DNA from: Naegleria gruberi
Lineage: Eukaryota
DNA length: 64,000 bases
NCBI GenBank assembly: GCA_000004985.1
Contig: GG738871.1
Direction: 5' to 3' (one strand)
Positions 1 through 64,000 of this stretch are shown here, piece after piece; positions within the stretch are counted from its first letter, which is position 1; each line of letters begins with the position of its first letter. The position numbers and the translations under genes are program-made. The notes below the pieces were generated by a model. That model ran no database searches and had not been told where the DNA came from. It saw nothing but the letters and a program-made list of their open reading frames with translations.

Positions 1-529
1 TATCAAGAATGTTCTTTTCCAATTCTACTGATTTCTTATCACAATTACCACTTCCAGTCATTGCCTCCTTCAATTCAATACCTTTCTTGAAAGCATGAGC
101 AGATTCTAAATAATCCCCACAATGATACAATGCCACACCATAAACAAAATTCCACACATAGGTCGCATCCAAACTTTCATCCAAATGCAATGCAAGTTTG
201 ATATCCTCCAAAGCTCCCTCATATTTCATAGCAGCCAATCTCACCACAGCTCTCTGCACATGCAATCTGGCAACTTGTGGATCTTGTGTAGTGTCGGCCT
301 TGATCTTTCCTTCCAATTTACTCTCGGCAATTAATTGTTTTCGGAATAAAATCTTCTCCTTCAAGTCCTTTGAAATATGACTCACTCCACTCTCAATCTT
401 TTCATTATTCTTTCTGATGCTAACATCAATGGAATGAACCAAATTGATGACCCGAGAAACAGCTAAAATTCCCACTCCTAAAGGAAAGAAGAGAATGAGA
501 AGAGGTCCTGAAATTGGTGAGCCACACAT
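1..529 (-). CDS. 5' part of a gene running off the window start. It has an N-terminal TM anchor (MCGSPISGPLLILFFPLGVGILAV) followed by TPR-like repeats, and is possibly a TOM70/TOM20-like outer-membrane receptor.
   Basis: The minus-strand reading is open from ATG (rc of 527-529) to the window edge. The product has a hydrophobic N-terminus and helical repeat motifs (ALEDIKLALHLDESLDATYVWNFVYGVALYHCGDYLESAHAFKKGIEL) typical of TPR. It is not in the supplied ORF track because it is truncated. Confidence 0.45.
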   Translation of the reverse strand, partial: MCGSPISGPLLILFFPLGVGILAVSRVINLVHSIDVSIRKNNEKIESGVSHISKDLKEKILFRKQLIAESKLEGKIKADTTQDPQVARLHVQRAVVRLAAMKYEGALEDIKLALHLDESLDATYVWNFVYGVALYHCGDYLESAHAFKKGIELKEAMTGSGNCDKKSVELEKNILD

Positions 530-1001
530 GTTGTTTCTTGACTTTGGATAACGATGATGAATTTGGTGTTTATAATAAACAGGTGTGATAGATATCAAAA
601 TCCTGGTTTTCAACGTTTTTTTTTGAAGAAATACTGGAACTATGCATCACCAAGTTCATCACAGTAAAAATTCTGCAAATTAGCATCATATGTACTGTTG
701 TAAATCCAACGTATACATTCACATTACCTCTTTCTTAAATGACCAAAATGGAGAATGCTCAAGGTCTTTTCTTATTGATTGCACTCAAGTAAATCCCTAA
801 TACAATTCAGTTTTGAGAAAGGATATGAAGATGAAACATGAAGGATTGTATTGTGGTTGATTAATAAATTTTAATTGAGAGGTAGCTCAATATGAACTTT
901 ATCCTTAATAATGAAATATTGAGCAACTTGGAACTTGAGCATCTACTAAACCAAAGTGAGTCTGTTATCACCAGACATATGTGAACAATTTAGTTTAAAT
1001 C

Positions 1002-2580
1002 TCAAACAATGAAAGAAAATATTAATCCCATATTCGAACCTATACTAATACCAAAGAGCAAGAAAAAGGTCATCATTGTTCCAGCAATTTCCTTCTCGTT
1101 ATTCTCTACACACTGAGGAGCAAACATCATCAATAATGAGCACAAGTAACCATTCGAAATTGAGACAAGGAAAATTGAAAAGAGTGGGAAGGCGTCGTAA
1201 ACATAATCATTATAACCAAATAGGCTAGGTCTATAATAAAATAAAAAGAGTGGTACGAAAAATACTCTCAATAACACTGGAATGGCAATGGTCTTCTTGT
1301 TGAAAGCAATAATCCAGTTTGGCATGGTTCTGCCAACAAATTCAAAAATGTTATTACTAGCTGCCATCAAAATTGGAAGCCAATATCTCATTGGTGTAGA
1401 GGAATACCAAGTTCTAACTCCAAGAGCTAAACCAGGGAAGAGTGAAATGGTCACCACAAACAGGAGCATTACCAGCAAGCACAAATACCAAATCTTTTTG
1501 AAAACAGTCAAAATAGATGCACTATTAGCATTTGAATTGTTACCATCTTCTAATTGTTTCTTCTTTGATAAATTAATATAATATTTACAATATGGATGCC
1601 TCACAACATAGATAAAACTCAAAATGCACAACAGGATTATAATAGAGCACACAATAAAGTAACTAGCAGTACTGTGAGTCATTCTCATTAGAGAGACATG
1701 CACTCTGTTCTGTTCAATAGTCAACTTGGTAACAATTCTCAAAAAAGAACACAACAATCCAGCAAGACCAGCACCTACCATGACAGCTTGGACGTACATG
1801 GAGGGAAGCATAGAGGCCAATCCAAAAATTCCAGATTGTAAAAAGCAATTACACAACGCACAAAACACTATAAAAGTTATTGTAATTATAAATCCAGAAG
1901 TTGATTCAGCATTTGAATATCCAATTATAGGAATGCTCAATAAAATCAATAATGTCACAACGTAGGCAGGAAATACTCTAAAATTAAGTGGAATTTTGCC
2001 TCCAAATTTAGTAAATACCAACAATCCCAATAAATTAGGAACACTATAAGCCACACTAAAGTACATCATTGCACTTTCTCCATAAATTTTAGTGAAATAA
2101 TCAGGTGCAGAAATAAAACTATTCCAAGGAAACAATACTCCACATCCTTCAAATTTAATTTTGTATCCAATTATTCCAATTTCAATATCAATCCGAAATA
2201 TATGCGTGATATAATTCAATTAAAACAAAATAATACAAAATTAATATTAAAACCAATATTCTTATTTTGACAAACAACATACCCTGCAAAACAAATATGA
2301 AATACAACAATTTTCCATTCACTTGTGGTTCCGAATCCAAAATAATACTCTTAGCCTGTTCCTTCCTTCTCTCTTCATTCAAATGACCTTCATCATCCAT
2401 ATCCTCCGAATAAGCCATCGAATCCACACTCTGCCCACCATGATGTAATCCCATCATCTTGTTGTTACTCATCAAATGAGGAGCATTATGTTGTTGCTGG
2501 TGGTGTTGTATGAGATGATTACTCTCTTCCTCACCTCCTTTTGTATTTGGCGCGAAATTCACAGAGCCTTTGGAAAACAT
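1002..2580 (-). CDS. Equilibrative nucleoside transporter (ENT/SLC29 family). Two exons: 2283..2580 and 1002..2146, with a 136-nt intron 2147..2282 (GTATGT...AG).
   Basis: Splicing joins the 130-aa and 405-aa ORFs. This creates ...KLLYFIFVLQ-GCGVLFPWNSFISAPDYF, which matches the ENT TM1 signature (LG.G.LLPWN.F.TA..YF). The protein is about 480 aa with 11 predicted TM helices. The phase-1 junction was checked by hand. Confidence 0.8.
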
Positions 2581-3119
2581 TTTTTCTTCACAGATTCAAA
2601 AGAACACACTCTTATTGACCAAGAAGTTTGTTGTTTGTATGATGATGAGGTATTAGACTTCTTCTTTATCCGCTGCTCTTGCTCTTGGAAGAAAAGGATG
2701 AAGTTCTGTTTGTTAACGTTGTTGCTTGTTGGGGTTCATGTTTGAGGGAAGAAGTACATTAAAAAATTGGACCCTTTGCTTTTCTGGGATTTGGGTAGCA
2801 ATGGTGCTTATTTGGGTTACAGTAATTGGTTTATTTACAGTGAATATTTGAAAAGGTCAATTAAATAGTTAAGTGTTTTATGAGCTCTATTGTTGACAAT
2901 TTATTGTAATGCAGTGAGAGAATTATTCTTGCTTGAGAATACGAAGGAATTAGTGAGAGAAGAAATGAGAAGTACTCCAAATTGACTTCCTTTTTCCCAA
3001 TAAAACAATTGGGTAGGACATAATAATAGCTGTTAACCATCATCATTAACTTTATTCGAAACAAACTAAATGTTGTAATAAAACTAAAAAAAAAATTCAC
3101 ATCAACAACAAAATACACA

Positions 3120-4577
3120 ATGCAAACATCAAGCACACCTCTGATAGTCAGTAAAATCGCTTGTATTGGTGCCGGGTACGTCGGTGGACCAACAATGACA
3201 GTCATTGCCAACAAATGTCATGATATTCAAGTTGTCATCTATGACATGAATCAACACAGAATTGATGAATGGAATAGTGATCATTTGCCAATCTATGAAC
3301 CTGGCTTGGAAGAATTAGTATTCGAAAGAAGAGGTAAAAATCTTCATTTTACAACTGATTATGCTCAAGTTGTTGATGCTGACATTATTTTCCTTTCGGT
3401 TAACACACCAACTAAATATTATGGTGTTGGAAAGGGTAGAGCAGCTGATTTAAAGTATATTGAATCATGTGCTAGACAATTGAGAGATACTATTAAATCA
3501 GGAAGAAAGATTATTGTTGAAAAGTCAACTGTACCAATTAGAACATCAATTGCTGTAAAGAGAATTTTGGAGAGTGGTGACAGTCAAGCTCAATTTGATA
3601 TCTTGTCTAATCCAGAGTTTCTTGCTGAAGGAACTGCTATTTCCGATTTGAATGCTCCTGATAGAGTTTTAATTGGTGGTGAATCTGATTATGCTATTCA
3701 AGCATTGTCAAGTGTTTATGCCAGATGGGTTCCAAAGGAAAATATCATTACTACTAATTTGTGGTCTAGTGAATTGAGTAAATTGGTTGCTAATTGCATG
3801 CTTGCTCAAAGAATTTCATCAATGAATGCCATTTCTGCATTGTGTGAAAAGACTGGTGCTGATGTTCAACAAGTTTCATATGCAGTTGGTAAGGATACAA
3901 GAATTGGTGCTAAATTCTTGCAAGCTTCTGTTGGTTTTGGTGGAAGTTGTTTCCAAAAGGACATTTTGAATTTAGTTTACTTGGCAGAACATTACAATTT
4001 ACCAGAAGTTGCCAAATACTTTTATGGAATTATTGAAATTAACGATTATCAAAGAGATAGATTTGCCAAGAAGGTCATTCACAAGTTATTTAACACTGTT
4101 TCAAATAAGAAGATTTGTATCTTGGGTTTTGCCTTCAAGAAGAATACATCAGACACTAGAGAATCATCAACCATTTACATTTGTAAATCATTGTTGGAAG
4201 AAAGAGCTCAAATTTGTATCTATGATCCAAAAGTTACTGAAAATCAAATGAGATACGATTTGAAGAGTTTGATGAATGATTCCTATGGAGGTGATTTCAG
4301 TGCCATTTCTGAAACTTCACCAGAAAGTGAACTCGTCTCTAAGAATGTCAAAGTCTTCTCTGATCCATATGAAGCCATGGCTGATGCTCATGCTATTCTC
4401 GTTTTAACTGAATGGGATGAATTCAAGACTTATGATTATCAGCGTGTCTTTGATTCCATGAAGAAACCAGCTAATTTGTTTGATGGTAGAAATATTCTCG
4501 ATAGAGAACAATTGGAACAAATTGGATTTGAAGTTTATCAAATTGGTAAACAAGAAAAGAATCTTGCCGATTGGTAA
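3120..4577 (+). CDS. UGDH: UDP-glucose 6-dehydrogenase
   Basis: A 485-aa single-exon ORF. It has the N-terminal Rossmann motif [13 protein letters not shown], the catalytic region [10 protein letters not shown] and full-length collinearity with UGDH. Confidence 0.92.
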
Positions 4578-4655
4578 TTTCTCAATAAATTATAATTTTA
4601 TACTCAAGAATTATTTCAAAATTTTACAAAATTGGAAATTCCAGAATTGGCAAAA

Positions 4656-5072
4656 TTATTTACGCTTGTAAACGTCAACCTTTCTATTCTTTTTGTGATG
4701 TTTTCTATTCTTTCTATTCTTTCTGTTCTTTCTGTTCTTTCTATTCTTCTTTCCATAAGTATCAATTCTTCTCTTCTTGTTACTTCTCTTCTTCTTTCCA
4801 TAAACGTCAATCTTCTTTCTGATAATTCTCTTCTTTCCATGTCTCTTCAAACCTCTTCTCTTTCCATAGGTATCCAAATACTTGTTGAGTTTTCTGTGAT
4901 TTCTTCTCTTTTTGTGATTTTTAACTCGTTTGAGCTTTCTTTGCTTGTTATTGGTTTTGGCAATGTACAAGGACATGGTTTCTGCTTCCTCTGCTTGAAC
5001 ATTGGAAGTCATGGACAAGGCAATGATAGCCAAGGTTAAGGCAATTAATAGAATTGAAACGAATCTTTTCAT
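4656..5072 (-). CDS. Secreted, extremely basic repeat protein. Signal peptide, short acidic pro-region, then K/R-rich repeats of D(T/V)YGK(K/R)n and (KNR)n.
   Basis: A 138-aa ORF. The N-terminus MKRFVSILLIALTLAIIALSMTSNVQA is a classic signal peptide. The remainder is over 55% Lys/Arg with repeated DTYGK/DVYGK units and KNRKNRKNRKNRK. The DNA shows the matching (TTCTNTTC)n microsatellite at about 4683-4760. Confidence 0.55.
   Translation of the reverse strand: MKRFVSILLIALTLAIIALSMTSNVQAEEAETMSLYIAKTNNKQRKLKRVKNHKKRRNHRKLNKYLDTYGKRRGLKRHGKKRIIRKKIDVYGKKKRSNKKRRIDTYGKKNRKNRKNRKNRKNRKHHKKNRKVDVYKRK
4683..4760. repeat. Imperfect (TTCTATTC/TTCTGTTC)n microsatellite inside the basic-protein CDS. 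It encodes the KNRKNR tract on the minus strand.
   Basis: Direct reading shows ttctattctttctattctttctgttctttctgttctttctattcttc. Confidence 0.8.
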
Positions 5073-5307
5073 TTTTTGTTTTGAGAAGTTTGTTATTATT
5101 GATGTTTTGAATTTATACCTTTCGAATGGGTTTTTGAAATTAGTTCTTAATCTTTTTTGGAAAGAAAGCAGACGAGTGAATTAAACATTTTCAGAGTATG
5201 TATTGGTTAAAGATATGGATTTAAAAGAGCAATGCATAATATTGTATAAAATCAAGTTCAAAGAAAGAACTCTAAGATTTATCAAAAATTGCAAGTTGCA
5301 AAATTCC

Positions 5308-6555
5308 TTATTTCCCTTCTTCTATGTTTCTAAAAATGCAACATTTAACAATCATGGAATAGAGTGCTACTTTGTGTGCGTGTTTGATATCTGAATTTGT
5401 TGTTTCCACATAGAGTGCACCATCCATAATATCAAAGGCCACTTTCTGAGCTTGCTCCTTATTAACACGTCTTCCATTGATGAGATCTGTCTTATTTCCA
5501 ATAAGGACCACTTCACTATGGTGAGCGTCATAATTCTTTAATTCATTATACCACAATGGGATGTGTTCGAAACTAGTCTCATTGGTCAAATCGAATAATA
5601 GAAAGACAACATGAACATTTCGGTAATGCATCCTAGTTAGAGGAGTAAATCTCTCTGGACCATAAACATCCCATATCTGAAAGTCATATCTTTTATCCTG
5701 TGAAAATTGATAAGTCTTACTGAAGAAATTTGATCCAATCGTTGGAATATCCACATATTTTCCAAAAGTCTTATTGAAAATGATACAATTAATAAAAGAT
5801 GTCTTTCCTGAAAAACTGTCTCCACTCATGGAACATTTGAAAGAGTACTGATCATTTCCAAACTTTTGAGGCGTATAAGGATATAGACTTTTCGAAGGAT
5901 TTGAACTCTGTGTTGATTGACCACTCGGTGCTCCAAAATATGAACCCAAAAATTGAAATATTCCTTTAAAAACTGAATTTCCACATGTAGAGCTTGATTT
6001 CTCTTCCTTCTTTGTTTCAACATTCTCCTTCTTTTCATTCGAATGCTCGTCCTTCTTCTTCAAATCTGAAAAGTTTGAAAAGTATCGAGTGATCAATTCC
6101 AATTCACTCATCAATTGTTTTACAATTTTTTCATCCAAATCACCATTAACATTGGCCAAGTCAATAACTCCAGGAATATCCAACTTCTCTAAATTAGCTT
6201 CAATCCATCGATCAGCCACTTGATAAATGAATTTTCTCAACATTGTTTTTCTGAATTTTCTATTAGAATGGAGAAAATCATCATCATCATGATCGGAATT
6301 AATTTTCTCTACTATTTCATTATGATCTGATTTAGTGGATGATTTAAAGGGTGAGGAATTGGATGATTCATATGAATTGAAAGTAAATTCTAGTTCATAT
6401 TGTTTTGTAATAATTGGCAAGATTAACCTTCGCCAAGATTTACAAACATTTGAGTGGGAAAATATTAAATCTACAGATGGCAGATAGGAAAAAATTTCGT
6501 TATTAATTTCCTCTGGTAAAATTTCAAAGAGGTTATGTACTTTGTTAATGATCAT
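5308..6555 (-). CDS. F-box domain protein fused to a C-terminal Ras-superfamily (Rab/Ras-like) GTPase domain
   Basis: The N-terminal LPEEINNEIFSYLPSVDLIFSHSNVCKSWRRLI is an F-box. The C-terminus carries G1 GDSFSGKT, a G3-like WDVYGPE (canonical DTAGQE with Gln replaced by Pro) and G4 GNKTD. Confidence 0.65.
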   Translation of the reverse strand: MIINKVHNLFEILPEEINNEIFSYLPSVDLIFSHSNVCKSWRRLILPIITKQYELEFTFNSYESSNSSPFKSSTKSDHNEIVEKINSDHDDDDFLHSNRKFRKTMLRKFIYQVADRWIEANLEKLDIPGVIDLANVNGDLDEKIVKQLMSELELITRYFSNFSDLKKKDEHSNEKKENVETKKEEKSSSTCGNSVFKGIFQFLGSYFGAPSGQSTQSSNPSKSLYPYTPQKFGNDQYSFKCSMSGDSFSGKTSFINCIIFNKTFGKYVDIPTIGSNFFSKTYQFSQDKRYDFQIWDVYGPERFTPLTRMHYRNVHVVFLLFDLTNETSFEHIPLWYNELKNYDAHHSEVVLIGNKTDLINGRRVNKEQAQKVAFDIMDGALYVETTNSDIKHAHKVALYSMIVKCCIFRNIEEGK

Positions 6556-6623
6556 TTTTTTTGTAATGATAATATATTAATTAAATATATTTAATATTTA
6601 ATTGTAAATAATTTAAAAAAAAA

Positions 6624-7490
6624 ATGAATAGAGTCATCATTCGATTGTATGATTTTTTAGACTACTCCAACGAAACATCAAATCCATGCCACTACTATTA
6701 TACAATGCTAACTGATAAATTAAGGGAGAAAATTCCCTCCTACCACATTGTCCGCTCCCTGCAAGATATTAAACATGAATTAATTTCATATTCACCATCA
6801 ATGGGACAATTAATATACAATAATATTTTGGAACGTTATTTTAATAATAGAAGTAACATGGATCCACAGAAGAAATCGATGAGATTTTCCTCCATTCAAA
6901 GCCATGCATTTGGAATTTTATTTAATAATCGACATGTTGATATCATGAAGCATGATTTGATACTATTCTCGTTCAATGGAACGGGAAAGACGTGGCTTAC
7001 TTGTTTGTATTGTTTGCAACAAATATTGGCGGGAAAAGTTAGGAGAGTCATTGTAGTTTGTCCAATATTGGAATATTGTCATCAATATGAAGAAAACTTA
7101 AAGACAATGATTGGATCTACTACTGATTCACAAGATGTTTTCTCATTCAAAATATTGAATAGTGCAACAGAAACGAAGGAATCAACGAAACATGTTAATA
7201 TTATCATTAGTAGTTTATCGAGATTGTTGGGATTCATTAGAAGAGGAATTATTGATACAACAGATGTGGATTTAGTTATTGTGGATGATTTCGAATATTC
7301 AAAATCGTTGAATTCATTGCAAGATTTCAAATATTTCTTTTCAAGATTTAACAACGCAAGAGCGATTGTTTCAACTGAAGGTGATAAGAAGATAATTCCA
7401 CCAGTATTGAATAATCCTGCAATACTTTGTAGTATTCCTTTCAGTAATGAAAGTTATTACAATTACATCAATTTTGTTGGAAATCATTGA
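6624..7490 (+). CDS. Degenerate DEAD-box helicase N-domain-like protein (RecA-like domain 1 only)
   Basis: Motif I-like FNGTGKT, Ia-like VVCPILEY, a degenerate motif II VIVDDFEY and a SAT-like STEG. There is no helicase C-domain. The assignment is tentative. Confidence 0.35.
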   Translation: MNRVIIRLYDFLDYSNETSNPCHYYYTMLTDKLREKIPSYHIVRSLQDIKHELISYSPSMGQLIYNNILERYFNNRSNMDPQKKSMRFSSIQSHAFGILFNNRHVDIMKHDLILFSFNGTGKTWLTCLYCLQQILAGKVRRVIVVCPILEYCHQYEENLKTMIGSTTDSQDVFSFKILNSATETKESTKHVNIIISSLSRLLGFIRRGIIDTTDVDLVIVDDFEYSKSLNSLQDFKYFFSRFNNARAIVSTEGDKKIIPPVLNNPAILCSIPFSNESYYNYINFVGNH

Positions 7491-7549
7491 GCATATCAAT
7501 ATCACTAATCTTTTGATATCTCAAAAATTGGATTTGAAGAACCATTGAT

Positions 7550-8375
7550 TTGTACCTAAAACGAGTATTGGAGTATTGGCATACAGTTATTAGTTTGGTA
7601 AGTCTCTCCCTTGTATGCAAGGAGTGGAATCGGATAGCAAGTTGCAATGATTTGTGGGAATTTTACTTTCATTTACTTTCGAATAATCGGAAGGGAAAAA
7701 CAAAAGTTTCTTCCGATACTATTTCACAAGATGAAAATTTCTGGAAACACAAAATGAGAGATAATTTCACTCAATATGCTTGCAGAGTTTCTAACAAGAT
7801 TACACTTTATCAAAATTATTTACAAATTTGTGAATTGAAAGGAAATTTCCCTGACAAGTTTTCATCACAATTGACCAGAATGATTCTAGCAAGAATGATG
7901 ATCAATTCCATTCAATATACAGATGATTTAAACCTTAAACCATTCCAAAAATATTTGGGGTTTAAAGAGCACTTTCATGCAACTACATTTCAAGTTGACT
8001 GTGAAAATTAGTGGAATTGATGAGCCACTAATTGTAAGAACCAACTCGTATATTTACAAAGGAGATCTACCCTATTTTAGTTATCATTATTTAGACAATT
8101 ATTACTTGTACTTTGCTAAGGAAAGTGATGACAAATTAAGGAATGAAATATTTATGAATAATGGAAATTTTACACAAGTTTTGGAAAATAATTGTTCATT
8201 CCTTTACATTTTTAATGGAAAGGATAATGAGCCAACAGTTCATGGCCATAATTATCTTGTAGATTCATTTTTAGATTCATTGATTCCCTCTCTGAATCAA
8301 TTTCAAATTTCACCACTCAAAATAATTCCATTTTGGTGTTTTTTATTTGTCAAAATGATGAATAACCATTGCTGA
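7550..8375 (+). CDS. F-box-like protein. Two consecutive ORFs in different frames (7550..8011 and 7977..8375) are probably joined by a small intron or a frame error.
   Basis: LVSLSLVCKEWNRIASCNDLWEFYF is F-box-like. The downstream ORF has no start of its own and overlaps the end of the first ORF. Confidence 0.3.
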
Positions 8376-8439
8376 CGGAAAAGAGAAAACATTTAAGGAA
8401 TTTTACAAATTTTATCCTAATCTAATTTCAAATCCTATA

Positions 8440-8823
8440 TTGTACCACTATTTCTATAAGAAATACTTGGCAAGAGTTGAGTCTGTTCCCAAGCTTATTC
8501 TTGCTCGTTTTCGTAACTTTCTTCCAATAAGCAAAAGTGAGGCTAAAGCTGTTGAGATAATTAAATCCAACAATGTGGATTCTATGGTAGTATTGGATAA
8601 TGGCATGAAGAATGCAATCAAATCTCTCTTTGATTCTTTTAAAAATCTAAAACAGGACAAACCAATTCCAATACCACCACAGATAAATCGTGAAAGAATT
8701 GAAGATGAGCAATATTTGAGCATGGCAAGATATTTGGCTGAACTGCATAGAATGGGAAAGTCAAAGGAATATATGAATTGGTATTTGGCACGCAAGTTTA
8801 AATATCAAAATTCAGTTTATTGA
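8440..8823 (+). CDS. Hypothetical 127-aa protein
   Basis: ORF only, with no recognisable domain. It converges on the 3' end of the next gene. Confidence 0.25.
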   Translation: MYHYFYKKYLARVESVPKLILARFRNFLPISKSEAKAVEIIKSNNVDSMVVLDNGMKNAIKSLFDSFKNLKQDKPIPIPPQINRERIEDEQYLSMARYLAELHRMGKSKEYMNWYLARKFKYQNSVY

Positions 8824-10094
8824 ATGTAAACAAATTCGATTTGAGTTTTACCATTGTTGCTTGTAATCAATGCAAATCTTCCCAAAGTACCATAAACTTG
8901 AGTATCATGGGCAACATCAATGTGAATTTCTCTTCTTGGAACAAGAATGTTATCTTGATGGAAACCAATCAAACCAACATCACATGCCATACCATAAAAA
9001 GCAGTCTTTCCGTAGGCAGCAATTTGAGATGAACAAACTTTTGGTGGAATACCAAACAATGAATTGGCGTTAATTTCATAACCCAATGTAACTGTGGTAT
9101 TGGTTACATCGAATCTCAAAGCAGACAATGAACTATCAGCATTCATGCATGAAAGGAAGAATGAGTTAGTATCTCTTGAAATAAGATTTGAGCACTTATC
9201 TAATTGGAAATAAATACCATTTTTTCCAACCAATTTGACTGTTGCAATGATACCTCTTTGCAAATTACGTTTTTCAACAATAGAAACAGAATTTCCATAA
9301 CTCTTATCTGGAATGGCCAAGAAATCCTTTCCTACAGTCAAGAATGCATGTTGTGGAGCAAAGTTAATGTAAAAGTTACTTGGAGTGGCCAATAAAGTAG
9401 CACCAGTTTGAGGATGGATTGCAGTAATTCCACTACTGTACAAAATGTACAAAGTTGGTACAGATTGAGAAAGATCATACAAGAATTGACATCCACTTTG
9501 AATTCCTGAAAGGTTAATAATCCAATTACCAATACCACTCTTTCTATCAACATTGACAATGAAATTTCCAGAAGCAATAATCAAACCATAATCAGTAAGT
9601 ACCATTGCATGGATATTGTTATTGGTTTTAGTATCGAATAAAACTTGACTGTTTTGATCATTAGATAAAATAGAAGATCTCAAAACGAATGAAACTCCAT
9701 TAGTAGTGTTTCTTCTAACAGTATAGTATCCAAAGTTTTCATCCATCACTGGCAAGACATCCATCAATTCATATTCCTTTGGAATTTTAACCTTACTACT
9801 ACTCATTCCACCATCACGTTCAATACAAACAATAACTTGTCCACCACTTGCTTGATCAACACTCAAACCACAGAAATTCAAAGCATAGACAGGCATTACA
9901 ATAGAATTTGGGATTAACTTGAGACCATCATACATCTTGATTACATCTCTTTGTAAATCATAGGTTCCGAGATCAGAATTTCTCGATCTACCAGTATTAG
10001 CATTGGTTTGAATCCAGCCATCAATTCTACCGAAAACAAGAGCGCTATTCAATAAAACAAAGCAGCACAAGAGGAGTAACTTGGTTCTTATCAT
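8817..10094 (-). CDS. Secreted hypothetical protein of about 425 aa with an N-terminal signal peptide
   Basis: The internal Met at MIRTKLLLLCCFVLLNSALVFG is a textbook signal peptide. The 21 codons upstream in the track ORF are probably leader. No recognisable domain. Confidence 0.5.
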   Translation of the reverse strand: MIRTKLLLLCCFVLLNSALVFGRIDGWIQTNANTGRSRNSDLGTYDLQRDVIKMYDGLKLIPNSIVMPVYALNFCGLSVDQASGGQVIVCIERDGGMSSSKVKIPKEYELMDVLPVMDENFGYYTVRRNTTNGVSFVLRSSILSNDQNSQVLFDTKTNNNIHAMVLTDYGLIIASGNFIVNVDRKSGIGNWIINLSGIQSGCQFLYDLSQSVPTLYILYSSGITAIHPQTGATLLATPSNFYINFAPQHAFLTVGKDFLAIPDKSYGNSVSIVEKRNLQRGIIATVKLVGKNGIYFQLDKCSNLISRDTNSFFLSCMNADSSLSALRFDVTNTTVTLGYEINANSLFGIPPKVCSSQIAAYGKTAFYGMACDVGLIGFHQDNILVPRREIHIDVAHDTQVYGTLGRFALITSNNGKTQIEFVYIQ

Positions 10095-10430
10095 GTTCGT
10101 TGTGTCGCTTTTTTTTTGAAATTCAAGATTGAACTGGATAAAAGATAACTCACACAAATACTGGATTGTTGGCGCGTTATTTTTTAATTGAATGGTAACC
10201 TTCTAAATGAAGTTTGGTTTGTGTAACCGTCATTGTATTGTATTCTTCACCTAGGGTTACCGATATTCCCTCCAAATTACTCCTTCTGCATATTTAATCT
10301 TTAACTGTTCTTTAATTTGTAACCCTGAATCAATGTCATTTTTCTTTCTGCTTGTATTGAGTCCGTTTGGCACCATCAAAGGGGTAATTTTATTAAGGCT
10401 ATGTAAGGAATTAATTCATAATGAATGTGA

Positions 10431-10500
10431 TCGGGTGTGGTATAGTGGTAGCATTCCAGACTGTCACAGACTGGCGACCCGGGTTCAATTTGTTTTGTTA
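10431..10500 (+). pseudogene. Degenerate tRNA-Asp(GUC)-like sequence (tRNA pseudogene or tRNA-derived element)
   Basis: Box-A-like TATAGTGGTAG, an anticodon-loop-like CTGTCAC (GTC), box-B-like GGGTTCAATT, then a TTGTTTT T-run. The acceptor and T stems cannot be paired. The anticodon stem has one mismatch plus a CAGACTG direct repeat. Confidence 0.35.
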
Positions 10501-10769
10501 GTGTGTGTTAGTAATAGATGAATGATATCGGTCAATCCTTATTTGGAAATTTCATTCCCGGCATTCGAGATTAATTTTTGACTCTGTCACAATGTATCTG
10601 AGTTTTTCTTTTTTCATTACATAAAGATAGACACGTGGTCTACCTTTGATTCAAATTTCAAAGATTCATTTATTAAAACCATCGAGAAAATAATCTCGGA
10701 TTTTTTAAGATTAAAATTTTCGCAGCTTTATTTAGTGAGCTTAAATGATTATTGATCTAGAGAAGTGTT

Positions 10770-13700
10770 TCAATAAAAGACAACGCCAACAACCAACACG
10801 GTTGATATAAGAGCTACATTGCTAAACAGTGATATTGCTGAGGATAGACGTTCAGATCTGGAAGGTTCTGAAAGAGATTTGAGCACTGGAGGAGGTACAG
10901 AACTTGAACTTTTAGGGCTTGCAGATGGTTTGATTCTTTCCTTAATTGAGAGTGGATTCATTGTTTCGAAAGTGGTTGAAATTTGAGTGGAATTGTAATG
11001 CAAAGTTGTTTTGGCTGTTAGTGAACCCTTAGGAATTGAAGAAGGAATATTAAATATCATCTTGGAAAGCAATTCATATTGGAATATTTGGGAGGAAATT
11101 GATTGACCATTCAATAAGAAATCAACATTAATGTCAATTGTCTTATTCTTATAAAAATCAATGAATTGAGAGTCTTGAATGTTGATGGTTAAAGTTGTGG
11201 AGATTTCTCCTACGAAATCATTGGTACTATTGAATGAAATGGTCACGTCTGATTGATTAAAATATCTAAATTGACATTGATTACCAATATAATTTGTTCT
11301 GCATTGACAAGTGTCATAATTAACGCAATCTCCATGTGAATTACACACATTGGAATGATCTACAGATGATAAACCAAAGCAATAGGTCAAATTACATGCC
11401 AACCCATACCATCTACTCTCATCAAGACATTTGCAATTATCAAATGATTGACAAGTTCCATTTCTAAAATTGCAAACTTGTGAGCTAGCTTGTTCTATTC
11501 CAAAACATGATGTGAATTGGCAATCTGATCCATAATAACCATGAACACAATCGCAGCTGTTCACATCTGTGCAATTTCCTTTCCCGCTACATACAGAACT
11601 GTCATTTTGCAATATTCCACTACATTTGACAAGCTCACAATTGCTTCCACCATATCCATCACTGCAAGAACAATAATTTACCGCATCACAAGAACCATGT
11701 GAGCTACAAACTGTTGTAGAATTAAAAGCTACATGATTACATTTCCAATATTGACATTTCTCTCCAAAATAATTCGAATCACAAATACAATTATCAGTTG
11801 ACAAGCAAATTCCATTTCCAGAACATGATCTATTATTCATTTTCTCAATTCCAAAGCATAGTGGATTCTTTGGCTTGCAATCATTAGGTGCATAGCAAAA
11901 TTGGTCTGTATCATTGCATGCATTCGATTCATTGGCAAGAATTCCAAAACAAATTGGAAATTGACAAGTCGTGGCAGGTCCATATCCAGCAGAACAATTA
12001 CAATTATTATACGAAGGGCAAGATCCATGTCCAAAGCAAACATTTGCATTATCTGAAGCTATGGAATTGCAAGTGGTCTTTTCACAATTGGCTCCAAAAT
12101 AATCAGTTGAGCATTTACAATTATTTGGAGTCAAGCATTGACCTTTTGAAGAGCAGACTTGAGTATCATTCGAATATTTTCCATGGCAAATAGGAATTTC
12201 ACATTTAGAACCTATCCATCCAGGGTTACATTGACATGAATCTGGAGAAATACATGTTCCATTTCCATTATTACAAATGGCATTAGTTTGATTCGTAAAA
12301 ATTCCAAAACATTGAATGAGTTCACATTCTGCACCTCCATACCCATTATTGCAGTGACAGGTATCTACATTTGAACATGTACCTCTTCCTTTACATACTG
12401 AACTTGTTTCATTTTGAAGAATTCCAAAACATTTGACAAGTTCACAATTTGATCCTCCATAGTTAGCTTCACATTCACATAAATTCAATGATTTACAAAT
12501 ACCCCTTTTAGAACAAACATGTGTAGTGTTTGTTGACATAATTCCTGCACATTTGAAAATCTGACAATCATTTCCTCCATAACTATTCGAATCATAACAT
12601 TGACAAGTGTCAGGTGATAGACAGTCACCTCTTCCTAAACACTGGCTAGAATTACCGGCTAGAATACCATTACACTTTGGGATTGAACAAAATCTTCCTC
12701 CCCAATGAGTTTCATCATTACATTTGCAAATGTCATCTGCCAAACAATTTCCTCTTCCATTACAAACATTTTCCATGGTCGACAAAGTGCCATTACACTT
12801 CAAGATTTGACAGTCATTACCACCAAATGCATACGTATCGAAACATTGACATTGATTTGGGGAAATGCATTGACCTCTGGAATTGCAAACTGTTGGATCT
12901 GATGCTGATGTCAAATTACATTTTGGAACGTCACATTTCAATCCATTCCATTGAGATTGATCTCTACAGACACATGTATCATGAGATACACAATCACCTC
13001 TTCCTGAACAAACACTGCTTGTTTGATTTGCTATTATTCCAAAACATACTGGAATTTCACATTTCTCACCAACATATCTTGACGTGTTGAAGCATTGACA
13101 GGTATTAAGTGCAATACAAGAGCCATTTCCTGAACAAACTGTTTCATCATTTGCTAAAGTACCATTACATTTTGGAATTTCACAATTTTCACCTCCATAA
13201 TTAGAATTACATTTACAATAATTGTAACGTTCACAAATTCCATTACCATTACATGCAGTAGATGAGTTTGAAAACTTTCCAAAACATGTTGTTACTGTAC
13301 ACTCAGGTCCATAATAATTTTCATTACACATGCATGTATTCACATCAACACATGTTCCATTTCCATGACATGCTAAAAAAGGATATTTGCTTTCAGATGA
13401 TTTCCCATAACATTCAGGAAGACATGTTCTTCCATCACCACTCAACACATAACCAACACCATCACAATATGGATAAACCTTCTTAATCAATCCAGCAACA
13501 TCATCAGCAATATAAATCTCATTCTTATTCTCCCTCACAAAAACATTAAAAGGAGAATCCAAGTAACAATTCACTGGATCAGAATTGTCTGGACATCCAC
13601 TCGAGGAATTTGTACTTCCAGCAATGATTTCCACTTGTCTATTTTGAATCTTTTTAACCTGCTTCAATCCAGGATCAGCAACAAACAATTCATCATGTGC

Positions 13701-14504
13701 TGTGTAATATAATCCCATTGGATTATTCCATGGAGTGGCTGTGAAATTTGCATCATTGAATGGTGGATACTCTGGATAAGGATTCCAATCTGGAGTGCTA
13801 GCACTGAATATGGTGTATGTTTCAGGAAGAACTAATCTCATAATTTTCCCATAATAAATATAGTAAATGTCACCTGTTAGTGGTGATGCAACTATTCCAC
13901 CATCGGTAGGTGATAAACCACAATTAGTGAACCAGTTAAATGAATTATAATTTGCCAAACTATAGTAACCCACGCAATTGTTACCAACATCCATGAAAAG
14001 CAACCAATTGTGAAATTTATCGATGGAAAGCATCTTTCCAAAGTACATGACATCTAGAGGATCCCCTTGTAATAGTTGTTTTTCCATAGTTGAGTGCTCT
14101 TATTTTCATACTAAAATATTCAGATAGGTAGACTTTCTCTTGTGCTTCATCAACAGCAATAAAAGGTTGATCTATAAATCTTTCGTTTCGACTAGTTTAG
14201 AATAGTTTACTTACTGCCAAGAGGAGCCATAAAAACGCTCAAAGTTCCATTAAAAACAGTTCTAATTAATTTAAATAATTAGTAAACTGTGAAAAATCAC
14301 TTACAATATCCTATTTTTGTAATAGTTGTTTTCATTGTTGTGTTCTGCAATGAACATGTCTCCATTGGCCAACACATGTACTGCTCGTGGCATGTTCAAC
14401 GAGCTGACAGCTGTCGTGATTTTGAACTTGACATTTAATGCACTGCACATGCCCAACAAAAGCACGAGGACAAATGCAAATAAAAACGTAAGGTTATTAT
14501 GCAT
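10770..14504 (-). CDS. Large secreted, GPI-like anchored protein. Signal peptide, NHL-repeat beta-propeller region, about 25 tandem tenascin-type EGF modules, then a Ser-rich stalk and a hydrophobic C-terminal tail.
   Basis: Exon 1 (14305..14504) encodes MHNNLTFLFAFVLVLLLGMCSALN (signal peptide) plus an NHL-like GDMFIAEHNNENNYY, and ends at a GTAAGT donor. The main exon (1105-aa ORF 10770..14087) has NHL-like repeats, then 31-aa C.G.C....C.C...Y.G..C modules. The C-terminus ...PSRSERLSSAISLFSNVALISTVLVVGVVFY looks like a GPI signal. The exact exon-2 acceptor is not resolved. Confidence 0.7.
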
Positions 14505-14736
14505 TTTTTTGTGGAGTCATGAAGATGCAACAACTATTTCACAAGTGCAAAAAAGAATGACATCTGAATGAATACTATCAATTTTAGAGAGTGAAAGTAA
14601 TGAACTAACGGTTCAATGTTCCATTTCAGACAATATTACAATAATATCACATATTATTCTCATGATTATTGGTTATACAATAGATTATGATTCAGCTTTG
14701 GATGAACTTTAAATTATACAATTAGATTAGATCTAA

Positions 14737-15198
14737 TTGGTTTGTTCCATTTGGATTTTGCATATTTTTCTATACGTTTACCAATTGAAATGTTACAAAT
14801 ATCACATACAACAAAACTTTTATCAATTAATAGAACATTATCAACAACACTTTCTTGTTATTAGTCAACATGTTACCACAGTGGAAGGACAGAAGAAGTT
14901 TTATGGTTTAGTTTATGTGGATTTTAATAAAAGGTATGTGTTGTATGATAATTTTCTATTATACGATAAACAGTTTAAGGTACCAATCTGCATGTTCACA
15001 AATCCCCCATTCACAAACCATGGCTGGTCAGGAATGCCGCAATCATCTATGAACGAGGAAACCTACAACGAAGCATGTTTCCAGTTCGATATCATGCTCA
15101 AGATATGTGACTACAGAGTCTTCATCTTGGTTAACCTCAAAGGTCAGATTGACTCAAAAAAGTCGAGTTTATGTAGTCCTACAGAAAAGATCCTGTAG
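14737..15198 (+). CDS. Hypothetical 153-aa ORF containing an NPPF motif (possible fragment of an N6 amino-methyltransferase-like protein)
   Basis: ...KVPICMFTNPPFTNHGWSG... resembles motif IV (NPPF/NPPY) of HemK/N6AMT-type methyltransferases. No GxGxG motif is found, and the assignment is speculative. Confidence 0.25.
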   Translation: MVCSIWILHIFLYVYQLKCYKYHIQQNFYQLIEHYQQHFLVISQHVTTVEGQKKFYGLVYVDFNKRYVLYDNFLLYDKQFKVPICMFTNPPFTNHGWSGMPQSSMNEETYNEACFQFDIMLKICDYRVFILVNLKGQIDSKKSSLCSPTEKIL

Positions 15199-15566
15199 AA
15201 GTACAGTCAATGGTTTTATCCAATTTGTTAGAGTGAGGGGATGATATTGGCTTGGAAAGTGTGTCGGGTGGTGAGGGAAAGTTATGGTTCAATTTATGAA
15301 GGTGAGAAAAATAGAGAAAAACTAAATTCAAGAAAAAGTTTGAGGTTTGAAGAAGGAGAATTTTAAGATTGAAGAAGGTGTGGTATTAGCTAATATTTGC
15401 CATGCATGCTAAGTTACATATAGATAATAGATTACACACAAATTTTACAAATATTGGGTTTGTAACAATTTAAAAGAGTTTATATGTATGAATCAAACTG
15501 TGAAGCAGGGGCTTATCAGCCGAATGAAATATGATAAATTTAGTGTATTTTCATTATGAATGTGAA

Positions 15567-15647
15567 GCAGGGGTTCCCGAGTGGTCAAAGGGGGTAGACT
15601 CAAGTTCTACTGCGCAAGCTTCGTGGGTTCAAATCTCACCTTCTGCA
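15567..15647 (+). tRNA. tRNA-Leu (anticodon CAA), type II with a long variable arm
   Basis: Hand-folded. Acceptor GCAGGGG/CTTCTGC with 2 G-T pairs. Anticodon stem GTAGA/TCTAC with loop CTCAAGT. T-arm GTGGG-TTCAAAT-CTCAC. Discriminator A. Followed by GCTTTT (Pol III terminator). Confidence 0.9.
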
Positions 15648-15906
15648 GCTTTTATTTCTTTTTCTTTTGCCTTAATGACTTTTCCTTATTTTTAAATTGA
15701 AAGATATTTCCCAATATGTCAAGTTCTTGATCTGAAAAAATTGTTTTCTTATCTCTTCTATTTAAAAAGATAATCAACAATGATGACCACTACCAATATT
15801 TCCTTTAAAAAATATGTGCTAAAATTCCATTTCGCTTGAAGTCAATCCATGATTGTCATGCACAAGATTTGAGAAAAAGGCAATTTATTACTAAATGTTA
15901 AAACTC

Positions 15907-18471
15907 TTATTGTTTAGGCATTGTATCACAGTAATCTGTATAGAGTGGTATGTCTTCCTTGAGGCCCTTTCTCTTTCTGATAGATTTGATGAGCTTGTGA
16001 ACTTTAGATTGAGGATCATAAACATTGTCTTCCATAACTTTCCAATGACTGAAACTACATTGAGGGAAAGCTTGTCCTTGAGTCACACCTCTCAACTCTT
16101 CTGTTAAACCGAAACTTTCCAGCACAGGTAAAGAACCTGTAATACTAACGAGAGGAGTACCAATTACCATTTCAGTAGATTTGATAACACCTCTCCTATT
16201 AGAAATGACACTATAGACAGAACCCATTACTGATTGAGGACATTGAACTTCAACAAGATACATTGGTTCAACTAACTTTGGATCAGCTCTCAATTGACTA
16301 GCAGTCATGACACGTGATGTTGCTTGGAGAATTTGACCAGCTCCACGATGGATAGAATCTGCATGAAGATTACAATCATTAAATTTGAATAATACACCTC
16401 TCATTGCTTCATCACACAAACCTCCCGAAGAACTGCTTTGTTGGAAACTAGTGACAACATATTGTTGAATTTCATTAATATAGTCAACTGATTTGGTTGC
16501 ATTAACCAAAATGTTGCTACCCTTGTCAGCTTCAGGCCCAAAGCTCCAAATTCTCTTTGTTATGCTAGGATCCCATTCAAAGTCAATTTCTAAAATCTTG
16601 GCTCTCTTATTTTGATCATCCATTGGCAATTGACCTTCCTTAATCATTTCAATTAATTCCTCACTGATTGGTTCAGCTTGCATGTATAAACGATTGTGAC
16701 CGTTAGCACTTCTGGCCATGACCATATCACCATTCTTATTTGAAACTGTTTCGTGGAAAGTGACAACAGGAGGAGATTTTTTAATTTGAATTCCTCTGGC
16801 ATATTCTTCTTCTAAATTCTTTAAACAAATTTCCAAATGCAATTCACCTGCTGTTCCTAGAATATGTTGACCACTATCATTTTGCTTACATTCCAATAGA
16901 GGATCACTTTGAACGAGACGTTTCAAACCTTCAACAAATCGAGATAAATCAGCTGGATTGGCTGGTTCAACTCCCATTTGAACTACAGGACTCACAGAGT
17001 ATTTCATATTCTTAATTGGCATACATGCAACTTGTCCTTCTTCTGTCAATGTACATGATTTGATAATGTACTTGTCAAGACCAACAATACCGACGATGGC
17101 ACCACAAGAAGCTTGAGTTATGCTTTCAGTATTTTTACCAACCATTACTAACAATCTTTGAATGCTTGTATGGAAAACATCTTTCTTAGCAATTGGATCA
17201 TAGTTAGGACCTAGAATTCTCACCTTAGTTGATTGAGTCAAACTACCAGAGAAAATACGGGCTAAAGCAATAAAACGACCAACATTATTACTCATACTAG
17301 AGCTAGTATTAGAGTGCATAGGTACCATCTTACTGACATAAACAACTAGTGGTGCATTCGGATCACATTCCTTAATACCAGTAGCGTATGGATCTGTCAA
17401 ATCTTCACCGGTGTAGAGATTATCATACCTTACCTTTTGAGCTTCCTTAGGAGAAGGTAAATGGTTGATAATCATTTGAACTAGAGGTTTGTGAGCTGGG
17501 AGGAACTTTCTCATGATTGATTTAGCTAAAAGTTTCGGCTCTTTTCTCTTTTCTTCTTTCGTCAGAGGTATAGACAATGCGCTGATGATATTTTCCAAAT
17601 CTGTTGACAAAATACCTTCACTAGAAATTTCATGTTCTCTAACCAACTTGAAAATCTTGAAAATAGGTTCTAAAATGAATTCACAGAAAGTGTGCTTCAA
17701 TTGTTCACCACTTGTCGATGAATAAGGTTCAGTGGTAAACTTCTTAGTTGAGTGATCATAATAATTTTCACCCCATAATTTGTTAATAACCTTCTCAACA
17801 GGAAGTTTAAACTTCTTGCTATATAATTGAGCGAATTGCTCCAAAGTGAAAGCCCAACCCATCTTACCTGATCCAAAAGCAATGTTACAGTCAACTGGAT
17901 CAACAGAAACTGACTCATCAGAGTAAGTTGATAATAGAGCATTCACAGACTCGATAATTCTTAAAAAGTTTTGATAACTTTCTTCTTCAGTAAATTGCAT
18001 TTCTTCAATCAAACGGTCAACCTTGTTAATGAAGAGAACAGGACGAATTCTTTCTTGAAGAGATTGTCTAATTACTGTTTCAGTTTGACCTCTACAACCT
18101 TCAGCAGCGTCAACAATCAACACTGCACCATCAGTAATTCTCAAAGCTGTACTAACTTCAGATGAGAAATCAATATGACCTGGACAATCGATCAAATTAA
18201 CCAAGTGGTGATCATTCTCCTTGTCTGGATTTTCTAATACCATACTCAAACTTGTTGATTTAATGGTAATACCCTTTTCAATTTCATTCTTATCTACGTC
18301 GCAAACTCTCTTCTCACCTGCAGCATCTTCATCCACTAAACCAGCTGCTAAAGCCAATTGATCAGTGAGTGTTGATTTACCATGATCAACGTGAGCAATA
18401 ATACTAATGTTACGAATCTTGTTACTGTCGAGTAAGAGCCTTTCGAGTATTTCTTTACTGAACTTGACCAT
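15907..18471 (-). CDS. Elongation factor 2 family GTPase. An eEF2 paralog with the diphthamide site conserved.
   Basis: 854 aa. G1 AHVDHGKST, DCPGH, NKVD. The diphthamide region is LHADSIHRGAGQ. It is collinear over its full length with eEF2, but by eye the identity to canonical eEF2 is only moderate. Confidence 0.88.
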   Translation of the reverse strand: MVKFSKEILERLLLDSNKIRNISIIAHVDHGKSTLTDQLALAAGLVDEDAAGEKRVCDVDKNEIEKGITIKSTSLSMVLENPDKENDHHLVNLIDCPGHIDFSSEVSTALRITDGAVLIVDAAEGCRGQTETVIRQSLQERIRPVLFINKVDRLIEEMQFTEEESYQNFLRIIESVNALLSTYSDESVSVDPVDCNIAFGSGKMGWAFTLEQFAQLYSKKFKLPVEKVINKLWGENYYDHSTKKFTTEPYSSTSGEQLKHTFCEFILEPIFKIFKLVREHEISSEGILSTDLENIISALSIPLTKEEKRKEPKLLAKSIMRKFLPAHKPLVQMIINHLPSPKEAQKVRYDNLYTGEDLTDPYATGIKECDPNAPLVVYVSKMVPMHSNTSSSMSNNVGRFIALARIFSGSLTQSTKVRILGPNYDPIAKKDVFHTSIQRLLVMVGKNTESITQASCGAIVGIVGLDKYIIKSCTLTEEGQVACMPIKNMKYSVSPVVQMGVEPANPADLSRFVEGLKRLVQSDPLLECKQNDSGQHILGTAGELHLEICLKNLEEEYARGIQIKKSPPVVTFHETVSNKNGDMVMARSANGHNRLYMQAEPISEELIEMIKEGQLPMDDQNKRAKILEIDFEWDPSITKRIWSFGPEADKGSNILVNATKSVDYINEIQQYVVTSFQQSSSSGGLCDEAMRGVLFKFNDCNLHADSIHRGAGQILQATSRVMTASQLRADPKLVEPMYLVEVQCPQSVMGSVYSVISNRRGVIKSTEMVIGTPLVSITGSLPVLESFGLTEELRGVTQGQAFPQCSFSHWKVMEDNVYDPQSKVHKLIKSIRKRKGLKEDIPLYTDYCDTMPKQ

Positions 18472-19058
18472 ATTTTAAATCTGTATTTGAATATTGTGCT
18501 GAATGAGCTGTTTGTTAATTTGTTTTTTTTGTTTGGTTTGATGGAGTGAGAATACCTTGAGAGCTGTTTAAATAGCTAAATTTGCTTGTTTTCAATTTGA
18601 ACCTCCACCACAGCTTCACTTTCAGACTTGTGTGTGTTTGAATTTGAACCTGATTCACTTACGAAAATGAACCTCTTCTTCAATTTCAAATATGCACATT
18701 CATTTTCATATTCTTGTGTGCTGTTGCTTTGTATAATTTAAAAATAGAGTGGTTCAAATTCGCAAATTCAAGTTAAAATTGATCATGATTGCAATATTAA
18801 TATTCTTCTTTTTTACAATTAATTAAATATTATTTAATTCTCCTCCGAATCAGAGCCAGAAAACGTTGCAATTTTTTAGTTTATTAATTTTTTCTCGAGA
18901 AGCGTGGTGGAAATTAAGCTTTGATCGGAATGACAACAAACTAACACCTTCATCAAAGCATGAATATTTATGATATTATTATTCGCAGTTAACTGCAATT
19001 TCAAAATCTCTGAGAATAAGAATCTCATCCACACCAATGAAACTAACGATTTAAAAAA

Positions 19059-19553
19059 ATGTCAAACTTTGTTGATCTGCCATCCGAGTTGCAAATTGAA
19101 ATATTTTCCATTCTCTCTGTTAAACATTTGAGAAATATTCTTTCAATTAACAAATCAATTCATGAGCAATTGATTCAATCAGAAACATTTTGGAGAACCT
19201 TGATCAAGAATTATTCGAAAGTGATCGGAGAAAGTGCTTATGGAGTTGAACAAGCATCACAAGAATTATTCGAAATTGAAAATGTCAAGAAACAGTTAAT
19301 TGAAATGATAGAAATAAAAAAGAGAAAAACTAAACAATTCCAACAGATGTCTATGGAATTAGAATACATGTTAAGAGAATTAGAAATGGTTCAGAGAGAA
19401 ATGAATGCACGAAATGAAAGTACTTTGCTATTGGGAGGAAACATCAGTGATCAATTCAAAAATCGAATTGAAAGTTTGAAGCAAAAAGGTGAAAGTGTGA
19501 AAAAGGAAAAGGAAGAAATTGCAGAAAAGTTAAAGAAAACGATTATTGATTAA
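19059..19553 (+). CDS. F-box protein with a C-terminal coiled coil
   Basis: LPSELQIEIFSILSVKHLRNILSINKSIHEQL is an F-box. The C-terminal half is K/E-rich heptad-like. Confidence 0.5.
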   Translation: MSNFVDLPSELQIEIFSILSVKHLRNILSINKSIHEQLIQSETFWRTLIKNYSKVIGESAYGVEQASQELFEIENVKKQLIEMIEIKKRKTKQFQQMSMELEYMLRELEMVQREMNARNESTLLLGGNISDQFKNRIESLKQKGESVKKEKEEIAEKLKKTIID

Positions 19554-19607
19554 ATCCAAGCTCTGCAAATAAAGAAATCTGTGAATAATATGGCAAACAA
19601 AACTATC

Positions 19608-19679
19608 CTCCCATGCCGGGAATTGAACCCGGACCTCCTGGGTGAAAGCCAGGTATCCTAGCCATTGGACTACACGGGA
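19608..19679 (-). tRNA. tRNA-Glu (anticodon TTC)
   Basis: The reverse complement reads TCCCGTG TA GTCC AATGGCTA GGAT A CCTGG CTTTCAC CCAGG AGGT CCGGG TTCAATT CCCGG CATGGGA G. All stems pair. It closely resembles eukaryotic tRNA-Glu. A T-run lies downstream on the minus strand. Confidence 0.9.
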
Positions 19680-20159
19680 ATATATTCAACAGGTAAATGT
19701 ACCCTTAATGGACTAAAAGGAAAATGCTGTGAGCAAAAAGATTGCTGCTCTACTTAGTTTTTTTTTCACTTAATGATTTAGACGGGAAGCCTGCCGGGAA
19801 TATGGCGACTGTCCCGCTACAGTCTTTGACTGTATGAACTGTGAGGTACGTCGTCTTTCGAGTCAGTAAGAGAGAGTGATTGGAGGAAGAGGCACTGAGT
19901 AAGTTTATTCATTGATTTTTAAATTGATCACCTAGATAAAAAGTATTTTGGTTAAAAAAATTCATAATTGCTTTGATCTCTATGTTTAACAAGTATTACA
20001 ATCGAATCTAAAGTTACAAGGAAAAGTTTCAGCCACGTTAAAACTCAACTGTTAAATTGATGAACATTGTCTAAACTTTATGAGATAGTCAACAATGAAA
20101 ATAAGCAATATTGGAATTCCACTGAAATGAAGATTATTTACATGTTAGTTTTTTAATAT

Positions 20160-20696
20160 TTACAATTTGTTGGATAACCAATCCAATCCCTCGAATAAAC
20201 CAGAACCATTCAAAGCACTACATGGCTGTATGTACCAATCTTGCTTGATTGAATTTAATTGTAGATTCTTTGCAATATCTGTGACATTAGCAGCTCTCGG
20301 TAAATCTTGCTTATTAGCCCACACCAATAACTTGGCATTTGACAATGATGGATCCTCCATCACTTTATGCAATGTTTCTGACACTTCTTCAAATCTCTCT
20401 CTATCATTCGAATCTACAATGAAAATCACAGCATCTGTTCCATTGTAATAGTGTCTCCACAAGGTTCTAATCATATCCTGACCACCAATGTCAAAAACTC
20501 TGAATTGAACTCTCTTGTATTGAATCACTTCGGCATTGAAACCAATGGTAGGTATAGTACTGACATTCTCATCTAATTGTATCTTGTACAGAGTTGAGGT
20601 TTTACCAGCTGCATCCAAACCTAGGAAGAGAATTTTGGCTTCCTTTTGTTCGAATAAGGACAAGCCCTTGATCATGTTAGAAAGTAATTGACCCAT
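20160..20696 (-). CDS. ARF/ARL-family small GTPase (ADP-ribosylation factor-like)
   Basis: 178 aa. MGQ (myristoylation Gly2), G1 [19 protein letters not shown] and the ARF interswitch. Single exon. Confidence 0.85.
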
Positions 20697-21671
20697 TTTT
20701 GAATTAATTATTGAAGAATGATATAATTGAAGTTTTGTTGTTTTTTTTCAAATTGTTGTTGAGTAATTTTCAGTAATATTCTGCAGTTTTAAAGTGAAAT
20801 CCACGCAATTCTGTCGTCATCATTTTTTTGTAAACTTGAAAAATGTCGTCAGCAGCAGATAAATATAGATTGTCTTGTAAATTTACCATAGTAGTGTTTG
20901 GTGTAGTGACAAAGCTCAAAAAGCTATTGACTCGACAATCACGTGATTATGTGTTAATGTTTCAATTGAAAACATGAAAGAATAAAAGCAAAAGTTAATT
21001 TTGTAAAAAGACTACAGCACCACAGGTTCCCAAGTTGTCTCCAACCTCAGTACTGATGTGGCTCGACGATGTTTAACTTCTCAAATCGGACGGGATGAGG
21101 TGCATTCATCGTGATATGGCCGTAGCCATCAACAACCATAATTTCTGAAATATAAATCTACTACTAAAAGAAGCTCTACTGTGAATCACAAACATCAATT
21201 CCAATAGCTAATATATAAGGTGACTACCAAGAGTTTTTTGGAGTGTATCAATTTATTTCTCACTCCATTTAGACAAGTACTACAAGTCTTCATTGCATAA
21301 TTTAACTTTAATCAAATTATCATTCAATATCCTTTAGGCTTTAACCAATCTCCGGAGGTTCAATTCATTCAAATCTTCATCAATGTATTTGGTACCAATG
21401 ATGACAACAACTCAGTAATCATTATCTATGTCCGCAGAAAATAAATGGCTTACATCAGCCATGACTCTTATGTTGCGTTCTTGTTGTTCGCTCCTTCTTG
21501 CTGCGGTTCTCTTCCTGTGTGACTCAACAACGATAAATTGTAAATCGAAAAAGACTTTAAAAAAAAATCAAGCCTAGGAGAAGCTACTCACTTTCTATCA
21601 ACATAGCTTGTAAATTCACACACCCTCTGCTTGTCTGTTCAAACTAGTAATTTTCGTGCGATCAAATCGAA

Positions 21672-22977
21672 ATGCTGATTTATTTGATACTTCCTGTAGC
21701 CTTGGCTGCGGTTGTCTTTTTCTACTTGAATTCCAACTCTAAACGTATGTTTTTAATCTCATCGTAGAAGAGAAAAATTAATCTTTTTGTCATCAATAGA
21801 TCAAAATGTTGTTATCAAGTCTGATTTATTAACAACAAAACCTGTTGCTCCAAAGAAGAAGGATGATAAGAAAAAGGTTGCCAAAGTTGTTCTTGCTGAG
21901 GATGATATTGTTGAAGCATCAAATGCCGAAATGACTGAAATTGATGTTGCCGAAATGTATGGATTAAACAAGAAGAAGAAGAAGCCTGTTGTTGAAGTTA
22001 CCAAGAAGAAGCCTGCTGCCAAGAAGGATACCAAGAAGCAACAACAACAACAAGCTCAACCTGAAACCACTGAAGGTGCTGAAGGTTTTCTCCTTGTTAA
22101 AAAGCCAGAATTAACTGGTCGTAAGAAGGAAGACAAGCCAAAGAAGGTTGAAAAGCCAAAGAAGAAGGATGAAAACAAGTCCATCTTTAGAAAGCTTGTT
22201 ACTGACGATTCTGCTAAACCTGCTGGTGAAAAGAAGGAAGAAGTCGAAGCTGAACCACAAGAAGAAAAGAAGACTGAAAAGAAGGATAAGAAGTCTGAAA
22301 AGGTTGAAAAATCTGAAGATAAGAAATCCGAAAAGAAGTCAAAGGAAGAAAAGAGTGGTAAGGACAAGAAGAAGGCTGAAACAAGTGCATCAGTCGATGA
22401 AACTGAAAGCCCAGTCACTCCTGTTGTTGTTGAAGAAAAGAAACCAGAAAGAAAGCCAGTCACTGTTGTCAAGGATCCATATGAAACTGTTGATGATTTC
22501 TGGGGTGATAATGTTAAACAAGTTCAACCAAAGCCTCCAAGAGAACCAAGAGAAAATAAGGAAAAGAAGGAACCAAGAGAACCAAGAGAACCAAAAGAAA
22601 ATAAGGAACCAAGAGAACAAAAGGAACCAAAGGAAAAGAAGGCTAGAGAACCAAGAGAACAAAAGGAACAAAGAGAACCAAAGAAGAAGGATATTGTTTT
22701 GACAAAGGAAAAGAAGGAACCAAAGGAACAAAAGGCCTCAGTTAAGATCTTTAACCAAGTTGAATCTTCTGCCACATGGAACATTGCCTCTTCTGAATCT
22801 CCAGTTTCTGCACCAGAATCTGGAAATTCTGACTTCCCAAAGTTTGGTGAAAAGGTTAAGAAGGTTAAGCCTGCTAAACAACCTGTTGCTTCATCATCAA
22901 CTGATGTTGCCACTCCAACTGAAGTTGTTGAATCAACTCCAACTGAGGAAGTTAAATCAGAAGAAGAACAACAATAA
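21672..22977 (+). CDS. Lys/Glu/Pro-rich low-complexity protein with an N-terminal hydrophobic signal-anchor exon. Exons 21672..21744 and 21800..22977.
   Basis: Exon 1 reads MLIYLILPVALAAVVFFYLNSNSK, followed by a GTATGT...AG 55-nt intron in phase 1. The frame continues into the 396-aa ORF, which contains (EPREPKENK)-type repeats and KKxEK tracts. Confidence 0.5.
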
Positions 22978-23139
22978 GGAATTTTAGTTTAAAACTAAGC
23001 AATTTTTAATTTTTCACACCACATGTAAATTTATAAATTATATAAATAATTTTGTTAAATATTAAATAATAATAATTATTCAATTTATTTTAATATTTAC
23101 ACAACTGATTGATTGGCTATTAATAAATTGTAAGAAAAA

Positions 23140-24787
23140 ATGAATTCAAATAGTAATACACAATTAATTTCTTCATCGGTTAGAGATCGGGAAATCTACA
23201 TCAACAATGGTATGCAAATAGCAACTCCAACAGCTATACAACAATTTTCATCATCAGTTCCGAATGATTACTATTTTGAAAAACGATCCTTCTACTCACA
23301 AAACAATTCCTCTTCTTCAACACCAACATCGTTAAAAACTGGAGAATTTATTTCAAATGCAGAAGTATTCATTAGTGATTGTCCTCTCATCAATCAAGTA
23401 GTCTTTGAAAAGTGGCTTCAGGGAGCTTCTATTGAACAAACATCAAATTTCCTCTTTGAAAAACAACGAGCATCTAGACAAGAATATTTTGCTAAATATT
23501 CATTCTTTATTGAAAATTATTTCAAATTAATTATTCATGAAGTTACCTATCAGTACAGAATATTTACAGATTTTCAACCTTATTTACAAAATCCTTCCCT
23601 TTTTATGAGTTGTAATACAATTTTACAAGTTGCTCCGAGTGTCAAACAATCACTCATTCAACAATATTTTGATTTTGATGAAAGAGTTTATAGAGAATTG
23701 ATGGGAAAGAAATTAACTTCAAAACTCAGAAGAGATTTGGAAGAAATTAGTGAAAGATGTAATATTGAAATTATTTCAGTGAGGAGACAATTTGACAATT
23801 TGAAAACAATATTTAAATTTATCAAAGCAGCTGCTTCCTCTTCATTGAGTGAATTTATTACTCTTCACAAACACGACAATGGTCAATCAATAATTGCAAG
23901 AATCATTCAGGAAAAATTCATGCTTTCTGAAAAGTTAGCAGAGTATGTATTATTAACTTTAAACATTTCAAATATTCACGTTATCTATTCGATAATTTAT
24001 AACAATAGGAAATATGCAACATTAGTTTTCATGATTTATCAAAGATTTGAACTCAATAAGAAGGTGATGAAGGATTTCAAATTCCAAGATATTTACTTTT
24101 TATGTTCACAAATTTTCAAACATTGGACCTATCATACTAAGGGAACTTCTGTCTCCTCTTCTATACCCAATGCCATTCTCAACCATACAAACACATCAAG
24201 TGTTGAAGTTTCTACAAGTCCAATAACAATAACTACAAGTATGAATGCTACAGGTGAGGAAGTACAAATTACAATATTCGATTCTCATCAAATAGCAATT
24301 GATTTTATGAAATTTAGAGATATCAAGACAATAATATTTTCAGATAAAATCAGACTGAATGAATATATTAAGAGTATAAAGAAGGAATTAGCAGATGATA
24401 AGGCATTTACTACTGATGTATTAGAAAGAATTGTAAGTCATTTCAATTTAACCATCTTGTAATCAATATAATAATTATTATAATTGTCTTTATAAATAGG
24501 ATGAAATTATAATCAACTCTTTAAAATCACTACTACAAATTGGCCAAGGATTAACAAAAGAAATGAGAGACATTTTCACAGATCTGTACGATAAATTCAT
24601 TGAACCTATTGAGGAGATTAATCTATCAGGTCACCAATTATTCCAATTGTTGGAAGCTGCACGTGAAAGTTTCTTAAAGATCTCAACAGCTAAACCACAG
24701 CATATTCAAAAGTATTACCCAACTTTCTCTTTGTACATGATGGTCATTAGGGATATCGTTGTGTACATGTACAAAAAGTTGCATTGA
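23140..24787 (+). CDS. Hypothetical protein of about 527 aa. Exons 23140..24432 and 24500..24787.
   Basis: A GTAAGT donor follows ...ERI and a TAG acceptor precedes DEIIINSLKS..., in phase 0. This joins the 440-aa and 74-aa ORFs. No recognisable domain. Confidence 0.45.
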
Positions 24788-24867
24788 AAACTTTGACAAG
24801 TCACAAGTCAACACAAGCTCAGAAAGGTATGAATAACTGGTAAATGTCACCATCACACAACAAAAAA

Positions 24868-27800
24868 ATGCTTGGAAGGCATTTGTTCAGCAAACGCAGT
24901 GGCAGTTTTGGAAGAGAGGATGGTGTCATTCTTTCGGGATATCTAGTAAGTTGTCAAATGCCACTTTAAAACCAATAAATTTCTTTAGCACAAGGTAACG
25001 TTCAATATTATTATTAAACTTCATCATCCCAACACACTCAACAACATTCTAGACTGGAAATGTGAATAAAATATGGAAAAAGGTATGTGTCCACAACAAT
25101 ATTTATTCACCAATTTTCGAATTCATATTCGAATGTGAACCAATCATGAACAGAGGTATTTTGAACTCAATAACGATCATACACTCTCCTACTACAAGAA
25201 CAAGGTAACAGGAGGTTCACCCAATAAGAAGGAGGAATTAAAACTTGGCACTTTAACTTTGGATCCAACCAACACGATTGTGGAAATATTTCATGAAAAG
25301 GAAAATTCGGAGGAGGTTTCATCACCTTCCACTTCTTCCTCTTTTAATAATTATTCATCATCACCATCGAATGGTTCAATGATGCTTGGAAATGGTTCAT
25401 TCTTTAGTTCAGCATCATCATCTTCTAGTTCATTGGCAACTTCACAAAATGGAAAGTCGAGTGAAATTGTCGTTTCTCCACAAATTTACGATGTGAAAAA
25501 GTTGAAAGAGGAGAAGGAATACATGCTAAACTCTAAAATGATTCAATGTATTTATAGGGAAAGGCAGAGGAAGCAGAGATCATTCAGGAAGGACAGAAAA
25601 CAAAGTGCATTTTCTAGAATTTCAACGAGATATCAACAAACACCAATTTCAAACTCACAAAATGAAATTCCAGGATCTGTTTCTTATTTAACATCTTCCC
25701 AATTGACTACAATGACAACCACTTCATCTACATCTTATTTCTTTTTGAAAAAAGTGAAAAAGTACAAATTTTCAATTACAGTAGGTAATAGTCAGAGTGG
25801 AGGAAAGGTCTATAAGGACAGGAAGTATACATTCTATTGTGAAACTGAAGAGGAAAGGGATATGTGGATTAAAGGAATTATTTCATCGATTGAGAAACAA
25901 GTTAAAGCTCAAATTAGAAAACCATATACATTCGAATCGATAAGACTTTATTCCAATTTCTTGGCATTTATTGGAGATGAGTCACAGGAAATGATTATTC
26001 ATGCCTTGAATAATATCAGATCACCAGTTCAAGAATCATTTTTGGTTGCTTGGATGGTTGTTATGGATTGCTTTTCATTTCACAAGGTTTGTACATTAGT
26101 TTTGATGATTACAATGATTTGTAATTTACAATAGTCATGTATTGGACTAGTTAAAGCAGCAATTAAGGTCGAACTGGAGCTGACAAAGCATCCAGAAACT
26201 CTTTTCAGAAGGTTTGTGTTGTTGGAAATATTAGCATTTCACTAATTGATCAATTAGAAATTCTATATCTACCAAATTAGTTCAATTGTTTTTCAAAATA
26301 CATGGTCAAGCTTTCCTAAAATCAACACTTCAACAACTCATTGCCAAAATTTGCATTGCCGATGAGTATTTGGAAATAGAGGAGAGTCGTCTGAGAGAAT
26401 TTTTAAAAAAGGAACTCGATGACATTGATCATCCAGAGAAACCAAATGGAGAAATTATTAATCAAATCATTTCATCGAGACAACAACGTAACAAGACAAG
26501 AATTGTTGACATTTCAAAACAATTTTTGAATAGAATCATTTCGAATACAATTAATGAGGGACCATTTGAAATTTGTGAAATATTGGAATTTACCTACGAG
26601 GAGAGTAAGAGATTATTCCCAGAGAGTGCAGAAATCGCAGTTGGTGGTTTATTCTTTTTGAGATTTGTCTGTCCTGCAATTATTTCACCCCATTTACAGG
26701 GAATTCTCTCATTCCAACCTCAAAGCAACTCCCAGAGAACTCTCACACTCATTACTAAAATCATTCAAAATATTGCCAATCAAGTTTATGAGAATAATAC
26801 CAAGGAAGAGTACATGGCACTGGTTTCAGAGTTTATTACTCAACACATTGAAAGTACGAAGGAATTTATCAGAGATATCAGTAGCTTGGATCAAGATGCT
26901 AAAAAGTTTGAAAAGAATAAGAGACTTACAATGAGGTTTGGTCAGTCCAATTCTGATTTGGAGTTGAATTGTTATCATGTCATTCACGAGTTTTTCAGAA
27001 CCACTGAGGATGGAAAGAAATTCAACACTCAAAATCCAGAACTTTTCAAATTTTACACCCGAATGTTGGACTCACTCAATGAGGATGTGAAGAGTGAGCT
27101 CAATGTAAACAAACCTCAAGAAAAACAACCTCCATCTACACCTCCACCAGAAGTCAAACCTAAAATTCCAAAAGAAACTTCACCTATCGATGCCAGTAAG
27201 AGAAGAAGAGGCGCTACCAAGCTGAATCAGGAACCTGCAATGATACCAAGTGAACCAAATATTCCTCGTGTGTTACCAACAACAGCTCCAATAGTTATCA
27301 ATTTTGATAGAATGAGCATTTCAGAGTCAAGATCGCCAATCGATACACGTAAGAGTGTTTCGAGCAGCTCAGAAGCACTTTCAACCTCTCGAAGAAGAAG
27401 AGGCGTTGTACACAATGTGAATGTCTTGAGTCCAGCAGATGATCATTCCAGTAGTCATAGAGAGAGTTTCAGTGTGACAATCGCTCATGAAATTGAAAGT
27501 GCAATCTCTCAACAAATTGATTCACCAAGAAAGGTTGACTCACCAAGAAAAGATACTCCAGTAATAACTCAAACGGAGAAAGAACCTACTCAAGAAACTA
27601 TTGCACAGGAATCACCAAAGAGTGAATCAGAATCAGACGATGATTTCAGTAACACTGGAGATGTTTCACTCCTTCAACAAATGAATAATTCAACCAGGTT
27701 GACCACTACTAAAACACAAGATGATGAACTAGAAAAGATTGTAATTCTAACCTCTTTGAATGGAGAAAATACTCCAATGAATGAAAGTGATGAAGCATTC

Positions 27801-28619
27801 ACGGCTGACACTCCAAACGATGCAGATGATAGAGAACTACTTGAACAAATTGTAAACACAACACGAATTACAACAAGTTCAATAGATATCGATTACATTA
27901 TTAATATGGAAGAAAAGAAGGAATCGGACTCTATTTCAGAATCGTCCAGTGATGATGAAGAGGAAGAAGTTTCTTACAACTTGTTAGAAATATTTGGAAA
28001 GGGAGAGGAATTATCTGAGGAAGAGTTTGTCAATCTCATCATTAAATATATTGACGAAAGTGGAAAGGAAATTATGTCTGAATGCCAAAGGGGCTCAGAT
28101 AGAATTCAATACCTCATTAAGAACAAGTTCATTATTGCCTTAATTGCCTTATTTTCACTTAGATTGAAAACTGATAAGGGTGTTTGGCAATTAGCTTCTA
28201 ACTTGTGTTCACTTTCTGAAAATGAGAGTTTAATTGAAGTTTCTAATGAATTAATTGGCTCATTTGAACTATTCAAGCAAAGACACTCTGAATTGGATCC
28301 TCACCAACAAGAGTACATTTGCTTCTGCTCATTCATTTGTAGAATTATCAATAAGGGAACACTATTCGAAACTCTGACCTATCTACTCAACGTTCAAGAA
28401 TTGGATTTGATTCTCTCCGAATATTATTCACACGAAAGCGATTACGATAGTGATGGTTATGAATTGGATAATATCGATTTACTTTCATTCCCAATTATTC
28501 ATACAAAAACTTCACTAATTTCCATTTGTGAACAATTATCATCCTGTTTACAAAAGACAATTTCACACAATTTTGAATTGGACTCTTCATTTGAATCGTG
28601 TAATCTTTCTTTCATGTAA
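24868..28619 (+). CDS. PH-domain plus RasGAP-domain protein. Multi-exon (at least 6 exons) with a long Ser/Asp/Glu-rich C-terminal region.
   Basis: Spliced N-terminus: MLGRHLFSKRSGSFGREDGVILSGYL | (HK) | TGNVNKIWKK | RYFELNNDHTLSYYKNK..., a canonical PH beta1-4. Downstream FLRFVCPAIISP matches the RasGAP signature FLR.I.PAI.SP. Introns have GTAAGT/GTATGT/GTTTGT donors. Exact exon boundaries are only partly resolved. Confidence 0.75.
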
Positions 28620-28651
28620 AATAAAAAACAAAAATTTATTTGAGAAGCAAG

Positions 28652-29200
28652 TTAACTTTCGTCTGGTTTAGCCTCAGATCCTGTTAAATATCTTCTGAAG
28701 AGAGTGAAAATTCCACATTCCACTCCAACTGCCAACACAACGAAAAGAATCGACCAAAGAAGAAACCTTTCCAGTTGATCCCTTATTTCATTATGCATAC
28801 AATAAAGACCCATATAGAGAGCTAGCGAATAAAACACAATAAATGAAATATGAAACGTGAGCGCAACAATATTCGAATTCAACAAACTCAACAATTTCTT
28901 TCCGTACGGATTTGAAATTCTGCACTCATCCAAGAAGGACATTTGTGCTATTAGAAACTTCATCACACCATGAATTGTAAAGAAGGAGAAGGAGAATAAT
29001 CGAACCGAATGTATGATTATCCAACTGAGGAGGACCATTAAATTGAATTCTTCGTATTTTCCATTTTTACAATCCAATTTTTTAGTGCACTTTCCACAAT
29101 CTCTAAATTTGGTTATGCTAATCCATCCCGAAAAATGCATTAATGAAAGAAGAAACAGAAACCAGACTAATCTTTGGAAATGCTCATAGAGTAGAGTCAT
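28652..29200 (-). CDS. Hypothetical 182-aa multi-pass membrane protein
   Basis: An ORF with four hydrophobic segments. No recognisable domain. Confidence 0.35.
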   Translation of the reverse strand: MTLLYEHFQRLVWFLFLLSLMHFSGWISITKFRDCGKCTKKLDCKNGKYEEFNLMVLLSWIIIHSVRLFSFSFFTIHGVMKFLIAQMSFLDECRISNPYGKKLLSLLNSNIVALTFHISFIVFYSLALYMGLYCMHNEIRDQLERFLLWSILFVVLAVGVECGIFTLFRRYLTGSEAKPDES

Positions 29201-29764
29201 TTTTTATATTTTGTTTATTTTCATTTTGGAGGAGTTTTGTTAAATTTCCATTTTTGGAGGATTACTTTTTTTGATTGCATTTTCATTCTGCTTTCTCTTT
29301 GAGAATAAAAATCAACACCAAATGATACTTTTCAGATTTATTCCTCACAATCTGAATCCAATCTATTGCTTTTATCCTAAACTCAGTTGAAAGTTTAAAA
29401 AAAGTTGAAGGGGAAAGTGGCTTCGATCCACTGCCTCAGCATCATCATTGTAGGTGAAGAAACATCGTCCACATGCATGCGTTCTCCCATCTGAACTATT
29501 CACCTCCAACCATGAGTACAACCTTCCCAATACTTTGAACTCTGTCTTCTAAATGACCATGGTTTCAGATTGTGGTTTTAGAATTTTCAAAAAAAACTTC
29601 CATGTTCACACAACGTCATACCTAATGAATCAAAATCAAGAGCTCAAGAATAAAGAACATTCTTAGGATGAATAAATAGAACCCTATTTGAATGATATGA
29701 TTAGCAACCAATCAATTGAACTAACAGGATTTATGTACATGGTTGAGATTTCCACAATTTCTTC

Positions 29765-30883
29765 TTAATATCTATCCATCAAAAAATACTTTCCCTTGAT
29801 ATTAGAAACTCTCTTCTTGACCTCTTTTTTAATATTGGGATCTTTTATCAATGAAAACGATTCTGGATTGCTGCAAACAGCATAGGTCATTAGTTCAACA
29901 TTGGATAGAAATGATTCGTTCAAAAATTCTAAAACCATTCCATCTTTCTTAATAGCCATTGTTACAATTTCAATATTGTTCTTAATCTTGTCAGATGCAT
30001 ACTGTATAGAAAGTGGTGTATTCGAAATGGCTTCACTCACAACAAGTGGATTTCTTCTGAGCTGTTTCTTCATCTTCTCTAACATGTATCCATCGTGTTT
30101 TACAGTTACGAGGGCTATATCAATATCCTTCTTTAAACTGTCGTCAATGTAGATGTAACAACTTGGACTGATGGACATGGCTTGCAACACAAATTGCTTA
30201 TCCTTTCTAAACTCTTGGTAGGAGTTTTCAAAATGAAATGTATCTCCTTTTTTCATCATTTCTAATATTTGTGATTTTGAGTACATTCTAAACACCATTA
30301 ATCGGGAATAGAGTTTAGGCAAATGTGTAGATGTGTACAATGCAAGAAGGTATAGACCATCTACTGTTAAATAATCAATTCTACTGGTTGATTCATCTTC
30401 GGATTCTTCATCATCACTCAACTCTTCAGCACCAAAGATGGAAACTACAAATTGAACCATATAATCGTTCAATCCAGTAGTCTTTGGAGCAATAAAGTCA
30501 TTCAGATATGGTTCAAACACTTTATAGTTATGGTTGTTCAAATTATCAAAAATCCATCTGAATTGTTCACTTATTAATTGGTTTTTCTCTTTCAAAAGTT
30601 CGGATCCACAATTTCTGTCCAACAGACAAACAACCCCTCCATCACGATCATCAATATTAGCATCAGTAGATTTTCTTTTTAACAAGCTAGTTGGTGATTT
30701 GCAAAAGAAAGAAAAAAAGCAACCGGAAAAATCCTGGCTCTGGTTGAGCATTGAAAGATTAGTGTCGGCATTAGAACGTCCATGATCTGTAGAATTTTGT
30801 GAAGATTCTACGTTGGATTGGCGCTCTGATTGTTTTATCCTCTTGTTGCAACACACAGGTTCCTCCTTCCCTTGTCTTTTCAT
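29765..30883 (-). CDS. Hypothetical 372-aa protein with C-terminal repeats of about 30 aa (DUF4116-like)
   Basis: Repeated ...AL...G..L......L.......A...N motifs in the last 150 aa. The N-terminus is basic and Ser-rich. The assignment is tentative. Confidence 0.35.
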   Translation of the reverse strand: MKRQGKEEPVCCNKRIKQSERQSNVESSQNSTDHGRSNADTNLSMLNQSQDFSGCFFSFFCKSPTSLLKRKSTDANIDDRDGGVVCLLDRNCGSELLKEKNQLISEQFRWIFDNLNNHNYKVFEPYLNDFIAPKTTGLNDYMVQFVVSIFGAEELSDDEESEDESTSRIDYLTVDGLYLLALYTSTHLPKLYSRLMVFRMYSKSQILEMMKKGDTFHFENSYQEFRKDKQFVLQAMSISPSCYIYIDDSLKKDIDIALVTVKHDGYMLEKMKKQLRRNPLVVSEAISNTPLSIQYASDKIKNNIEIVTMAIKKDGMVLEFLNESFLSNVELMTYAVCSNPESFSLIKDPNIKKEVKKRVSNIKGKYFLMDRY

Positions 30884-31996
30884 ATTTTTTTCAAATCAAT
30901 TGCAAACAATAAAACATGTCATTTTTCAACTTCTTTTCACCAAGAAACCAAAAAAATTTGTTCCTATTATTGAATAACACAAAACCAGTAGCAACACCAC
31001 ACCAATGATAAATCAGCTTCTAACTTTTGAGATGTTAATTGCTTCATTTCACTGATGAATTTGATTCCTTCATCACTAATTTGATTGTCAGCAATATCAA
31101 GTAATGTTAATTGTTTCATTTCTCTTATTAATTTGGCTCATTTTTTTACAAATTCGAAATGGGGACTATCAATAATGATTTCGGAAACAATTTTACAAAT
31201 CAAACTTGTGCTTTACAGCCACAAAACCTATCAAGCCATTGATGATGTTTGTATTGATGGCTTCCAATCTTGCTTTGGGCCGTTTCGAAGGACCTTGTGC
31301 AGTTGATTTTTTTATTTTTTCAAAAGTAAAAAAAGCGCGCCACTGCTTCCCTCAAAGGCTTCCATTCTCTCAACAACATGTTATTGTTGTGATGCTTATG
31401 TTGTGGCAATAAGCCTTCTCGGAACTGTAAAGTGGTATTTTAAATAATCGTTGGACGAATGAAAAACTGTAATGGATGGAAGTGAACAGATCAAATCACA
31501 ATCACACAATGAAGAGTTTATCTGTGAAAGAGGGATGGAAAAAGACAAATAGGGTTTGTTGCCTTTTCGCCTCGGTGCACTTTTTCATATGTGACATAGC
31601 CTATCTGCCTTGTAGTACGATGATATTAAAATCACATATGAAGCTTTATTGATTCTCGAGTCACTGCGTAGAGCACTTTATTCAATATATTTACAAGGCA
31701 AGTGGATGATTCATGTTTGATACCAATTGGTTAAGAGCTTGACAATTAGCTAACCACCTTTGAAAAACGTTCAACAATCATCTAAAAGCCTGACACCCTT
31801 AGAGTTTACCAGCTCGGTAATTTGGCTATTTCGGTTAATGCTTATACAAAATTGAAAGTGCCAAAATTAATATGTGAAAAATAATTGGATACCGCTTGCC
31901 AGTTGATTGTGATATGCCAAGTTTGAAGTTTGATTGTTGTCTTGACCCTCCACATTGAAAAAAACAAAACACATAGCACCTTGGTAGTAGATAACA

Positions 31997-34900
31997 ATGA
32001 TGCCAAGATTTTCGGGTTGCACGCTATTAACATTGTTTTTCATTCAAAGTATTGTGTTAATAATACTTTTAACACAAACAACACCAGTTCTCTCATGGTC
32101 CTATAGTATGAGAACTGTAGCTTCAGCACCAGATACTATTACTCAAATTGTTGGTGGTAATCAATTTATTTATGCTGCCTTTGGTTCTGATAATATTGTT
32201 TATTATAACAGAAGTGATTCAACTCAAATTGATGTCGCTACCATGTTGGCTGCTACTAATACTAATGCTGGTTCTACTTTTAAATATGTCGCTTACCATG
32301 GTCAAACTTCTGGAGGAAATGATATCATTTCTGCTGGTACTGTTAGTGGCATCTTTGATAGTGTTGGATTGTATTCATGCGCTATTGATTCACAGAACCT
32401 TCCTGCCTCTTTGACGGCCTTTACTGGCACTTCTCCAACAAAATTATTTGGTGTGAGAGGAAAATCATCTAATTCTCCATCAGATCCTCAATTTTATCTC
32501 ATGACAGATCAAGGAATTATTGAAGCTGATTCATCTAGTTCTTCGCCTGTTGGCTCTGCTTCATTTAGTACTCAAGTTGACTTGGATTTTAATTCTTCCA
32601 TGGTAAGTTTATTTCTTCTAAAAACGTTGTGATAATCTAATACTTTGATAGATATTTTATTTGGATTCTTCTAGTAATCTTTGGTCGGGTTTGACTAGCA
32701 GTACTAAAGTTATTGGCAGCGGACTTAATTTACCAAGATCTTTGAGCTTTGTTGATACTTTTAATCAAGTAAGTGATGAAATAGTACTCATTTCTCTAAT
32801 TAAATTAGATTTTTATCTCTGATACTGGTAATGGTCGTGTTAAAGTTTTGGATCTATCCTCAAATCAAGTTACCACCATTGCCGGAGGTTCTTCAACTCT
32901 TCCACCAAATGACTTTACACTTGTTAGCTCACCAACTAACTATCAAATTACTCCTACTGGTATTTGGGTTGACAAGTCAAATGGATACGTATACATTGCC
33001 GATGGAGCATACATAAGAGTTCTCACACCAACTTGTAACACCATTTCTGAGGATGCCTCTTCTTCATATCCTTTCTGTGTCTGCAAATCAGGCTATATTC
33101 TCCAAGATGGGGTTTGTGTTGTTAACAACTGTTTGACATGTAACTCAAATCAAACTTGCGTATCAAATGCCTGTGTCTGTAAAAATGGTTATTCTGGAGC
33201 TTTATGTTCTGAATACAAGTGTTTTGGTACCCCTAAAGATAATGTTGGAGTATGTAGTAGTAGAGGTTATTGTACTGCACCAGATAATTGTATCTGTACT
33301 GACTCTATGAAATACTCAGGCGCTTCATGTAATGTTACTACCTGTAATTCCATCCCATCCTATCAATCTAATGTTTGTTCTGGAAAAGGTCAATGTACTG
33401 ATTATAACTTGTGTGTATGTACCAACACAACTGAATACGGAGGAGTAAATTGTGAATATTTCAAATGTAATGGACTCAATTCAAATGATGGAAACGTATG
33501 CAGTAAGAACGGCACTTGTGTTGGAATTAATTCATGTTCATGCAATTCAAATTATGCTGGTAACAACTGCCAGTACCCTAAGTGTAACGGAATCCCATCA
33601 ACTGATACTAATAATGTTTGTAATAAGAATGGTACCTGTGTTGCTGTTGATACCTGCAACTGTAATGTTAATTACACTGGTCAATTCTGTCAATATCCAA
33701 AATGTAATGGTACAGCTTCAAACGATGCAAGTGTTTGTAACTCCAATGGTGTTTGTAGTGGTGTTAATAATTGTGTCTGTAATTCAAATTATACTGGCCA
33801 ATACTGTCAATTCCCTAAGTGTAACGGAATTGGCTCAAATGATATTAATGTTTGCTCAAAGAACGGTACCTGTGTTGCTGTTAATACTTGTAATTGTAAT
33901 GTTAATTATACTGGACCATATTGTCAGTATCCAAAATGTAATGGCACGGCTTCAAATGATATTAATGTGTGCAGTAAGAATGGTAATTGTATCGCTCCAA
34001 ATGTTTGTTCATGTAATTCAAGCTTTTCTGGCCAATTCTGTCAATATCCAAAATGTAATGGAATCCCATCAACTGATACTAATAATGTTTGTAATAAGAA
34101 TGGTACCTGTGTTGCTGTTGATACCTGCAACTGTAATGTTAATTACACAGGTCAATTCTGTCAATATCCAAAGTGTAATGGTACAGCTTCAAATGATATT
34201 AATGTGTGCAGTAAGAATGGTAATTGTATCGCTCCAAATGTTTGTTCATGTAATTCAAGCTACACTGGTCAATTCTGTCAATATCCAAAATGTAATGGCA
34301 TTCCATCAAACGATGCTAGTGTTTGTAATTCAAATGGTACCTGTATTGGTGTTAATACTTGTAATTGTAATGCTAATTATACTGGTCAATTCTGTCAATA
34401 TCCAAAATGTAATGGTACTAGCTTCTAATGATACTAATGTTTGCAGTAAGAAGGTGGTAATTGTATTGCACCAAATGTTTGTTCATGTAATTCAAGCTAC
34501 ACTGGACAATTCTGTCAATTCCCAAAGTGTAATGGTATTGGATCCAATGATGGAAGTGTTTGTAATGCAAATGGTACTTGTATTGGAATTAACATTTGTT
34601 CTTGCAATTCGAATTATGCTGGACAATTCTGTCAATATCCAAAATGTAATAGTATTGCTTCGAATAGTGGCAGTGTTTGTAATTCACAAGGATCATGTGT
34701 TGCACCAAATGTTTGTGTCTGTAATTCAAATTATACTGGCACTTATTGTGACAAACCAAGATGTGGCATCTATTATAAGGGTGATGCTTCTGCTTGTAAT
34801 TCGAGAGGTAGTTGTGATGCTGTTGATAGTTGTACTTGTAGTGATACATCTTCTTGGGGTGGCAATTTGTGTCAATATCCAAAATGTAATGCTGTTCTTT

Positions 34901-37017
34901 CAAATGTTGGAACTGTTTGTAGCAGTAGAGGAACTTGTCAATCTCCAAACAATTGTTCATGCACTGATCCAAGTTCATATGGTGGTTCATATTGTGAAAA
35001 AGCAAAATGTTATGGAATTCTTCAAGGAGATTCAAATGTTTGCAGTGGGCATGGTACTTGCAGTGGTGTGAATCAATGTTCATGCAGTGCTGGATATGGA
35101 GGTGAACAATGTCAATATCCAAAATGTTTCACTATTTTGAGTAATGAAACAACAGTTTGTAACAATAGAAACGGTACATGTACTGCACCTGATACTTGTT
35201 CATGTAACAACGGATGGACTGGAAGCAAGTGTGATGTTGCCATTTGTTTTTCAATTCTCTCCAATTCAACAAAGGTTTGTTCAAACAAGAGAGGTAGTTG
35301 TGTCACACCAGATAATTGTGTTTGTAAAAGTCAATATTCAGGTTCTCAATGTGAATATACCACTTGTTCTGGAATAAGATCAGATCAAACATCGACAGTA
35401 TGTTATGGAAATGGTCAATGTATTGATTATAATACTTGTAATTGTACAACTGGTTATGGACCATCCAATGTATGTCAATATCCAATTTGTGGTGGCTATT
35501 TGGCAAATGATACAAGAGTTTGTAACAATTCAAGAGGTGTATGTTTGAGACCAAATGAATGTAGACCATTAGATCCCGTATGTTATGGTAAAGCTCAGAA
35601 TAATTCAATGGTTTGTAGTGGACATGGTTCATGTATCGATTGGGATTATTGTGAATGTAAAACTGGTTTCAATGGAAATGAATGTCAAAATTGGGAATGT
35701 TATGGAAAGAATTATACCAACTCAAATGTTTGTAACAATGGAAATGGTACCTGCTCATCTGTGAATAATTGTGTTTGTAACAGTGGATGGTATGGAAATG
35801 AATGTACAGTTCCAATGTGTAATGGAATTCTTGCAAATTCATCCCTAGTTTGTAACAATGGAAATGGTACCTGCTCCAAACCAGGTGCATGCCAATGTAA
35901 TACTGGATACACAGGATCTGACTGTTCCATTCCAATTTGTTATGGCAAATTAGGCACTGATACAAGTAATGTTTGTTCAGGAAGAGCAGACTGTATTGGT
36001 TATAACAAGTGTAATTGTGACACTTCCAAGTATAGTGGTTCACAATGTGAATATTTCAAATGTTTTGGTATTCCGTCAAATGATGCTTCAGTTTGCAGCA
36101 GAAACGGAACATGTTCAGGTGTGAATCAATGTTCTTGTAATTATGGTTATGGTTCTTCAAATTGTGACATTTTCACATGTTCAAATGTTCTTGCCACCAA
36201 TTCAAGTGTTTGCAGTGGAAAGGGTGTATGTTATGGAATTGACAAGTGTTCATGTGATTCAGGATATTTTGGATCAAATTGTGAAATTATCTCCTGTTAT
36301 GGAATTCCAAAGTCCAACAATACTGTATGTGGTGGAGTTGGTGAATGTTCACAACTTGATACATGTGTTTGTGGAAGCGGTTATAGAGGCTCAATGTGTG
36401 AATTATCTTACACCTCTTCATCTCAAGCAACACTTCAATTCAACAATACGAATGAATATGTGAATGAACAATTCACAAGCATGGTCACTTTGACAATTAA
36501 TAATCCACTCTTCGGCCAATATTATTTGAGAAGAAGTGTTCAAGTTGTTGTTTCATTTGAAATTAATTCACAATTCAGTTATTCTGAAACACTTTATATT
36601 GAAAATGGAGTTTCATCTGTTTCATTAATGGTGAAATCGTTGAGTCAAACTGGTACATTGAAAGCATCTGCTCAATTAATTGATAATAGCACATTGATTT
36701 CCATTTCAGATAGTATTCAATCTTCAAATAGCATTACAATTCAAAATAGACCTATTGTTGTTCCATCTACAAAGACATCCACAACCAAACCAACAACCTC
36801 TGCACAAACAAGTAGAGCTGTTATCGATACAGGAAGTAATGCAGGAGCCATTGCAGCTGGTGTTATTGTTCCAGTGGCAGTTATTGGAATTGGAGGTGGT
36901 GTCACTGCAGCCATTGTCACAGCAGTTGTTTTATTAAAGAAGAAGGCTGCTGCAGCTGCTGCCGCAGAAATTTCCCATGCTCAACACGTCAATGTTGAAC
37001 TTGTTGAAGGTTTCTAA
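31997..37017 (+). CDS. Large type-I membrane protein. Signal peptide, NHL-repeat region, about 38 tandem tenascin-type EGF modules, stalk, TM helix and a short poly-Ala/Lys tail. Exons 31997..32602, 32652..32768 and 32809..37017. There is an internal +1/+2 compensated frameshift at about 34420-34460.
   Basis: Signal peptide MMPRFSGCTLLTLFFIQSIVLIILLTQT. NHL-like ISDTGNGRVKVLD. The introns are GTAAGT..AG and were verified by hand. The EGF module is C.G..C....C.C...Y.G..C repeated. The C-terminus reads AGVIVPVAVIGIGGGVTAAIVTAVVLLKKKAAAAAAA. This is a paralog of the minus-strand gene at 10770..14504. Confidence 0.75.
33480..34560. repeat. Array of near-identical 93-nt EGF-module coding repeats. 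Stretches of about 89 nt are 100% identical, for example 33590-33678 and 34062-34150.
   Basis: Read directly. Long exact DNA repeats lie inside the CDS, consistent with recent duplication or gene conversion. This is a likely hotspot for assembly collapse. Confidence 0.8.
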
Positions 37018-37398
37018 TAAATCAAACTTTTCATCAGCTCTCTCAATAATTTATTTCTACCTTGCTCAATTCTTTCCACTATGTGCAACAATGGCAAATT
37101 GCCACAATAGAACATTGTAAAGAGATATGAAGATTCATATCTTCCACTAATCAACAACCAACAAACAAACTTAAAGACAATTTTACAATGCAAATCAAAT
37201 ACATACCCAAATCGAACCTTCTAGTAACTTTTCGCTTAACGAACTGTAACATGCATTAGCAAATTACTTCCACACTAGATATCGGCCAAACCAAATCGAC
37301 ATTTACCAAGTTGATAATTGACAAGATCATCTTCTACTCTGGGATCTGTTAAATACATGCTCTCTTGTGGAACATACATTACTTCATAACATAAAAAA

Positions 37399-39037
37399 AT
37401 GGTTTCGTCTACTAAGCAATTAACTATTGTTCTGACATTATTGTTTGCTTTTGCAATCATTAACATTTCACATGCTGCTGTTTATCAAGTGAAAGATGCT
37501 GTTACTTTGTGGAGTACTTTTGGTAAGCTCCAAGCTGGTAAGTTTCTAATAACAATGTTTGAATCAAATTAACAACCTCTTTGCATGTAATCGTGTCCGT
37601 TGGCATGTCAAAAACCTATTCGAAACTTGAATAGGTGACGAAATGATCATTAGACAAGGAACCTATTCCACATCCACAGGTGGATCTTACTATAGACAAT
37701 TCACATTGAGAGGTACATCCGCATTACCAATCAAAGTTTATGCTTGGAAAAACGAAACTGTCGAAATTAAGGGAGACGCAGCTGCCAGTCAAAATATTCT
37801 AAACTTTGATGTTGAATATTTTGTCATGGATAATCTTGGTTTCTCTCAAGGAAGTCGTGGTTTAAGATTTTTAAATTCGAAACATTCAGTTTATTCGAAT
37901 CTGAGAGTTAAAAACACTGGTGATGTTGGTATCTCCATGAATGATGGAAATGCGCTTTATCAAAACAATACATTCAGATATAATGAAGTTTCGTATACTA
38001 GAGGAACTGGTGAATGTTTCTATTTGGGTTGTAATAATGCTGGATGCAAGTTTATTTTCAATTTATTGGAAAATAACTATTGTCATCACACAAGCACTGC
38101 AGCCCAAGGAGATGGTATTGAAATCAAGACTGGAAGTTATGGAAATGTTGTTCGAAACAATGTCATTCATGATGGAAACTATCCTGGTATTACCTTATAT
38201 AGTACTTATTACAATGGTGTAGATAAGGATATTGGCATTGCTAATCCAAATATTATTGAAGGAAATATCATTTGGACTGTCAAAGACAATGGCATACAAG
38301 TGACAGGTAATGCCATTATAAGAAATAACATTATTTACAATGCAGGTGCAAGTGGAATTGCCATTCAAACCAATCAAGGAATTGTCGAAAATGTCAAAGT
38401 ATTGCACAATACAGTTGTCAAAGCAGGTGCTGCTTGTATTAGAGTGACAAATTCAGGTCCAGGAATTTTGATTGCAAATAATGCTGCCTATTGTGAAACA
38501 ACAAGTTCCGTTTATATTGCCTCAGCATTGCCTGCTGATGGAATTATCTCAAGAAATGTCATTCAGGGCTCGACTAATGTTCAAGTTGTGAATGGAACTC
38601 TCAATATTGGTAAATTCACAACTGATTTCCAAGGGAGTAGCGCCTTGCCATATAATGTGTTCCCAGTTGTTTCCAGTAATGTGCTTGGAAAGGCAGATTC
38701 AAAGTATGCTACCACTTATGATTTCAATTTTAATACTAGAAATGGGCCAACTTATGATTGTGGTGCTTATCAAGCTAATGGAGCTACTTCAAATCCTGGT
38801 TGGATTCCAACAACTGGTTTTAAGAATACTAATGCTCCAACTCCAGTCAATCCTGTAACTCCTGGTGCTTCAAAGACTCCAACTCCAGTCAATCCAGGCA
38901 CTTCAAAGACAACACCAACCAATCCAGCAAATAGTCCAACTGCAGTTAATTCAAACAAGAGAGTTAACAATGCGAATGTTTTGATGCAAAGTATTGCTGC
39001 CATGATTGTTGGTTTGCTTGTATTCATTGCTATTTAA
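37399..39037 (+). CDS. Secreted right-handed parallel beta-helix (PbH1/pectin-lyase-fold) repeat protein with a Pro/Thr-rich linker and a GPI-like C-terminus. Exons 37399..37537 and 37635..39037.
   Basis: Exon 1 reads MVSSTKQLTIVLTLLFAFAIINISHA (signal peptide). The intron has a GTAAGT donor and ATAG acceptor. The body has repeated NN.I.D.G..GI / GN.I.NN.I.N motifs. The end reads ...NVLMQSIAAMIVGLLVFIAI. Confidence 0.65.
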
Positions 39038-39228
39038 ATAAATTTAGTATTATTTAAAAGTCCTCATCCTCACTTCGTTAATGAAAAAGATGATTCACTA
39101 TTAAATATTAATATTTAATTATCCTAAAATCGTTACATCTATTGATGTTATTGAATAATAATTAATGATGGCAATTTTAATACATTTTCAATTTTATTAG
39201 AATAAACCTTAATAAGTTTTAGTCAAGT

Positions 39229-40956
39229 TTAAAAATCTCTTTCAACAAAATCCAAATTTCTCAACAATAACAATTCTTCTCTCTTCAACTCTGGAATGTT
39301 CAATTTGCTGACTGCTGATGAATATTCAGCCAACTTTTCGTGATTAATCTTTTGTTCCTTGCAATAATTAACCAAGAGATCATAGAAAAGAGGTAAATAT
39401 CTACCACTAGCTCCGTATTGTTCAGTGTGTAATTCAATGGCATTATCCAACAATGAAATAACTTCTTCTGTAGAGGCCTTTTCACCCAAAATTAAAACTT
39501 CAGCTTCTCTTCTTAACAGAGATGAATATGAAGGTGAGAAGTAACCATTATTGAATTGAAGCTCCTTAGATTGAGTAATATAATTCAAAGCAGCATCTAA
39601 TTGACCTCTAGAAATGAAAAGATCAACAAGATAATTGTTAACGAATTGTTTGACTTGAGGTGTTGTTTCTGGATTATCAATCTTGATCATCTTCATGTAT
39701 GAGTGTATATCTTGAGCAGCATTACGCTTCTTGGTGGCATAAAGAGTGTGATTGAGTAAGATGGTAGAAATTTGTTGAAGGTCCTTTGAGACAGTTGGGA
39801 AGTTTCTGGCAATTTGTTGTAAAGATTCAACATAGAGCTTACTGGCTTCATCTAATTGTTTACCTTGAACAGTCAAAATGGAAGCCTTGGAAAGCTTGTA
39901 CATGACACTGGAAAGAGAACCCAATAATTTAGCATCACGAAGTCTACTATCCAACCAAGAAACCATAGAATCAGCTGAACCTTCATTCTTGATAGAAATA
40001 TTGTATAAAACTTGAACAAGTGTAAGTTGAGTTTCAACTTCTAATCTATCCAATTGGTTTTCAATCTTCTTATTGATTGGTTCAACACCGAAATATTTAT
40101 CAAATTCTGGGACTTTTCTTCCAACAACTGGTACTCTAATATCTTGTTCTTGTTCCAATTCATAAATCTTATTAACAACTTCTTCAATAGTATCTTTAGA
40201 TTTCAGCTTCTTTTGATTTTCCTTGTATTCTTCCAAAGAAATACCAATAGTAGCAGCTTCCTTTTCCTCTCGATCGACTTCTTGTTGTCTCTTTTCGTAG
40301 AAAACTTTCATTTCAGAAATCTTGTTCAATAATTCTTCACAAGCAACTTTAGCAACTTCATAATCACCCAAACCAATAGCAGCTCTGATTTTAGATTTGT
40401 GAACAGCAAGTGAATAATACAATGGGAAGTTGTGGCTCTTTCCGAAATGTTCCTCTCCTACTAAAACATTGAAAAAGTTGTCGGCCTTTTCACCAATGAG
40501 TAATGGTTGGACCAACTTGAACAAACCATTATCAAGAGTAAGTTGTTGAATAGCAAGAACCCATTTTAAGAAGAGGGAGAAACGGGAGTTTAACTTGCTG
40601 ATATACTCTGCATCATAGGTGATGTTTGTTTCGGTGGTAATTTGTTCAATTTGTTGTTGGAAGGCAGCAATTTCGTTTTGAACGTGAGTTTGAATAGAGT
40701 AAAGATAGTAGAGTTGTTCTCTAGTTTTATCGGTGGTTCTCTTTTCCAAAGGTTCAACTTTCATTGCACTTAATTCATTAATTAAATCACCCAAGGACTT
40801 GCTACTAAAATCCAAATTTTGTTTAGCGTCCAAACAACGGAATTGTTGATGGAATGGACGAACATCAAGAGCGGAAACAACAAGTCTATTGAAAGCAACT
40901 TGTTGAGAACGCGACTTGGATAAGCATCGTGGGGTAGCGAAAAAGAGTTTTTTCAT
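39229..40956 (-). CDS. Hypothetical 575-aa helical protein, possibly mitochondrially targeted (Arg/Ser-rich N-terminus)
   Basis: ORF only, with no recognisable catalytic motif. Confidence 0.4.
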   Translation of the reverse strand: MKKLFFATPRCLSKSRSQQVAFNRLVVSALDVRPFHQQFRCLDAKQNLDFSSKSLGDLINELSAMKVEPLEKRTTDKTREQLYYLYSIQTHVQNEIAAFQQQIEQITTETNITYDAEYISKLNSRFSLFLKWVLAIQQLTLDNGLFKLVQPLLIGEKADNFFNVLVGEEHFGKSHNFPLYYSLAVHKSKIRAAIGLGDYEVAKVACEELLNKISEMKVFYEKRQQEVDREEKEAATIGISLEEYKENQKKLKSKDTIEEVVNKIYELEQEQDIRVPVVGRKVPEFDKYFGVEPINKKIENQLDRLEVETQLTLVQVLYNISIKNEGSADSMVSWLDSRLRDAKLLGSLSSVMYKLSKASILTVQGKQLDEASKLYVESLQQIARNFPTVSKDLQQISTILLNHTLYATKKRNAAQDIHSYMKMIKIDNPETTPQVKQFVNNYLVDLFISRGQLDAALNYITQSKELQFNNGYFSPSYSSLLRREAEVLILGEKASTEEVISLLDNAIELHTEQYGASGRYLPLFYDLLVNYCKEQKINHEKLAEYSSAVSKLNIPELKREELLLLRNLDFVERDF

Positions 40957-41132
40957 TTTTTTTAATTACAAAGAATTTTTATTTTTTTTTTTTAAAATTC
41001 TTTGTTAGTCCTGTTGCTATTCAGTTGTTGGGATTTATTTTCCAATCTAGCTATTTCGATAATTATTTTCCAACTCAATTGATGACAAAAATTTAAAACG
41101 TTTAATTTAAATATTTTTGTTTTCGGAAAGAT

Positions 41133-41567
41133 TTATTGTTTAACGGTTTCTTCAGTGAATTTACCCTTGTTGGCTTGGGTGGTTGTGGATCTAGCTTCAG
41201 CCTTTCTCTTCAACAAGTTCTTTCTATCCTTATCGAGATGGAGCTTAGTGATTTGTACAGTAGATGGCTTGACTGGGACATCGAAAGTCTTTCCACCGAG
41301 CTTATCACCTTGGACACCTTCAACGTAGACAGACCACTTCAATCTGACGACCTTCTTGACCTTACCGACAACACCTCTGAATTTACCCTTCAAGATCTTG
41401 ACTTCATCACCCTTTCTGATTGGGACGGCACGAACGTTATGTTCATCTCTCAACTTCTTGGTGAGAGGAGCACTCATGATGACTCTTCTAACAGAAGATG
41501 GGGCAGTGAAGTGTTGCTTTCTGGCCTTGCTTCTCTTGCTGGAGACAGCGGTGTTAACTTTAACCAT
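41133..41567 (-). CDS. RPL26: 60S ribosomal protein L26 (uL24)
   Basis: 144 aa. SKARKQHFTAPSSVRRVIMSAPLTKKLR...VPIRKGDEV (KOW motif)...DKDRK, collinear with eukaryotic L26. Confidence 0.9.
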   Translation of the reverse strand: MVKVNTAVSSKRSKARKQHFTAPSSVRRVIMSAPLTKKLRDEHNVRAVPIRKGDEVKILKGKFRGVVGKVKKVVRLKWSVYVEGVQGDKLGGKTFDVPVKPSTVQITKLHLDKDRKNLLKRKAEARSTTTQANKGKFTEETVKQ

Positions 41568-41750
41568 TGTGATGTATTTTTTTTTCGAACAAATTTTCAG
41601 GTTTACCTTCAGTATGTAATTTTACAATGAAAGCTGCGTCTGCTTGGAAGTGGCAGGAAAAAATTTAAACACCTTCATCAAAAGAATAAACACACAATCC
41701 TTGAACGAACCAAATAACATTTTGTTTTCTTCTTTGGGAAATCTTTTAAT

Positions 41751-42854
41751 TTATTTACTATCGCTCGATGATAATTGTTGTTGTTGGTCCAATGAACACT
41801 TTGGCTTCATAGTAAAATAGATACCATAGTGATCACTGCAAAACAAGTAATCTTTGGTGATGAAAGATAACCTCTGACTTTCCTCCTCCGAGAACAATAG
41901 CTTATTCTTCAATAACTTCTTGATGGAATTAGTTGCAAATAATCGTATAGCAGTGCAGGAGAGCTTAGATTCTGATGTTTTCCATTGTACTACTCGATCC
42001 AAACGTAATTGTTTATCAGCATCGGCAGCACTCATCTTTCCTAACATTGGATTTGTCTTACCATCCATTGTGTATCCCTTGTCTCCATTTGCTGTATGAA
42101 TATCAATCCACAAATCAGAAAATTCCTTAATGTGAGTAATGAAATTGGTCTCAAATGGCATATTCAAGTTAAAATCTCCCAGATAGATCAGCTCATTACA
42201 TGTATTCTTAGTGAGTTGCTTGGCTAGTTCATATAATTCTGCAACTTGCTTCTTTCTCACTTCAAAACATTCCTTCTTGGCTTTCAAGTGAACTGATCCG
42301 AAACAAATTCTAACACATTCTTCTTCTGATGTCTTGTAATCAGCAATTGAAAGAATGACCCTTCTGGAAAAGTTACTTGGGTAAGCAAACTTGTATTTGA
42401 GAAATCTGACATTGGTAAATTTGTGTTTCGATAACATGATCAAATTACCATAGGGAAAGACTGTAGAATGGCCAGAATCCTTCTTCTCACCCACTTCAAT
42501 TTCCGATAAGTAATAGTGATCTCTGACCCATTTCTCACTCATTAGTTTTGCAAGATATTGTGGAGTCATTTCACACAGAGTCAAGACATCCAATTGAAGT
42601 TTTTCCAACATTCTGATTTGAACACTGTATCGAATATCACTATACACAATATTATTCTGATAAATATCAAACAAGACATTAAAAGCAGCACACTTTAGCT
42701 CCTCGGAATTATATGTTACACTAGTATTGCTCCAATCCTTCTTTTCGTCCCATGTACTTGTCAATTCGTCATAGAAATACGCTGGTATAAATCTGAGATC
42801 GGTCTTTTCTGGTAATGTTATTTCATCCACCTTCTTATTATTTTCAGTAGACAT
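41751..42854 (-). CDS. Endonuclease/exonuclease/phosphatase (EEP) family protein, TDP2-like 5'-tyrosyl-DNA phosphodiesterase
   Basis: 367 aa. QLDVLTLCEM, LGDFNLN and a C-terminal FCSDHYGIYF (SDH catalytic triad) in the EEP order. Confidence 0.6.
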   Translation of the reverse strand: MSTENNKKVDEITLPEKTDLRFIPAYFYDELTSTWDEKKDWSNTSVTYNSEELKCAAFNVLFDIYQNNIVYSDIRYSVQIRMLEKLQLDVLTLCEMTPQYLAKLMSEKWVRDHYYLSEIEVGEKKDSGHSTVFPYGNLIMLSKHKFTNVRFLKYKFAYPSNFSRRVILSIADYKTSEEECVRICFGSVHLKAKKECFEVRKKQVAELYELAKQLTKNTCNELIYLGDFNLNMPFETNFITHIKEFSDLWIDIHTANGDKGYTMDGKTNPMLGKMSAADADKQLRLDRVVQWKTSESKLSCTAIRLFATNSIKKLLKNKLLFSEEESQRLSFITKDYLFCSDHYGIYFTMKPKCSLDQQQQLSSSDSK

Positions 42855-43364
42855 CTTTTTCCAATCCTCTCACTAAAATAATGACTATTATTGATACACA
42901 ATTAAAAGTACTATTGAACTTTGATGTAATTTTTTGTGTTATTTTTATATTTGTTGTTCTTGGGTGAGATGAATTTTGAATGTTGTTTTTAAATTCAAAT
43001 TCAAATTTGATTTTCTTTCTTCTTGGTGCAACCTGTTATCTTTCTAAAGGAACTGCTGATTAATTATTATATTGAATTTTTGTACTTGTCTATAATATTT
43101 CATCATAATATTAGGAATATTATTTGTAGTCTTTTAAATAAAGGCTTGGCTGATGATTCTTGTTTGGTTTATTCTTCATTCTATTTTCTTCCAAACGATC
43201 CTTGATTAATATAAAGCCAATAACCACTCCGAAAAGGAGAGTACCCCTCATCCAACGATTGTGAGTAGAAATTTCATTACGCAAATCAGTCATTTTTTAA
43301 TAATTTGAATTTTAATTGTTTTTTAATATTTTACATGTGAATTGTTGATTTATAAATTTCAAGA

Positions 43365-46300
43365 CTAATTGGAAACTGAGAGTAATTGTTGACGAGAAGT
43401 GTTCATTTGGGAAAGAGTGCTAGAATTGAGCGAATGGGATTGATTGAGGAGTGATTCAATACTGAACATGCTCTTTCTCTTTTCTGCATTGTTTCGATTG
43501 AGAGATTCGTTTGTTTGATTCCAATTCTTATTGATTGGTTGTGTTGAAGCATTGATTGGACTCATGTGCTCCCAGTGGTTAATGAATTTCTTAGAAAATT
43601 GATTAAATTCATCAGAGTTTGCATTTTGAGAGAGACCCTTCATGAGCGATTCAACATTCTTATTAGAAAGATCATTAAATTGCAACATTTCTATTGATTC
43701 CTTTTCCACTCTCAAAGACTCTACTCTATGTTCAGTAAATATAAATTTTACGAGTTGCTTTCTAACTCCTTCATACAGAGCCGATAAGTAAACCAAAGCA
43801 AATACTATATTCTCCAATGAATTATTCAACTCTTGAATCTTGGAGAGATTTTTCTTCTTTTCTCCTTTCAATAATCTTCTTTCATCAATAAGATCCACAA
43901 CCTTGCTCTTTACAATTGGTATCAACTTATTCTCCATTGCAATAGCAATGACATCCTTATATCTTTTCGAAAGTATCATCTTCTTCAATGAGGAAATGGT
44001 GCTAGCTGGCTCACTTCTCAACTTTTCATAAATTTTACTCAAAGATCTCAGACACTGACAGCAATAATAGGCAGATCTGAATTCAATCTGTGAAATCCAA
44101 ATTTTGATCAACTCGGTTAAATGTTTTTGATTATACGAAAAGAATGGAATGACATTCTGCATCAAAGTTACAAAATCATTCACTCTCATCGAGTTCTTAT
44201 CAAAGTTTTGAATAATATGAATTAAATCTGTTGTAATCTTGTTGTAAAAATCTGGATTCAAAAGGAGAGAAATATTGTTATTCTTAATATTGTGAACAAT
44301 AGTCTTGGTAATGGTTGTAATCTTGGAGCTGGAAACAATTTCACTTGTTTGGAATTTCAGAAATTGATAACTATATGGATCTGAAATCATGGTTGAAAGA
44401 ATTTCCATATAAGTATTTGTGAAAATTTCTGTAATATTCTTCATATCGACTGATGAATTTGTTTCAATTAATTCATCTAATTGTCTAATTTGACGAACCA
44501 AACATTTGAAAAAGTTCCAAAAGTATTCTTCGTGTGAAAGATAGCCACAAGCTTGCTTATCCTTCTTTACACATGTCAATATTGTCATGAGAGCCAATTG
44601 TTCTAATTCGATCATGTCAGCATTTCTTAAATCCTTCAAATTGACTTCCTTTCCTTGTCTTTCTGAATGAATTCTTACCATCATTTCACACAACATGTTC
44701 AGCAAACCTTCTTCTCTTATAATTTTCACAATTTCTTCTTTTTGTCTCGAGTAGACACATGTGAAATTCAACATCTTTACCGATTCAAGAATGATTAGAA
44801 TTGGATCGATTGGTTTTCCATTTCTTTCCAATACGAAAGAGAGAACATTCTTTTCATCTTTTAAAAATGTGAACCAATAATCAGCAATGAATGAAACTAA
44901 ATCTTTGATTTGCTTTCCTCTCACCTCTAGAACATGTCTGTTGTTGTAATCTGAAATTTGCTCTGATAAACTTTGGAATAATCTCTTCAATGTTGGATTG
45001 GAAATAATTTCTCTTGATTTGGAGAATGTGGAAAAATCAGGTTTCAAATTTTCCAAATTAAGGAAGTTAACAACTTTAATTTGTTTCTTGCTCATCAACT
45101 TCTTCGAGAAACTACTATCATTCTTATTGTTTTTATCTCTATAATCAATTGAATCATGATCCTTATCAAATGAAAAGTTAGTTGAGCAATCAGAGCTTCT
45201 ATATTTGGTTAAATATTCTCTTGTGCTCATAAATGAATCTTCCACGAGCCTGTACTGTTTCACAGAGATTGGATCCATCATTTTCGAATTTACATGTGCG
45301 AAAGAACTCAATCCATAACAAGCTGCATGATAAAGCATCTCACGAGGGGGAATTTCGAATGTGAAATCTTCATCCTCCATGTTATCAACATTGATATCCA
45401 TTTCGAGAATGTTAATGGATGGATCAGAGAAGATATCTTCATCAAGGGTGGGGTTGTTGAGGTAATCGAATTCTTCATCCATTGAGGAATCTTGAAGTTT
45501 AGTTGCATCAATGGAAGCAGAAATGATATCAAACATGGAAACAACTCTATTCGAAAAGACATCTTCGAAAGTGTCAGTAACAAAGTGAAGCTTTCTATTG
45601 AATTCATTCCTTTCGTGGGCGTTCAACGTGGTCAAAATCTGCAGAATTGTTTCGTCTGTCAAATAGACGAAATTGTCTCCCTTTACAATATCCCAAATAT
45701 CACAACCATTCTTTTGTAATTCTTGTTGATCTTCTATTTTCATCTTGTAACCATACTTATCATCTCCAGTGTAAAGATTAATCAACATTGGAAAACCAGT
45801 TTGTTTCAATTGACTCAAACATTGATTGAAAACTGTGTTTGAAGTTTTCTTTTCAATGCCAAATGTCATGCAGTGGATAAAGTATGATCTAGAAATGTAG
45901 CGAGATGTTAATTGTTCAAAGAGAGTGTCTTCAAAGCTTTCTAATGCATTAGGTAAATAATCTTCACCGAATTGTTGGACGAAATCTCCCAAAAGTAAAG
46001 TAAGGACTTTTGAGGTCGTTTTCATCATATCACAAGTGGAGGAAACCATTTCAAGGGGAGTCGAAACAAACATTGAATCGTCATATGTTTTGAAAGCGTT
46101 AACACTTTCGTATACTTTCATCACTTGTTCCACCATTTGAACTTGATCCAAACTCAACAAATCCTTAATGAGAATCATTTCATTCTGAGCATTAGATTGG
46201 ATAGCAATCATATTAAACAACTCTACAAATTGATCTGAAAGATTGTCAGCCTCTGTTTGAGTTGGAAGATCAAAAACAACAATTTCCTTAATTTGGGAAC

Positions 46301-47982
46301 TGGTGTTTTCACATCTTCTTCTCCAGTTGAGTAAAATTGTTTGGATTTGAAGATTGATTCTCTCTTCAATGAATGAAATAACGGATCCATACAGTAAATC
46401 AAAGATAAAGTGAACTTGTTGTTGGGAATAGAACAGCGATCTACACTGGTCAACTGGTAAATCTAAAAGGTACGATACAATTTCAAGGTATGATCGTTAT
46501 CTTCGGATAGGATATCTGTAAAATCAAAGTTATAAATCCACATGCATGCAGATAGAACTCTATAAATGGAATCAGATTCTTGGGATGAAATCCCAAATTT
46601 GGAAAAGTAATCTTTCATTTTCTTAACATCCATTTTCAAAAAATTCAAGTCTTTATAGTTGACTTGATGTTTCTGAAACATTTTGTAAGTTTTCAAATCA
46701 TCCGAAATGAAATGATTCTCCTTTCCATATTCAGATTCACCAGCATTAATCATGAGAAGAAAGATGTGATACAAGGGTGGGTTTCTCTCTATCTGTAACC
46801 CCTCTCCACACAGAGTTCCCTCTCTAAATATGGATTTAATAGAGAGTGAGTGAATTCTATTATCCTGATCACATTTCATTGTAACAGTTCTCATGTGAGT
46901 TTGTGTGAGAGCTTTCTGATAGAGAATATTCGAAAATATGAGTAAAATGTTGAGAGCTGGACCGACTGTAGATATAATACTGTCCATATATTGCTCTTGT
47001 TGACTTCCTTGATTGGAAGAGTGATAGGGAAGTAGTTTCTTATTTAACAATGTCATGACTACTTGTTGTAATGTTACTTGTTTTTCCTTTGAACCTTCAC
47101 CCAATAATACTATACATTGTTGGTTAATACCATTACTTAATTGAGTATGAAGATAATTTACAACATCTTGACCGTTATTTACAATAGCTGAGGCTTGTTT
47201 CTTGTTGATGAATGTCACATCTGGATTTTTGAGAAGGATATTTCTCTTACCAAAATGCATCTAATGTTGATGTGAAATGTATTGTTATTGTGTTATTCTA
47301 ATGATAGGAGTGATAAAATACTTACTGTGAAAATTTGTGAAGATCTCAATTGATCCATGAATGACTTATTTACAAAATTTGTCCAATTGGCTACAACTTG
47401 CGCCAGGGAATGACAGCCAGGACTGGCCCACATGAGATTCTCCCTCTCCAGGTTGTTCAAGGCTGGAGCATCGACTGGATAACACTTGGATGGATCGACT
47501 TGAATCTCCTGTCCCCCAAGAATTTCATTACTTGAAATGTTTCTCTCGTTGATAATGACCTGGACGTTCTTGACCTGTCTAACCACTTGTGCCAAGTACA
47601 GTTTATCCTTGATTTCAACCCAAACCAATTCGTCTTTCTTGAACATTTTTCTGGTAGGTTCTTTATAAGTTATCTGAGGTGCAGAGCTTGTGCTTGATAC
47701 TGGAAAGTTTGGTATCAGAGCTGTGATTGGAAGAAAGCTTGGCGAGAAGAGGAAATCATCATTGAATGCAGCAGTGGTTGGAGCTACTTGTTCACCACTT
47801 GATGTTGAACTTGTAGTGGAGTGAAGCGATGATGTATCATCTGATTGATTATCATCTTCATATCTATTCTCTAGGAGAGTGATAAATTTTGGAGTGCTCG
47901 GTGGAGAAGGAACTTTAGATGAATGATGCATGTTCTTCATTGGGTCTCTCAACTCAATGATTGATTCTTGATTCGATAACAT
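43365..47982 (-). CDS. Divergent myosin-like protein of about 1500 aa. N-terminal SH3-like region, a motor-domain homolog with degenerate P-loop and switch II, and a long tail. At least 2 introns and one unresolved frame switch near 46470-46500.
   Basis: A GTAAGT intron joins the 47293..47982 ORF to the 46463..47260 ORF (...SSQIFT|MHFGKRNILL...). Motifs align with myosin: NQQCIVLLGEGSKEKQ versus N.S.LI.GESGAGKT; ERNPPLYHIFLLMINAG versus ERNYHIFYQLLAG; FGISSQESDSIYRVLSACMWIYNFDF versus GF..EE..IF..L...LHLGN..F; IVVFDLPTQTEADNLSDQFVELFNMIAIQSNAQNEMI versus IGVLDIAGFE.F..NSFEQLCIN..NE.LQ. The motor frame then continues as the 951-aa ORF 43365..46220. Confidence 0.55.
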
Positions 47983-49607
47983 TCAAGAATATACTAGTAT
48001 TCTATTTTGCAACGTTTTTTGAAATGTTCAATGAGAAAAATCGTTAGGTCAAATTTGATATGGAGACTTTCAGTTGTTTTTTTAAAGAAAACTTTCATGA
48101 GACTGAACCAGATTGGTGTAAGTTATGGAAAAAACGTTACGGATTGAAAACAATAACGGTTAGAATCTGAATTTGCAATTGCGATGAATAAGGGAGTTAG
48201 GAGGAGTGAAGTTGCTAGAGTCGCAAAGAAAAGAGAATCATTTTGATGTCCCTGCCAAGCTGTCTGGCATGTCCTTAATAAAGGAATTTCCTAAATAAAA
48301 TTTCTGTTAGTGGCTTAACGAATTAAAATTCTATCTATAAGGAATCGTAGACACTGGGATAATTGTGAGAAGTTGCGAAAGTGAGCATAATTAAGATTAT
48401 TTTGTAAGGTATCAGTACGATTTCCCTTATGAATACCTTGGACAATGCTCACAAATCTAGTTAAGCCATCTCAAAACAATTAAATTGGTATCTTCTGCCT
48501 TTGTGAATTTAATAACTGATAGATTCTTCTCTCCACTTTGGTTTGACTGTAAAGTAGTATTTATATAGATGTATGTACAATAGGATAGACCTATTATATC
48601 TTACAAGGTGATCACTATTCGGTTTAAATAATGTCATTCTGTTGTCGTGTTATTTATTTAAACATAGACGCCTGTCCATAACAATGTGAAAAAGAGGCCA
48701 AGTCCTAAAATGATCGAAGAGGAGGCAGCCAATGTAATTTCCTTGAAGAAACTTCTGTGTTGCTTTGTTGTAGTTGTTTCATAACTGTTATTTGTGATGG
48801 AAATTCCAAAATCATCATAATCAGCATTATCCAATAGTAATTCATCATCAACAATTATTTTAACACGTAAATTTGATAATCAATAATTTCCACACCAGAT
48901 AATTCCACAATGTGTGATGATTAAATACAAATCCAAATTTCGCAAATAGTTATACAAGCAAAATTAATAATTTGTCGAATTAATTTATATTGAATTGTAT
49001 CCACAAAGTGATCATCGTCAATTTTTCATCATCAAAACAAAATATAATTAATAATTTTATATACCTCCGGAATCTAGATCCCTCATCAACTTACACCAAA
49101 AATAAAGCCATCAATACAAAACCAATAGATGAGAGAACAACAGCCAAGGTTGGGTAGCTGTTTGGATCAACAGGGCTGTGATATTGAAGATTGGAGGACA
49201 TTTTATTCTTGTTGTTGGATCAAGCAACAATTCCTCTGCTGAAAAAAACTCGCAAAGATTCTTCCCGCTCTTTGGTAGTTTTAATAAGTATTCTTCAGGC
49301 TTTGATTTAAGCTTGTGGAGTTGAGAGAGATTTTGGCTTACGTTCAAACGAATAATGAAACTAAGAATTCAATAGATATCAAGGAGAATTGATGAAAGGA
49401 AATAGGAGTTGTGTTTCATTATTAATTGAAATAGGAATCTAAATGGAATGTTCAAAAGAAGGAACTGAATTGGATTGTTTTAATAATGGTCAATTTTAAG
49501 TTAATGACAACCCCAGCAAATCAATAATCTAATATCACTCAATTCAGCATGCTGGTTTCTAATTTGAAATTATTAAACTATTTATTGAAATTTAAATTGA
49601 ACTATTT

Positions 49608-51038
49608 CTAAAGTGAAGGCATTTGTTGACTGATACAGTGCATTCCTCCTCCACCCATGTTAATAGCTTCAGTTGAAATTGCAACAATTACATGATTTGG
49701 ATATACTCGCTTAAATATTTGAAGAGCTTCTTCATCAGAATCTTTAACGTGTTGGGGAAGACCTTCACGATAATATTTGGAGATGAGAACAGTATTATTA
49801 CTCACTAAGAAATTCAAATAACTCGAGGCAATAATGTACTTGTAAGTTTGGTCATCATGCATAACAAGTCCATCTTCAAATTCCAATTCCTGTAATGTAT
49901 CGAAACAGGAGTCACCCTTCTTGAGATCCATAACAATGTGTGGTCCAACTGGAACTTTGATAATTTCGAATGGTTCTCCTTTGAGATTGGTTTGCTTTTT
50001 GAGGAGTTCATAGTTTTGCTCGAGTCTCTTTCTATTCTCAACAGAGATACAATCATTCAAGTGAACTGGTACATAGGCAAGGAGAATGGTATTCTCAGTG
50101 GCAAATCTAGCCCACTCGTCAATGTGTCCTCCAGTACCATAAGATGCCAATAATTCAGTGCCTGGAATGAGTCCTCGATATGAGCATTGATCTTCAACAA
50201 GACCCTCAGTTTCCAACCAGATGATCTTTTCAGCACTTTTACCAAAAACTCTCTTCATTTCATGCTCGATTTGTTCTCTATTTTCAATATTGTTATCCTT
50301 ATTTCTTTGCATTTCAACATGTTCGACCATCATCATGACACCATTTCCATTGTACTCTCTGTCACCACCTTCACTGATGAGGTGAGAACGTACAACTGGA
50401 ATATTTAACTTGTTAGCAACCTTCTATCAANNNNNNNNNNNNNNNNNNNNNNNNNNNNNNNNNNNNNNNNNNNNNNNNNNACGAAATTGGACCATTATCT
50501 CTCATCCACACATCCAAATGTTCGATAATATGATATCTCATTCTCTTTTCAATCAATTCAACAGAAATATTATTTCTTTGTTTTAAAAACTTTTCCACAT
50601 TCATCTTATCTTCCTCTTCATGAATAATCAAATCAATATAAAACTCTGATCCATTCACATTATTATTCAAGAGCAAAGCTTCCATCATTGGAAGTCTATC
50701 ATTCATTAATTCACAAAGAATTCACAACATGATCACTTACTGCACTTGATGGAAAGGACTATATCTGATTGGTTCTTCTGGACAAACCTTGAATGCAAAT
50801 TCATAATTATTCTCCTTTGTGGTTGGGCCTAATTAAAGTGTAAAGTTAGTGTCATTCGGAAGTTGATGATCACTTACCAAGAGCCATCCAAATACTTTCG
50901 TGATGTTCAAATTCACCTATTTTCATAATAGAATTCATTTGTTTCATCATGGAATGTCCACCAAACAGAAAAAAACAATTAAATCTATCGACACATTGAA
51001 AATGTTTGTGGAAACGTACCTGGGAAAACGAAGGACAT
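49608..51038 (-). CDS. Agmatine deiminase (porphyranase-type PAD family). Multi-exon, and interrupted by a 50-N assembly gap.
   Basis: Spliced N-terminus MSFVFPG|EFEHHESIWMALG..., matching EWE.H...W..WP. The middle exon has HLDVWMRDNGPI (W.RD.GP). The C-terminal exon has ...MGGGGMHCISQQMP (catalytic Cys) and YLNFLVSNNTVLI. Donors are GTACGT and GTAAGT. Confidence 0.75.
50431..50480. other. Assembly gap (50 N) inside the agmatine deiminase gene
   Basis: A run of n characters in the sequence. Confidence 1.
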
Positions 51039-51502
51039 TTTTTTGAAATTGTTTAAACTCCTGTTGTGAATCCTTGGGAGGATAACACTCCGTTAATGTA
51101 TGCACTCTCAGAGTTGATATAATTTAATAAATACTTATTGCCAATTTTGTTTTGAGTAAACAATTCAAAATGTTACAATTTCTCTTAACATTAGACTAAT
51201 CTGTTCTACTGATTCTAATCAGGTGAAGAACCTTTATGTTTCAGGTGCAGAACTTTCTCAATACAATCAACTATTTCGAATACCATCGAATGTATGTCAA
51301 TATCGAATGTGAAAAATGCAAAATGATCTCAAACAAACACCTCCAGCCTGATTATTCCATTAGTTTTTCTTTCCACTTACACAAAGGATCACCAAGGGTT
51401 GATCTATTAGTTTTCTTCTTTTAAAGGTTGTTATCAATTTCCAAAGTCCGTCCGTTCTCCATTCTGTGTGGCGAGGTTTTTTAAGATTTTGCCTTAAAAA
51501 AA

Positions 51503-53008
51503 ATGAACAATTCAAAATCTTCAATGATTTCATTCGGGGCAGCAATTGTCTCGATGATAGCAGTCACATTGATGATGCTATCAATAGCCTCTGCCTTCTC
51601 GGTAAAGAGTGATATCGATTATCGTACAGTATTGTCTGATTATGTGAAGGGAAATAATCAATACTTTAAATATCAATTGAAGGGTACTTATGATAATGAT
51701 TATGGAAAATTCATAATCTTCAACATGACCAGTGTAAAGTGGTTGGATGAGAAGGAGCTTGGGAATAGCTGCTATTGGTTCCACTTGGTCGAAATTGCCA
51801 TTCCAAAGAAGATTAAGCAACAATCAAATGTGTTGATGTTGGTTGCTGGTGGATCTCAAAAGGAGATTGCACCAACAAGTGATAATGAATTAATGAAAAT
51901 GGCTGCCAGTACTCAATCTATTGTTGCATCTATTCATCAAATTCCAAATCAACCTTTGGTTTTCAATTCTGATCCAACAAGACAACAAAGAATTGAAGAT
52001 GAAATTCTTGCCTATGCTTGGGCAAAATTCATGCAAAACACAACTCAAACTGGGTGGATTCCAAGATTACCTATGGTTAAGGCAACCATGTTGGCAATGG
52101 ATGTTGTTCAAGAATATTTGAGAACTACCTTATCAATTAATGTAATGAATTTCCATGTTGCAGGAGCAAGTAAGAGAGGTTGGACCACTAATTTGGTAGG
52201 TGTTGTTGATAAGAGAGTTAGAAGTATCATGCCAATCGTTATTCCAGTAATGAAAACTAGAGATATTCTTGGTAAGTTAACAAAACTATATTAGTTAATG
52301 ACCCTATTGTAAAATATAGAACATTCTTACAATTCGCTTTGCACATGGCCAGAAGCAATGGGTGATTATGTTAAAGAAGGTATCACTACAAAATTAAACT
52401 CTAAAGAATTCCATCAACTGACAACAGTTATAGATCCTTTCGAATATAATGATATTTTGGCAACAATCAACAAGTATTTCATTTATGCCACTGGTGATCA
52501 ATTCTTCCTTTGCGATCTTAGTCAATTCTCTTATCCATACCTTAAGGGAGGTGACCAACTCAAACATTTAAGATATGTTCCAAATACTGATCACTCTTTG
52601 GATGGATCTGATGCCCAAGTTTCTGCTTTAGCTTATTACTTTAGTTTGGCCAACAAGCTTCCACTTCCAGTTTACAATTTTACAGCAGTTTCTGATAGGA
52701 CTGGCGTTTCTGTTGGTGTCAAGGTAATGAGCCCGATTCCACCATCTGCTGTCCTGTTGTGGGAAGCTCGTGCTCCACAAAGAGATTTCAGACTTCAAAC
52801 CATTGGAAAAGCATGGAAACCAAGACCACTCCAATTGTCTAAAGATGGTAGTGTTTCAGTTCACCTGGATAATCCAGCCACTGGCTATTATGCTGCCTTT
52901 GTTGAATTAACATTTGATTATTTAGGAACACAAATTCCTCTCAAGTTTACAACATCAGTTTATGTTCTTCCTGATATTTTGCCATGTAAATACCATAATA
53001 AAGTTTAA
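51503..53008 (+). CDS. PhoPQ-activated pathogenicity-related protein (PqaA) family secreted protein. Exons 51503..52270 and 52353..53008.
   Basis: Signal peptide MNNSKSSMISFGAAIVSMIAVTLMMLSIASA. The intron is GTAAGT...CAG in phase 1 and joins ...VMKTRDIL-E-AMGDYVKEGITT. GASKRGW is a serine-hydrolase-like motif. The overall length and order resemble the bacterial/dictyostelid PhoPQ-related family. This is from memory and unverified. Confidence 0.55.
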
Positions 53009-53195
53009 GATGTGAATAAGTTTGATGTAAATCTAGCAATCTGCTGATCGGCCAGTAAGAAAATGATGACAGATTTCAAATAGGAATATATTACAATTCT
53101 TCCAGTATTATAATCTCACAATTATAATCTCAACGACAAAAACATTCTCCATTAAATGTCAAAAATCATTAACAGAAAACTCACTTATTAAAAAA

Positions 53196-53726
53196 ATGCA
53201 TAGCTCCAAACTCATTATTGCTGTCTTATTGATGGTTATTGCCTCATGTGTTGTCGTTTCTTCTAGATCTCTCCCATACAGAGGACAAAGCATTGTTGAC
53301 TTTATTAACTCTCTCCAACTCGATGAGGAAAATGAAGAACTCGCTGACACCTTCTCTTTTGATTCAGGTGATGATATTGCTAGTGAAGCTATTAGAAGAT
53401 ATGGACGTGTTGCTACTGCAGGTGGTCATTGTGCTCGTGCTGTTAGAGAATCTATTGAAGGTGCTTTGGACATTTCCTTGCAAAGAACTGAAAGTGCTAA
53501 GAATTATGGACCTTCCTTGTTGGCTGCTGGTTTCCAAGTTGTTTCTGGACCTGCTCAAGATGGTGATGTTGCCATTTTCCAAGCTATCCCAAACCATCCT
53601 CATGGCCACATTCAAATCAAAACACCAATTGGTTGGGTTTCTGATTTCAAGCAAAGAGATCAATATCCAGGTCCAAGCTACAGAAGTATCAGTGCTCCAT
53701 TCAAATTGTACAGATATACTGATTAA
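53196..53726 (+). CDS. Secreted CHAP-domain (Cys/His amidohydrolase/peptidase)-like protein, a candidate bacteriolytic enzyme
   Basis: 176 aa. Signal peptide MHSSKLIIAVLLMVIASCVVVSS. A candidate catalytic Cys in ATAGGHCARAVRESI and His in NHPHGHIQIKT, with the spacing and flanking Gly/hydrophobic pattern of CHAP/NlpC-like amidases. Confidence 0.5.
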   Translation: MHSSKLIIAVLLMVIASCVVVSSRSLPYRGQSIVDFINSLQLDEENEELADTFSFDSGDDIASEAIRRYGRVATAGGHCARAVRESIEGALDISLQRTESAKNYGPSLLAAGFQVVSGPAQDGDVAIFQAIPNHPHGHIQIKTPIGWVSDFKQRDQYPGPSYRSISAPFKLYRYTD

Positions 53727-53866
53727 TTGGCCACTTATCACTTGCAACTTGTAGTGTGCTGAATAAACACATTCTCAGTGTTTTTTAACATGCAAGAAAG
53801 ACTTTCAAACATTTATTTATTTACACAAAGATATCACATTGGCCTAGACATTATATTTTACAATAA

Positions 53867-54725
53867 CTATTCATCATCATCTGACAAGTCGACAGCAGCA
53901 CTCTCAGTCTTTTTTCTCTTTTCTTCTTCTTGTCTCTTAATTTCCTTTCTGATTTTGAAAGTAAGGGATGGGCTTTCCACAAGGTCTGCTTCAGTAATTC
54001 TTGATTCCCTACAACCAATAATAGGACATTCGAAAAATCCCCCTCCAGTTCTCAATTTTTGGAAAGCCACTGTCTTTTCGTATACGTGTTTACATTTCTT
54101 TGATTGAATAGGTTCTTGTAAATTAGAACCAGTCCATGGACATGTTGTTTTAATAGTAACTTGTGACAATTGAATATCATCATCATCGTCACCTTCCTGG
54201 TTCCAATCCAATTCTGCTGTTGGGTCGTGCACTTGCATGATAGAGAGTTTGAAATTTTGGTATTCCTCCACTTTCTTGATTGACTGATCATCATATTCCT
54301 TCTCAGTATTTGTTTTGATATTATTATCATAAAATTGTGACACTGTTCTTAAATCCTATTCAATTAATAATAATTTAGATAATAAATATTGTTGTTAATT
54401 ATTGATTAAATTGTTATTAAATTCTACTACGTACAATTCCAGGAGATTCCAATATTTGTTGAAGTGTAGCCGTATGACCTTTTGTCATTCGGAGTAAATC
54501 CAAATAATCCCTAACAATAGAATCAATTTGTTCAACTTGTATTTTGTTACGTTCATATTCGGGATCGTCAGGCAAAGATGATCCTTCAATATCTTTTGCC
54601 AGCGTTGTCAATAATTCTATATTTTCCAGCATGGTTGTAGTATTTTCATTGTGTGCTTTTTGCAAGGGTTTAATTTCCAACTGCACAAGCCTAAATGCGC
54701 CTCCTTGATGTTGACTTGAAGACAT
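53867..54725 (-). CDS. NSMCE2: NSE2/MMS21-type SUMO ligase (SP-RING). Exons 54434..54725 and 53867..54354.
   Basis: The C-terminal exon has CPWTGSNLQEPIQSKKCKHVYEKTVAF...CPIIGC (SP-RING C-x-H-x-C). The N-terminal exon is coiled coil. A GTACGT...ATAG intron of 79 nt joins in phase 0. Confidence 0.65.
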
Positions 54726-54898
54726 TTTTTGTGTGATGGAAATTAATTCTTCTTTAATTTTTAGGAAAAATTTTTGAAAATTTAGCGCCAAAACTTTTAA
54801 AAAAACACAAAACTTTGCTTTATCACGAATGAGAATGTTTAATTACGAACATTAATTGTCTATCGGAATCAAGAGATGGAATGGCTTTGATAGTTTGC

Positions 54899-55491
54899 TT
54901 ATTGTGCAATGGAAGTATCCGTAATGGTAACTCTATTATGCTCTTCAGCAATAGGTTCTTTGATACCTAATCCTGCCTTAATATATGAAGTGATGAGAGC
55001 CATCATTGATCCTTGTTTGACGTCCCAATATTCTATATTCATATGAAATTAATTGTTAATTAATCGAAATAATAGAAATGATACAAACCTGCATGATGAA
55101 TATCACAAACTAGAAGAGTTAAATTAGGATCGTTCAATCCCTTTGGGAAGTAAATCTCACAATATTGATTCCATAACTCTCTCATAAGCTCCTTATTGGT
55201 TTCATCTGATTTGCAATTACAACTCAATGAAACATAGGTATGATTGCTTGGATCAGAGAAACTCAAATTGACTTGATGGTCAGTATTGATTTCCTTACAC
55301 TTCCAAGAGTCTTTACCACTGAAAAAGTACAAACGTTGTCTCTTGAAATCATCCTCTCTAATGATAGCATTCATTGGACGAGAGTGAATGTAATTATGAC
55401 CCATATTATCTTTGGTACATGTTGATAACATGCAAAATTGAATATCCTTGATAAGAGTTCTCAATTTTTCAATACCTTGTTGTTCAGACAT
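54899..55491 (-). CDS. Pyridoxamine 5'-phosphate oxidase-like FMN-binding protein (general-stress-protein-26 type). Exons 55089..55491 and 54899..55032.
   Basis: A GTTTGT...ATAG 56-nt intron in phase 1 gives ...VCDIHHA-E-YWDVKQGSMMALITSYIKAGLGIKEPIAEEHNRVTI..., a PNPOx-like C-terminal motif. Confidence 0.55.
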
Positions 55492-55660
55492 TTGTTTTTT
55501 TAAATTGTATATATCCTGATTGGTTTGTCCATCTTCTTAATCGAATTTGGAGTATTTATCGATTTGTGCATTTTCCAAAATTGTTAAATGGTTTTATTAA
55601 TCTCAATCCAAAATTCTCAATAATATTTACAATATGAAGAAAGTATGAAGGAAGAAGTAT

Positions 55661-56950
55661 TTACACATTTCTTGCATTTTCGAGAGAGGAAAATAATTGT
55701 TCCAAATCATCAGGATTTGGTAATGAATAAGAATCCAACATTTCAGAAATTTGAGCACTCCTAGAAGATGAAGGGAAAATTCTACTAGTATACGTTGACT
55801 GATTATCGGCTTCCAAATAATTATTATCATTATTATTTACAGAAGATGATGGAGGTGGTGTTTGGTGTCTATTTTCATGTAATCCAATTGAGTGAATATT
55901 TGGATACACGTTTTGGTGAACTACTGGAGTTGTGAAAAAAGAGGGTTGAGGTGGCAAGACTGGTTGAAATTCTGGTGAATTGAAACTCAATCCAAATGGT
56001 GTTGACTGAGTTGGAAACTTGTTTCCACTGTTGTGTGAATTGAATGGAGCGACAGCATTAAGCGGGATGTATGGTGAAGTGTTTCTCATGGCCACTATCT
56101 GTTGCATAAATGGATTATGAAAAGATGGATTTGGTTGAGTAGAGGAATTATTTTCACCGCTAACCTTTGTAAAGGTAGTTTGAGGGGAACAGTTTTGAAA
56201 GGATATTTGTGAAGAGGGAATGGTTTGACCAAATGAGATGAGTTGTGAATTGTTCAAACCTGGTGATTTCACTTGTTGAAACATTAAATAACCAGAGTTG
56301 ACAGTGGATTGTGAGGAATTTGAGGAAGTAGAGTTGTGACTCATTTCACTGTTTGTTGAAGAGGTAGAACTTTGAGAGCAGGCTGAGGAAATTGAAGGAG
56401 AGGAAACATTGTTGAAAGGATTGTTACCCGAATACAATTGTGAAGGAGTGGATGGTGAAATTCGTGTGTGAGGAGATGTGCTAGTGGATGATGAACAAGT
56501 TGACTGATTGGTATTTGTGTTGGAATTACATGTTCGAGGAAGAATTTTCATGTTGAGTGAGTTTTTTCTTTGCTCTTGCAATGTTTTCAATCTTTCTTCT
56601 CTTGTGGTCTTTCGTTTAATTTGTTCAACACATTGAATTCCATTCTTGATGCATCTAGAGCAAGACCTTTGTTCACCACAAGATCTATCACATCTTGCAT
56701 GTGCTTTATGACAAGCAACACAAGCCACTGTACAATGATGATGACAATAATTTCAGTTCATGAGGATTAAAAAGGAATTAGCAAAAATCTTACCTTTTTT
56801 ACTCTTCTTTTTTTTAATACCATTGTGGTCTGTGTTTGTATGAGGAGATGAGTCATTAGATTCACTACTATTTGATTTATCATCACGACGATTTGCAACA
56901 CCCTTATGATCAACACCTTGAGAGTGATTGGTGTGGATATTAGAGTGCAT
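55661..56950 (-). CDS. Zn(II)2Cys6 binuclear-cluster DNA-binding protein with a Ser/Thr/Asn/Pro-rich tail. Exons 56803..56950 and 55661..56726.
   Basis: The exon-2 start reads CVACHKAHARCDRSCGEQRSCSRCIKNGIQC, which is C-x2-C-x6-C-x9-C-x2-C-x6-C. Exon 1 is basic (KKKSKK) and ends at a GTAAGA donor in phase 1. The intron is 76 nt. Confidence 0.65.
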
Positions 56951-57847
56951 TCTTTTTTTTCTGGTTATTGAAAGAAATTCAACCTCTTTCACAGGATTGA
57001 CTAATCATTTTCTTCTCGTTAGTGTGGGAATTTTCTAATAATAAAATTATGATATGCAGGAGTTTGACTGACACGATGATATCGGAGGGTATTTGCTCTT
57101 ATCACAGTGGCTTATTTTCGATACGAAACATGACGATTTTGATGAAAGCAAAGGAGATTGTTGCCAGAAAGAATAGACACTAACCATAAGGAATTAAAAC
57201 CAATAGTTTCTCCAAGCCAACTTCTAATTGCGAAGGAGAAACGTTTCGATTGTGTTGAGAGATAAGTTGCTCTAGATCCTTCCGCAAATACTTCTAATTT
57301 ACTGTCTCCGGAAGCAAGGTGTCATTGTTTGTAATTACTTTTTGTGGATAGAATTAACCTGTTTTTCGTATCGTGATTTAGTAAAGAGAGAAAGTATCAT
57401 GGAGTTCTCATGTTGTTGAAAAATTATTCGAAAGACTATTCGAGAAATGTTTCGTCACCACCTGCCTTTAAGAAGATGAATATTATTTTCCAATAATATG
57501 ATAAATACCGTATGAGAGTTTTTTAAGGTTCACTTAGGTCAAAATCATTTCGTTGTGATATGCTCATGTTGAGAGTGAACACATCTCATTCAAGTCGTCA
57601 ATCATGTTGTATTTGTGTAAATCGTAGTGTTCTTTTACAACTTTTATTTACACCAAACTACAGTTTTCATCTGGTCAATACTTTTGAAAATGTTGATTAT
57701 CCTTGTTTGGTGTTTAGCCCTAGTTCGTATTTATTACAATAAAATACCACTAGAAATATGCTTATGTGCTTATCCACTTGTTCAAAGTCATGTGATGTAG
57801 TAATTCATATTCGAATAAGATTGGCAGACTGGACTACAAACAAAAAA

Positions 57848-59277
57848 ATGTTCGCCTCAAGGAGAATAGCTGTTGTTGGTGTTGGTGAGGAAAAATCAAG
57901 TTTGATGACCTTAATCGAACAAGAACACGGAACGGTTACTTCAAGTGTTTCTAGCACTACTCACATGTTAATCACAATGAACAAGAAATTGGTAGCAGCA
58001 AAGAATGCGTTGAAGTATAACATTCCGATATTCAGTGTTGATGAATTTAAACAAAAGTACTTCAAAAACATGTGATTGTTAATACGTTTGATTTATTTTA
58101 CCTTCATTATAGTGAAGAGGAAATCCCAAATAAGAACAAGAGAAAAGCTGACCCAAGTGTAACGGATATAGCAGAAGACTTGACAATGCGTACCCCAAAT
58201 AAACAACTTTCAGAGTCTACTACTATTGTTCAAAGATTCGAAACTCCAACCAAATTTTTTAGTTCTTTGGGCCTTAGTCCCCAACCGATTTGATTCGTCC
58301 AAACAGATAGCTCAAGCACTCTTAGAACAGAAAACCTACCCAAAGGGAATGCTTCCAGTTTTGAGTCAACATTTTGGAAGTGGCAAAACAGCACTTGTTG
58401 CAAACTTCCGTGGTGTTTTGGAACAACAAGAATACATCAATGATGATACTTATTTTGATAAATTGATGAAAGCAGCTTTGGTGAGACTTGACATGACTAC
58501 TATTGATCAATTTGTACCTTTAACAACAAACCTTACTACTGGAATAATTCGTACTCATTTAGTGGCGAGCATTTCTGAAGCACTGGCTAAATTGAGAGAG
58601 AACAATCCTAATACTCTTAATCTTGAAAAAAGCTATAGTACAATATTAGAACTATCATCCACTCAACAAAATTCCCTTGTTGCAAAACAACTCGAAGATT
58701 CGCCTAGTATTTTTTCATTTCTCCAAGCATGGTCTCTCAACAACATCTATTCCTTACTTGTATTTTTTGATGAATTGGGATCTCTTGAAAATCCACGGAT
58801 CCACTCATGCAATTTTGGAATGATATTGCAAATTTAATCGGCCAAGAAAAAAATATTCACAATATATTCATAATTGTGGCCGGAAAATCTGCCACCTTAG
58901 CTCAATTAGGTAGGCAAGAACATGGAAGACTCGTATCGCCTACACCAGCTACACATATTGTTCTTGATATGCTTTCTATTGAGTTTGTTATCGAATTAAT
59001 AGAAAAGTTTAACCCTGACATATCTCTCATAAGGAAATCTCCGAACAAAATTAAGGAGTTTGCACAGATTACAAAATCAAGAATTTTTGTTCCTAAAAGA
59101 ATTGAAGCTATTATACTGGGAAAGGAAGCATTTGATACATTCTTTACAATAGAGGACAAGAACATGTTGGACAGATTATCTTCAAATGAGCTGCCCAATA
59201 TTGATTACTTGAAAAATTTCTCCCAATCAATCAGTTGCATTCAGAGGCACCATTGGAATGGCGTTAATTTAAATTGA
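57848..59277 (+). CDS. BRCT-like domain plus P-loop NTPase (AAA+/RFC1-like architecture). It is fragmented over 4 ORFs in alternating frames, and its introns or frameshifts are unresolved.
   Basis: The N-terminal region MFASRRIAVVGVGEEKSSLMTLIEQEHGTVTSSVSSTTHMLITMNKK...YNIPIFSVDEF is a BRCT-like pattern. Walker A is VLSQHFGSGKTALV. Walker B is LLVFFDELGS. The C-terminal helical region is in the 58807..59277 ORF. Confidence 0.4.
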
Positions 59278-60141
59278 TTTATTGTAATGTTACTTGGAGT
59301 ATTCGATGAGTTTAGTAATACACAAGTTATGAGAATTTGACAACTGTTAGAACAATTGCAATTTTTGGGAGAACACTTCGTTACTGATTGTGGTGGTTCT
59401 TCAAATCGAATATAATTCTTGTGAAACGTTTCAAAATTGTGTTGTCCTTTGGCTGAGATTGCTTGATTGTTGATTATTTTCTAATGAATTCTCTGACACC
59501 ATTGAAAGCGTGGAAAGTTACGAAATTATTGCTTGTCGACAAAATAGTAAAGAACTGTTATGCATGTGAAAAACACATTTCAAGTCGCGAACCATGTTGT
59601 TGTTTTGCAAAATAAATGTTCTATTACAATTTCGATGATCATCAAACTACTGTTTGTATCTTCTTAGTATGCCTTATCAAATGGAGTTGACCAATTGAGA
59701 TCCAACCAAATTACTTCTCTCATTACAACATTGTACAAAAAAAATTACAACAACATTCATACCACCATCACTAGCAAAAAAGGGTAGTTTGAATTTTCAG
59801 TCTTCTGACCCACACGCACTTTTTGATTCTTGCAAGACATCATCTTCCACAAAATTAGCGCCTAATTTTTTTGGTAAAGCTGAAAAAAATATTTTTGTCA
59901 AGATTTGGATTTAATTTTTGTTGTATTCAATAAGCATCATCACCAGCAATAGACTGAACATCAAGAGTTTTTTGTCAACACTAAACTTTTGTCCATCATT
60001 GATATTGTTTAAATAGGATTGTAGATAATCAACTGTTTTAAAGATCCGATATTGTGATTGAGAAACAAATTCACACAATCAGCATCAACATCAATTAATT
60101 TATTATTTAAATAATTATTATTGGAGTACTAGTAACACAAT

Positions 60142-63100
60142 ATGCCATTATTTGGAATACCTAAAAAGCCACTACAAAAAAGAGGATTAGGTCAGGCCCA
60201 AGATAAACAATGGCCATCCAATAAGCCTGTTTTTCATATTCCAATCACCGATGAGGTTTTTGATGATTATGAGTAAGTAGTGATGATCACATAGACTTGA
60301 CCATATTTACAACTTACAATAGGGATTATGTCAATAGGCAAATAATGTATAAACTTCAAATTTGGAGTTGTCAATACACAGGAAGAGAAAACATGACATA
60401 TGAACAAGCATTGGAATCAGAAAAAGAACACAAACAACAAGATTTGTTTAAATATTATCCTAGATATATTCTTCGTCATATTTGTTATATGGTACATAAT
60501 TGTAGAAAGGGTGAAACTTTCCAAGAATTAGCACATAGAATGGCCAAGTTTTTTGAGTATAACTTCATAGAGGGTGAGGAACTTTACTGTGAGTTGGACA
60601 CAACGTAAGTATTTTCAATTATTCACTCCGAATCAAATATTGTTATTGTTGATAGTATTTCTGTTGTTTTAAAAAGAATACTTCTCAAGAAACTTCACTA
60701 TTATTTGAATGATCCAAATTTTCCTCCTTTTTCTGCACCTTTGTATATAACAGATGCTGATAGTCATCAAATTGAAGTTTTTCATCAAACAAAACCACAG
60801 GAACATCATTATGATTACGATTTACTGAACATGGGATATGGTACACAAGGAAAACTTTACGAAGTTGAAGTTGTTTCAAATAATTCTACTTTTGAAAACA
60901 AAATCATTGTTGTGTACTACACTGTATTACTCAGAAAACAGAGCTCTCTAATCGAATCTGTTGATAAGATTATGAGATGGTTACATGAATATACCTTTTT
61001 GGATGAGGATGGAATGATTTTATTGAAACCTGAATTATTGGAATATTTCAAACTTGAACCAAGAGCTGCAGCACAATGCGAAGTTAAATCAAAATATCAA
61101 AAGAAAATTGATGAAGAAATGTATGATATTGAGAGATTTAAGCATGGAAGAATCAAGTCTTTGTATGATTTAAAGTATCATCATGTTGATAAGTTCGGAA
61201 GGCTTATGTCTGATATCAAGGAAATCGAATCATCGCTCAAAGGCATTCCTGTTGCAGAGCCATCACATTCTTCATCAACAAATGGTAGTAATATTCAAAA
61301 CAGTCATTCAACAAATGGTATTGTTGTTGAACATTATGAACAGCCAAGTGCCCCTGTTGTACAACAAATTAATCCATTACTATTACCAAAGAAGGATGGA
61401 ACCATACTAGATGAATATATTGCGGATAGAGAACCTCAAAAATCTGATGAAAACTTTCCAAAGTTCCATTATGATTTCATTATCAAAACTCCAGAATGTA
61501 TTCCTGATGCTTTAAACATATTTAATTTCCTTTTTTCTTTTAGAGGACCTCTCAAATTGGATCCATTTACTTTTGACGAATTCCAAAATGCTTTAGAATG
61601 TAAAGATGAAAACAATCCACTATTAAGATCAACTTTACAACATGGTAAGAAACAAGGATCAAAGAATGATTAATCTCCCTTCAAGAAAATTAGTCATCAA
61701 TAGAGATGCAACTGTATACATTGCTCAAACCATTCCAGTTATTCCTCTCCGTGAATATTGGAAAGTGTTCATGCCTCACGAAATAATTAATATTAAAAAG
61801 GAAGAAGTTATCAAACAAGTACCTGAAGTTAAGCAAGAACAAGAAGAAGTTAAACAAGAAGAGCCTAAATCTGAATCAAATGGAAATAGTGCTGCAGAGC
61901 CAACTATTATTGAAGATGACAAGGATGTTGAAATGAAAGAAAGTGTAAAGGTAGAAACAACACCATCATCTGAACCAACAACAGCAACAACAACAGATGA
62001 GCAACAACAACCTGCTGAACCTGCTGAGGTCAATCAAGTCAAGGAAGAAAATAATGAAACAACTAACCAAGAAGTGAAAACTGAAGAAATTAAGGAGGAG
62101 GAACCAACTGCACAAAGTAATAATAATATGGTAGATGAAGATGTAAAGCAGGTAAAGAGTGTTGTTGAAAGAGCAATGGAATTCATCAAGAGTGATGCCT
62201 ATGATGATAATGAAATTGACTTTTTCAAACACTTGGATTCCGATGTTAAAGTATATATTTTAAGCAAGCTAACAGAACAATGCATTTTGACAGCCACTAT
62301 CAGAGAATTTACAGATGAAAATATTGAACACATGAAAAAGTTGAAGAGACAAAAGAATTTGGAAAATACTGAAGATATTGAAAAATCAAAAGAAGAAACT
62401 GAAGAGGCAAAGAAACTAACTGCTGAAGAATTGAAATCAAGAAGGAATAAGAGAGAGAAAGTCTATCAAGATTTACTTTCCCTTCATGCAATTAGAGCCA
62501 AACCTCTAGGATATGACAGACGGTTCAATCGTTATTGGTTCTTCCCAACTTTTGTTGGTGTACTTTTTGTTGAACCATGTTCTCCATTCAGACTTGTTGT
62601 AAACAACGGTGTTGCTGATCCAGTGGAAACAAGACATTGGGGATATTTATGTACAAAGAAAGAGATTGAAACTTTAATTTCCACCTTAGATCCAAGGGGA
62701 TTCCGCGAAAAGAAACTTCTCTCAAATTTAAATAAGTATAGAAGAGAAATAATAGATCAAATCACTCTGAGAAATTCTGCCATTAATCCAGAAATGGTAG
62801 CCGAAGATGTACCATTAAGCACAGCTCAAACGACTGAATCTGTCCCATCATCAAATGGAGGAGAATCAAAGACAGAAGTAGCCTCGTCCTCCTCAACTAC
62901 AGACAATGAAATGAAAGATGAAGCACCAATTACTAAACCTGAACAAACTCCTGAAACATCCAATGTACCTTCAATTGTTATTGATGATGTTTCTACAGAT
63001 TCTCCATCAAAGAAGAGAAAACATACAGATGACAATGTATCTGACATTAGTGAAGTGTCATCTAGTTCACAACAACCTAAGAGAACTAAATTAGATACAA

Positions 63101-63258
63101 CCCTCGAAGAAATTGCAACTAAGTATCCTACGAAATTCAAACCAAGCATAGAGTCTTTCCAACCAACTTCATTCCTCAAATATCGAAATAGTCAGGAAGA
63201 AGTTATTCCTGCAGACTCTGAATGTTTCCTTCCAGACGAAGATGAGGAAGAAGATTAA
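60142..63258 (+). CDS. ACF1/BAZ1/Itc1-like ISWI-complex subunit with WAC and DDT domains. Exons 60142..60272, 60323..60604, 60677..61644 and 61739..63258.
   Basis: The spliced N-terminus MPLFGIPKKPLQK...KPVFHIPITDEVFDDYE|DYVNRQIMYKLQIWSCQYTGRENMTYEQALESEKE aligns with the BAZ1A/ACF1 WAC motif (…EVFYCKVTNEIF..YDD…LVWSCAVTGRPGLTYQEALESEK). The DDT motif is DALNIFNFLFSFRGPLKLDPFTFDEFQNAL. All four junctions are GTAAGT/GTAAGA..AG and in frame. Confidence 0.75.
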
Positions 63259-63265
63259 ATAAAAA

Positions 63266-64000
63266 ATGAAAACTTTAGTGTTGCTCGGAATTTGTTTGTG
63301 CTTTTTAATGATAATAGCACCATCATCATTAAATGCTCAACAAGGACCAATTGATAAATATCGAGTTGAATTTTCAGTGGATCAGGGAAATACTTGGAAG
63401 GAACGTGGATTTATTGTATATGATGCTAGTAGTAGAAATCGTTTACAATTTCGTCCAACACTTACCAATGATGCCAAATGGTCAGGTGATGTTATTAAAA
63501 CCATCTCCGATAGAATTTTAAAGAAGAAGACAGAATCTTTAATTTATCAAATTCGTGTTACTACTTTAAAGGATGATTCACAAATTGTGGCCTCAATTTC
63601 AATGGTTGGTATTAATAATAATAATTTAATAATGATGATTACCATGATGATGAATAATATAATAATAATTATAACAATATTTGATGATGAACAATAATAT
63701 ACAACAATAATAATTTGGAAATAGTGTGATTTTATTAATTCAAAATTCAAGGAAGTGTGGCATTTAGTTTTTGATTCAAAGGAAAATTTAGTTTCAATTA
63801 CCATTAATGCTGATACACATACTGCTCCAACACCATATCACTCCCAATCATGTACTTCCGATGTTATTGCTTCTCTTGAAAAATTGAAGAATGGACTTCA
63901 AAATGGTGTCAGAGAATCAGTCAAAATTATTAGTCACAATCCTCCAAAAACAGGAGAAAAGATTAGTTTTACTGGTGTCAAATCACCTGAAGAAAAGAAG
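63266..64000 (+). CDS. Secreted hypothetical protein, 5' part. It has a signal peptide, and exon 2 begins near 63752 and runs off the window.
   Basis: MKTLVLLGICLCFLMIIAPSSLNA is a signal peptide. The read-through between 63605 and 63751 is pure A/T low-complexity sequence (…MMITMMMNNIIIIITIFDDEQ*) and is probably an intron. The same frame reopens at 63752 (EVWHLVFDSKENL…). Confidence 0.4.

What the first reader, a model, noticed from the sequence alone, without database searches (positions are those of the whole stretch)
4656..5072. Secreted hyper-basic repeat peptide precursor encoded on a coding microsatellite
This 138-aa protein has a signal peptide and a short acidic pro-piece (EEAETMS). 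It then has about 100 residues that are over 55% Lys/Arg, organised as D(T/V)YGK(K/R)n units and a KNRKNRKNRKNRK tract. The tract is encoded by a (TTCTNTTC)n DNA repeat. The composition and organisation resemble precursors of multiple cationic antimicrobial or nucleic-acid-binding peptides, with the DxYG units as possible processing spacers. No ortholog is recognisable to me. The gene converges on the UGDH 3' end.
Basis: seen in the sequence. Interest (0 to 1): 0.55.

Follow-up and report, generated by a model that had tools for sequence, protein, structure and literature searches.

The report
Unannotated secreted polybasic repeat protein gene
This is a real but unannotated Naegleria gruberi gene from a small amoeba-specific family of secreted-looking, extremely positively charged, probably disordered repeat proteins, whose function (perhaps binding bacteria or other negatively charged material) is still untested.

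Summary
The window is Naegleria gruberi NEG-M DNA. The minus-strand ORF 4656..5072 (138 aa) exists as described and is very likely a real gene. It is missing from the public protein set. It has five annotated paralogues on other N. gruberi scaffolds and a few metagenome relatives. Its frame is under purifying selection (dN/dS 0.18-0.28). It is the only frame open at every locus with DNA. A TATA-like box sits about 45-55 nt upstream. The plus-strand ORF 4632..5039 is a by-product.

The protein has a conserved signal-peptide-like N-terminus (VxA|EE) and a short acidic piece. About 100 residues of predicted-disordered polycation follow (net charge about +45). This body is built from 45-bp-duplicated modules carrying [ILVF]DxY(G) cores and an in-frame 9-bp NRK microsatellite.

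The DNA repeat period is 9 bp, not 8. Homologues do exist. The DxY cores are the best-conserved part, not disposable spacers.

An exhaustive profile search of 1.84 billion proteins finds only this family, and there is no Pfam, PDB or Rfam match. Function is inferred only. My best guess is a secreted or vacuolar polyanion binder (antibacterial or prey-handling). Rivals are a Kex2-type multi-peptide precursor and an adhesive or cyst-matrix polycation. No expression data could be obtained.

The parts
4656..5072 (-). Complete single-exon CDS (138 codons plus TAA stop at 4656-4658) of an unannotated member of a Naegleria-restricted polybasic secreted-protein family
   Evidence: ORF list. The exact product is absent from the 15-billion-protein collection. 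Paralogues at E = 8.5e-38 to 1.1e-17. dN/dS is 0.18 against the L003 paralogue.
4992..5072 (-). Predicted cleavable signal peptide, aa 1-27 (MKR / FVSILLIALTLAIIALS / MTSNVQA), with a V-x-A cleavage motif before EE
   Evidence: Read from the sequence. The maximum 15-residue Kyte-Doolittle mean is 3.0. The V-x-(A/C/G) motif, followed by acidic residues in most members, is conserved across the family. No SignalP-type tool was available, so cleavage is inferred.
4959..4991 (-). Short acidic/hydrophobic pro-piece, aa 28-38 (EEAETMSLYIA; family consensus EExASTLSLYI)
   Evidence: Alignments A1 and A3.
4659..4958 (-). Polycationic body, aa 39-138: 52% K+R, 57% with His, 29 dibasic positions; predicted disordered over residues 70-138
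   Evidence: Composition. AlphaFold2 gives mean pLDDT 62.5 and pTM 0.26, with residues 70-138 mostly below 50.
4863..4877 (-). Module core 1: L-D-T-Y-G (aa 66-70), followed by KRR
   Evidence: Sequence. Unit list. Conserved in all N. gruberi paralogues.
4797..4811 (-). Module core 2: I-D-V-Y-G (aa 88-92), flanked by RKK and KKKR. It lies in the most conserved block of the family, GKKR(I/V)IRKKIDVYGKK
4752..4766 (-). Module core 3: I-D-T-Y-G (aa 103-107), flanked by KRR and KK
   Evidence: The Gly is replaced by Arg in paralogues P0004, P0006 and P0007.
4668..4679 (-). Module core 4: V-D-V-Y (aa 132-135), followed by the C-terminal KRK and stop. A VDxYK(R/K)K end is conserved in most members
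4702..4748 (-). In-frame 9-bp microsatellite (TTTCTRTTC on the + strand, AAY-AGA-AAG on the coding strand) encoding (NRK)5
   Evidence: TRF reports period 9, 5.2 copies, 94% matches. The tract length differs among paralogues: one to about 3.5 units in the other N. gruberi copies and many in L002.
4726..4835 (-). 45-bp (15-codon) tandem duplication, x2.5, that generated the K/R-spacer plus xDxYGKK modules
   Evidence: TRF reports period 45, 2.5 copies, 81% matches, score 130.
5112..5117 (-). TATAAA box 45 nt upstream of the ATG, followed by an A-rich leader (..caaaacaaaaaATG)
   Evidence: Upstream alignment. TATAAA lies at -43..-55 in 4 of 6 family loci, against a 1% background. The other two loci have TTTAAA at the same place.
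4632..5039 (+). Antisense 135-codon ORF: a non-coding by-product of the AAG/AGA/AAY-rich sense strand
   Evidence: The antisense open length varies from 69 to 139 codons among the six loci and is in different frames. The sense frame is open full-length in all six. No Pfam hit.

Best explanation
**What it is.** Window 4656..5072 (-) is a functional, intron-less, so far unannotated gene of Naegleria gruberi NEG-M. It belongs to a small lineage-restricted family. There are at least six copies on six scaffolds of this genome, plus a handful of environmental relatives.

**Architecture.** The family proteins are about 110-150 aa long. Each has an N-terminal signal peptide (cleavage predicted after V-x-A), a short acidic piece and a polycationic body of about 100 residues (net charge about +45). 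The distal two-thirds of that body is predicted to be disordered. The body is modular. Short [ILVF]-D-x-Y(-G) cores are embedded in K/R/N spacers. The modules arose by a 45-bp tandem duplication, and the spacers grow and shrink by slippage of an in-frame 9-bp NRK microsatellite.

**Proposed mechanism (inferred, not shown).** The positive n-region (MKR), the hydrophobic core and the conserved acidic residues just after it orient the chain N-in, so the basic body is translocated into the ER lumen. The protein is then delivered to food vacuoles or outside the cell. There it acts electrostatically as a polyvalent polycation on polyanionic targets, most plausibly bacterial prey envelopes (agglutination or permeabilisation), or nucleic acids or acidic polysaccharides. 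It may act intact or after cutting at some of its 29 dibasic sites. The Tyr-containing cores would serve as conserved contact motifs.

**Confidence by step.** Real protein-coding gene: about 0.93. Enters the secretory pathway: about 0.75. Polyanion-binding or antibacterial role: about 0.3.
For: **Organism and context.** The flanking UGDH and F-box Rab proteins are exact N. gruberi entries, EFC43802 and EFC43894.

**Family.**
- P0004, P0005, P0006 and P0007 match at E = 8.5e-38 to 1.1e-17.
- P0013 is another N. gruberi copy.
- Environmental members are L001-L005.
- An exhaustive HMM search of 1.84e9 proteins returns only 6 hits.

**Coding frame.**
- NG86 dN/dS is 0.18 (window vs L003), 0.28 (window vs L001) and 0.28 (L002 vs L004).
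- The sense frame is the only one open full-length in all six loci.

**Promoter-like element.** TATAAA lies at -43..-55 in 4 of 6 loci against a 1% background, and all loci have an A-rich leader.

**Codon bias.** AAG:AAA is 24:9 and GC3 is 0.43, against 0.25-0.29 in the neighbouring genes.

**Signal peptide.** The conserved h-region, the V-x-A motif and the acidic residues after it are seen.

**No fold or domain.** AlphaFold pTM is 0.26 with the distal two-thirds below pLDDT 50. Pfam gives nothing and PDB gives nothing.

**Modularity and repeats.**
Against: - No expression or protein evidence could be obtained. The product is not in any indexed assembly, the paralogue IDs appear in no searchable paper, and they are not in the supplements of the N. 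fowleri/N. gruberi comparative study.
- Signal-peptide cleavage was judged by rule only. The 17-residue h-region is long enough that an uncleaved type II anchor is possible.
- The acidic pro-piece (4-5 acidic residues) cannot neutralise about 50 positive charges, unlike typical cationic antimicrobial-peptide precursors.
- Nothing in the data ties the protein to bacteria, vacuoles or any particular polyanion.
- The strong conservation of the [ILVF]DxY cores is not explained by a purely electrostatic mechanism.
- No homologue was seen among predicted proteins of other Naegleria species, so the family may be young and dispensable.
Confidence: 0.45

Rival explanations
1. Multi-copy peptide precursor, similar to a Kex2-processed repeat protein or a prohormone. 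A kexin/furin-type convertase and a carboxypeptidase remove the K/R spacers in the Golgi and release several copies of a tiny conserved peptide, [ILVF]-D-x-Y(-Gly). That peptide is the active product, a signal or a metabolite precursor. The basic stretches serve only as cleavage sites.
For: - The formal KEP criteria are met: signal peptide, internal repeats, and KR/RR/KK between the repeats (definition from PMC6339444; features).
- The cores are the best-conserved, never-gapped elements (81-88% identity against 51-65% for spacers).
- Copy number varies from 1 to 5 among members, as in pheromone precursors.
- After trimming of C-terminal basic residues, every member except the gene-model fusion P0013, whose true C-terminus is unknown, would end in Tyr..VDxY or ..KY.
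- Three of the four units have the Y-G-(K/R)(K/R) form typical of amidation sites.
Against: - Spacers made only of K/R/N are unusual for such precursors. With 29 dibasic positions, 'sites between repeats' is trivially satisfied.
- The block around core 2 (GKKRIIRKKIDVYGKK) is conserved as a whole, not only the core.
- Distant members keep the polybasic body but only one core (L002, L004).
- The Gly is replaced by Arg in unit 3 of three paralogues and is absent from the last unit.
- The amidating enzyme PAM is reported absent from excavates (PMC6529398).
- The presence of a P-domain convertase in Naegleria was not established.
Confidence: 0.15
2. Extracellular structural or adhesive polycation. 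The Lys/Arg/Gly/Tyr-rich disordered protein forms a complex coacervate with acidic polysaccharides or other polyanions. It would contribute to substrate adhesion or to the cyst wall or plug matrix, with the Tyr residues available for cation-pi contacts or oxidative cross-linking.
For: - A signal peptide plus a predicted-disordered polycation with regularly spaced Tyr-Gly-Lys-Lys motifs.
- From my own knowledge, not tested here: this resembles the Y/G/K-rich repeat logic of marine adhesive proteins such as sandcastle-worm Pc-1 and mussel foot proteins, and the polybasic repeat units of diatom silaffins.
- Codon bias hints at high expression, as expected for a structural protein.
Against: - Tyr content is low (6 of 111 residues).
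- No stage-specific expression data are available.
- No acidic partner has been identified.
- The neighbouring UGDH is coincidental: the one paralogue-type locus with DNA (L003) has different neighbours.
Confidence: 0.12
3. Membrane-anchored variant. The N-terminal hydrophobic segment is an uncleaved type II signal anchor, so the polybasic body is displayed on the luminal or extracellular face of a membrane and is not released.
For: The h-region is 17 residues long (FVSILLIALTLAIIALS), at the upper end for signal peptides.
Against: A polar c-region of 6-7 residues with a conserved V-x-A (small residues at -3 and -1), followed by acidic residues in most members, is typical of cleaved signal peptides and is conserved even in distant members.
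Confidence: 0.1
4. Not a gene. The ORF is a by-product of a simple purine/pyrimidine-rich repeat, or the plus-strand ORF 4632..5039 is the real gene, or this copy is a dead paralogue.
For: - The locus is not annotated in the NEG-M gene set.
- Both strands are open across the repeat.
- There is no transcript evidence.
Against: - Six or more homologous loci keep only this frame open.
- dN/dS is 0.18-0.28.
- All indels between members are in frame.
- The upstream TATA-like box and leader are conserved.
- The antisense ORF is interrupted in the homologues.
- The ORF is intact from ATG to stop.
Confidence: 0.05

Closest known systems
Uncharacterised N. gruberi 'predicted proteins' D2VQW0 (NAEGRDRAFT_71365), D2VQ94 (_71069), D2VGK2 (_68008), D2VHX6 (_68479) and the N-terminal 135 aa of D2VKU9 (_50395)
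   Same: True homologues (60-66% identity over the full length for three of them). They share the signal peptide, the ASTLSLYI piece, the four [ILVF]DxY modules and the VDxYKRK end.
   Different: The window copy is not annotated. It has the longest NRK microsatellite tract (5 units) among the N. gruberi copies, and a slightly different pro-piece (EEAETMS against EEQASTLS).
Fungal Kex2-processed repeat proteins (KEPs), including the yeast alpha-factor precursor (PMC6339444)
   Same: Small secreted precursors with a signal peptide, a pro-piece and tandem copies of a short motif separated by KR/RR/KK. The copy number varies between homologues.
   Different: There is no sequence homology. KEP is a fungal class. 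Here the inter-repeat material is itself almost pure K/R/N and makes up most of the protein. The cores are only 4-5 residues long. Processing has not been shown, and the protease has not been identified in Naegleria.
Animal and algal amidated-peptide prohormones such as pro-TRH (own knowledge; PAM biology from PMC6529398)
   Same: Repeats of a tiny peptide followed by Gly and dibasic residues (x-Y-G-K/R-K/R).
   Different: The Gly is not conserved in every unit or paralogue. PAM is reported absent from excavates. There are no acidic spacers.
Polycationic host-defence and nucleic-acid-binding peptides, such as multi-peptide cationic AMP precursors, protamine-like and histatin-like proteins (own knowledge)
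   Same: Extreme K/R content, predicted disorder, and secretion via a signal peptide with an anionic pro-piece.
   Different: There is no homology. The anionic piece is far too short to neutralise the charge. There is no amphipathic or Cys-stabilised mature peptide. Activity is untested.
Secreted Lys/Gly/Tyr-rich adhesive or biomineral proteins, such as sandcastle-worm Pc-1, mussel foot proteins and diatom silaffins (own knowledge)
   Same: A signal peptide, a low-complexity polybasic repeat body, and YG(K/R)(K/R)-type motifs.
   Different: Tyr and Gly content is much lower. There is no Ser/phospho-Ser partner or silica biology in Naegleria. The resemblance is compositional only.

Membership tests
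Naegleria polybasic secreted-protein family (D2VQW0/D2VQ94/D2VGK2/D2VHX6/D2VKU9-N; unnamed) | Significant full-length sequence similarity to the other members | tested here: met
   phmmer E = 8.5e-38, 2.2e-37, 1.7e-24 and 1.1e-17, with 83-100% query coverage. The profile search recovers only family members.
Naegleria polybasic secreted-protein family (D2VQW0/D2VQ94/D2VGK2/D2VHX6/D2VKU9-N; unnamed) | Shared architecture: signal peptide with V-x-A, acidic/STLSLYI piece, [ILVF]DxY modules in K/R spacers, VDxYK(R/K)K C-terminus | tested here: met
   Alignments A1 and A3 and the unit table.
Kex2-processed repeat proteins (KEP class, PMC6339444) | N-terminal signal peptide | tested here: met
   Judged by rule only: n-, h- and c-regions, V-x-A at -3/-1, Kyte-Doolittle maximum 3.0. 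No SignalP run was possible.
Kex2-processed repeat proteins (KEP class, PMC6339444) | Internal repeats of a nearly identical short motif | tested here: met
   Four [ILVF]DxY units. The DNA shows a 45-bp tandem duplication, x2.5.
Kex2-processed repeat proteins (KEP class, PMC6339444) | KR/RR/KK cleavage sites between the repeats | tested here: met
   All units are flanked by dibasic residues, but trivially so: the mature part has 29 dibasic positions.
Kex2-processed repeat proteins (KEP class, PMC6339444) | Actual processing by a Kex2/furin-type convertase present in the organism (the class is defined in fungi) | not tested
   The literature searches did not establish a Naegleria convertase. 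Cleavage itself needs peptidomics.
PAM-dependent amidated peptide precursors | Conserved peptide-Gly-(K/R)(K/R) at every product copy | tested here: not met
   Gly follows Tyr in 3 of the 4 units here. It is Arg in unit 3 of P0004, P0006 and P0007, and is absent from the terminal unit in all members that keep it.
PAM-dependent amidated peptide precursors | Peptidylglycine alpha-amidating monooxygenase encoded by the organism | not tested
   A review states that excavates (Trypanosoma is named) lack PAM. Naegleria is not named (PMC6529398). The N. gruberi proteome could not be scanned with these tools.
Cationic antimicrobial peptide precursors | Demonstrated antimicrobial activity of the mature product(s) | not testable with these tools
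   This needs synthetic or recombinant peptide assays.
Cationic antimicrobial peptide precursors | Homology to, or structural signature of, a known AMP family | tested here: not met
   No Pfam family at E <= 0.1. No PDB relative: the best E-value is 0.19, to a designed coiled coil. The AlphaFold model has no confident fold.

The most novel reading that the evidence does not exclude
The family members are polyprotein precursors of a secreted tetrapeptide or pentapeptide signal, [ILVF]-D-x-Y(-G), cut out by dibasic processing. This would be a pheromone- or hormone-like peptide system in a heterolobosean amoeboflagellate, for example for density sensing, encystment or amoeba-to-flagellate signalling. 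It would extend Kex2-type repeat-peptide signalling beyond fungi, animals and green algae.
Probability: 0.1. Interest if true: 0.7.

Novelty: new variant of a known kind. Interest (0 to 1): 0.36.

Why it matters
The practical result is a missed gene in the N. gruberi NEG-M reference annotation, plus two probably mis-modelled paralogues. Together they define a compact, lineage-restricted family of secreted-looking hyper-basic repeat proteins that has never been characterised.

If the proteins are antibacterial or prey-binding polycations, they would be a new class of effector in a bacterivorous amoeba, separate from the saposin-like naegleriapores. If the conserved xDxY cores are released as peptides, that would be an independent example of repeat-peptide signalling outside fungi, animals and green algae.

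The locus also shows how an in-frame trinucleotide-multiple microsatellite (NRK) and a 15-codon duplication can build and resize a functional disordered protein. None of this rests on expression or biochemical data yet.

Tried and rejected
1. **DNA of the annotated N. gruberi paralogues.** It is not indexed, so the look-up of encoding contigs returned nothing for P0004-P0007 and P0013. I used environmental homologues with DNA instead.
2. **Transcript or assembly evidence for the exact window product.** None is on record.
3. **Literature on the paralogue locus tags.** Zero papers. The accessions are also absent from the supplements of PMC8296547.
4. **Widening the family.**
   - Viral contigs: no relatives.
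   - JGI metagenomes by signal-peptide pattern: no relatives.
   - A degenerate RRIDTYGKK DNA pattern: three hits, all chance matches with no ORF.
5. **Amidation (PAM) reading of Y-G-K-K.** I downgraded it because the Gly is not conserved and PAM is reported absent from excavates.
6. **Convertase in Naegleria.** The literature searches were uninformative. The 2026 preprint on cationic cell-penetrating peptides uses N. gruberi only as a target of animal peptides.
7. **Structure and database comparisons.** AlphaFold2 gave no fold worth a fold search. PDB, Pfam and Rfam gave nothing.
8. **Functional link to the neighbouring UGDH.** I rejected it. The paralogues lie on other scaffolds, and the L003 copy has different neighbours.
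9. **The plus-strand ORF as the real gene.** I rejected it.
Full report
**Source and context.** The window is Naegleria gruberi NEG-M DNA. The two ORFs flanking the finding are exact matches to N. gruberi entries on a 417,575-bp scaffold.
- UDP-glucose 6-dehydrogenase, 3120..4577 (+), is EFC43802 / D2VGZ5.
- The F-box Rab-family GTPase, 5308..6555 (-), is EFC43894 / D2VGZ7. Pfam confirms both assignments.

The target ORF lies in the 730-bp gap between these genes. It converges on UGDH with 78 bp between the two stop codons.

**Observation check.** The ORF listing returns the 138-aa minus-strand ORF at 4656..5072 with exactly the features described:
- a hydrophobic N-terminus, MKRFVSILLIALTLAIIALSMTSNVQA;
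- an acidic piece, EEAETMS;
- the units LDTYGKRR, IDVYGKKKR and IDTYGKK;
- a (NRK)5 tract and the end VDVYKRK.

Three details need correction.
- K+R is 46.8% of the 111 residues after the signal peptide and 52% of the last 100 residues. It reaches 57% only if His is counted.
- The microsatellite has a 9-bp period (TTTCTRTTC, i.e. the codons AAY-AGA-AAG), 5.2 copies and 94% matches, at 4702..4748. It is not an 8-bp unit.
- A separate 45-bp (15-codon) duplication, x2.5, at 4726..4835 explains the repeated xDxYGKK modules.

**Is it a gene?** The exact product is absent from the 15-billion-protein collection and from the gene-position index, so the locus is unannotated. A homology search nevertheless finds four annotated N. 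gruberi 'predicted proteins' on four other scaffolds. These are D2VQW0, D2VQ94, D2VGK2 and D2VHX6, at E = 8.5e-38 to 1.1e-17.

An exhaustive HMM search of 1.84 billion representative proteins returns only six hits. One of them is a fifth annotated N. gruberi paralogue, D2VKU9. Its first 135 residues or so are a family member with five units. I read the rest as a NOT2/3/5-like protein (not checked with a domain search), so this is probably a merged gene model. D2VHX6 has an unrelated N-terminus in place of the signal peptide, which is probably another modelling error.

A few environmental metagenome contigs carry relatives with DNA: L001 and L005, L002 and L004, and L003. L003 is a near-identical relative of D2VQW0.

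Using these, several lines of evidence support the minus-strand frame.
- Nei-Gojobori dN/dS in the minus-strand frame is 0.18 (window vs L003; pS 0.53, pN 0.15), 0.28 (window vs L001) and 0.28 (L002 vs L004).
- All indels between members are in frame.
- The sense frame is the only one open end to end in all six loci. The antisense frames are open for a variable 69-139 codons. The plus-strand ORF 4632..5039 is therefore a by-product of a sense strand made of AAG, AGA and AAY codons, whose complements contain no stops.
- Upstream, TATAAA lies 43-55 nt before the ATG in four of six loci, against a 1% background in this window. The other two loci have TTTAAA at the same place, and all six share an A-rich 'acaaa(a)caaa-ATG' leader.
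- Codon usage is biased towards AAG (24:9) and a higher GC3 (0.43 against 0.25-0.29 in the neighbours). This would fit a well-expressed gene, but that is an inference.
- Rfam finds nothing in the region.

I put the probability that this is a real protein-coding gene at about 0.93. The one missing element is direct transcript or protein evidence, which these tools could not supply.

**Anatomy of the protein.**
- *N-terminus.* It has a basic n-region (MKR), a 17-residue hydrophobic core and a polar c-region ending in V-x-A. In most members acidic residues follow directly. This pattern is conserved even in the most distant members, where the sequence is SVNA|SE. By the -3/-1 rule and the positive-inside rule (established knowledge), this predicts an N-in orientation, translocation of everything downstream and cleavage after Ala27. 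No dedicated predictor was available, and an uncleaved type II anchor is not excluded.
- *Pro-piece.* A short conserved piece follows, with family consensus EExASTLSLYI.
- *Basic body.* It is about 100 residues long with net charge about +45 and 29 dibasic positions.
- *Structure.* AlphaFold2 with the family alignment gives pTM 0.26 and pLDDT below 50 over most of residues 70-138, so there is no fold. Pfam and PDB sequence searches are empty.
- *Modules.* The body is modular. [ILVF]-D-x-Y cores, usually followed by Gly and always flanked by K/R, number four in most N. gruberi copies, five in D2VKU9, two in L001 and L005, and one in L002 and L004.
- *Conservation.* Among N. gruberi paralogues the cores are 81-88% identical to the window copy and are never gapped. 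The basic spacers are 51-65% identical and contain all the length variation.
- *NRK tract.* It is the most variable segment, and the window copy has the longest perfect run among the N. gruberi copies.
- *A possible sign of fast evolution.* Between two very close environmental copies (92% identity) there are 14 non-synonymous changes and 1 synonymous change, clustered in this distal basic region. That suggests slippage-driven or diversifying change, but the sample is tiny.

**How it most likely works.** What is shown is a selected, promoter-bearing gene that encodes a modular polycation with a signal-peptide-like N-terminus and no predicted fold. The rest is inferred. I think the protein enters the secretory pathway and acts in food vacuoles or outside the cell as a polyvalent polycation on polyanionic targets. 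For a bacterivorous amoeba, the most plausible targets are bacterial envelopes. The protein could act intact or after partial dibasic cleavage, with the conserved Tyr cores as contact motifs. I give this function about 0.3.

- *Main rival (0.15): a multi-peptide precursor.* The family formally meets the three KEP criteria of a signal peptide, internal repeats, and KR/RR/KK between the repeats (PMC6339444). The cores are the most conserved elements. After C-terminal trimming, every member with a known C-terminus would end in Tyr. Against this, the 'sites between repeats' criterion is trivially met in a protein that is half K/R. The flanks of core 2 are conserved as a block. Distant members keep the basic body but lose most cores.
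- *Amidation sub-hypothesis.* Y-G-K-K resembles a PAM site, but this reading is weak. The Gly is not conserved, and PAM is reported absent from excavates (PMC6529398). Whether Naegleria has a P-domain convertase could not be settled.
- *Adhesive or cyst-matrix role (0.12).* This rests on compositional analogy only.
- *Membrane-anchored topology (0.1) and 'not a gene' (0.05).* These are the remaining rivals.

It is partly supported. The gene call, the strand choice, the signal peptide, the repeat organisation and the coding microsatellite are all right. 'No ortholog' is wrong, because the family has at least six copies in this genome. The idea that the DxYG units are disposable processing spacers between cationic peptides runs against the conservation pattern. 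The antimicrobial or nucleic-acid-binding function remains untested.

**Comparison with known systems and novelty.** The only true relatives are uncharacterised 'predicted proteins' of N. gruberi and a few environmental sequences. Viral and JGI metagenome scans found none. Architecturally the family resembles fungal KEPs and alpha-factor precursors, TRH-type prohormones, polycationic host-defence peptides, and Lys/Gly/Tyr adhesive proteins or silaffins. It shares no homology with any of them and fails or leaves untested at least one defining feature of each (see the membership table).

I rate it a new variant of a known kind (secreted polybasic repeat proteins or peptide precursors). It lies in an orphan family restricted, as far as predicted proteins show, to N. 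gruberi-like amoebae. Interest is moderate to low (0.36). It is a solid annotation correction and a tidy example of repeat-driven protein evolution, but nothing yet shows an unusual mechanism. The most novel reading not excluded is a tetrapeptide signal precursor in a heterolobosean. I give it about 0.1.

Noticed in passing
window 22537..22685 (inside ORF 21787..22977, +): A second in-frame coding microsatellite: a 9-bp/36-bp period (CCAAGAGAA x17; 36-bp unit x4.2, 77% matches) encoding a Pro/Arg/Glu/Lys-rich tract. It gave weak compositional tblastn hits to the polybasic family.
   Followed up: no
window 33535..34683 (inside overlapping ORFs 32848..35071, +): A large tandem array (117-bp unit x9.6; 237-bp unit x4.7, 82% matches). 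By eye from the consensus unit it appears to encode Cys-rich, EGF-like modules, probably a surface or secreted repeat protein. I did not translate it.
   Followed up: no
window 15567..15647 (+) and 19607..19680 (-): Two tRNA genes: tRNA-Leu (CAA) and tRNA-Glu (TTC).
   Followed up: no
window 6624..7490 (+): A 288-aa ORF with DEAD/ResIII helicase-type Pfam hits whose exact sequence is not in the protein collection. The annotated N. gruberi model probably differs through introns or a longer CDS.
   Followed up: no
N. gruberi proteins D2VHX6 (P0007) and D2VKU9 (P0013): Both look like faulty public gene models. D2VHX6 replaces the family signal peptide with an unrelated N-terminus. D2VKU9 fuses a complete five-unit family member to what I read as a NOT2/3/5-like protein.
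   Followed up: partly
L001 110..601 and L005 127..621: The ENA gene calls P0008 and P0011 read through the true TAG stop as Gln and add a spurious 24-residue tail. The real ORFs end at ..VDFYKKK* and ..VDLYKKK*. This is a genetic-code artefact of the metagenome gene caller.
   Followed up: yes
L001 vs L005, C-terminal basic tract: Two copies that are 92% identical differ by 14 non-synonymous changes and only 1 synonymous change, clustered in the distal basic repeat. This suggests slippage-driven or diversifying evolution of that tract.
   Followed up: partly

Follow-up and report, generated by a model that had tools for sequence, protein, structure and literature searches.

What kind of proteins do two large genes in a 64,000-nucleotide window of Naegleria gruberi DNA (the window being the whole stretch analysed) encode, and how are they related, given that both reading frames are broken in the assembly? 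A preliminary description had placed two paralogous genes at 31997..37017 on the plus strand and 10770..14504 on the minus strand, and both are present at those positions (Table 1; hereafter the plus and minus genes). The minus-strand ORF is 100% identical to NAEGRDRAFT_49505, which identifies the DNA as N. gruberi. This annotated protein corresponds to part of minus exon 3, from 14087 down, and a search of the public protein set found no protein identical to the plus gene product; the public model of the minus gene is truncated and the plus gene has no public model. The two genes lie on opposite strands, 17.5 kb apart, with the unrelated housekeeping genes EF-2, FIBP, RasGAP and DUF4116 between them. 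Neither is a single uninterrupted reading frame: each contains frame-breaking indels and two introns of 40-49 nt, all of the GTAAGT..AG type.

Table 1. Coordinates of the features of the two genes, as positions in the window.
Feature	Position	Strand	Description
Plus gene	31997..37017	+	ATG at 31997, stop codon ends at 37017
Plus exon 1	31997..32602	+	Signal peptide (31997-32098) and start of degenerate propeller; GTAAGT at 32603
Plus intron 1	32603..32651	+	49 nt, GTAAGT...TAG; removal leaves frame continuous
Plus exon 2	32652..32768	+	39 codons; first part of blade reaching Pfam NHL cut-off
Plus intron 2	32769..32808	+	40 nt, GTAAGT...TAG
Plus exon 3	32809..37017	+	Last propeller blades, EGF array, stalk, linker, TM, tail
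Plus exon 3, last propeller blades	to 33039	+	
Plus EGF array	33076-36399	+	
Central 11-module array	33466..34761	+	Similar modules, 'CNGI'/'CNGT' alternating, 237-nt higher-order period
89-nt exact repeat, copy 1	33589..33677	+	Identical to copy 2, offset 471 nt
89-nt exact repeat, copy 2	34060..34148	+	
76-nt exact repeat, copy 1	33949..34024	+	Identical to copy 2, offset 237 nt
76-nt exact repeat, copy 2	34186..34261	+	
Plus frame lesion, module 775	34419..34454	+	Extra T at 34419, extra GG at 34453-34454
Plus stalk	36400-36756	+	Thr/Ser-rich linker comes next
Plus TM helix	36841-36936	+	
Plus C-terminal tail	36937-37014	+	26 aa, KKK-A7...VELVEGF
Minus gene	10770..14504	-	ATG at 14504, stop codon ends at 10770
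Minus exon 1	14305..14504	-	Signal peptide (14439-14504) and first NHL-like blade
Minus intron 1	14262-14304	-	43 nt, GTAAGT..AG
Minus exon 2	14215..14261	-	Between the two introns
Minus intron 2	14172-14214	-	43 nt, GTAAGT..AG
Minus exon 3	10770..14171	-	Remaining propeller, EGF array, stalk, Ser-rich region, GPI-like end
Minus frame lesion	14063..14066	-	G4 run; 1-nt frameshift splits upstream exons from annotated ORF
Minus exon 3, remaining propeller	to 13452	-	
Minus EGF array	11274-13424	-	
Minus stalk	10929-11273	-	
Minus Ser-rich region	10836-10931	-	
Minus GPI-like hydrophobic end	10773-10835	-	

The outline first proposed for the two proteins, a signal peptide, an NHL-like propeller and tandem EGF modules ending in a transmembrane (TM) helix in one case and a GPI-like sequence in the other, was recovered throughout, the full order of parts being signal peptide, degenerate six-bladed propeller, EGF rod, ~120-aa domain, Ser/Thr/Pro-rich linker and anchor. 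Membership of the EGF class was judged by Pfam models PF07974, PF25024 and PF23106 and by a six-cysteine pattern above curated cut-offs. As the preliminary description had anticipated, EGF_2, EGF_TEN and EGF_Teneurin match strongly in both translations (E 1e-31 to 1e-50), with scores in both genes of 125-170 bits for EGF_2 (PF07974; cut-off 22) and 110-137 bits for EGF_TEN (cut-off 65). The modules had been described as 31 aa long and 25-40 in number; the measured period is 117-120 nt, or 39-41 aa, in both arrays, and a regular-expression count returns 28 modules for the plus gene (27 and one truncated) and 18 for the minus gene (17+1). The same kind of pattern gives a cysteine spacing of C1-x10/11-C2-x5-C3-x5-C4-x-C5-x8/10-C6-x4, and the six cysteines are kept in every module. 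The rod modules are also rich in N-x-S/T sequons, the plus protein having 42 and the minus protein 31.

The NHL-like propeller finds weak support in Pfam and better support in profile and structural comparisons. Pfam NHL (PF01436) recognises one repeat in the plus protein (aa 228-254, encoded by exons 2-3; 20.3 bits, where the cut-off is 20, and E 5.6e-4) and reaches E 0.36 in the minus protein. A custom, family-specific blade HMM, with scores of 29.6 and 22.0 bits, places six blade-spaced matches in the minus protein, and alignment to canonical Naegleria propellers with hhalign puts the probability for the minus gene at 98.9% and that for the plus gene at 91-97%. An AF2 model of four minus-gene blades (3-6) has a pLDDT of 77.4 and a pTM of 0.78, although it leans toward the NHL fold because canonical NHL sequences formed the rows of its alignment. 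Foldseek matches this model best to NHL/YWTD propellers (E 1e-8 to 1e-6), among them the SOQ1 NHL domain, teneurin-2, the LDLR YWTD domain, PknD and NHLRC2. A fold of four-stranded propeller blades is thereby predicted for blades 3-6 of the minus gene only. Sequence searches with the first ~225 aa of the plus protein detected no relatives, and a single-sequence AF2 model of the N-terminus of its N. lovaniensis orthologue is of low confidence (pLDDT 32). Taken as a whole, the profile and structural comparisons suggest that both genes carry a degenerate six-bladed NHL-type β-propeller, the plus version being very divergent.

At the plus protein's opposite end, sequence features predict a type I orientation: the TM helix with a KKK-AAAAAAA tail reported earlier is indeed there, the helix being followed by KKKAAAAAAAEISHAQHVNVELVEGF, and helix and 26-aa tail alike are conserved in alignments with N. 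lovaniensis and N. fowleri relatives. The minus protein ends in a Ser-rich stretch and then ISLFSNVALISTVLVVGVVFY, with cytoplasmic residues absent. Inspection of this C-terminus (...RLSSA-ISLFSN-VALISTVLVVGVVFY-stop) for the hallmarks of GPI attachment, namely a signal peptide at the N-terminus and, at the C-terminus, small residues at the omega position, a short polar spacer and a hydrophobic stretch that closes the protein and leaves no cytoplasmic residues, indicates a putative GPI-attachment-like signal, in keeping by eye with the Ser-rich omega region and GPI-type tail that had been assigned to this gene.

The two genes had been said to differ only in anchorage. Their EGF arrays, however, are 36-44% identical and their stalks 29% (E 3e-11), and only the last two blades of the propellers align, at 31% identity; the level of identity between the arrays makes the duplication an old one. 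The stalk, ~120 aa following the last EGF module, has no Pfam match and is family-specific; it is conserved in both genes and defines the family with or without the TM helix and KKK...VELxxGF tail. A profile of stalk, TM helix and tail matches 17 of 1.84 billion cluster representatives, always with NHL and/or EGF_TEN alongside, and NAEGRDRAFT_49505 scores E 3e-41 in this search. Three Naegleria proteins whose only catalogue name is 'EGF-like domain-containing protein' (C9374_011222 and C9374_014632 from N. lovaniensis, FDP41_011322 from N. fowleri) share with the plus gene a signal peptide, an NHL propeller, an EGF_TEN-type array, the ~120-aa stalk, a TM helix and a tail of the form KKK...D-V-E-L-x-x-G-F. 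C9374_011222 is the probable plus-gene orthologue, with 49-50% identity over the C-terminal 850 aa and the landmark truncated module described below; relative to its Naegleria relative the plus gene has ~11 additional modules, and in the minus gene a GPI-like end has replaced the lost TM helix and tail. In both window genes the NHL blades are far more degenerate than in C9374_014632 or FDP41_011322.

The arrays of both genes contain a landmark in which a truncated module precedes the motif C-[RKS]-P-x-x-[PA]-x-C-[FY]-G; in a comparison of 163 retrieved proteins together with the conceptual translations of the two window genes, only four carried it: the plus and minus genes, P0002 and P0004. 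On this sequence evidence, the two genes are old paralogues in a four-member subfamily that includes two N. lovaniensis genes. In P0004, the plus-gene orthologue of N. lovaniensis, the architecture is the same, the frame is intact and the modules number 17; the N. lovaniensis counterparts reside on separate contigs, and the sequence flanking P0004 shows no synteny with the window. In relatives further afield the same EGF stalk is combined with alternative heads (RCC1 or Kelch) and with ends that are GPI-like, a short tail, a kinase or RGS, so that the wider family runs to dozens of members with many head and anchor combinations. A literature search found no experimental study of any NHL-EGF-stalk protein.

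Exact internal DNA repeats had been claimed for the locus; they occur in the plus gene (89 and 76 nt), and a search of the minus gene for exact repeats of at least 20 nt found none. The 89-nt identity itself is real, but the positions first given for it (33590-33678 and 34062-34150) are 1-2 nt off and out of register, such that only 21/89 positions agree. Given a background module identity of ~72%, a perfect run of this length has a chance of ~2e-13. TRF reports periods of 117, 237 and 471 nt in the plus array, and one module pair is identical at 115/117 positions as against 67-78% for neighbours at the same offset (Fisher p ~1e-9), bearing out the suggestion of recent duplication or ongoing gene conversion in this gene. 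DNA identity among the central modules is patchy, with tracts of 100-200 nt at 95-100% lying beside tracts at 67-80%, a pattern for which gene conversion or unequal crossovers of small extent appear to be a better explanation than the duplication of a single block. The 11-module array is absent from P0004, which has 9 modules before the landmark compared with 20 in the plus gene; the N. lovaniensis orthologue carries an independent 369-nt duplication of its own.

The frame of each gene is interrupted at one place. Alignment with two sister modules identified the extra bases in the plus gene, where four in-frame stops result (34426, 34429, 34435 and 34447); because the sequence gains 3 nt overall, the frame resumes downstream, and in the repaired frame the lesioned module differs from a sister module by 6 synonymous and 2 nonsynonymous changes. 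In the minus gene, three-frame translation reveals that deletion of a single G from the four-G run restores a continuous 1215-aa protein, the blades of which align with canonical NHL blades; only after this 1-nt repair does the signal peptide join the long ORF. These lesions probably account for the lack of a public plus-gene protein and for the truncation of the public model of the minus gene. An independent view of the plus gene comes from an environmental contig, the sole population sample, which is 99.2% identical to it. Its indels are confined to the 5' flank and the two plus-gene introns (1 nt in intron 1, 2 nt in intron 2), exon 1 shows substitutions only, 4/6 of them at third codon positions, and 2 of 211 amino acids are changed. 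Since the indels fall only in flank and introns and the exon changes are mostly at third positions, the contig backs the plus gene model, and the comparison shows a signature of purifying selection on the plus 5' exons in this environmental relative, with hypervariability not seen.

As both genes are broken as assembled, they could be non-functional in the sequenced strain. Were they true pseudogenes, with repeats and architecture as relics, the cause could be that selection on surface receptors had relaxed in a laboratory clone kept long in culture; the four stops, the frameshift between the signal-peptide exons and the main ORF of the minus gene, and the absence of the plus gene from the public set would all follow, and it would otherwise be a coincidence that both N. 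gruberi members of the subfamily are affected. We nevertheless regard this reading as unlikely. Each gene bears a single local lesion over 4.9 kb (plus) and 3.7 kb (minus) of coding sequence, 853 codons remain open downstream of the plus lesion by virtue of its +3 net length, no module has lost any of its six cysteines, and the lesioned module differs from its sister mostly at synonymous codons; the N. lovaniensis orthologue is intact, the plus 5' exons show purifying selection in the environmental relative, and the lesions are explained just as simply by consensus errors, arising within near-identical repeats and in G runs. Could the assembly instead have produced the exact repeats, and perhaps the indels too, through mis-joined or duplicated reads, the true module set being smaller or different? 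Tandem arrays with 95-100% identical tracts do assemble poorly, and the plus lesion falls within the third copy of a near-identical module, but the near-identical tracts extend for 90-200 nt between copy-specific flanks at 67-80% identity, and being so short and so flanked they would be spanned and anchored by ordinary reads. The copies, moreover, differ by few, mostly synonymous, substitutions, and the independently assembled N. lovaniensis orthologue has a similar internal duplication, leaving an artefact of this kind highly improbable. Recent mutation or error in the consensus, not old decay, is the most likely origin of the lesions.

The preliminary description had further nominated the locus as a candidate for self/non-self recognition, and one could picture a mating-type-like system in which the TM protein and the GPI protein form a ligand-receptor pair that is matched and polymorphic: they are two surface proteins of one subfamily within 18 kb of each other, the repeat array evolves rapidly and the N-terminal head diverges quickly across species. 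This proposal went unsupported, and we consider it very unlikely. The genes are non-adjacent, with EF-2, FIBP, RasGAP and DUF4116 in the intervening 17.5 kb; their 36-44% identity marks an old duplication, and the sole allele sample shows near-identity and purifying selection. The separate contigs of the N. lovaniensis counterparts, the non-syntenic P0004 flanks and the many head and anchor combinations of the wider family also speak against a dedicated pair.

The reading that we prefer, and hold to be somewhat probable, is that the two genes, paralogues of long standing, belong to a 'head on a stalk' family of surface glycoproteins restricted to Naegleria. On architecture alone, we infer an adhesin or receptor on a stalk: a disulfide-bonded, glycosylated EGF rod would lift the propeller, its likely ligand-binding head, tens of nanometres above the membrane, and the proteins may bind prey, substrate or other cells in the role of adhesins or receptors, with gene conversion or small unequal crossovers in the array making stalk length evolvable. 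The kind of protein is ordinary; what is new is that the plus gene is missing from the public set and that both frames are broken in the assembly. The family as a whole has three membrane formats, a cytoplasmic kinase, a short conserved tail and a GPI-like end. A bolder and unlikely extension would make the tail-only and GPI forms in the window co-receptors or decoys for the kinase forms, with recombination in the EGF rod tuning length. If so, Naegleria would deploy a single ectodomain design (propeller head, EGF rod and stalk) in all three formats and would have evolved independently a counterpart of the receptor-like kinase, receptor-like protein and GPI co-receptor sets of plants.

Among known systems, the proteins had been likened to teneurins and tenascins, a comparison that holds for the types of EGF module and fails on the defining features of each. 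Teneurins share the Pfam types EGF_TEN and EGF_Teneurin with both window genes and likewise hold an NHL β-propeller off the membrane, and the minus-blade model superposes on the NHL domain of teneurin-2 as a predicted structure. Teneurins, however, have a type II orientation, their large cytoplasmic domain being N-terminal, and carry exactly 8 EGF modules, each of ~31-33 aa, along with a YD-repeat shell and toxin-like C-terminal domains (PMC3278476, PMC6297184). The window proteins, by contrast, have an N-terminal signal peptide and a C-terminal TM or GPI-like end, an orientation that is type I or GPI-like, and their 18-28 modules are each 39-41 aa long; past the EGF array there is only the ~120-aa stalk before linker and anchor where teneurins have the YD shell, and Pfam scans over most of both proteins found no YD/Rhs or toxin domain above threshold. 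In tenascin, EGF modules of ~31 aa are followed by FN3 repeats and a fibrinogen globe; the window arrays have a period of 39-41 aa, and the Pfam scan found no FN3 or fibrinogen match.

In the LDL-receptor family and in M. tuberculosis PknD the extracellular binding head is a six-bladed NHL/YWTD-class propeller, placed beside EGF modules in LDLR and on a receptor kinase in PknD, and both are among the top structural matches of the minus-blade model. Naegleria relatives whose ectodomain is also joined to kinase domains recall PknD, although the window genes differ from both systems in having no LDL-A modules, YWTD motif or kinase and a far longer EGF rod. Yeast Flo and Als adhesins are GPI- or TM-anchored, and the length of their tandem-repeat stalks shifts by recombination of near-identical units. 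The window genes, by analogy, encode surface proteins with a central repeat stalk, built from unrelated domains.

The paired NHL/EGF genes of the preliminary description proved real, although several of its descriptive details were wrong. Both genes (hereafter the plus and minus genes) lie in eukaryotic DNA (~34% G+C), and both are frame-broken as assembled. Compared with two sister modules, the plus gene carries an extra T at 34419 and an extra GG at 34453-54; this lesion sits in copy three of a near-identical module and holds four in-frame stops (34426-34449), after which the net gain of 3 nt leaves the frame open again for 853 codons. The lesioned module in its repaired frame differs from its sister at six synonymous and two nonsynonymous codons, indicating that the indels are recent or artefactual. 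The minus-gene lesion, a 1-nt shift in a G run (14063-14066), cuts the signal-peptide exons and propeller blades 1 and 2 off the annotated ORF. These lesions are the likely cause of two annotation defects: a protein identical to the plus-gene product is absent from a 5.8-billion-protein collection, and the public minus-gene model (NAEGRDRAFT_49505, an N. gruberi 'hypothetical protein' 100% identical to the long minus-strand ORF 10773-14087) begins at an internal Met, without the signal peptide and first two blades. Four window proteins were also looked up by exact sequence to find annotated gene models around the plus gene, and none is on record. Both annotations are correctable after a check of the indels; the repaired conceptual proteins span 1642 aa (plus) and 1215 aa (minus).

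Coordinates of the two EGF genes, their repeats and neighbouring ORFs in the window
Feature	Position	Strand	Remark
Plus gene, exons	31997-32602, 32652-32768, 32809-37017	+	
Minus gene, exons	14504-14305, 14261-14215, 14171-10770	-	
89-nt exact repeat	33589-33677 = 34060-34148	+	
76-nt exact repeat	33949-34024 = 34186-34261	+	
11-module array, 'CNGI'/'CNGT' modules alternating	33466-34761	+	holds both exact repeats
Tail KKK-A(n)...[DN]-[VF]-E-[LI]-x-x-G-F	36937-37014	+	also at C-termini of retrieved proteins P0002, P0003, P0004, P0006
Beta-helix ORF, 464 aa	37643-39037	+	626 nt 3' of plus gene
446-aa ORF	8817-10157	-	directly 3' of minus gene
Elongation factor 2 gene, intact single ORF	15907-18471	-	between the two EGF genes

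The same interruptions might be read as introns, and none that would rescue either lesion is plausible. A 33- or 36-nt GT..AG intron beginning at 34413 would bypass the plus-gene stops; one splice choice itself hits a stop, and the other loses cysteine C2, leaving five cysteines. Its 5' site reads GTACTA, as against GTAAGT in all four clear introns of the two genes (GTAAGT...AG), and either length falls below their 40-49 nt. Around the minus-gene frameshift the sole GT..AG pair covers 13 nt, and a conserved blade strand would be lost with any longer intron. A search of JGI metagenomes for independent copies of both lesion sites returned no match. The plus-gene model is supported by an environmental contig (ENA metagenome ERZ929261, 1568 bp) that is 99.2% identical to window 31327-32895, stopping ~1.5 kb short of the frame lesion and thus not informative there. 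Indels between the two sequences lie only in the 5' flank and in proposed introns 1 and 2, and five of the eight exonic substitutions fall at third codon positions, with two amino-acid changes, a pattern that also indicates purifying selection on the 5' exons. The level of identity places a very close N. gruberi relative in the ERZ929261 sample.

Both repaired proteins start with a signal peptide, followed by a degenerate NHL-type propeller of ~290 aa. Domain searches for NHL and EGF modules recovered the EGF arrays, with a weak Pfam signal for NHL: a single plus-gene repeat stood at the cut-off, and the minus gene had none. When blades of canonical Naegleria relatives were used to train an HMM, six blade-spaced matches emerged in the minus protein. 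Aligned by hhalign with nine canonical six-blade propellers, the minus protein reached a probability of 98.9% (E 2e-16, 270 columns) and the plus protein 91-97%. Blades 3-6 of the minus gene were modelled with AF2 (pLDDT 77, pTM 0.78), and the model structurally matches the SOQ1 NHL domain, teneurin-2, the LDLR YWTD domain, PknD and NHLRC2; as its alignment consisted of canonical NHL sequences, this evidence is supportive rather than independent. Single-sequence AF2 of the N-terminus of the N. lovaniensis orthologue, a proxy for the plus head, was unusable (pLDDT 32).

The propeller is followed by an EGF array. Module counts are 28 (plus) and 18 (minus), rather than the 25-40 first stated, and the repeat period is 39-41 aa, not 31 aa. 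Cysteines in both are spaced C-x10/11-C-x5-C-x5-C-x-C-x8/10-C-x4, and the arrays hold 38 (plus) and 23 (minus) N-x-S/T sequons. Searching PDB sequences with the array returned weak generic EGF matches only (WIF-1, Delta-like 1, tubular mastigoneme protein). Next comes a stalk domain of ~120 aa, 29% identical between the proteins (E 3e-11) and with no Pfam match, and then a Ser/Thr/Pro-rich linker that precedes the anchor. In the plus protein the anchor is a TM helix with a 26-aa tail, KKKAAAAAAAEISHAQHVNVELVEGF, kept in relatives from N. lovaniensis and N. fowleri, whereas the minus protein ends ...RLSSA-ISLFSN-VALISTVLVVGVVFY, which by eye fits a putative GPI signal. The cytoplasmic tail motif is common to three Naegleria species, and many further EGF-array proteins end in a looser form, 'E-[LM]-x-x-[NG]-[IVF]'; the tail motif resembles a di-acidic D-x-E ER-export code and may have a comparable role.

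Searching 1.84 billion cluster representatives with a profile built from stalk, TM helix and tail yielded just 17 matches, all of which also carry NHL and/or EGF_TEN domains. Together these define a protist 'propeller-on-EGF-stalk' surface-protein family, hitherto catalogued as hypothetical proteins only and restricted to Naegleria. A landmark truncated module marks a four-member subfamily comprising the plus gene, the minus gene and N. lovaniensis P0002 and P0004 (C9374_011222). The plus gene is nearest to P0004 (~50% identity, same degenerate head), its probable orthologue, which has an intact frame and 17 modules. For the minus gene, identity to each of the other three members is 43-45%. 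These identities indicate that the window genes are old paralogues and no recent pair. Synteny between the window and the P0004 flanks is absent beyond the gene itself. In more distant relatives the same EGF rod bears different heads and terminates in different ways (GPI-like, short tail, kinase or RGS), and this swapping suggests that the rod is a generic spacer and the propeller a binding head. One 631-aa member, P0168, has NHL matches and the stalk, with no EGF modules at E <=0.001; here the stalk cassette may attach straight to the propeller. Long EGF_TEN-type arrays also appear in proteins (P0109 and P0125) labelled Nanoarchaeota ('MopE-related') and Chloroflexota, and could be protist DNA contaminating metagenome bins or genuine prokaryotic EGF arrays.

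The exact ~89-nt repeats of the plus gene are real, at positions 1-2 nt from those first given, and were taken to imply recent duplication or ongoing gene conversion. The patchy identity of the central array is not what a single block duplication with uniform later divergence would leave: modules 500 and 657 share 98% identity, and modules 618, 697 and 775 (the lesioned one) 88-95%, whereas neighbouring modules at those offsets reach only 67-80% (Fisher p 1e-7 to 1e-11). This patchiness is consistent with gene conversion or small unequal crossovers. The 11-module array is missing from the N. lovaniensis orthologue, which has its own three-module, 369-nt duplication (11477-11950 of the retrieved DNA; exact runs of 49, 29 and 24 nt), indicating that the region expands independently in each species. 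No exact repeats of at least 20 nt were found in the minus gene. The locus is a clean case of a protist surface gene whose repeats have been homogenised.

The intact EF-2 gene between the two genes shows that they are not a tandem pair, and other neighbours are equally unrelated (FIBP, RasGAP, DUF4116, a beta-helix protein, UDP-glucose dehydrogenase). The product of the 464-aa ORF 3' of the plus gene is a right-handed beta-helix protein (Pfam Beta_helix E 2.8e-17) with a stretch rich in Thr/Pro towards the C-terminus and a hydrophobic, GPI-like end; an exactly matching product was not found on record. The ORF beside the minus gene matches no Pfam family, and close to its start lies a segment resembling a signal peptide, MIRTKLLLLCCFVLLNSALVFG. 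A self/non-self locus, as once proposed, finds no support: unrelated and housekeeping genes intervene, the paralogues are old, and the sole allele sample is nearly identical.

From architecture, the best-supported reading of both proteins is a surface adhesin or receptor, in which a rigid, glycosylated EGF rod, evolvable in length, would hold the propeller far off the membrane. A literature search for EGF/NHL surface proteins of Naegleria or Acrasis found no experimental paper on the family, its 'EGF' matches being eGFP. Homologues in the pathogen N. fowleri could be candidate adhesins or surface antigens.

The suggested teneurin/tenascin membership fails. The window proteins differ from teneurins in orientation and module size, and Pfam scans covering most of both proteins brought no YD domain to threshold; from tenascins they differ in module size and in giving neither FN3 nor fibrinogen matches. 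None of these findings overturns current views; teneurin-type EGF arrays and NHL propellers do occur in a lineage distant from animals, and their combination in Naegleria is a caution for domain-based accounts of teneurin origin.

What the first reader, a model, noticed from the sequence alone, without database searches (positions are those of the whole stretch)
34415..34465. Compensated double frameshift (+1 then +2 nt within about 45 nt) creating four in-frame stops inside the EGF array
The reading frame is otherwise continuous from 32848 to 37017. At aatggtacTagcttcTaatgat and agtaagaaGGtggtaat it gains one and then two extra nucleotides relative to the sister modules (aatggtacagcttcaaatgat / agtaagaatggtaat). 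In between, the frame reads TAA, TGA, TAA and TAA. The net +3 restores the frame exactly. This could be sequencing or assembly error in a repeat, a recently pseudogenised but still nearly intact allele, or a real split into two genes. Because of it, the ORF track shows two separate ORFs, 32848..34428 and 34867..37017, in the same frame.
Basis: seen in the sequence. Interest (0 to 1): 0.5.

Follow-up and report, generated by a model that had tools for sequence, protein, structure and literature searches.

The report
Two-insertion break in Naegleria EGF gene
An otherwise intact gene for a large EGF-repeat surface protein in the Naegleria gruberi reference genome is broken by two tiny insertions 33 bases apart, which is most likely a sequencing error or a very recent mutation and so is ordinary.

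Summary
Compared with three sister EGF modules, the module at 34393-34512 carries one extra T (about 34419) and two extra G (about 34453-34454). In the gene's frame this creates TAA, TGA, TAA and TAA at 34426-34449, and the frame is restored after the second insertion. The window is nuclear DNA of Naegleria gruberi NEG-M, the 2010 Sanger draft. It has ATG at 31997, two GTAAGT...AG introns of 49 and 40 nt, and a stop at 37017. With the three bases removed it encodes a 1,642-aa type I membrane protein: signal peptide, degenerate NHL-like domain, about 27 tenascin/teneurin-type EGF modules, one transmembrane helix and a short tail. There is no other defect in 4.9 kb. The repaired module differs from its nearest sister by six synonymous codons and one non-synonymous codon. 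The lesion is therefore either very young or not real. No plausible intron, recoding signal or second-gene start exists. I found no public protein model for the locus and no independent sequence across the site. My estimate is consensus error about 0.5, real recent frameshift allele about 0.4, anything else under 0.1. Interest is low.

The parts
31997..32602 (+). Exon 1 (202 codons). It includes the ATG and a hydrophobic signal-peptide-like N-terminus (31997 to about 32098).
   Evidence: ORF with ATG, followed by a GTAAGT donor at 32603. The spliced CDS is in frame.
32603..32651 (+). Intron 1, 49 nt, GTAAGT...GATAG
   Evidence: Read from the sequence. Boundaries printed. Splicing keeps the frame.
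32652..32768 (+). Exon 2 (39 codons)
32769..32808 (+). Intron 2, 40 nt, GTAAGT...ATTAG
32809..37017 (+). Exon 3. It holds the last NHL-like blades, about 27 EGF modules, a stalk, a transmembrane helix (about 36841-36936), a short tail and the stop at 37015-37017. The lesion interrupts it.
   Evidence: Translation. Pfam EGF_2 3e-72, EGF_TEN 3e-60, EGF_Teneurin 2e-54, NHL 0.004. Module count.
34393..34512 (+). The affected EGF module, the 11th regular module. It is 120 nt instead of 117.
34419..34419 (+). Extra T (+1) relative to the sister modules. It does not duplicate a neighbouring base.
   Evidence: Alignment A1
34426..34449 (+). Cluster of four in-frame stops (TAA, TGA, TAA, TAA). The sister-homologous reading (frame +1) is open here.
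34453..34454 (+). Extra GG (+2) relative to the sister modules. It restores the original frame.
   Evidence: Alignment A1. Repair test.
34159..34275 (+). Nearest sister module. It is 91.7% identical counting the gaps, and differs by 6 synonymous and 1 non-synonymous codons after repair.
33922..34038 (+). Second sister module of the same type

Best explanation
The lesion has no function of its own. It sits in a single three-exon gene of Naegleria gruberi NEG-M (31997-37017). That gene encodes a 1,642-aa type I membrane protein of the Naegleria NHL-EGF receptor-like family. Two non-templated insertions, T and then GG 33 nt later, lie in the 11th EGF module of the reference sequence. The most likely single cause is a local consensus or base-calling error in the 2010 8x-class Sanger draft. 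In that case the real gene is intact and is translated normally as one protein. Shown: the indels, the stops, the gene structure, the organism, and the absence of any other defect. Inferred: that the extra bases are not in the DNA of the cell.
For: (1) The organism and assembly are identified. Eight window ORFs are exact matches to N. gruberi NEG-M GenBank proteins on one 417,575-bp scaffold. That genome was sequenced by Sanger technology (Table 1 of PMC9928731), and the window carries a 50-N scaffold gap. (2) Removing exactly three bases restores a perfect module with all six cysteines and the conserved motif. (3) There is no other disablement in 1,642 codons. (4) The repaired module differs from its closest sister by 6 synonymous and 1 non-synonymous codons. 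Within the shifted 33 nt the split is 2 synonymous and 1 conservative change, so protein-level selection acted on this module until very recently or still does. (5) Two indels lie 33 nt apart in an otherwise clean 4.9-kb CDS. This clustering is expected in a locally low-quality consensus and is unusual for independent mutations (inference). (6) Neither insertion duplicates an adjacent base or motif. From general knowledge of mutation spectra, spontaneous 1-2 bp insertions are mostly slippage duplications.
Against: No reads, quality values or second copy of this site could be obtained, so the error is not demonstrated. The repeats are too divergent for a collapse misassembly and no assembly gap lies nearby; the nearest N run is 16 kb away. 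A 2-base insertion is not the commonest Sanger error. NEG-M is reported to be heterozygous (PMC9928731 citing Fritz-Laylin 2010), so a real null allele could have been assembled. In a second strain, the last 104 codons of this gene diverge more than the neighbouring genes and mostly non-synonymously. That would fit relaxed constraint.
Confidence: 0.5

Rival explanations
1. The lesion is a real, very recent frameshift allele. A complex mutational event, or two events, inserted T and GG. The allele now ends at TAA 34426. If expressed, it would give a 780-aa secreted fragment (signal peptide, NHL-like domain, 10 EGF modules) without the membrane anchor. It may be heterozygous with an intact allele in the polyploid, clonal NEG-M line, or it may be a newborn unitary pseudogene in a large, redundant receptor family.
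For: The bases are in the deposited consensus. The region is contiguous and assembles uniquely. Indel polymorphism between N. gruberi-like strains is common: 5 indel sites in 4.5 kb, all non-coding. Heterozygosity is reported for NEG-M. The family has many paralogues (P0121, P0126, P0137, P0255), so losing one copy is tolerable. No protein model for the locus was found in public sets. Divergence in the gene's last 104 codons against the second strain is elevated and mostly non-synonymous: 9/312 nt with 3 non-synonymous and 2 synonymous codons, against 12/1395 and 4/1728 nt in the neighbours.
Against: No second disablement occurs in 855 downstream codons. By rough inference, less than about 0.3% neutral divergence has accumulated since the event. 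Two indels within 33 nt need a rare complex event. The insertions are not slippage-type duplications. The net +3 has no selective explanation, because the shifted stretch contains stops.
Confidence: 0.4
2. The stop-containing stretch is removed as a very short intron or by exon-skipping-like splicing, so the mRNA is in frame.
For: In-frame GT..AG pairs exist, for example 34415-34450 (36 nt) and 34337-34453 (117 nt, exactly one module). This gene's real introns are very short, at 40 and 49 nt.
Against: None of the 29 candidate pairs has the GTAAGT donor seen in the two introns of this gene and in the neighbouring gene's intron at 37538. The stretch is homologous base for base to coding sister modules. 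The short candidates delete one cysteine and break the six-cysteine pattern.
Confidence: 0.03
3. The locus is a true split into two genes: an upstream secreted NHL-EGF protein, and a downstream EGF-TM protein expressed on its own.
For: There are two long same-frame ORFs.
Against: The downstream frame reopens in mid-module at 34450. Its first in-frame ATG is 1.16 kb further on at 35608. It has no signal peptide and no intergenic spacer. None of the simple ATG-ORF products is in public protein collections.
Confidence: 0.03
4. Programmed recoding restores the full-length protein, either by a +1 and then a -1 ribosomal frameshift or by RNA-level deletion editing.
For: Only that the net change is +3 and that the intermediate homologous frame is open.
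Against: The feature is absent from all sister modules. There is no X XXY YYZ heptamer at the second site. There is no stop or known hungry-codon context at the first site (ACT AGC), as read. Frame +1 is open across the whole array anyway, with 3 stops in 600 codons, purely from codon composition. To my knowledge, nuclear insertion/deletion editing is unknown.
Confidence: 0.01

Closest known systems
Frameshift errors in draft (Sanger-era) eukaryotic assemblies
   Same: An isolated small-indel disruption of an otherwise perfect long ORF. Repairing it restores a conserved domain exactly. Similar genome and transcript errors were found and hand-corrected in other heteroloboseans using RNA-seq (bioRxiv 10.64898/2026.08.18.745565).
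   Different: Here there are two insertions of 1 and 2 nt outside homopolymers, and no read evidence is available to prove an error.
Young unitary pseudogenes or null alleles in expanded surface-receptor families
   Same: A single disabling lesion in one member of a multi-paralogue family, with the coding signature still intact.
   Different: Classical pseudogenes show several disablements and relaxed dN/dS. Here only one lesion cluster exists, and module divergence is 6 synonymous to 1 non-synonymous.
Naegleria NHL-EGF receptor-like proteins (N. gruberi P0121 with a 7TM/RGS end, N. gruberi P0126 with a kinase end, N. lovaniensis C9374_014632 = P0157, NAEGRDRAFT_49505 = P0137)
   Same: The EGF arrays are 44-53% identical. 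NHL blades lie directly before the array, with the same 'IRVL(T/M)PTC' junction. Pfam assigns EGF_2, EGF_TEN and EGF_Teneurin.
   Different: This protein has only a 26-residue cytoplasmic tail, with no RGS or kinase domain. Its first 220 or so residues have no detectable relatives.
Compensated frameshift mutations that keep a protein functional
   Same: Two nearby indels whose lengths sum to a multiple of three.
   Different: In true compensated frameshifts the shifted stretch stays open in the translated frame. Here it contains four stops, so the second indel cannot rescue translation.

Membership tests
Tenascin/teneurin-type EGF repeat array (Pfam EGF_2, EGF_TEN, EGF_Teneurin) | Profile match above the curated cut-off | tested here: met
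   EGF_2 239 bits (cut-off 22.1), EGF_TEN 204 bits (65), EGF_Teneurin 182 bits (24.3)
Tenascin/teneurin-type EGF repeat array (Pfam EGF_2, EGF_TEN, EGF_Teneurin) | Six regularly spaced cysteines per module of about 39 aa | tested here: met
   25 regular modules match C-x3-5-C-x6-14-C-x4-7-C-x4-7-C-x-C. The repaired module 11 is among them.
NHL-repeat beta-propeller | Pfam NHL match above the gathering score; several blades | tested here: inconclusive
   NHL scores 17.6 bits against a cut-off of 20. BLASTP of residues 227-318 to NHL blades of the paralogues gives E = 1e-5 and 3e-4. The first 220 or so residues show no match.
Spliceosomal intron | GT...AG boundaries with the local donor consensus (GTAAGT), non-coding composition, and removal that keeps the frame and the domain | tested here: not met
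   No GTAAGT donor. The segment aligns to coding sister modules. The short in-frame candidates remove a cysteine.
Programmed ribosomal frameshift site | A slippery sequence or pause codon at the shift site, conserved in homologues | tested here: not met
   No X XXY YYZ heptamer, and no stop or hungry codon at either site (sequence). The extra bases are absent from the sister modules.
Pseudogene (decayed) | Multiple disablements and relaxed constraint | tested here: not met
   One lesion cluster in 1,642 codons. 6 synonymous to 1 non-synonymous codon differences from the sister module. A newborn pseudogene is not excluded.
Sequencing or consensus error | Reads or an independent assembly of the same strain lack the extra bases | not testable with these tools
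   No reads are available. N. gruberi contigs are absent from the look-up of encoding contigs. The only independent contig found (L001) starts at window 36704, 2.2 kb downstream.

The most novel reading that the evidence does not exclude
The three extra bases are really in the genome and the cell still makes the full-length protein. That would require site-specific recoding (a +1 ribosomal frameshift at ACT-A-GCT followed by a -1 shift at AAG-AAG-G) or removal of the bases from the nuclear mRNA.
Probability: 0.01. Interest if true: 0.85.

Novelty: already known. Interest (0 to 1): 0.12.

Why it matters
The practical value is for annotation. A 4.9-kb gene of the Naegleria NHL-EGF receptor-like family appears to have no protein model in the public N. 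gruberi set, probably because of this lesion. If the lesion is an error, three bases of the reference need correcting and a 1,642-aa surface protein should be added. If it is real, NEG-M carries a very young null allele, or a secreted truncated form, of one member of a large adhesion/receptor family. That would be a minor data point on the turnover of such families in a clonal, heterozygous amoeba. Neither outcome changes any general concept.

Tried and rejected
(1) A homology search with the N-terminal 420 aa gave no hit at all.
(2) A homology search with the full repaired protein gave only paralogues at 48% identity or less and no self hit. That search is leaky: it missed P0137, which the exhaustive search later scored at 1e-187.
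(3) The exhaustive representative search with the C-terminal half gave no near-identical hit. A self model could still hide behind a representative at more than 50% identity.
(4) Exact look-ups of 10 simple ATG-to-stop models at the locus found none.
(5) The look-up of encoding contigs found no record for N. gruberi proteins.
(6) Cluster 3 led to an ENA metagenome contig 99% identical to the window. It starts 2.2 kb downstream of the lesion.
(7) A scan of JGI metagenomes with the repaired region found no relative.
(8) The Cell 2010 genome paper is not held, and no paper mentions PRJEB11402.
(9) I enumerated all in-frame GT..AG removals and rejected each as an intron.
(10) I rejected a collapse misassembly because exact repeats are 89 nt or shorter.
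(11) I considered gene conversion from the 120-nt type-A modules as the source of the +3. By eye, the affected module is a type-B module plus T and GG, not a type-A sequence.

Full report
**Observation.** The sequence at 34408-34470 is TGTAATGGTACTAGCTTCTAATGATACTAATGTTTGCAGTAAGAAGGTGGTAATTGTATTGCA. I aligned the 120-nt module at 34393-34512 with the three sister modules of the same type at 33691, 33925 and 34162. There are exactly two gaps: one extra T after GGTAC, and two extra G after AGTAAGAA. In the frame of the flanking ORFs the codons TAA (34426), TGA (34429), TAA (34435) and TAA (34447) follow. The frame reopens at 34450 and runs to 37017. The ORF list shows 32848-34428 and 34867-37017 in the same frame; 34867 is only the first bacterial-type start codon. 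This is the only stop cluster in the 64-kb window flanked by at least 250 open codons on both sides in the same frame.

**What the locus is.**
- The window is eukaryotic, with 32-36% G+C.
- Eight of its ORFs are exact matches to GenBank proteins of Naegleria gruberi NEG-M on one 417,575-bp scaffold. Examples are NAEGRDRAFT_49511 at 29765-30883(-) and NAEGRDRAFT_68235 at 37643-39037(+).
- That genome is a Sanger assembly (Table 1 of PMC9928731).
It has an ATG at 31997 and exon 1 to 32602, then a 49-nt GTAAGT...AG intron. Exon 2 runs 32652-32768 and is followed by a 40-nt GTAAGT...AG intron. Exon 3 runs 32809-37017.
- With the three extra bases removed, the product is 1,642 aa. It has a hydrophobic signal-peptide-like N-terminus and a divergent N-terminal region. 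The last blades of that region resemble NHL repeats: Pfam NHL scores 17.6 bits, below the cut-off, and BLASTP to the NHL blades of paralogues gives 1e-5.
- There are about 27 tenascin/teneurin-type EGF modules. Pfam gives EGF_2 3e-72, EGF_TEN 3e-60 and EGF_Teneurin 2e-54, and 25 modules fit the regular six-cysteine pattern.
- After the array come a Ser/Thr-rich stalk, one transmembrane helix and a 26-residue tail.
- The closest relatives are Naegleria proteins with the same NHL-then-EGF layout. They are N. gruberi P0121 (53% identity in the array, with 7TM and RGS at its end), N. lovaniensis C9374_014632 (51%), NAEGRDRAFT_49505 in this same window (44%), and P0126, which carries a kinase.

**State of the gene.**
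- The lesion lies in the 11th regular EGF module.
- Deleting T and GG restores CQYPKCNGTASNDTNVCSKNGNCIAPNVCSCNSSYTGQF, with every cysteine in register.
- The repaired module differs from its nearest sister (34159-34275) at seven codons, six of them synonymous. Inside the shifted 33 nt there are two synonymous changes and one Ile-to-Thr change. The module therefore evolved as coding sequence until very recently.
- There is no other stop or frameshift in 1,642 codons. The lesion is therefore either extremely young or not present in the organism.

**Explanations rejected.**
- Intron: I enumerated all in-frame GT..AG removals that clear the stops and found 29. None has the GTAAGT donor shared by the three real introns seen nearby. 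The segment is homologous base for base to coding sister modules, and the short candidates remove one cysteine.
- Collapse misassembly: the modules are 67-94% identical and the longest exact repeats are 89 and 76 nt, which Sanger reads resolve easily. The nearest N gap is at 50431-50480.
- Two genes: the downstream frame restarts in mid-module, and the first in-frame ATG is at 35608. There is no signal peptide.
- Recoding: there is no slippery heptamer and no stop or pause context, and the extra bases are absent from the sister modules. The open +1 frame between the indels is not special, because frame +1 has only 3 stops in 600 codons across the whole array, against 94 in frame +2. This is a by-product of the TGT/AAT-rich codon usage.

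**Error or real mutation?** I could not obtain reads or an independent sequence of the site.
- N. gruberi contigs are not held by the look-up of encoding contigs.
- The JGI metagenome scan found nothing.
- One ENA metagenome contig (ERZ929261, k127_509108) is 99.04% identical to window 36704-41186, so a second N. gruberi-like strain has been sequenced. The contig begins 2.2 kb downstream of the lesion.
- In that strain the last 104 codons of the gene are open and end at the same stop. They carry 9 differences in 312 nt (3 non-synonymous and 2 synonymous codons). The two neighbouring genes carry 12 in 1395 nt and 4 in 1728 nt. The sample is too small to settle constraint.

Points in favour of an error:
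- Two indels lie 33 nt apart in an otherwise flawless 4.9-kb CDS.
- Neither insertion duplicates adjacent sequence.
- The assembly is a draft made by Sanger sequencing.

Points in favour of a real allele:
- The region assembles uniquely and is not near a gap.
- NEG-M is reported to be heterozygous.
- Indel polymorphism between strains is frequent in non-coding DNA.
- The gene belongs to a large, redundant family.
- The gene's C-terminal end diverges faster than its neighbours.

I put the error at about 0.5 and a real recent frameshift allele at about 0.4. The net +3 carries little weight either way. The shifted stretch contains stops, so selection cannot have favoured the compensation, and one in three random indel pairs restores the frame.

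**Annotation status.**
- Neither the N-terminal 420 aa (all 4,252 candidates scored, no hit) nor the full repaired protein found a self hit.
- Ten simple ATG-to-stop products of the locus are not in the 15-billion-sequence collection.
- The exhaustive search of cluster representatives gave no near-identical hit.
- One search is leaky, and a representative at more than 50% identity could hide a model. UniProt accession numbering also leaves room for one model (D2VH07) between the flanking genes D2VH06 and D2VH08.
- 'Unannotated' is therefore probable, not proven.

**Verdict.** The explanation is ordinary: either a consensus error or a newborn null allele in a Naegleria NHL-EGF surface-protein gene. 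The decisive test is to map existing NEG-M genomic or RNA-seq reads across 34380-34500. The Kennard et al. 2025 RNA-seq data set is described in the bioRxiv paper read.

Noticed in passing
window 37399-37642: The reference model NAEGRDRAFT_68235 (beta-helix protein, 464 aa, starting at ATG 37643) seems to lack its true first exon. An ATG at 37399 opens a 46-codon signal-peptide-like exon (MVSSTKQLTIVLTLLFAFAIINISHA...). A GTAAGT...ATAG intron follows at 37538-37634 and joins in frame to 37635. The exon is conserved in the ENA strain, with one synonymous change.
   Followed up: partly
L001 1-4490 = window 36704-41186: ENA metagenome assembly ERZ929261 (run ERR1078381, project PRJEB11402) holds a contig 99.04% identical to the NEG-M window, so a second N. 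gruberi-like strain exists in public data. All 5 indel sites between the two are non-coding. The last 312 nt of the EGF gene carry 9 differences in multi-nucleotide clusters (GTT to ACC, CA to GT). The two neighbouring genes carry 12/1395 and 4/1728.
   Followed up: partly
window 15907-18471 (-): The 'elongation factor 2' gene here is a divergent paralogue. It is only 47% identical to the canonical N. gruberi EF2 (Q2MM00) and 59% to another N. gruberi EF2 (P0007). At least four full-length copies at 90% identity or more lie on this and two other scaffolds.
   Followed up: no
window 33452-35071 (+), frame +1 of the EGF gene: A 539-codon ORF lies in the +1 frame of the EGF array. It encodes low-complexity V/I/L/M-rich sequence. 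Frame +1 has 3 stops in 600 codons against 94 in frame +2. This looks like a by-product of the TGT/AAT/GGT-rich codon usage, not a gene. Its product is not in public collections.
   Followed up: yes
window about 35473-35682: There is one irregular stretch in the EGF array (CQYPICGGYLANDTRVCNNSRGVCLRPNECRPLDPV|CYGK...). It lacks the C-x-C and the following first cysteine of a normal module, as if about 15 codons spanning a module boundary had been deleted in frame. Cysteine parity is kept.
   Followed up: no
window 10770-14087 (-): A second EGF-array gene (NAEGRDRAFT_49505, D2VH00, 1105 aa) lies in the same window. Its array is 44% identical to this one, and its ORF is intact.
   Followed up: partly
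window 30884-37642: No public protein model could be found for the 4.9-kb NHL-EGF gene. UniProt accessions of the flanking genes (D2VH06 and D2VH08) leave one number (D2VH07) unaccounted for.
   Followed up: partly
window 50431-50480; 15567-15647 (+); 19607-19680 (-): A 50-N scaffold gap, and two tRNA genes: Leu-CAA and Glu-TTC.
   Followed up: no

What the first reader, a model, noticed from the sequence alone, without database searches (positions are those of the whole stretch)
43365..47982. Myosin-like protein with a degenerate ATPase (predicted pseudo-motor)
A gene model of about 1500 aa aligns motif by motif with the myosin head: the SH3-like N-terminus, the region after the P-loop, the ERNYHIFYQ-like helix, the LHLGN..F region, and the switch-II-to-relay region with FEQ/NEKLQ-like residues. 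The P-loop GESGAGKT is replaced by GEGSKEKQ. Switch II DIxGFE is replaced by DLPTQTE. Such a protein should bind actin or partners like a myosin but cannot hydrolyse ATP. A pseudo-myosin in an amoeba would be unusual. The model also needs a frame switch near 46470-46500, in a T/A homopolymer context (ccttttag). That may be a sequencing error or a sign of pseudogenisation.
Basis: partly seen in the sequence, partly recalled or inferred. Interest (0 to 1): 0.7.

Follow-up and report, generated by a model that had tools for sequence, protein, structure and literature searches.

The report
Dead-motor myosin relative in Naegleria
This Naegleria gruberi gene encodes a roughly 1500-residue protein whose front half descends from the myosin motor but has lost every canonical ATP-hydrolysis residue, and databases both mis-model it and list it as "hypothetical".

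Summary
On the minus strand, 47982..43365 encodes a 1517-aa protein (N. gruberi NAEGRDRAFT_49516). It has one 65-nt intron and a single-base frame break near 46479-46489.

Full-length orthologs without the break exist in N. lovaniensis, N. fowleri and Willaertia. All keep GEG(S/T)KEKQ at the P-loop position and a degenerate switch II.

Homology to the myosin motor is real but very remote:
- Pfam Myosin_head scores 24 bits, below its 33.3 cutoff.
- Profile-profile hhalign gives E=1e-16.
- The family profile recovers true myosins across billions of proteins.

Key residues of the P-loop, switch I and switch II are replaced. The replacement motifs are nevertheless the most conserved stretches of the protein. 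By alignment, the CM actin-binding loop is deleted and the lower-50K region is about 67 residues shorter. No IQ motif is present. The tail is an armadillo-like helical solenoid.

The gene is under purifying selection, so it is not an old pseudogene. The NCBI model wrongly splices out the P-loop half. The frame break is probably an assembly error, but this is unproven. Canonical ATP hydrolysis is very unlikely, and actin binding is doubtful.

The parts
47326..47982 (-). Exon 1 (residues 1-219): unconserved Ser/Thr/Pro-rich N-terminus, then an SH3-like segment, up to ...SSQIFT. The start may instead be the ATG 42 nt downstream that the NCBI model uses.
47261..47325 (-). Intron 1: 65 nt, GTAAGT...AG, phase 0.
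   Evidence: N. lovaniensis has a 111-nt intron at the same site, QVFT|MHMG. N. fowleri has none.
46487..47260 (-). Exon 2, first reading frame (residues 220-477). It holds the equivalents of the beta1-beta2/purine loop, P-loop, switch I, ERNYHIFYQ and LHLGN. The NCBI model XP_002676647 treats this stretch as intron.
   Evidence: All 6 differences from strain contig L002 are synonymous.
46479..46489 (-). Best placement of the single-base frame break (one base missing relative to orthologs, in ACCTTGAAATT). The permitted interval is 46463-46496.
43365..46487 (-). Exon 2, second reading frame (residues 478-1517 plus the stop at 43365-43367). It holds the rest of the motor-like domain, an acidic linker, the helical-repeat tail and a low-complexity C-terminus.
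47470..47640 (-). SH3-like N-terminal segment (KKDELVWVEIKDK...KCYPVD). Conserved in orthologs and in P0006 and P0015.
   Evidence: The fold is not confirmed because the model is low-confidence here.
47078..47101 (-). P-loop equivalent GEGSKEKQ, aligned to Dictyostelium GESGAGKT 179-186. The first Gly, the Glu and the Lys are kept; the second Walker Gly becomes Glu and the Mg-binding Thr becomes Gln.
   Evidence: This is the most conserved 15-aa window of the protein, 93% invariant.
46889..46930 (-). Switch I equivalent NILYQKALTQTHMR, aligned to NAKTTRNNNSSRFGK. Ser236, Ser237 and Arg238 are all replaced.
46251..46274 (-). Switch II equivalent FDLPTQTE, aligned to LDISGFE. Only the Asp is kept; Gly457 is lost.
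46167..46244 (-). Relay-helix equivalent NLSDQFVELFNMIAIQSNAQNEMILI.
45792..45884 (-). Equivalent of the HFVRCI strand and SH2/SH1 helices: YFIHCMTFGIEKKTSN...QLKQTGF.
45633..45785 (-). Converter equivalent (LINLYTGDDKYGYKM ... VKGDNFVYLTDETILQIL). No IQ motif follows it.
43581..45050 (-). C-terminal all-alpha helical-repeat (armadillo/HEAT-like) domain, residues 957-1446.
   Evidence: AF2 pLDDT 77. Foldseek gives only weak ARM-repeat matches, E about 1e-2. No PDB sequence hit. The tail of the distant member P0015 aligns at hhalign E=7e-5.

Best explanation
This is a real, selectively maintained protein-coding gene of Naegleria gruberi (NAEGRDRAFT_49516). Its N-terminal 650 or so residues are a very divergent descendant of the myosin motor domain.

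Shown by alignment and fold comparison:
- The core of the fold is kept: the central beta-sheet strands, the relay helix, the SH1/SH2 region and the converter.
- The residues that bind Mg-ATP and sense the gamma-phosphate are replaced: P-loop Gly and Thr, switch I Ser-Ser-Arg, and switch II Gly.
- The cardiomyopathy (CM) actin-binding loop is deleted.
- The lower-50K region is shortened.
- No IQ lever follows the converter.

Inferred: the protein cannot run the canonical actomyosin ATPase cycle. It most likely works as a non-motor scaffold, with the fossil motor domain acting as a fixed or ligand-modulated interaction module joined by an acidic linker to an armadillo-like solenoid that binds partners.

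The replacement motifs lining the old nucleotide pocket are the most conserved part of the protein. The pocket has therefore been re-specified rather than left to decay.

The single-base frame break in this assembly is most likely a sequencing or assembly error, or at most a very recent lesion. The public gene model avoided the break by declaring the whole P-loop half an 880-nt intron, which is wrong.
For: Identity and orthologs:
- N. gruberi identity, and orthologs in N. lovaniensis, N. fowleri and Willaertia aligned over the full length.
- Synteny PAD_porph-Ost5-gene-EEP is conserved.

Homology to myosin:
- hhalign of the family profile against a myosin profile: Prob 98.8%, E=1.1e-16.
- The family HMM against 1.84 billion representatives recovers bona fide myosin heads at E=2e-5 to 5e-4.
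- The profile against the 5.8-billion-sequence database: the only hits outside the family are PF00063 myosins.
- PDB profile search: nearly all top hits are myosins, E about 0.03, and the two alignments shown (myosin I, myosin XI) are in register.
- Foldseek: the top 50 hits are all myosin, E=2.5e-10.

Motif substitutions.

Conservation:
- Pocket-motif windows are 80-93% invariant against 19% overall.
- No IQ motif.
- The tail is an alpha-solenoid.

Selection:
- 13 synonymous to 2 nonsynonymous differences from a 97.9%-identical strain contig, P=8e-8. Exon 2 alone is 6 to 0.
- dN/dS between N. lovaniensis and N. fowleri is about 0.17 for the head and 0.20 for the tail.
- 1040 open codons follow the break, chance about 1e-36.
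- Orthologs have a continuous exon.
Against: - Pfam Myosin_head is below its gathering cutoff (24 versus 33.3 bits on the 265-aa piece), and full-length proteins give no hit.
- The AlphaFold head model is poor (pLDDT 48.7, TM 0.35-0.43). It is of the N. lovaniensis ortholog, not the N. gruberi protein.
- Loss of ATPase and loss of actin binding are inferred from sequence only.
- The Walker lysine and the NP of the purine loop are kept, so nucleotide binding without hydrolysis is not excluded.
- No expression data could be accessed.
- No independent N. gruberi read covers the frame break. The second-strain contig ends 25 nt short, so a genuine null allele in strain NEG-M remains possible.
- dS between the Naegleria species is saturated (above 1), so the dN/dS values are rough.
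Confidence: 0.78

Rival explanations
1. The frame break is genuine, so the N. gruberi NEG-M copy is a recently inactivated allele. Translation would stop at 46463 after about 484 residues. The family remains functional in other species.
For: - The break is present in the only assembly available.
- No plausible small intron repairs it.
- No independent sequence spans it.
- From general knowledge, NEG-M is a long-cultured axenic laboratory strain.
Against: - 1040 codons downstream remain open and align with orthologs throughout.
- Substitutions against a natural strain are almost all synonymous up to 25 nt before the break.
- It is a single missing base in a run of short homopolymers, which is typical of a consensus error.
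Confidence: 0.15
2. It is still an active, very unusual ATPase or motor that uses a deviant nucleotide site.
For: - The pocket-lining motifs are the most conserved part of the protein.
- The Walker Lys, the first P-loop Gly, the switch II Asp and the purine-loop NP are retained.
- The relay, SH1 and converter elements are retained.
Against: - The aligned positions of Thr186, Ser236/237, Arg238 and Gly457 are all replaced in every ortholog. From established myosin enzymology these residues are essential for Mg-ATP binding and hydrolysis.
- No lever or IQ motif.
- The CM loop is absent and the lower-50K region is truncated.
- Drosophila myosin-18 neither binds nor hydrolyses ATP (PMC3122231).
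Confidence: 0.05
3. The resemblance to myosin is convergent or chance, and the protein belongs to an unrelated helical family.
For: Pfam is below threshold. Single-sequence comparisons are weak: phmmer against PDB gives E=0.11, and the family profile against the single Dictyostelium sequence gives hhalign E=0.046.
Against: - Profile-profile E=1e-16 with co-linear motifs over 436 columns.
- Database-wide profile hits are exclusively myosins.
- Fold searches return only myosins, then kinesins.
Confidence: 0.02

Closest known systems
Class-18 myosins (e.g. Drosophila myosin-18; PMC3122231)
   Same: The motor domain neither binds nor hydrolyses ATP and is proposed to act as a tether or scaffold rather than a motor.
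   Different: - From general knowledge, myosin-18 is readily recognised as a myosin by sequence, has a coiled-coil tail and often a PDZ domain. It binds actin (PMC3122231).
- Here all three nucleotide motifs are replaced, the CM loop is deleted, the lower-50K region is shortened, there is no IQ motif or coiled coil, the tail is an ARM-like solenoid, and Pfam does not reach threshold.
[quoted passage not shown]
   Same: These proteins were retained in the superfamily on the basis of fold-determining residues only, with disrupted ATP-hydrolysis motifs, actin binding or lever.
   Different: I could not establish whether this particular gene is in that catalogue. No identifier is given in the text or in the supplements held. 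Public records call all orthologs hypothetical.
Vik1/Cik1 motor-homology domain of the kinesin superfamily (PDB 2o0a)
   Different: It belongs to the kinesin branch, not myosin. It works as the partner of an active motor (Kar3), and no such partner is known here.
Canonical Naegleria myosins (classes 1 and 2; bioRxiv 10.1101/2025.05.16.654244)
   Same: Same organism and same ancestral fold.
   Different: [quoted passage not shown] This protein shares only about 13% identity with myosins and lacks the catalytic residues.

Membership tests
Myosin superfamily (homology of the motor domain) | Match to Pfam Myosin_head (PF00063) at the curated gathering score | tested here: not met
   The 265-aa exon-2 piece gives E=1.4e-5 and 24 bits against a cutoff of 33.3. 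The full-length N. gruberi protein and three orthologs give no hit.
Myosin superfamily (homology of the motor domain) | Statistically significant, co-linear profile similarity to bona fide myosin heads | tested here: met
   - hhalign Prob 98.8%, E=1.1e-16, 436 columns.
- The family HMM finds PF00063 proteins at E=2e-5 to 5e-4 among 1.84e9 and 5.8e9 sequences, and no other family.
Myosin superfamily (homology of the motor domain) | Myosin motor fold | tested here: met
   - Foldseek: 234 PDB hits at E<=1e-3; the top 50 listed are all myosin motor domains, best E=2.5e-10.
- Caveat: the model is of the N. lovaniensis ortholog, with pLDDT 48.7.
Functional myosin (actin-activated ATPase motor) | P-loop GESGAGKT (Walker A GxxxxGK[ST]) | tested here: not met
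   GEGSKEKQ in Naegleria and GEGTKEKQ in Willaertia. The second Gly becomes Glu and Thr becomes Gln.
Functional myosin (actin-activated ATPase motor) | Switch I NxNSSRFGK (Mg-binding Ser and salt-bridge Arg) | tested here: not met
   The aligned segment is (K)ALTQTH(M/P)R, invariant in all four orthologs apart from that one position; Ser-Ser-Arg are replaced.
Functional myosin (actin-activated ATPase motor) | Switch II DIxGFE (gamma-phosphate Gly and salt-bridge Glu) | tested here: not met
   DLPTQTE, DLPAATE and DIPGVMD. Only the Asp is conserved.
Functional myosin (actin-activated ATPase motor) | Actin-binding elements (CM loop, helix-loop-helix, loop 2) | tested here: inconclusive
   - The alignment shows about 19 residues missing where the CM hairpin lies.
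- There are about 67 fewer residues between switch II and the HFVRCI equivalent.
- No HYAGxVxY-like segment is present.
- The structural model is too poor here to be decisive.
Functional myosin (actin-activated ATPase motor) | Lever arm with IQ light-chain-binding motifs | tested here: not met
   No strict IQ consensus (IQxxxRGxxxR) is found in any of the four orthologs; a looser pattern gave two hits, neither after the converter.
Functional myosin (actin-activated ATPase motor) | ATP hydrolysis, actin binding and motility | not testable with these tools
   Requires biochemistry on a recombinant head domain.
Armadillo/HEAT-repeat alpha-solenoids (tail) | Stacked helical repeats with significant structural similarity to ARM/HEAT proteins | tested here: inconclusive
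   - The AF2 model is all-alpha, pLDDT 77.
- The best Foldseek hits are ARM proteins (beta-catenin, APC-ARM, importin-alpha), but only at E about 1e-2 and TM 0.15-0.25.
- No Pfam or PDB sequence hit.

The most novel reading that the evidence does not exclude
The old nucleotide pocket has been re-specified, not merely broken. Its replacement motifs (GEG[ST]KEKQVTLQQ, KALTQTH.R, TMH.G.RN.LLKNPD) are near-invariant across Naegleria and Willaertia. The domain may therefore bind a different ligand, or bind a nucleotide without hydrolysing it, and use the retained relay, SH1 and converter path as a conformational switch that controls the ARM-repeat tail. That would make this an unrecognised class of myosin-derived sensor or pseudo-enzyme. 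Related sequences occur on at least one further, unidentified eukaryotic contig (P0015) and in other environmental and sequencing-run assemblies (P0010, P0007).
Probability: 0.2. Interest if true: 0.7.

Novelty: new variant of a known kind. Interest (0 to 1): 0.5.

Why it matters
- It adds a myosin-derived family, recognised only in vahlkampfiid amoebae so far, that Pfam-threshold surveys miss by design. Sebe-Pedros et al. 2014 (PMC3942036) used the PF00063 gathering cutoff. All public records call the orthologs hypothetical.
- It corrects a wrong reference gene model, which drops the 286 residues that carry the most conserved motifs.
- Within this four-ortholog set, the "dead" active site is the most strongly conserved region of the protein. 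That makes it a useful test case for what motor folds are used for once catalysis is lost.
- Naegleria's actin cytoskeleton is under active study and N. fowleri is a lethal pathogen, so a conserved lineage-specific cytoskeletal relative is a reasonable candidate for localisation and interaction studies.

Tried and rejected
1. **Repairing the frame with a small intron.** All GT..AG pairs of the right phase are 20-113 nt and would remove residues that align with orthologs, so this was rejected.
2. **Independent N. gruberi sequence across the break.** The environmental strain contig L002 ends at window 46521, 25 nt short. Exact look-ups of the two window ORFs found nothing. A word-index search with the 401-aa junction region returned nothing at all, not even the known orthologs, so it was uninformative.
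3. **Weak single-sequence tests.** Pfam on the full-length protein gave no hit. phmmer against PDB gave E=0.11. The family profile against the single Dictyostelium sequence gave hhalign E=0.046 and an hmmsearch match of only 3 bits. Only profiles on both sides gave a decisive result.
4. **Structure prediction of the N. gruberi head itself.** The N. lovaniensis ortholog was modelled instead.
5. **afdb50 fold library.** Unavailable.
6. **Tail.** No PDB sequence hit and only generic ARM matches.
7. **Literature.** No paper mentions the locus tags or accessions. The supplements of PMC5583752 that are held do not list individual Naegleria myosins.
8. **Expression evidence from the intronless N. fowleri contig.** Rejected, because the N. 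fowleri genome copy is also intronless.
Full report
**What is there**

The window is Naegleria gruberi: the public protein XP_002676647.1 / NAEGRDRAFT_49516 / D2VH12 is 100% identical to part of the translation. The gene lies on the minus strand.

- Three collinear ORFs cover it: 47982..47293, 47260..46463 and 46220..43365. The last is open upstream to about 46496.
- The first two are separated by a 65-nt GTAAGT...AG phase-0 intron at 47325..47261.
- The second and third differ by one base of reading frame.
- Joining them gives a 1517-aa protein.

**Orthologs and the gene model**

Full-length orthologs exist in N. lovaniensis (1761 aa), N. fowleri (1843/1844 aa in two assemblies) and Willaertia magna (1376 aa). 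All are labelled hypothetical. They align with the joined N. gruberi protein from the SH3-like segment to the C-terminus.

- N. lovaniensis has one 111-nt intron at exactly the same codon boundary (QVFT|MHMG), followed by a continuous 4341-nt exon.
- N. fowleri is intronless in both assemblies.
- Gene order is conserved: PAD_porph, Ost5, this gene, then an endonuclease/exonuclease/phosphatase-family gene.
- The NCBI N. gruberi model (1231 aa) jumps from ...QIFT straight to CRSLFYS.... It therefore treats the roughly 880 nt from 47325 to about 46446, my reading of that junction, as intron.
- That stretch is a 265-codon ORF, and it contains the three most conserved windows of the whole protein.

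**Is exon 2 coding, and is the gene alive?**

An ENA metagenome contig (L002; ERZ929261) is 97.9% identical to the window over 50621..46521.

- Within the proposed coding sequence it differs at 15 positions: 13 synonymous, 2 nonsynonymous and no indels. In exon 2 the count is 6 of 6 synonymous.
- The synonymous-site fraction is 0.205, so the probability of at least 13 of 15 synonymous by chance is 8e-8. For exon 2 alone it is 6e-5.
- Between N. lovaniensis and N. fowleri, dN/dS is about 0.17 for the head and about 0.20 for the tail. dS is saturated, so these values are rough.
- Downstream of the frame break, 1040 codons remain open. The chance probability at this base composition is about 1e-36.
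- The family is therefore under purifying selection, and the N. gruberi copy is not an old pseudogene.

**The frame break**

Frame 0 reads ...SEDNDHTLKLYRTF*. The other frame reads ...YLEIVSYLLDLPVDQCRSLF... The orthologs read ...SENS(Q/E)TL(Q/R)VVSELLG....

- The best reconstruction is TL(K/E)IVSYLL, with one base missing within ACCTTGAAATT at about 46479-46489.
- No GT..AG pair of plausible size and phase can repair the frame without deleting conserved residues.
- I could not obtain an independent read across the site. L002 stops 25 nt short, and the exact look-ups failed.
- I judge an assembly error most likely. A recent null allele in the laboratory strain has about 15% probability.

**Is it a myosin relative?**

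Simple tests are marginal.
- Pfam Myosin_head scores 24 bits against a 33.3-bit cutoff on the exon-2 piece, and nothing on the full-length proteins.
- phmmer against PDB gives E=0.11, with the best hit a myosin I.
- A four-ortholog profile against PDB gives E about 0.03, and nearly all top hits are myosins; the two alignments shown are in register.

Stronger tests are decisive.
- The family HMM, searched exhaustively against 1.84 billion representatives, returned 11 hits. Besides family members, these were three proteins with Pfam Myosin_head at 1e-78 to 1e-92, found at library-wide E=1.8e-5 to 4.8e-4.
- An extended profile against the 5.8-billion-sequence index returned only N. gruberi sequences and PF00063 myosins, at E=3e-5 to 5e-4.
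- hhalign of the extended family profile against a small myosin profile gave Prob 98.8%, E=1.1e-16, with 436 co-linear columns. These span family positions 144-619 and Dictyostelium positions 164-701. The myosin profile was Dictyostelium myosin II, checked against PDB 1d0x, plus the three retrieved myosins.
- An AlphaFold2 model of the N. lovaniensis head is poor (pLDDT 48.7, pTM 0.48). Even so, Foldseek returned 234 PDB hits at E<=1e-3, the top 50 all myosin motor domains (best E=2.5e-10, TM 0.35-0.43).

**Motif state**

| Element | Dictyostelium myosin II | This family | Consequence |
|---|---|---|---|
| P-loop | GESGAGKT | GEGSKEKQ | Second Walker Gly becomes Glu; Mg-ligand Thr becomes Gln; Lys kept |
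| Switch I | NNNSSRFGK | (K)ALTQTHMR | Ser236, Ser237 and Arg238 lost |
| Switch II | DISGFE | DLPTQT(E) | Gly457 lost |

- The substitutions are shared by all four orthologs. Because the orthologs' exon is continuous, alternative splicing cannot restore canonical motifs.
- By alignment, about 19 residues are missing where the CM-loop hairpin lies.
- Only about 130 residues separate switch II from the HFVRCI equivalent (YFIHCMTF), against about 197 in Dictyostelium.
- There is no HYAGxVxY-like segment.
- No IQ motif follows the converter.
- Equivalents of the seven central strands (my own assignment from the aligned segments, not tested separately), the relay helix, the SH2/SH1 region and the converter are recognisable.
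- Canonical ATP hydrolysis is therefore very unlikely. This is an inference from established roles of these residues. There is experimental precedent in Drosophila myosin-18, which neither binds nor hydrolyses ATP (PMC3122231).
- The canonical actin interface also appears largely dismantled, so actin binding cannot be assumed.

**An unexpected feature**

Across the four orthologs, 19% of N. gruberi positions are invariant overall. The most conserved 15-residue windows of the entire protein are:

| Window | Invariant positions |
|---|---|
| LLGEGSKEKQVTLQQ (P-loop equivalent) | 93% |
| SNILYQKALTQTHMR (switch I equivalent) | 80% |
| TMHFGKRNILLKNPD (beta1-beta2 / purine-loop equivalent) | 80% |
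| FIHCMTFGIEKKTSN | 73% |

The former active site has been replaced by a different motif set that is itself tightly constrained. This argues for a retained structural, allosteric or ligand-binding role and against simple decay.

**Rest of the protein**

- Residues 1-110 are low-complexity and unconserved.
- Residues 801-956 form an acidic linker.
- Residues 957-1446 fold, at pLDDT 77, into an all-alpha solenoid. Its best matches are weak hits to armadillo proteins (beta-catenin, APC-ARM, importin-alpha) at E about 1e-2. There is no Pfam or PDB sequence match.

**Wider family**

More distant members come from unnamed sources: metagenome contigs and Logan assemblies of sequencing runs.
- P0015 (1215 aa) lies on a gene-dense contig, read uninterrupted, next to profilin and kinesin genes.
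- P0010 is 1258 aa.
- P0007, P0016 and P0006 are further members.
- P0015, P0010 and P0007 also have degenerate P-loops (GPSTKEKC, GETSYREKE, GNTDKS...).
- The P0015 tail aligns with the Naegleria tail at hhalign E=7e-5.
- The head-plus-solenoid architecture therefore appears older than the Naegleria and Willaertia lineages.

**Relation to what is known**

[quoted passage not shown] They also mention orphan myosins in Naegleria (PMC5583752).
- I could not determine whether this gene is among them.
- Surveys that rely on the PF00063 gathering cutoff (PMC3942036) cannot have found it.
- No paper in the library cites its identifiers.
- I therefore class it as a new variant of a known kind, a myosin-derived pseudo-motor, and not as categorically new.

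**Verdict**

The expectation of myosin-like actin binding is not supported. The frame break is most likely an artefact that led to a wrong public gene model.

Noticed in passing
window 46446-47325 (minus strand): The public N. gruberi model XP_002676647.1 (1231 aa) treats this roughly 880-nt stretch as an intron. It is a 265-codon ORF that is conserved in four species and shows only synonymous differences from a second strain. The reference annotation needs correcting.
   Followed up: yes
L002 (ENA ERZ929261, contig k127_367171), matching window 46521-50621: An environmental metagenome contig is 97.9% identical to this N. gruberi region, so a close natural relative of the laboratory strain is present in that sample. 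Differences are concentrated outside coding sequence and include indels there.
   Followed up: partly
window 32848-37017 (plus strand): Two long ORFs in different frames (32848-34428 and 34867-37017) both encode teneurin/EGF-type repeats. A third overlapping ORF (33452-35071) has no Pfam hit. This may be one large EGF-repeat gene interrupted by an intron or another frame problem.
   Followed up: partly
window 48658-48834, 49608-50336 and 41751-42854 (all minus strand): The neighbouring genes are Ost5, a PAD_porph-type (agmatine/peptidyl-arginine deiminase-like) gene and an endonuclease/exonuclease/phosphatase-family gene. PAD_porph and Ost5 occupy the same upstream positions in N. lovaniensis and N. 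fowleri; a similar-sized gene (no Pfam hit on record) follows downstream in N. lovaniensis, so local synteny is largely conserved.
   Followed up: yes
window 37643-39037 and 51503-52294 (plus strand): These ORFs carry domains that I know mainly from bacterial proteins: Beta_helix/NosD and a PhoPQ-activated pathogenicity-related protein. They are possible ancient horizontal acquisitions in Naegleria.
   Followed up: no
L003 10001-13648 (JGI metagenome 3300062526, 47-kb contig): P0015, a distant member of the same degenerate-myosin family, is encoded as an uninterrupted 1215-codon ORF on a gene-dense contig from an unidentified eukaryote. A profilin gene lies immediately beside it and a kinesin-MORN gene is nearby. 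The organism is unknown.
   Followed up: partly
tool behaviour: The word-indexed protein search failed to return the known orthologs P0002-P0004 for a 401-aa sub-query and for the family profile. The absence of extra named homologs from that tool is therefore weak evidence about how widely the family is distributed.
   Followed up: no

Follow-up and report, generated by a model that had tools for sequence, protein, structure and literature searches.

A probable Tae3-derived domesticated amidase effector with a predicted signal peptide in Naegleria gruberi

We consider it likely that a small gene of the amoeba Naegleria gruberi encodes a Tae3-derived domesticated amidase effector (Dae3 type), which acts on bacterial peptidoglycan. 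The gene lies in an AT-rich (34% GC) stretch of 64,000 nucleotides, referred to here as the window, and a tblastn search found one copy only within it. Its product is 100% identical to the N. gruberi protein XP_002676554.1 (also EFC43810.1, NAEGRDRAFT_68243 and UniProt D2VH15), the database label of which is still just ‘predicted protein’.

The gene and its place in the Naegleria genome

The preliminary description of this DNA had singled out a 176-aa ORF with the motifs GGHCARAV and HPHGHIQIKT, preceded by a D/E-rich linker, and had assumed that the host was a phagotrophic eukaryote. These points were all borne out. The ORF runs from ATG to TAA and contains both motifs (residues 76-83 and 134-143, respectively), in which Cys79 and His138 are located; the linker corresponds to residues 24-56, with 8 D/E against 2 K/R; and the host, N. 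gruberi, is such an organism. Two overlapping ORFs, 53239-53754 on the plus strand and 53364-53747 on the minus strand, are read as shadow frames of the amidase coding sequence. The features of the locus, in window coordinates, are the following:

53196..53726, plus strand: coding sequence of the Tae3-family amidase (likely Dae3 type), ATG to TAA, single exon, 176 aa
53196..53264, plus strand: residues 1-23, MHSSKLIIAVLLMVIASCVVVSS, predicted cleavable signal peptide (hydropathy; modelled helix 3-21)
53265..53363, plus strand: residues 24-56, acidic low-confidence linker or possible pro-region (composition, pLDDT)
53364..53723, plus strand: residues 57-176, Tae3-like papain-fold peptidoglycan amidase domain (phmmer, BLASTP, AlphaFold, Foldseek)
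53430..53432, plus strand: TGT codon of Cys79, predicted catalytic nucleophile, equivalent to Tae3 Cys23 (alignments, conservation)
53607..53609, plus strand: CAC codon of His138, predicted catalytic base, equivalent to Tae3 His81 (alignments, conservation)
53640..53642, plus strand: TCT codon of Ser149, probable third member of the triad, aligned with Tae3 Ser92 (conservation, spacing)
53762..53767, plus strand: AATAAA, candidate polyadenylation signal, 36 nt past the stop codon (read from sequence)

The gene is a resident of the N. gruberi genome and truly eukaryotic. It is carried on a 417-kb contig, its GC3 (26%) compares with 25-33% in its neighbours, and the intergenic gaps on its two sides measure just 140-190 bp. 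The gene upstream (51503-53008, plus strand) encodes a PhoPQ_related protein (PF10142; E = 9e-61 and 3.5e-28 for its two exons) and has a 48-nt GT-AG intron at 52272-52319; once this intron is excised, the reading frame is restored and the Pfam match becomes continuous. Downstream, at a distance of 140 bp, a gene for a zf-Nse (SMC5/6 Nse2-type) protein lies convergently on the minus strand. A tblastn search of the window with a Burkholderia homologue of Tai3, the immunity partner of Tae3, found no such gene (best E = 0.33).

Bacterial contamination or mis-assembly is the explanation that this setting bears upon most directly. It could draw on the fact that the nearest characterised relatives of the protein are bacterial, and that some homologues carrying eukaryotic labels, those of Chlamydomonas incerta and Hyaloraphidium, are bacterial-looking in length and leaderless. 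It would nonetheless have to accommodate eukaryotic flanking genes at such short distances, one of them with an intron, as well as a host-like GC3, an N-terminal extension that is never seen in the ~120-aa bacterial proteins, the absence of an adjacent Tai3, and homologues in four heterolobosean assemblies, one of which has an intron in the domain itself. We regard contamination as extremely improbable and rejected it on genomic context. A T6SS is, to our knowledge, not to be expected in a eukaryote, and the resident gene departs from the features of T6SS delivery, in that a eukaryotic-type leader (as judged from hydropathy) stands in place of the leaderless form and the neighbours are eukaryotic. 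The predicted leader and these neighbours thus argue for a descendant of an effector rather than for a T6SS effector as such.

Some further genes of the window are of interest in their own right. The PhoPQ_related product, a homologue of the PhoPQ-activated pathogenicity-related protein, has a hydrophobic N-terminus; it is a second protein of bacterial type, and probably a secreted one, encoded beside the Tae3-derived gene. On the minus strand, the ORF at 49608-50336 matches the C-terminal half of the Porphyromonas-type peptidyl-arginine deiminase/agmatine deiminase family (PF04371, E = 1.3e-33), the distribution of which is mainly bacterial. The ORF at 55661-56728, also on the minus strand, weakly resembles the fungal Zn(2)-Cys(6) binuclear cluster domain (PF00172, E = 1.5e-5; 25.4 bits, cut-off 21), which is unusual for a heterolobosean.

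Tae3 kinship, fold and active site

The domain was traced to Tae3 by two sequence comparisons. A phmmer search of the PDB sequences aligned query residues 75-174 with residues 19-118 of 4hz9_A (E = 2.8e-28), and BLASTP against full-length Tae3 of Ralstonia pickettii gave 56% identity over 99 residues (E = 8e-35); according to the literature and the Foldseek description, 4HZ9 and 4HZB are the Tae3-Tai3 effector-immunity complex of R. pickettii. A profile search yielded 231 database homologues at E <= 1e-3, most of which are bacterial proteins of ~120 aa from Ralstonia, Burkholderia, Pantoea, Hafnia, Citrobacter, Salmonella bongori and others. Fusion to PAAR or Rhs domains, or a VgrG label, is seen in some homologues and marks the family as one of T6SS effectors, and in Burkholderia multivorans a DUF3828 gene located 8 nt downstream of the homologue matches Tai3 (4hz9_B, E = 4.6e-53).

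The preliminary description had labelled the protein as CHAP/NlpC-P60 and its kin as mainly bacterial or phage enzymes. At the superfamily level this label holds, but as a family assignment it gives way to Tae3: against Pfam CHAP (PF05257) the N. gruberi protein scores 14.4 bits (E = 0.057), well short of the gathering threshold of 26 bits, and an NCBIfam search with it returned no match. Among 120 family members, CHAP is matched by 56 and NLPC_P60 by 25 (E <= 0.01; best CHAP E, 2.1e-12), which, on profile matches, places the Tae3 family at the edge of the CHAP/NlpC-P60 clan and makes the earlier superfamily assignment right. The family is one of T6SS effectors; a tblastn search against phage genomes gave no match, and this result together with the match to Tae3 led us to reject a phage lysin origin. 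As a separate observation, homologues P0137, P0140, P0163, P0191, P0209 and P0211, which come from metagenomic and other sources, have precomputed Pfam matches to PG_binding_1 (PF01471), phage lysozyme (PF00959) or OmpA (PF00691), so that the Tae3-type domain occurs in cell-wall proteins of several domains as well as in small leaderless effectors.

An AlphaFold model was built, with no templates, from a 120-sequence alignment that contained Tae3-family sequences, and reached a mean pLDDT of 88.6, with about 97-98 over residues 57-176; from the single sequence the pLDDT was 38. A papain-like fold with a Cys-His dyad had been set beforehand as the test of the assignment, and this is what the alignment-based model presents. 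In a Foldseek search of the PDB its top matches were 4hz9_A and 4hzb_A, and it superimposes on Tae3 with a TM score of 0.93 (normalised by target) and an rmsd of 1.1 Å over 119 columns, at 49% identity. The next matches in the PDB were phage CHAP lysins, Tse1/Tae1 and NlpC/P60 enzymes at an rmsd of 5-6 Å. A fold search of BFVD gave five matches with E <= 0.001, all of them phage CHAP-type domains of 17-28% identity and none a eukaryotic-virus protein.

The catalytic dyad of Tae3 is Cys23/His81 (PMC11796386), and the enzyme has been described as having a Cys-His-Ser (CHS) triad (PMC10318531). Cys79 and His138 of the N. gruberi protein align with Cys23 and His81, and the 1.1 Å superposition suggests that the two residues are juxtaposed as they are in Tae3. 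Across 120 homologues His138 is invariant, while Cys79 and Ser149 are each conserved in 90% or more; Ser149 lies at His+11, the same spacing as in Tae3, and on the strength of spacing and conservation it is the probable triad serine. The retention of these residues speaks to the idea that the protein is a catalytically inactive sensor or lectin which merely binds peptidoglycan. Such a fate has a published parallel, in that one of two Nematostella Dae4 paralogues is without the catalytic cysteine (bioRxiv 2020.04.10.036376; 2021.05.13.443009), but with Cys79, His138 and Ser149 kept both in N. gruberi and in the Naegleria and Willaertia homologues, we hold it to be very unlikely here and treat the protein as a putative active enzyme.

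Comparison with characterised proteins delimits the assignment further. With R. pickettii Tae3 (4HZ9/4HZB) the Naegleria protein shares the same catalytic domain, at 49-56% identity, and equivalent Cys-His(-Ser) positions; whereas Tae3 has 119 aa, is leaderless and T6SS-delivered and is encoded beside Tai3, the Naegleria protein has a predicted signal peptide and an acidic linker of ~33 residues, no Tai3 in the window and a eukaryotic genome around it. The CHAP/NlpC-P60 hydrolases (PF05257, PF00877; endolysins Ly7917, Lys2972 and LysK) are second-tier structural matches, alike in papain-like fold and Cys-His chemistry but only 10-25% identical at an rmsd of 5-6 Å, and the Naegleria protein stays below the CHAP cut-off and is without a cell-wall-binding domain. 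The NlpC/P60 proteins of Trichomonas vaginalis (6BIM and 6BIQ, Foldseek ranks 10 and 26) are likewise protist proteins with a peptidoglycan-hydrolase-type fold, yet at 16% identity and an rmsd of 5-6 Å they fall into another family, NlpC/P60 proper. The Trichomonas proteins were acquired from bacteria and carry extra domains.

The N-terminal extension and the heterolobosean relatives

Bacterial homologues are 119-120 aa long, start ~20 residues ahead of the catalytic Cys and have no counterpart of the leader or linker. The N-terminus of the N. gruberi protein, MHSSK-LIIAVLLMVIASCVVV-SSRS, consists of a short polar stretch with Lys5, a 16-residue hydrophobic core (L6-V21) in which Kyte-Doolittle 11-residue means reach 3.5, and then SSRS, an arrangement that fits signal-peptide anatomy. 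The leader was predicted from hydropathy and the n/h/c-region anatomy. Hydrophobic N-termini are also found in Willaertia, N. lovaniensis and several metagenomic relatives, where they have the form of clear signal peptides, and in N. fowleri one is encoded just upstream of the annotated start.

It is conceivable that the hydrophobic segment acts as a signal anchor and is never cleaved, or that it goes unused, so that the enzyme would be membrane-tethered or cytosolic. The dependence of the call on hydropathy leaves some room for this reading, as do the leaderless homologues of Chlamydomonas and Hyaloraphidium and the annotated N. fowleri models, which are without a typical leader. We nevertheless think it distinctly unlikely, given that the core spans just ~16 residues and is followed by the small residues SSRS, as is typical of cleaved signal peptides, that similar leaders recur in Willaertia, N. 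lovaniensis and metagenomic relatives, and that N. fowleri has a canonical leader ORF upstream; a cleavable signal peptide is the prediction we retain.

The N. fowleri homologues call for a comment on annotation, since the 5' ends of their gene models look erroneous. At locus L001 (VFQX01000053.1) an ORF from 5898 (5898-6230) specifies MMSKKLSVALLVLLLACFACIAVHA, a canonical signal peptide, and then a linker rich in RGG/YGGRRQS, in a frame that is 1 nt off the annotated frame of P0002; the acidic N-terminus annotated for P0002 may be a wrong-frame reading or may reflect an assembly indel. At locus L004 the same signal-peptide ORF is inverted on the minus strand (5874-5966), and the homologue encoded there, P0004, carries Asp150->Gly (N. 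gruberi numbering). Rearrangement or decay of a paralogue could account for this locus, as could a fault in the assembly.

Between signal peptide and domain lies the segment that sets the heterolobosean proteins apart from each other, and it cannot be aligned among the species. In N. gruberi the linker (residues 24-56) has a pI of 4.05 and a pLDDT of 51-66 in the alignment-based model, and a pI of 5.3 makes the mature protein acidic as a whole, unlike many lysins, which are basic. In N. lovaniensis the linker is Ser/Thr-rich. That of the Willaertia magna homologue (P0006; L003 6001-6693) is strongly cationic and Pro/Arg/His-rich (RPSFRPRPRPVHRPRPIVHRPRPVHRPVHRP), with a pI of 12, and is reminiscent of proline-rich antimicrobial peptides.

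The catalytic domain, by comparison, is 55-67% identical among heterolobosean species. The homologues of N. fowleri, N. lovaniensis and W. magna are carried on contigs of 377-668 kb; N. fowleri has two loci, each flanked by GH31 and adh_short genes, and no synteny is conserved among the loci of N. gruberi, N. fowleri, N. lovaniensis and Willaertia. For the domains of N. gruberi, N. fowleri and Willaertia, Nei-Gojobori estimates of dN/dS range from ~0.24 to 0.43, values that are rough because dS (0.8-1.5) is near saturation but that are consistent with purifying selection on the enzyme domain. The N. lovaniensis homologue (P0036; L002 6001-6775) is divergent (48% identity by BLASTP) and has an intron inside the catalytic domain, after ...VGDVQVYG; it may have been acquired separately, or may be an orthologue that evolves fast.

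In a neighbour-joining tree of the domain (100 bootstraps), N. gruberi groups with N. fowleri, Willaertia and metagenomic sequences, other sequences that bear signal peptides or eukaryotic labels (a bdelloid rotifer, Chlamydomonas incerta) fall near this group, and N. lovaniensis P0036 and Hyaloraphidium are placed elsewhere, all with support of 0-29%. A single heterolobosean clade is weakly supported (9-29%), and at these values the tree resolves neither a single heterolobosean nor a single eukaryotic clade. Outside the Heterolobosea, three Tae3-family homologues (P0035, P0072 and P0012) carry the labels of Chlamydomonas incerta (120 aa), Hyaloraphidium curvatum (133 aa) and the bdelloid rotifer Didymodactylos carnosus (182 aa). 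Those of Chlamydomonas and Hyaloraphidium are of bacterial length and leaderless, and could be recent transfers or assembly contaminants. A third profile search, started from the eukaryote-like sequences, returned no further named eukaryotes.

Domesticated amidases and the bacterivorous amoeba

Published work shows that tae genes have moved into eukaryotes several times and that the resulting Dae proteins are without a specialised secretion apparatus. Dae2 of the tick Ixodes scapularis has a predicted N-terminal signal peptide, and both Dae2 and Dae4 of Nematostella vectensis are secreted enzymes with antibacterial activity that kill Gram-positive bacteria; Dae2 is unable to cross the Gram-negative outer membrane unaided, and its specificity has diverged from that of Tae2 (bioRxiv 2020.04.10.036376; 2021.05.13.443009). 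The N. gruberi protein fits this pattern point by point: as in Dae2 and Dae4, a bacterial tae gene appears to have been acquired, a leader (here a predicted one) has been gained, an immunity gene is not found nearby, the catalytic residues are kept, and an antibacterial role is to be presumed. Unlike these proteins, which derive from Tae2 and Tae4 and reside in animals, the Naegleria protein derives from Tae3 and resides in a heterolobosean amoeba, in which its role is maybe prey digestion as much as immunity.

It is on this pattern that we infer secretory or endolysosomal targeting and DD-endopeptidase action. The ancestor would have been a leaderless bacterial effector of ~119 aa, injected by a T6SS into the periplasm of a rival and neutralised in its producer by the adjacent Tai3. 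The amoeba version keeps the whole catalytic domain, with Cys79, His138 and Ser149 intact, to which a predicted eukaryotic signal peptide and an acidic linker have been added. On entering the secretory pathway the protein would lose its signal peptide and, as an enzyme of 15-17 kDa, would reach phagosomes or lysosomes, or the medium, where it could act as a DD-endopeptidase and cleave peptidoglycan cross-links of bacterial prey or competitors; such cleavage of the wall may help the bacterivorous amoeba to kill or digest its prey or to control the surrounding bacteria. The preliminary description had proposed a ‘lysosomal or secreted bactericidal enzyme’, a role which we likewise infer from the predicted signal peptide and the published Dae proteins, and secretion, destination, bond specificity and biological role are all put forward here in that sense. 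Because Dae2 fails to cross the Gram-negative outer membrane unaided, killing from the outside would presumably require help, or else the targets would be restricted to bacteria within phagosomes and to Gram-positive species.

A Tae3 origin could also have been followed by repurposing, so that the enzyme would process a substrate other than the peptidoglycan of prey, such as another gamma-glutamyl or D-amino-acid amide, the amoeba's own cyst-wall or surface proteins, or peptidoglycan fragments that serve signalling or nutrition instead of killing. Non-peptidoglycan amidases do occur in the CHAP/NlpC-P60 superfamily, Gsp amidase being among the distant structural matches, and both the diverged specificity of Dae2 and the wide variation of the linker across species would be in keeping with a change of this sort. 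Yet 49-56% identity to Tae3, a near-identical backbone and the retained active-site blocks leave little room for a new substrate class, and Naegleria feeds on bacteria while having no peptidoglycan of its own. We therefore judge repurposing to be unlikely, and bacterial peptidoglycan remains the substrate that we favour.

A related thought concerns the fast-evolving linker, which might be a functional module instead of a passive spacer, serving either as a removable pro-peptide that masks the enzyme or, in its cationic versions, as an arm that permeabilises the outer membrane and so replaces the T6SS. This is speculative, and we would put it forward as a minor possibility only, but if true, the cationic linker would be the way in which a eukaryote overcomes the obstacle to delivery that has been described for Dae2.

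Domesticated amidase effectors are a kind already documented in eukaryotes, and the gene is not conceptually new. As a class, Dae proteins were reportedly found by Chou et al. in 2015 to have acquired secretion signals, and their survey, which is said to cover tae2-, tae3- and tae4-derived genes, may list N. gruberi. Since the protein has been in GenBank from 2010 and BLAST would pick it up with ease, that survey probably found the gene, which may well be catalogued already. In the open literature we found no paper linking Naegleria to Tae, Dae or CHAP, no mention of the accession numbers of the gene, and nothing that joins domesticated amidases with amoebae.

What the gene offers is a clean, well-supported case in which a bacterivorous protist has captured an interbacterial weapon and refitted it with a (predicted) eukaryotic secretion signal. 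With it the Dae pattern, known from Dae2 in ticks and Dae4 in a sea anemone, reaches the Tae3 lineage and the Heterolobosea, which include the pathogen N. fowleri. With a domain of 120 aa and a single Cys, this small enzyme may also prove convenient for studies of how amoebae break down the cell walls of their prey.
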